A stretch of 11,631 nucleotides of DNA from an uncultured Pseudomonadota bacterium. GTDB lineage: Bacteria > Myxococcota_A > Polyangia > Fen-1088. Both the position numbers and the translations under genes were made by a program. This document shows, piece after piece, positions 1-11,631 of this stretch (its first letter is position 1; each line of letters opens with the position of its first letter). The stretch covers positions 1-11,631 of the forward strand of contig CAWKBC010000022.1 of assembly GCA_963847705.1 (NCBI GenBank), written 5' to 3'. Below the pieces are notes generated by a model. That model was given only the letters and a program-made list of their open reading frames with translations, searched no databases and was not told the DNA's origin.

Positions 1-1072
1 CGAGGGCCTCGAGCCGGGCGCCGAAGGCCCGGCCGAGATCGCCGGTGGCGGGGACGTCGTCGGGCCAGACCAGCGAGCGGCGGGTGCGGGCCGCCGCGGT
101 GATCACCACCGCCAGCTCGAGCCCCAGCTCCGGCCCGACCCCCACGTGGGCCGGGCGCGCCGCCCGGGCCCGCTCGGGATCCACGCCGTAGAGCACGTCC
201 AACCAGACCAGATGCGCCAGGAATCGAAGCGCGAAGGCGACGCTCTCCTCGGAGGCCGGCAGACCGAACGGTGGATCGTGCATCCCGGCAAAACGGTAGA
301 GCGCGCCGGCCAGCGCGTCGCCCGCGCGATCGACGCCGATCTCGACGGCGGCGCCGGCGACCGCCCGGGCCACCGGCGGAAAACGGAGCACCGGGAGAAT
401 GCGCCCCCAGCCGAGCGGCGGATCGAGCCGCAGCGGATCGAGCGCCTCCCCGAGGGGGCTGGCGACGTTGAGCGCCAGGAAGGCCCGGCGCCCGACCGCG
501 GGGATCCCGATCTCGCGCAGCCAGCTGCGGCTGGCCCGCTCGACCCGCACCCGCCGCAGCGACGGCAGCGCCATGATCCGCCCGGGCGGCGTCCGGCCCA
601 CGAAGGTCCGGTGCCCCAGCCAGAAGCGCACCGTCCGGTCGACGCGAACGATCTCCGGAATCCGGGCCAGCAACGAATGGCGGTTCACCGCCTCCCGCGC
701 CGACGACGGCGCGCCGACCGACGCGAGCTCCAGCGCCGCCAGCGCAATCTGCTCCTGCCGGCGGGCGATCCCCGGGCCCGCCAGGTCGGGGTGGGCCAGC
801 GCCAGCAGGTCGTGCAGCGCCGCGCCGAGGCGCACCGTCACCTCGTCGAGCGGAGGCGCCGCGCCGGCCGGAAGGTGGCGCCCCGCGACCAGGCGGCGGC
901 CGGCACCGAGCATGACGATCGGTTCGGCCTCGTCGTCGGTGGGATCGCCACTGGCGCGCTCCACCGCCTCCAGCACCCGGGCCACGGCCCGTGGTCCGAG
1001 CGGCCGGCCGACGCGCAGCACCCCGCCCCGCACGAGCGGCAACAGAAACTCAAGGACGAATCGGCGCGCCAT
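1..1072 (-). CDS. Uncharacterised protein, 3' end outside the window (>357 aa); possible FtsH ternary conflict-system component (X6-like)
   Basis: Not in the ORF track because it runs off the edge. Manual translation from ATG 1072 is open to position 1: MARRFVLEFLLPLVRGGVLRVGRPLG...LGAALHDLLALAHPDL...EAVNRHSLLARIPEIVRVDRTVRFWLG...SPLGEALDPLRL...FALRFLAHLVWLD. Third positions are GC-rich. It starts 41 bp after the upstream stop. The family call is recalled resemblance only. Confidence 0.8.
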   Translation of the reverse strand, partial: MARRFVLEFLLPLVRGGVLRVGRPLGPRAVARVLEAVERASGDPTDDEAEPIVMLGAGRRLVAGRHLPAGAAPPLDEVTVRLGAALHDLLALAHPDLAGPGIARRQEQIALAALELASVGAPSSAREAVNRHSLLARIPEIVRVDRTVRFWLGHRTFVGRTPPGRIMALPSLRRVRVERASRSWLREIGIPAVGRRAFLALNVASPLGEALDPLRLDPPLGWGRILPVLRFPPVARAVAGAAVEIGVDRAGDALAGALYRFAGMHDPPFGLPASEESVAFALRFLAHLVWLDVLYGVDPERARAARPAHVGVGPELGLELAVVITAAARTRRSLVWPDDVPATGDLGRAFGARLEAL

Positions 1073-1075
1073 CGA

Positions 1076-1111
1076 TGGTTGTCTGGGTTGTCCGGGTTGT
1101 CCGGGTCGTCC
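1076..1111. repeat. Four imperfect tandem copies of a 9-bp unit (minus strand GGACGACCC GGACAACCC GGACAACCC AGACAACCA)
   Basis: Read directly: + strand tggttgtct gggttgtcc gggttgtcc gggtcgtcc, filling most of the 41-bp intergenic gap. Confidence 0.85.
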
Positions 1112-1113
1112 GG

Positions 1114-2626
1114 TCAGCGCGGCCGCGCCAGGCCCCAGAGGGGCATCGGCCCGAGCGGCTGGTTCTCGATCTCGACCGGCTCGTCCGGCTCACGCGCCGC
1201 CCGCCCGACCGACTCCAGGTTGGCCAGCGCCGGCTCGATCTCGACCAGGAGGCGGCGATCGAAGGGGACGATCGCCTCCGGAAGAATCCGCACCGGCGGC
1301 ACGTTGAGGTCGGGGAACAGCACCATGGCGCCGGCCGTGGCCCCCAGGCGCTCCGCCAGGACCTGCGGCGATGCCGCCGGGCGGATCTGCGTGCCGAGGG
1401 GAACCAGCACCTCGGGCGCACCGAGCTGGTACAGCGTCCCGAACGGGATCCCGTCGAGCACCTCGGCCGCCCGCAAGAGGACGCCGCGCTTGAGCAGAAC
1501 GACCCGGTAGGCGCGAAGCGCCGCCGGAGGCAGGGCGTAGACGAGCCGCTGCAACCAGACGACCTGGCCCCAGGGGATGAGGGTGGCGACCGGCGGACGC
1601 GCGTCGCCGGCCTGCTCCAATCGAAGCGCGACGGCCAAATCGGGGCGCCCCGCCGGGGCGGCCTCGCGGCGGTCGACGATCTCCGGCGACGGCGCCCGGA
1701 TCCGGATCAGGTCCTCGATCGCCGCAAACGCCGGCAGCGGCGCCACCTCGGTCACGCCGCGCGAGGCGAAGAGATGGAGGCGATCCGCCGCGAAGCTGGC
1801 CCGACAGGCCTCGAGGTGGATCGGGTGCCGATAGCCGACGGCCACCGCCACGTTGTCGGTGACCGGCAGGTAGAGCTGCAGACCCGGCGTGGTCGACAGC
1901 AGCTGGTAGAGCCGCGGCGGCAGTCGCTCGATCCGGAAGATCCAGAACGACGCGCCCGACGAGAACGCGCTCGGGGCGGCGCTCTCGCAGAGGGCGGCCG
2001 TCGCGTGCATCGTCTCTGCGCCGTCGCGCAGATAGCCCGCCGCGCGGTGGAGGATGCCGGCCACCACCGTGCCCAGTCCCCGGCGGGCCGTCACGTAGAT
2101 CGCCCCCTCGGGCAGCTTCGACGCGCGCCCGTGCAGCCGAACCAGCGACAGGCGCAGGAGAAGATTGCCGAGCGGCAGCTCGCTCTCGATCCGGTAGGGG
2201 ACGGTCTCTTCGAGACCGTAGAAGATCAGAATCGCCCCCCCCGTCGCTGAGCGTCTCCACGTCGTAGCCGAGCGGCGCGCGGGTCTCGCGAAACTGCACG
2301 AAGTGCTTCCCCGCCCCGGTGAAGACCTGTCCGCCCGCCAGACGCGCCGCCTGCGCGACGGCGTCACCCAGCGCCTGCGCCGCCGGCATGAGGACGATCG
2401 CCTCGCGGGTCCCCGCGCCGCCGCGTCCGTAGACGATCCGAAAGCCGGGCTGCAGATCATCGAGGCTCTGCTCGGCCGAGAGCAGCCGCAGAAAGGACAC
2501 CAGCCGGTCGACGGCGGCGAAGCGGACGACGAGCTGCCGGCCGATCGCCGCCCCGCGCAGGTCGGAGGTCAGACCCGGCAGGTTGAACCGAGCCTGCCCG
2601 ACCGCGATCCGCTGGAGCATCCACAT
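1114..2626 (-). CDS. Uncharacterised ~503-aa protein split by a 1-nt insertion at ~2230-2242 (frameshifted gene or sequencing error); resembles FtsH ternary system X7-type protein
   Basis: ORF 1190..2626 is protein-like only to ...FTGAGKHFVQFRETRAPLGYDVETLSDGGGD. ORF 1114..2460 is protein-like only from (I)LIFYGLEE...GYRHPIHLEAC...LVYALPP...IPFGTLY...PLGPMPLWGL. Deleting one base joins them into 504 codons including the stop. The family call is from memory of similar myxobacterial proteins. Confidence 0.75.
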
Positions 2627-2635
2627 AGTTTAGCT

Positions 2636-2656
2636 CGGAACCCTCAAAGGGTTCCG
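2636..2656. promoter_or_regulatory. Perfect 9-bp inverted repeat CGGAACCCT-caa-AGGGTTCCG (GGAAC-N9-GTTCC), candidate operator or hairpin
   Basis: Seen in the 126-bp divergent intergenic region, 9 nt upstream of ATG 2626. Function is inferred. Confidence 0.45.
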
Positions 2657-2675
2657 GGCCTCCCGCGACGGGCTC

Positions 2676-2694
2676 GGGCCGGCAAAGCCGGCCC
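2676..2694. promoter_or_regulatory. Perfect 8-bp inverted repeat GGGCCGGC-aaa-GCCGGCCC in the divergent promoter region
   Basis: Read directly. It is all G/C, so a chance occurrence is possible. Confidence 0.3.
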
Positions 2695-2752
2695 TCCCCC
2701 ACGCGATCGGCTACTCGCCGCCTGGCCGCGCCGCGGATGTTAGGATCGGGGG

Positions 2753-3973
2753 GTGACGTCTCGCGATTCGCGGCCGCCGCTCGATCCGTCACTGACGATC
2801 CTGGGTGGGCGCGATCTGGTCGCGCTGGTGGGACGTCTGGTGCGCGAACGATCGTGGGACACGCTGACCACGCTGTTCAAGGCGCTGGGCGGTGACGGGG
2901 GGATCGCACCCGCGGCGCTTGGCGAGCTGGACACGGCCGCGCGGCTGCTGGGCGAAGGGCTGGCGGCGGTCCCGCCACCCCGGAATCCGCGTGGCGTGCA
3001 GGCTGATGAGCTGCGCGCCGTGGCTCTGGCAGCGGCCGACGCGCTGCTCGGCCGTTGCGCCCACCCACCGCTGGCAGAGATCGAGCGGCGGGCGCTCGAT
3101 CGGGCCGCCGGGCTGCTCGCGCGCGGCGGCGATCACCGCCGCGCCGCGCTGACCTACGAGGAGCTGGGGGCCGACGAGCAAGCGGCCGAGGCCTGGGGCG
3201 CCATGGGCGATCTCGATCGGATGGAGGCCGCCCACGAGCGCGACGCCCGCCGGACCGCCACGCATCGTTCTGCCGGGCAGCTCTTGCATCAGTTCGAGGC
3301 GCTGCTCGCCGGGGGGGAACGGATGCGGGCGCTGGCCTTGGTCGCGGCAGCGTCGGGCCTGGAGGACGCCGCCTCGTTGCGGCTGCGCGCCGCGGCCATC
3401 GAGCGCCGACTCTGCCACGGCGCCGCCGTCAGCTTGCGCGCGCCCGGCGGAGCCTGGGTGCGGGTCGCTCCGCTGCCGGCCGAGCTCGGCCGCGATCCGA
3501 CCAGTGCAATCCCCCTGCGCGATCCGGCGGTCTCCCGCCGGCATGCGCTCCTGCGCGTCGAGGGGGACGACGTCGTCATCGCGGACCTCGGCTCGCGCAC
3601 CGGCGTGCGCCTCGGGAGCGCCCGCCTCGAGCCCGGTGCCGCCCTCCCCCTGCGCGGCAGCGGCACGATCGCCCTCGGCGCGACGACGGTGCTGCAGTTT
3701 GAGGCCACCGGCCGCCTGGTGCTGTTCGAGGGGACGAGCGGGCTCGATCGCGGCCTGCGAGCGCTGGTCGGCGAAGCGCCGCTGCCGGTCGCGGCACTGC
3801 TTCCCGGCACCGAGGGGCTGGCCCTGGAGATCGCCGGCAATCTGGTCCGTTTGCAGCGCCGCCCCACCGTCGCGGTGCGCGTCGACGGGCATCTCATCGG
3901 TCCCGAGTGCGATCTCCTGCACGGAGACGTCGTCGAGGTCGTGGGATCGGGCGCGCGGGTGGAGGTCGAATGA
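2753..3973 (+). CDS. FHA domain-containing protein with a helical/TPR-like N-terminal region (406 aa)
   Basis: FHA motifs LGRD...DPAVSRRHA...DLGSRTGVRL from ~3485. The C-terminal VRVDGHLIGPECDLLHGDVVEV resembles a second, degenerate FHA end. AALTYEELGADEQAAEAWGAMGDLDRM is TPR-like. GTG start, exact position uncertain. Confidence 0.85.
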   Translation: MTSRDSRPPLDPSLTILGGRDLVALVGRLVRERSWDTLTTLFKALGGDGGIAPAALGELDTAARLLGEGLAAVPPPRNPRGVQADELRAVALAAADALLGRCAHPPLAEIERRALDRAAGLLARGGDHRRAALTYEELGADEQAAEAWGAMGDLDRMEAAHERDARRTATHRSAGQLLHQFEALLAGGERMRALALVAAASGLEDAASLRLRAAAIERRLCHGAAVSLRAPGGAWVRVAPLPAELGRDPTSAIPLRDPAVSRRHALLRVEGDDVVIADLGSRTGVRLGSARLEPGAALPLRGSGTIALGATTVLQFEATGRLVLFEGTSGLDRGLRALVGEAPLPVAALLPGTEGLALEIAGNLVRLQRRPTVAVRVDGHLIGPECDLLHGDVVEVVGSGARVEVE

Positions 3974-5250
3974 ACGAACGTGACGAGCTGGCCGACGCCG
4001 ATCGCGCGGAGCGGGCGGGCGATCCGATCGGCGCCGCGCTGGCGCTGCGCCGTCACCTCGAGCGCCATGCCGGCGACGGCGTCGCGCGCCTCCGCTTCGC
4101 GCGCGTGCTCATCGCCGCCGGGGAGCACGCGGCCGCCCGGCAAGCGCTGGCGCCGCTGGAAGCCCAGCTGGAGAGCGCCGGGAAACGACCGGGCGCGGAG
4201 CCCCTCCCGGGGTTGCCGAGCGAGCGCGACGTGGAGCGGGCGCTCGCCGAGCTGGACGAAGTGGACGGCGCCGTCGCCGCGGCGGCGGGACGCTGGGAGC
4301 GGCTCCTGGCGGACGACATCGACGACGCGCAGGCGCGCACCCGCCTCGCCCGGCTCCGTCCGATGGCGCCCTCGCCGCTTCGCCGGGAGAGCGACCGCGG
4401 GGGGACCGCGGAGACGCTGGTCTCGCCCGAGGGGATCGAGACCCTGCGCTACCGCCTGGTGCGCGAGATCGGCCGCGGCGCGACGGCGACGGTCTACCTG
4501 GCGCGGGACGAGGCGCTCGACCTGTCGGTCGCGCTCAAGATCCTGCACCCGCAGCTGGCCGGGACCCGCCGCACGGAGCCGCTGGGACGGTTCCTGGCCG
4601 GCGCGCGCCTGCTGGCCGGGCTGCGACACCCGGGCGTGGTGGCGGTCTACGACGTCGACGAGCCGGCGCGCGCGCTGGCCATGGAATGGATCGCGGGCGG
4701 CACGCTGCGCGCGCGTCTGGCCGCCCACCCGGAGGGGCTTCCGGCCGCCGAGGTGGCGGCGACCGCGCACGGGCTCCTCTCCACCTTGGCGTTTCTGCAC
4801 GCACAGGGGATCGTCCACGGCGATCTCAAGCCATCGAACCTCCTCCTGCGGGCCCCCGGCGAGGTGGTGCTGGCCGACTTCGGCGGCGCCGTCCAGCTCG
4901 ACCGCGAAGCCAAGGCGGCGCGTCTGGGCGAGGCGGGCGGGACGCCGCTCTACCTGGCGCCGGAGCAGTTTCAGGGCGCCCCGGCCTCGAGAGAGACAGA
5001 CCTCTACGCGGCGGGCGCGATCCTCTGGGAGGCCGCCACCGGGCACGCGCTGCGGAGCCACGCGGACCTCCTCCAGCGCGGCCGGCCGGCGGATGAAGGC
5101 GCCTCCGGCCTGGCGCCGCGGGCGGAGGCGGTGGCGCAGCTGCGCGCCCGCGCCCCCGCGTCAGCCGAGACTATTTTGGCTCTTCTTGATCCGACCCCGT
5201 CGACAAGGTGCCGCCAGCCGGCCTGGGCGGTGGGGCCGAATAGAGATTGA
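3970..5250 (+). CDS. Hanks-type Ser/Thr protein kinase with N-terminal TPR-like region, soluble (426 aa)
   Basis: Motifs IGRGATATVYLA, VALKIL, HGDLKPSN, DFG, GTPLYLAPE, DLYAAG, LLDPTPSTR. ATG 3970 overlaps the FHA gene stop (ATGA) with GGAGG at 3961-3965, so the track start at 3907 is too early. Confidence 0.92.
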   Translation: MNERDELADADRAERAGDPIGAALALRRHLERHAGDGVARLRFARVLIAAGEHAAARQALAPLEAQLESAGKRPGAEPLPGLPSERDVERALAELDEVDGAVAAAAGRWERLLADDIDDAQARTRLARLRPMAPSPLRRESDRGGTAETLVSPEGIETLRYRLVREIGRGATATVYLARDEALDLSVALKILHPQLAGTRRTEPLGRFLAGARLLAGLRHPGVVAVYDVDEPARALAMEWIAGGTLRARLAAHPEGLPAAEVAATAHGLLSTLAFLHAQGIVHGDLKPSNLLLRAPGEVVLADFGGAVQLDREAKAARLGEAGGTPLYLAPEQFQGAPASRETDLYAAGAILWEAATGHALRSHADLLQRGRPADEGASGLAPRAEAVAQLRARAPASAETILALLDPTPSTRCRQPAWAVGPNRD

Positions 5251-6862
5251 ACTGCAGCGCGAAGTTGACGTCGGTGACGAGACCGAAGGTCGGCACCCCG
5301 GCGATCTCGTTGAGCTCGACGACCAGCGAGACCGACTTGGCCGCCTCGTAGTAGAGGCCGCCGACCGCGCCGACGAGGAGGGGGCCGGCGACGATGGTGT
5401 CCTTGAAGTCGGCGTAGCCGTTGGTGGCGCCGGTATCGGGATAGCCCAGGAAGCGGAAGTTGCCGCCGCCCGCCAGGGGCCCGATGTAGAACCGGAGCTG
5501 CGACTGCTTCGTGTAGAAGAGCAGCTTGGCCATGACGCCAATGGCGCCCTTGTAGGTGAAGTCGGCGTACTTCGAGGCCGGCGCGGTGTACTGCAGCCGC
5601 CCAGCCACGGAGAGCGCCATCCCGGGATTGAAGGCGTAGCCAATCTCCGGCTCCAGCTGGCCGATTCCGGCCCAGGCGAGGCCCGGTTTGAACTGGCTCT
5701 GCAACGAATGGAAGGGGTCCTGGGGCAGCGACCTGTTGACCGCCTCGAACCCGTTCCCCTTGGCGTAGCCGTAGCCGGTCCCGATGCCGATCCCGATCCA
5801 CCACTTGCGCTTGCCGTACCGGGTGTCGAGACCCTCGCGCTCCTTGTCGACGTGCCCGAGGCGGATGCGCGGCCGCTGGTTCCCCTCGTTCTCCTCCAGC
5901 GGGTTCTCGTCCTCTTCACCGATCGGCGCCTTCGACGCCTCGCCCTGCGCCTCCTCCTCGACGACGAGCACGATGTTCGGGCTGTCGGCGCCGCCGTTGG
6001 CGACCACCGGCTTGCCGGCGGCGTTGCGCCCCTCGAAGTAGAACTGGATCGATTTCCCGGTGACCGCCTTCTTGGGGATCTTGGCCTGGAGCCACCCCTT
6101 GGGGCTCTTGGTCATGAGGACCTCGTTGTACTCGTCCCCGCCGGGCGCGCGGTACATCAGGTAGACGCTGGCCACCGGCAGGCTGGGGGCCACCACGCAG
6201 CGGACGGTGAGCGGCTTGTCGATGATCGCTTCGTCCGGTTCCGGACAGTCGAGCGCGCCGACGTGGGCCGGCAGATCGGGCTCCTCGTCGCCGCTCGCGT
6301 GGTGCTTCTTCGGCTTGGCGTCCGACGAGGCGACATCCCCCTCCATGACCGGACCGCGGCGCTTCTTCTTGGGCGGCGGCGGTGCGTTGTCGTCCTCACC
6401 CCCGCCGCTGGCGGACGAACCGCCGCCGCGCGCCCCCCGCTGCGCCTCGGCGAAGGTCGCCGTCACCTCCGCCGTTTCGATCCCCTTCGAGAGCTGGATC
6501 GTCGGGTCGATCTCCAACGCGCGCGAAAAGCTCTGCAGCCCGTGCTGGTGGTCGTGGAAGCCGGTGATGTAGACGGCGCCCAGGTGGATGTAGGTGCGCC
6601 CCATGACCGGGTGGTTGTCGAGCCCGGCCTTCTTCCCCGCTGCCAGCGCGGCGAGCAGGACCCCCTTGGCGGCGTCGAAGTCGAGCGTGTCGTAGTCGTC
6701 GAGCGCCTTCTTGTTCATCTGAACGAGCTTGTCGACGGCGGCCTGGTCCTGCGCCATCGCCGCGCGGGGCGAAAGCGTCAGGGCGCCCGCGATCGCAAGC
6801 ACGATGGCGAGCGAGGAAGCGCGCGAGAGCGAGAGCAAAGCGATGTGCGAGGAGCGGATCAT
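5171..6862 (-). CDS. Exported/outer-membrane protein: signal peptide, TPR-like helical domain, low-complexity linker, Ig-like beta domain, probable C-terminal beta-barrel (563 aa)
   Basis: Signal peptide ending AMA-Q. GRTYIHLGAVY...FSRALEIDP is TPR-like. Amphipathic Gly/aromatic strands (WWIGIGIGTGYG, EIGYAF, VGGLYYE, VNFALQFNLY). AGGA lies upstream of ATG 6862. Confidence 0.8.
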   Translation of the reverse strand: MIRSSHIALLSLSRASSLAIVLAIAGALTLSPRAAMAQDQAAVDKLVQMNKKALDDYDTLDFDAAKGVLLAALAAGKKAGLDNHPVMGRTYIHLGAVYITGFHDHQHGLQSFSRALEIDPTIQLSKGIETAEVTATFAEAQRGARGGGSSASGGGEDDNAPPPPKKKRRGPVMEGDVASSDAKPKKHHASGDEEPDLPAHVGALDCPEPDEAIIDKPLTVRCVVAPSLPVASVYLMYRAPGGDEYNEVLMTKSPKGWLQAKIPKKAVTGKSIQFYFEGRNAAGKPVVANGGADSPNIVLVVEEEAQGEASKAPIGEEDENPLEENEGNQRPRIRLGHVDKEREGLDTRYGKRKWWIGIGIGTGYGYAKGNGFEAVNRSLPQDPFHSLQSQFKPGLAWAGIGQLEPEIGYAFNPGMALSVAGRLQYTAPASKYADFTYKGAIGVMAKLLFYTKQSQLRFYIGPLAGGGNFRFLGYPDTGATNGYADFKDTIVAGPLLVGAVGGLYYEAAKSVSLVVELNEIAGVPTFGLVTDVNFALQFNLYSAPPPRPAGGTLSTGSDQEEPK

Positions 6863-6896
6863 TGCTTCGTCCTTTTATTACTTTTGCTGCGTGGCT

Positions 6897-7982
6897 TTAT
6901 TGCTGCGTGATGAAGAATTCCACACGCCGATTCTTTTCCCGCCCCGCGGCCGTCTTGTTGGTCTCGATCGGCTGGTCGGGCCCGTACCCCTTCGCCTCCA
7001 TCCGGGACATGTCGACGCCCAGTCCCACCAAATGTTGCCGCACGGACTCAGCGCGGCTCTGGGAGAGCTGCATGTTGTGATCGTGCTTGCCGCGGGAGTC
7101 GGTGTGCCCCTCGATCCGCACCGTCATGGTGGCGCGTGACTTGAGCACGCTGGCGATCTCCTCGAGCAGCGGGAAGCTGCGGGCCTGGATGCTCGCCTTG
7201 TTGGTGTCGAAGAAGATCTTCTGTTTGAGCTCGATCTTCTCCTGGGTGACCACGATGTGCTCGTACTTCTTGGGGCAGCCGTCGTTGTCGGGCGGGCCCG
7301 GATCGTTGGGGCACTTGTCGGCGGCGTCGAGGACGCCGTCCTTGTCGTTGTCCGGATCGGGGCAGCCGTCGGCGTCCTCGAACCCGTCCTTGTCCTCCGG
7401 CTCCATCGGGCACTTGTCGACGTTGTCGAGGATGCCGTCGGCGTCGTTGTCGGGATCGGGGCAGCCGTCGGCGTCCTCGAACCCGTCCTTGTCCTCCGGC
7501 TCCATCGGACACTTGTCGGTCTTGTCCGGGATGCCGTCCTTGTCGTTGTCCGGATCGGGGCAGCCGTCGGCGTCCTCGAACCCGTCCTTGTCCTCCGGCT
7601 CCGTGGGGCACTTGTCGGTCTTGTCCGGGATGCCGTCGCCGTCGCTGTCGGGCGGCACCACCGGCCCCACGCACTTGTCCCGCGGCGACAGACGATAGGC
7701 CTCGCGCGCGTTGTGATCGGCGACGTGCAGGTGGTCGCGGGCCCGGAAGTAGTCCCCCTGGGCCAGCTCCCGCTCGGTGAACTCGAGGTGCGTATCGGCG
7801 AGCGCCAGCTCGCGGGGCGCGCACTTGTAGGCGCCGTTGTCACGCGCCTCCTTGGCGATGGTGCGCACCTCGTGGACGCTGTTCTCCATCTCCGTGCCGG
7901 CGCAGCCCGCCAGGAAGATCGCGCCGAGCGCGGCCGTCATGAGGACGGCCGCCGTGAACGACGTCTTCACGCGGGCGCTCAC
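6897..7982 (-). CDS. OmpA-family lipoprotein with a DUF4398-like helical domain and thrombospondin type 3 Ca2+-binding repeats (361 aa)
   Basis: GTG 7982 overlaps the upstream TGA (GTGA). Lipobox FLAGC. Repeats DxDxDGIxDxxDKCPxEPEDKDGFEDADGCP. OmpA C-terminal motifs IFFDTNKASI, IEGHTDSRG, NMQLSQSRAESVR, GREKNRRVEF. Confidence 0.93.
   Translation of the reverse strand: MSARVKTSFTAAVLMTAALGAIFLAGCAGTEMENSVHEVRTIAKEARDNGAYKCAPRELALADTHLEFTERELAQGDYFRARDHLHVADHNAREAYRLSPRDKCVGPVVPPDSDGDGIPDKTDKCPTEPEDKDGFEDADGCPDPDNDKDGIPDKTDKCPMEPEDKDGFEDADGCPDPDNDADGILDNVDKCPMEPEDKDGFEDADGCPDPDNDKDGVLDAADKCPNDPGPPDNDGCPKKYEHIVVTQEKIELKQKIFFDTNKASIQARSFPLLEEIASVLKSRATMTVRIEGHTDSRGKHDHNMQLSQSRAESVRQHLVGLGVDMSRMEAKGYGPDQPIETNKTAAGREKNRRVEFFITQQ
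7272..7649 (-). repeat. Coding tandem repeat: three 99-bp units plus an 81-bp variant unit (TSP3 repeats)
   Basis: Near-identical 33-aa units. The block ggatcggggcagccgtcggcgtcctcgaacccgtccttgtcctccggctcc recurs three times at 99-bp spacing. Confidence 0.9.
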
Positions 7983-8401
7983 TCGGGCGCCTTCTGGTCT
8001 CTGGCGGCCGCCCCGGCGGAATCCTCGGTACCCGCGCCCGGCTCCTCGTTCTGTGTCTTCGGAACGTAGGTGGCCGCGGCGCTCTCCTTGGCCATCCGCT
8101 CCACGGTGATGGCCCGCGCGCGGTTCGCCAAATCCTCCGCCTTGCGCCCGTACTCGATGGCGTCCTGGTATTCCGCGTGCGCTGCCTCTTCGCGCGCCTT
8201 GTGCAGATACTCCTCGGCAGCGGTGTACTCGTACGGGGCGTAGCGCTCTGCCGAGGCCAGCTTGGCCGCCGACACCGCGGACGCGGCCTTGTTGCCGACC
8301 TGGTTGATGTACTCGACGGGGCCACAGCCCCACAACGACACCAGGAGCGGCGCCAACATTAGAACCAATCTTCCCGTCGGAAGGGTGCGGACCCGGCGCA
8401 A
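7979..8401 (-). CDS. DUF4398-like small helical lipoprotein
   Basis: Lipobox LWGC, then AVSAAKLASAERYAPYEYTAAEEYLHKAREE...YQDAIEYGRKA, typical of DUF4398 proteins encoded before OmpA genes. Start is TTG 8401 (gives a basic n-region) or ATG 8359. The track start at 8578 lies upstream of the predicted promoter. Confidence 0.85.
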   Translation of the reverse strand: MRRVRTLPTGRLVLMLAPLLVSLWGCGPVEYINQVGNKAASAVSAAKLASAERYAPYEYTAAEEYLHKAREEAAHAEYQDAIEYGRKAEDLANRARAITVERMAKESAAATYVPKTQNEEPGAGTEDSAGAAARDQKAPE

Positions 8402-8410
8402 TTCGGCCCG

Positions 8411-8439
8411 ACGGTAGCAACTGCCGCGCGCCCGGTCAA
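8411..8439 (-). promoter_or_regulatory. Sigma70-type promoter TTGACC-17bp-TACCGT with extended -10 (TGn), driving the envelope operon
   Basis: The minus strand reads TTGACC gggcgcgcggcagttgc TACCGT; -35 at 8439-8434, -10 at 8416-8411. Confidence 0.6.
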
Positions 8440-8457
8440 TCGCGCGAACGGAGGGCG

Positions 8458-8480
8458 CGGGAACGGCCCCAGGGTTCCCG
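8458..8480. promoter_or_regulatory. Inverted repeat CGGGAAC-N9-GTTCCCG, candidate operator between divergent genes
   Basis: Same GGAAC-N9-GTTCC geometry as 2637-2655. Followed by a -10-like TAGAAT at 8483-8488 on the + strand. Confidence 0.4.
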
Positions 8481-8579
8481 ATTAGAATTCTCCGCACGTC
8501 TTGCGCGGGGAGTTTATCCGCGATATGAGCGAAGCCTGCATTTTTCCTGGACGCGAACGACCCCCACGGAGGTATCACG

Positions 8580-8834
8580 GTGAAACAACTGATCGCCTAT
8601 CTTTTAGATCACGCGATAATCGATTTCTCAGGCGATCTCACCCTGGACATGGTGCGGGATTTCTTGCGTGAAGACGATAGCCCCGAAGGACGGAAGCTGC
8701 TCGGCAAGCTGGTCGAGGACCGGGGCGTCGACGACATGGTCGTCACCCTCGCCGACTGCCTGCAGGACTACCTCCGCACCGGCATCACGGACGACGTCGT
8801 CCGCGAGCAGATCCGCCTTTACAGCGAGAGTTAG
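8580..8834 (+). CDS. Small acidic helical protein of unknown function (84 aa)
   Basis: Strong SD GGAGGT (8568-8573) 6 nt before GTG 8580. Composition is protein-like (MKQLIAYLLDHAIIDFSGDLTLDMVRDFLREDDS...VVREQIRLYSES), unlike the GC-rich shadow ORFs. Confidence 0.85.
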   Translation: MKQLIAYLLDHAIIDFSGDLTLDMVRDFLREDDSPEGRKLLGKLVEDRGVDDMVVTLADCLQDYLRTGITDDVVREQIRLYSES

Positions 8835-8835
8835 C

Positions 8836-9642
8836 CGCAAGTTCGGGGACCCTGAGCGGGTCCCCGCGGCGACGTTTTTCCTGTTCGCCCTGCTGGCTGC
8901 CGCGGGGTGCAACAGCTACCCGACCGACGCCACCCCTTATCCGGGGCTCTGCCCGAAGATGTATGTGGCCAACTGGTCGCCGGCGGAGGGGGCGCTGGAC
9001 GTGCCGGTCGACGCGACCATCAAGGTCACCTTCTCCGACTACCCCGACCCCGACACGGTCGGCGAGCCCAGCATGCTGCTGACGACCGGGGTCTTCCGTC
9101 TCCCCGAGACCTACCGGGTCGACCTCGCCGACAAGGCGGTGGTGATGACGCCCAACGGGGTTCTGGACACCGATCTCGGCTACACCGTGACGGTCATGCA
9201 GAACGTCGCCTCGCTGGCCGGCTGCTCCGGCCCGACCACGGGGATAGAGTTCACCACCGGGGAGCACGCCTCCAACCTGCTGCCCCCGCCCGCCCCGTCG
9301 TTGGCCAGCGTGCAGGCCATCTTCAACGCCAGCTGCGCCAGCGGCTGCCACCTCGATCCTTCCGGGGGCTGCCTGGCCGCCCCGTTCGGCGGCCTCTCGC
9401 TCTGCGCCGCCCAGGCGCGCGACTCCCTGGTCGAGGTCCCCTCTCGCGAGGTGAGCTCCCTCGCTCTGGTGGCGCCACTTGACTCGGCGCGTAGCTATCT
9501 CCTCCGCAAGCTGCTGCCGGCCACCGCGGGCGGCGGGCCGATCCCCGGAACGCTCGGAGAGCGGGAACCTCCCGGGCCACCGCTGCCCGCCGACCAACTT
9601 CTGACCATCGCAGCCTGGATCGACGGTGGCGCCCTCCCTTAA
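8836..9642 (+). CDS. Probable lipoprotein: Ig-like (Big_5/SbsA-type) domain plus c-type-cytochrome-like domain (CX3CH); 5' end undefined
   Basis: FFLFALLAAAGC lipobox (Cys 8908). WSPAEGALDVPVDATIKVTFS...YTVTV...IEFTTG is Ig-like. VQAIFNASCASGCH...SYLLRKL...IAAWIDGGA is cytochrome-like. In-frame canonical starts occur only at GTG 8668 and ATG 8959; the start given here is a placeholder just after the upstream stop. Confidence 0.75.
   Translation, partial: RKFGDPERVPAATFFLFALLAAAGCNSYPTDATPYPGLCPKMYVANWSPAEGALDVPVDATIKVTFSDYPDPDTVGEPSMLLTTGVFRLPETYRVDLADKAVVMTPNGVLDTDLGYTVTVMQNVASLAGCSGPTTGIEFTTGEHASNLLPPPAPSLASVQAIFNASCASGCHLDPSGGCLAAPFGGLSLCAAQARDSLVEVPSREVSSLALVAPLDSARSYLLRKLLPATAGGGPIPGTLGEREPPGPPLPADQLLTIAAWIDGGALP
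8844..8879 (+). terminator. Hairpin CGGGGACCC-tgagc-GGGTCCCCG with a downstream T5 run; possible terminator or REP-like palindrome
   Basis: Perfect 9-bp stem (8844-8866) 9 nt after TAG 8834. The T run (8875-8879) is 8 nt from the stem, which is not canonical. Confidence 0.4.
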
Positions 9643-9721
9643 GATCGGCGAACGTAAAGGGGACCACCTGCGGGCCCGGGGGTTTAACGTCCCGCGCCGA
9701 AACCGTCGATGAGAGCCGCCG

Positions 9722-11392
9722 ATGTCCACCCGTGAGCCCGTCCAACCCCAGCTGAAGCCTGGGGTTGCGGCGACGACCATGTTTGGTCGTTACAAGTTGC
9801 TCGGGCGGATCGGCGAAGGGGGCATGGCCGAGGTCTTCCGCGCGCTCATGACCGGCCCGGAGGGGTTCGAGCGCGAGCTGGTCCTGAAGCGGATCCTCCC
9901 CCGCCTGTCCCAGACGGGCGACTTCAAGACCATGTTCATCCGGGAGGCGAAGATCTCGGCGCTGCTCCTGCACCCGAACATCGTGCAGATCTACGAGTTC
10001 GGCGAGGCGGAGGGGGCCTACTTCATCGCCATGGAGAACGTACAGGGGGTGACCCTGCGCGAGGCGCTCACCACGCTCCGCCGCGAGCAGCGCGCGATGC
10101 CCTACCTGGTCGCCGCCGACATCGCCCGGCAGATCTGCATCGGGCTCGACTACGCCCACACGCTGCACGGACCCGACGGCAAGGCGCTGGAGATCGTCCA
10201 CCAGGACATCTCGCCCACCAACATCATGCTCGCCTACACCGGCACGGTGAAGATCCTCGACTTCGGGATCGCGCGCGCCGCCTCGTTCGCCGAGGAGGAG
10301 GCCAAAAAGGGGCTCATCAAGGGGAAGGTGAGCTATCTGTCGCCCGAGCAGATCCACGTGCGGCCGTTTGATTCCCGCGCCGACGTGTTCGCGCTGGGGG
10401 TCGTGTTTCACGAGATGCTGACCGGGCGGCGGCTGTTCCAGGCGAAGAACGACATCGGCAAGATGCGGCAGCTGCTGGCGGCGCCGATCGCGCCGCCGTC
10501 CTCGCTGAACGCGACCATCCCGCGCGAGCTCGATCGGATCGTGATGCGCGCGCTGTCGATCGACGTCAACCAGCGGTTTCAGTCGGTCGCCGACATGGCG
10601 AGCGACCTCGAGCGCACGCTGATCGCCGCCCGCTACTCCAGCCGGGAGCTGTCGAAGCTGCTGCACGGGCTGTTTCTCCCCGACGAGGATCCGGTCGTGG
10701 TGGTCGACACCGACGACCACCGGACGTTGGCCATGACCGGGGGGACGACCGGCAGCTCGTCCGGCAACAGCGGGGTGGGGGGCAGCGGGCCGACGGCGAC
10801 CGGGACGTCGGGCGCGCGCACCCCGAGCCTGCGCGCGACGTCGCCCTCGATGTCGACGTCGACGTCGACGTCGTTGTCGGCGTCGCACACCACGCCGGGC
10901 TCGCCCGGAGCGCGCCCGACCCAATCAGGCAGGCGCCCCACTTCACCCTCCGACGCCCTCACCAATCCGCTCCCGCCCATCCCCGAGGCATCCGAGCTGC
11001 TTCCATCCGACTCGGGCGCGCAGCGCCTCGAACGGGTGGTGCAGGCGGAGCGGGGCCGCCTGGCCCGCAAGCGGATGCGGGGCAAGCTCCGGGTTTTCGC
11101 GGTGATCGCCGGCATCTGCGTCGGCCTGGCCGTCGTCGCGGGCGCCGGCCTCTGGGCCTGGCGCCGGTACGAATCGGTGCTGTTCCCTCCGCCCCCCCCT
11201 CCGCCCAAGCCCCCCGCGGCGGCTCCGCTTCCGGCCCCGACCGCGCCCGAGACGGCGGCCAAGCCGAAGAAGCCCCGACCTCCGCACCACAAGGGTTCGC
11301 ACGCGACCTCGCCCTCCGCCGACACCCCGTCCGGCCCAACGGCGCCCAGCAACGAGCCGCTCGCCCCCTCGGACGACCAGCAAAAACCGTAG
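9722..11392 (+). CDS. Membrane-anchored Hanks-type Ser/Thr protein kinase (556 aa)
   Basis: Motifs IGEGGMAEVFRA, LVLKRI, MFIREAKI, HPNIVQIYE, HQDISPTN, VKILDFGIA, KGKVSYLSPEQ, DVFALG. Ser/Thr/Gly/Pro linker, TM helix at ~11093-11161 after a basic stretch, short Pro-rich tail. Confidence 0.95.
   Translation: MSTREPVQPQLKPGVAATTMFGRYKLLGRIGEGGMAEVFRALMTGPEGFERELVLKRILPRLSQTGDFKTMFIREAKISALLLHPNIVQIYEFGEAEGAYFIAMENVQGVTLREALTTLRREQRAMPYLVAADIARQICIGLDYAHTLHGPDGKALEIVHQDISPTNIMLAYTGTVKILDFGIARAASFAEEEAKKGLIKGKVSYLSPEQIHVRPFDSRADVFALGVVFHEMLTGRRLFQAKNDIGKMRQLLAAPIAPPSSLNATIPRELDRIVMRALSIDVNQRFQSVADMASDLERTLIAARYSSRELSKLLHGLFLPDEDPVVVVDTDDHRTLAMTGGTTGSSSGNSGVGGSGPTATGTSGARTPSLRATSPSMSTSTSTSLSASHTTPGSPGARPTQSGRRPTSPSDALTNPLPPIPEASELLPSDSGAQRLERVVQAERGRLARKRMRGKLRVFAVIAGICVGLAVVAGAGLWAWRRYESVLFPPPPPPPKPPAAAPLPAPTAPETAAKPKKPRPPHHKGSHATSPSADTPSGPTAPSNEPLAPSDDQQKP
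10847..10882. repeat. Hexamer tandem repeat (TCGACG)3 with degenerate flanks, encoding SMSTSTSTSLSA in the kinase linker
   Basis: tcgatg tcgacg tcgacg tcgacg tcgttg tcggcg, read directly. Confidence 0.6.
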
Positions 11393-11404
11393 CCTCTTCC
11401 AGGA

Positions 11405-11481
11405 TGCGAGCGATGCCCGGCTCGGCCGGGCGCAGCGAGGGGGGCCCGGGGGAGTGCGAGCGGCAGCGAGCCACTCCCCGG
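11405..11481. repeat. Double-hairpin REP-like element between convergent genes; may act as a terminator or mRNA stabiliser
   Basis: GCCCGGC-tcg-GCCGGGC (11415-11431). GGGGAGTG (11449-11456) pairs with CACTCCCC (11472-11479). Internal repeats of tGCGAGCG and GCAGCGAG. No U-tract. Confidence 0.5.
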
Positions 11482-11487
11482 TCAGAA

Positions 11488-11631
11488 TCAACCGAGCCGG
11501 CGAAGCGCGAGAATCGATCTTCTCGATCGCCGCCTCGAGCTCCGCCAGCCGGGCGCGATCCTTTTCCAGGACCTCGGCCGGCGCGCGACCGAGGAAGTTC
11601 GGATCGTCGAGCTTCTTTCTCAGGTGGTCGC
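11488..11631 (-). CDS. valS: Valyl-tRNA synthetase, 3' end (C-terminal coiled-coil arm), with an apparent 1-nt insertion about 7 codons before the stop
   Basis: The minus frame from 11629 reads DHLRKKLDDPNFLGRAPAEVLEKDRARLAELEAAIEKID, matching the ValRS C-terminal KKLxNxxFxxKAPxxVVxxE pattern. Removing one base at ~11512 gives ...KID(L/S)ALRRLG-TGA ending at 11488. Confidence 0.88.

Follow-up and report, generated by a model that had tools for sequence, protein, structure and literature searches.

A conserved seven-gene MoxR–vWA, kinase, and FHA module of Polyangia related to the FtsH ternary systems

The window analyzed here, an 11,631-nt stretch that is a whole contig from an uncultured bacterium of the class Polyangia, carries four genes of a seven-gene module (A, B, MoxR, vWA, TPR/HEAT, TPR-FHA, and TPR-kinase) that genomes of Polyangia keep or lose as a unit. 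We see about an even chance that this module is a cytoplasmic machine that is driven by ATP to remodel proteins and is gated through Ser/Thr phosphorylation. The four genes in the window are real genes (Table 1), including the two co-oriented minus-strand genes of the preliminary description (2620/2626→1114 and 1072→contig end). No other contig of the genome overlaps the contig end.

Table 1. Features of the window
Feature	Position	Strand	Description
Gene B	1..1072	-	protein of ~387 aa, mostly helical, in no named family; truncated at contig end; not fvmX6
Gene A	1114..2620	-	~501-aa fvmX7/bpX2-related protein; present in 26/250 phylum genomes
Conserved C-terminal tail of A (…EIENQPLGPMPLWG…)	1126..1185	-	predicted to dock on protein B
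Extra base, GATTCTG context	2229..2232	-	apparent +1 frameshift in gene A; very probably systematic long-read consensus error
REP-like ~78-bp palindromic repeat	2633..2710	.	recent insertion, bystander
TPR-FHA gene	2753..3973	+	TPR-like helical region and FHA domain (3485-3679; Pfam FHA E 9.6e-12)
TPR-kinase gene	3970..5250	+	soluble Hanks-type kinase (4450-5064), Pkinase E 2.6e-35; TPR_19 residues 16-66, E 5e-4

In relatives, the two minus-strand genes head an operon of the order A–B–MoxR–vWA–TPR/HEAT. Every one of the 14 genus loci read shows the order A-B-MoxR-(inserts)-vWA-HEAT, and 10 genomes of other families show it too, with a rearrangement in one. Among the loci read, methyltransferase and DUF6789 genes lay inside the operon in genus loci only and were treated as inserts. 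The window genome keeps the 3′ half of TPR/HEAT, the last operon gene, on a separate contig; MoxR and vWA are missing from its assembly (84.7% complete), and the MoxR gene falls in an assembly gap. ATPase and vWA genes had been expected past the contig end, and relatives indeed have genes for a MoxR AAA+ ATPase and a vWA protein there, but not for an FtsH-like ATPase: an FtsH profile search of 98 loci gave no match, in genome G227 a lone gene A had one FtsH-like gene at a distance of 9 kb, and the FtsH-like matches of the window genome (31–36% identical) were on other contigs. A crude scan of orthologues of the window genes from three loci found no hydrophobic 19-mer above 1.9.

The MoxR proteins of relatives matched bpMoxR with E-values of 1e-71 to 1e-77, and all 16 carried GPPGTAKS and FLDE(I/V)FK, with intact Walker motifs. 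The vWA proteins (465–510 aa) kept a DxSxSM-type motif in 15/16 cases and, in all 11 aligned, ended just past the vWA domain, with no β-propeller. Direct Pfam matches of these proteins were below the cut-off; compared with canonical ivWA proteins by HHalign, they reached 97.8% over 295 columns and, like them, have the vWA domain fused to an N-terminal helical region.

In a sample of 250 genomes of the phylum, 48 of them from Polyangia, A and B occurred in the same 26 genomes, and 24 of the 48 class genomes carried both in a vertical-looking, single-copy pattern. An orthologous vWA was present in 25 of the 26 (G227 gave no vWA match), and full-length TPR-FHA in 23 of the 26 and none of the 224 others, although such counts overstate the association because kin are not independent and the class negatives are mostly smaller genomes. 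Three genomes with A, B, and vWA had no TPR-FHA match. The TPR-kinase gene adjoined the FHA gene or lay one gene away in 18 of the 23; two were cut by contig ends and three had none nearby.

The TPR-FHA and TPR-kinase genes overlap by ATGA at 3970–3973, and Pfam matches to FHA, Pkinase, and TPR_19 bear out the coupled pair of the preliminary description. The gap between gene A and the FHA gene is 126 bp when measured to the first ATG and 132 bp when measured to the ATG used by orthologues. In 21 of 24 genus genomes the pair faces A head-to-head, as it does in G031, G032, G034, G280 (three genes inserted), and G099 (another class). One reading is that the pair forms a two-gene module of its own and that its position near the MoxR–vWA operon is a remnant of ancestral synteny; the pair is unlinked in most genomes outside the genus (of the 23 phylum-draw genomes with both, 19 do not have the pair beside A, and 10 of these 19 have it beside pilB), and within the genus the whole neighbourhood, OmpA included, is syntenic. 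However, the head-to-head arrangement recurs in six families and two classes with other flanking genes differing, and full-length TPR-FHA was confined to genomes with A and B. We regard this reading as improbable. On the question of synteny raised earlier, the pair keeps its linkage in different families and is found together with the operon.

The FHA domain of the window keeps GR and SxxH, with the canonical Asn replaced by Thr; this Asn is missing in 14/14 legible genus sequences and kept in 19/23 outside the genus. The kinase keeps VALK, HGDLKPSN, DFG, and APE, with the αC Glu replaced by Gly. At this position 11 of 15 genus sequences have Gly, 3 have Glu, and 1 has Asp, and legible sequences outside the genus keep Glu. 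The kinase also has a conserved linker Thr (ETLVS at 4411). The pair may act as a phospho-switch, as had been suggested, in the window genome with a kinase that lacks the αC glutamate; the function of the phospho arm may have shifted towards that of a scaffold in this genus.

Profile comparison indicates that gene A is a true fvmX7 homologue, as the preliminary description had suggested: its family matched fvmX7 in HHalign (97.1% over 324 columns), and 2 of 26 members were above the Pfam cut-off (E 1.2e-10 and 6.5e-6), although the window's own copy gave no direct fvmX7 match in the Pfam search. A weak bpX2 match was found in 22/26 A proteins (best E 1e-5). We know of no partner or role for fvmX7. 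The protein is predicted to have ferredoxin-like α/β domains in tandem, with a free tail at the C-terminus. A fold search with its model (pLDDT 77; C-terminal half barely covered) returned nothing significant, the best match being the YpbH/MecA C-terminal domain (Z 6.1, rmsd 3.6, 90 aligned) among generic ferredoxin-like matches.

The reading-frame break noted earlier in gene A is present in the sequence, but its very probable cause is a systematic sequencing error (GATCTG→GATTCTG), not a real lesion. Because two close relatives carry the same extra base near 2230, programmed frameshifting and fission of the gene were weighed; three results ruled them out: short-read contigs of close relatives had one base fewer at 2230/2231 in three of four runs (the fourth barely covers the site), the closest A proteins (94–98% identical) are intact, and genome-wide a +1 codon-phase shift occurred at 34 of 205 GATTCTG sites versus 112 of 4,328 GATCTG sites. 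A G-homopolymer slip was rejected because the two relatives with the extra base have no such run. A metagenome scan for the frameshifted 21-mer gave one match, which was unrelated. The error is a warning that “frameshifts” common to long-read genomes of this group may be artefacts.

The palindrome in the intergenic region (2633–2659), earlier described as a feature of the locus, proved to be part of a generic ~78-bp repeat with 108 further BLAST matches on 26 other contigs of the window genome. The two closest relatives lack the repeat in the corresponding intergenic region, and the palindrome is therefore not a locus-specific operator shared by the two gene sets.

The X6-like assignment of gene B did not stand: HHalign against five fvmX6-position proteins gave a probability of 0.1%, and a Pfam search of 19 B members gave no match. 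PF20004 was not found in G000, nor PF20003 in four genus genomes, with a match in the positive control G285. The idea that B arose when the C-terminal part of the 1050-aa fvmX7 protein split off was likewise rejected (HHalign 0.7%). A fold search with the B model (pLDDT 87) gave nothing significant (best Z 6.2, rmsd 5.0, 169 aligned), and an Atlas search gave no usable match. B nevertheless has many invariant Arg, His, and Trp residues. When A and B were co-folded, the score was 0.76, compared with 0.00 for the best of three controls (the mark for this score was reached by 116/157 solved pairs and 2/215 mismatched pairs); runs shared at least 66% of contacts, and partner pLDDT was at least 77. 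The interface takes in 12 of 36 highly conserved B positions versus 27 of 351 elsewhere. The models thus predict an A–B complex in which the conserved, flexible C-terminal tail of A docks on an invariant groove of B.

The preliminary description had placed these genes in a conflict or defence locus. A true anti-invader system (phage or epibiont) in the sense of Kaur et al. 2020, with MoxR–vWA setting a threshold and B or A–B as an unrecognised effector released on phosphorylation, would fit the homology of three parts (A, vWA, and bpMoxR) to FtsH ternary systems, the invariant residues of B in no known fold, and the Esr pathway, which shows that MoxR–vWA–kinase–FHA sets can defend (available part of PMC13622651). 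On the other hand, the set is single-copy in 25/26 genomes and present in 24/24 genus genomes, sits among housekeeping-type neighbours, and is retained even after its genes scatter; its within-genus identities (67–90%) resemble those of bystander genes (67–80%). The conserved residues of B are partly accounted for by the predicted A-binding groove. No variable effector recurred in the clustered loci, no NEFF1, radical SAM/peptide, or Ubl-caspase neighbours were recurrent by clustering and spot annotation of flanking ORFs, and no sensor or output domain was identified in the set. The homology to ternary-system parts stands. A near single-copy, lineage-wide set with no recurrent effector gives no direct support for anti-phage defence, and is more what one would expect of a conserved machine for signalling or remodelling than of a phage-defence island. 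We consider an anti-invader system unlikely.

Slightly less likely, in our judgement, is that the set is a housekeeping chaperone that assembles a machine specific to Polyangia and used in motility, predation, or development; the kinase/FHA pair would then time this assembly, and the set would play no part in responding to threats. The vertical-looking single-copy pattern is consistent with this, as is the maturation of enzymes by MoxR–vWA pairs (available part of PMC9976466), and in 10 genomes of three families the type IVa pilus gene pilB is a close neighbour of the FHA gene or faces it head-to-head. However, that linkage is confined to related families, the best matches of the window genome to that PilB and to PilT are only 41% and 36%, and the nearest homologues are parts of predicted conflict systems. 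We treat a connection in function with type IVa pili as a lead only.

In the remodelling machine that we favour, a MoxR hexamer with its vWA adaptor would, by analogy with NorQ–NorD, assemble or dismantle a complex of A, B, and TPR/HEAT. The TPR-kinase would act on itself or on a subunit, and its phospho-mark would be read by the TPR-FHA protein, which would also set the threshold. The output would probably be signalling or a stress or threat response, not direct killing, as in the Esr pathway. More tentatively, this MoxR–vWA subsystem might be an FtsH-less, effector-less core machine of the cytoplasm, kinase-gated and used for sensing threat or contact in one myxobacterial class, a Gram-negative counterpart of Esr, with at its heart an A–B complex in which the fvmX7 tail is latched on B (of unrecognised fold) and released by MoxR on phosphorylation. 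MoxR–vWA ternary systems are largely predictions. The compact, soluble-looking, near single-copy set offers a tractable seven proteins with one specific predicted contact, the tail of A on B, and because it is carried by half of the sampled class genomes, knockouts could show whether such systems serve defence or everyday remodelling.

No description of the seven-gene set was found in the literature searched; Figure 1-source data 1 of PMC7159879, outside that search, may list such loci. The simple type of FtsH ternary system (Kaur et al. 2020, PMC7159879) shares with it a bpMoxR-clade ATPase with GxxxTAKS, a vWA protein with an N-terminal helical region (Pfam ivWA and ivWA-helical_N), and an fvmX7-like protein upstream of MoxR. 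In contrast, FtsH, fvmX6, and fvmX5 were not found with the window's set, which adds B, TPR/HEAT, TPR-FHA, and TPR-kinase; its fvmX7 is a separate protein of ~500 aa and does not head a ~1050-aa one, and the vWA keeps DxSxS, unlike that of the FtsH system. Judged from sequence comparison, the set is a sister of the FtsH ternary systems and not a member, because gene B is not fvmX6 and the operon has no FtsH; canonical FtsH ternary systems coexist at other loci in four genomes. The MoxR-vWA-β-propeller ternary system (PMC7159879; bpX2, bpX3) shares the MoxR clade, the weak bpX2 match, and, as far as neighbours were clustered and annotated, the lack of a conventional effector, whereas the window's set has neither a β-propeller on the vWA protein nor a membrane-anchored variable third component. 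The Esr pathway of Actinomycetota, an experimental precedent in epibiont sensing, is alike by description in joining MoxR, vWA, a Ser/Thr kinase, and an FHA protein in a proposed single signalling route; as described in the available part of PMC13622651, it also includes a β-propeller sensor at the surface, as well as a transglutaminase, a phosphatase, and an Esx linkage, whereas the parts of the window's set look cytoplasmic, and no such sensor, transglutaminase, phosphatase, or Esx linkage was seen among the seven conserved genes or recurrent neighbours. Although no redox-enzyme genes are linked to the window's set, NorQ–NorD, an experimentally studied MoxR–vWA chaperone (available part of PMC9976466), likewise combines an AAA+ ring with a vWA adaptor, both with intact motifs, and provides the template for the mechanics proposed here.

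Positions 1–5250 of the window, which is an entire contig of a 6.1-Mb, 84.7% complete assembly, are occupied by four genes: the minus-strand genes A and B and, head-to-head with A, a plus-strand pair encoding a TPR-FHA protein and a TPR-kinase, whose genes share an ATGA overlap. The names that databases give to homologues assign the window to Polyangia. Genes A and B are separated by 41 bp, compared with <20 bp in most of the relatives read, and this gap is enlarged by a 9-bp tandem repeat (GGTTGTCCG, approximately four units). The inverted repeat between A and the TPR-FHA gene is part of a REP-like element of approximately 78 bp with two hairpins, for which 108 further matches, frequently in tandem, were found over 26 contigs; the two closest genomes (G001 and G021) do not have the element at this site, and it is a bystander. 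A different repeat family, with approximately seven more matches, occurs after a valS-like gene. Beyond the kinase gene are genes for a TPR-like exported protein (convergent with the kinase gene, overlapping its 3′ end by 80 bp), an OmpA protein with TSP3 repeats, a DUF4398 lipoprotein, a Big_5 lipoprotein, and a membrane kinase; synteny within the genus extends as far as the Big_5 lipoprotein. This region also holds a small, highly conserved ORF of 84 aa.

Coordinates of features in the window
Feature	Position	Strand
Gene B	1072→contig end	minus
9-bp tandem repeat	1077–1112	
Gene A	2620→1114	minus
Inverted repeat	2633–2659	
REP-like element	2633–2710	
TPR-like+FHA gene	2753–3973	plus
TPR+kinase gene	3970–5250	plus
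Region beyond the kinase gene	5171–11392	
Small ORF	8580–8834	
Different repeat family	11402–11480	

The reading frame of A shifts near position 2230. Because the extra base, in the context GATTCTG, is common to G001 and G021, inheritance was suspected at first; however, the shift is very probably a systematic consensus error. Three of four short-read runs of close relatives have one base fewer at 2230/2231 (the fourth scarcely spans the site), A proteins with 94–98% identity have an uninterrupted frame, and a second frameshift, in G001, also lies in a GATTCTG context. Throughout the genome holding the window (G000), the codon phase shifts by +1 at 34 and by +2 at 14 of 205 scorable GATTCTG sites, compared with a +1 shift at 112 of 4328 GATCTG sites and 2–10% for control motifs. 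The +1 shifts probably reflect base-calling errors at a modified GATC context, and such errors are likely to break dozens of genes of this genome in silico. At GATTCTGA, the +1 count is 11 of 34, with no +2 shift.

Downstream of B, the gene order was A-B-MoxR-methyltransferase-(DUF6789)-vWA-TPR/HEAT in all 14 genus loci read. The end of another contig of the same assembly, C15, codes for residues 291–599 of the TPR/HEAT protein (94% identity), which places the MoxR and vWA genes of this genome in an assembly gap. The five core genes occur together in 10 genomes of other families, one of which has them reordered with an extra 573-aa gene. MoxR in relatives is a bpMoxR-clade protein: GPPGTAKS is present and Walker B intact in 16/16. 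The vWA proteins carry a DxSxSM-type motif in 15/16. In the genus, the methyltransferase and DUF6789-like membrane genes (L033:10412–12207) are inserts between MoxR and vWA; in four genomes of other families, a receiver-domain gene occupies that place or adjoins vWA. Throughout the genus, two genes converge on the operon end, one of the PLD family and one giant gene of cysteine-rich repeats (G000:C15, i.e., L055; L033:15863–19901). One genome, G280, holds the whole seven-gene locus in two near-identical copies (C20 and C14; L071 and L073), reflecting either duplication or mixed strains.

The preliminary description had placed A and B at the start of an FtsH/vWA ternary system, with A fvmX7-like and B fvmX6-like. 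The MoxR and vWA genes agree with this, but FtsH does not: neither FtsH nor fvmX6 profiles matched anything across 98 loci. A single FtsH-like gene was found in G227, 9 kb from a lone A. Direct Pfam/NCBIfam scans of the window's A and B gave nothing beyond a weak bpX2 match (E 0.007). Among 26 A proteins, two passed the fvmX7 cut-off and 22 matched bpX2 weakly, and the A alignment matched the N-terminal third of seven canonical proteins of ~1050 aa (HHalign probability 97.1%), so the assignment of A held. The vWA alignment likewise matched canonical ivWA proteins (97.8%). B was ruled out both as fvmX6 (0.1% to fvmX6-position proteins) and as part of the long ~1050-aa protein (0.7%). It has 595 representative homologues at E≤0.001 and a confident helical model (pLDDT 87), with which a fold search gave no significant match. 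In family f7 and in G099 (L085, L089, L095), B is only ~297 aa and lacks the C-terminal helices.

In a first draw, B was present in 24/24 genus genomes and 6/16 other genomes of the class Polyangia. Of 250 phylum genomes, 26 have A, and exactly these also have B (24/48 of the class, 2/202 outside), counts that ignore kinship, the class genomes without the module being mostly smaller. Both are single-copy in each of the 26 except G280. An orthologous vWA is present in 25 of these 26, leaving out five weak partial matches in other genomes. Matches to the FHA protein's TPR region came from 62 genomes; excluding 39 short TPR-like matches, 23 are near full length, all within the 26. Of these 23, 18 have the TPR-kinase gene adjoining the FHA gene or one gene off, two are truncated by contig ends, and three have none nearby. 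The proposed synteny with A stood within the genus, 21/24 genomes having the pair and A head-to-head. G031, G032, G034, G280, and G099 share this arrangement, giving six families in two classes with differing flanks. In the phylum draw, the pair is unlinked to A in 19/23 genomes. In 10 of those 19, the pair lies beside the type IVa pilus gene pilB: the TPR-FHA gene faces pilB head-to-head or lies near it, and pilT often comes next (L163, L165–L171, L174, L175; families f7, f15, and f20). The best PilB/PilT matches in G000 reach only 41%/36%. The single-copy state of the set, its lineage-wide retention after gene scattering, the lack of a recurrent effector among neighbours, and its divergence at the level of bystander genes argue against a classical defence island.

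The αC Glu is one of the residues expected in an active Hanks-type kinase. The window kinase has VALK, HGDLKPSN, DFG, and APE, but its αC Glu is replaced by Gly; of 15 genus kinases, 11 have Gly here, one Asp, and three Glu, and the Glu is retained in legible sequences outside the genus. The window FHA domain retains GR and SxxH; the canonical Asn is missing in 14/14 legible genus sequences and retained in 19/23 outside. Owing to these losses, phospho-arm activity in this organism appears doubtful.

The last 30 residues of A are modelled with low confidence in the monomer, yet are conserved. Co-folding had been proposed, and the A+B run (both proteins from one relative, 35-row alignments) scored 0.76 against 0.00 for the best control, on a scale whose mark is reached by 116/157 solved and 2/215 mismatched pairs; contact agreement between runs was at least 66% and partner pLDDT at least 77. 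The confident interface sets A 479–498 against B 12–29, 90–112, 137–144, 158–161, and 184. B positions conserved at ≥75% among 124 sequences make up 12/36 at the interface versus 27/351 elsewhere, and a loose A-tail pattern occurs in 29/43 loci, with visibly diverged forms in several more. Fold searches returned no solved complex resembling A–B. The modelled contact and its conservation support binding of A to B, which would form a complex.

The seven co-inherited proteins are apparently soluble, with intact ATPase and vWA motifs. In NorQ-NorD (PMC9976466), a MoxR works through a vWA adaptor; by analogy, MoxR here may act via its vWA protein to remodel an A–B–TPR/HEAT assembly, and the kinase and FHA protein might gate this remodelling. 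Full-text literature searches found no description of the seven-gene set; the main source-data file of PMC7159879 lay outside this scope, and its readable supplements contained no match. The set is a real, new form of MoxR-vWA ternary systems, with a putative function. Canonical fvmX6-bearing systems occur in 9/250 phylum genomes, four of which also carry the present module at a separate locus. As sections 21 and 22 of PMC7159879 define the FtsH and β-propeller ternary systems, the module belongs to neither and is a sister of both. The Actinomycetota epibiont-sensing pathway, Esr, is the sole experimentally tested MoxR-vWA-kinase-FHA set found, and since Esr senses threats (PMC13622651), a signalling role for the seven-gene set is favoured by analogy.
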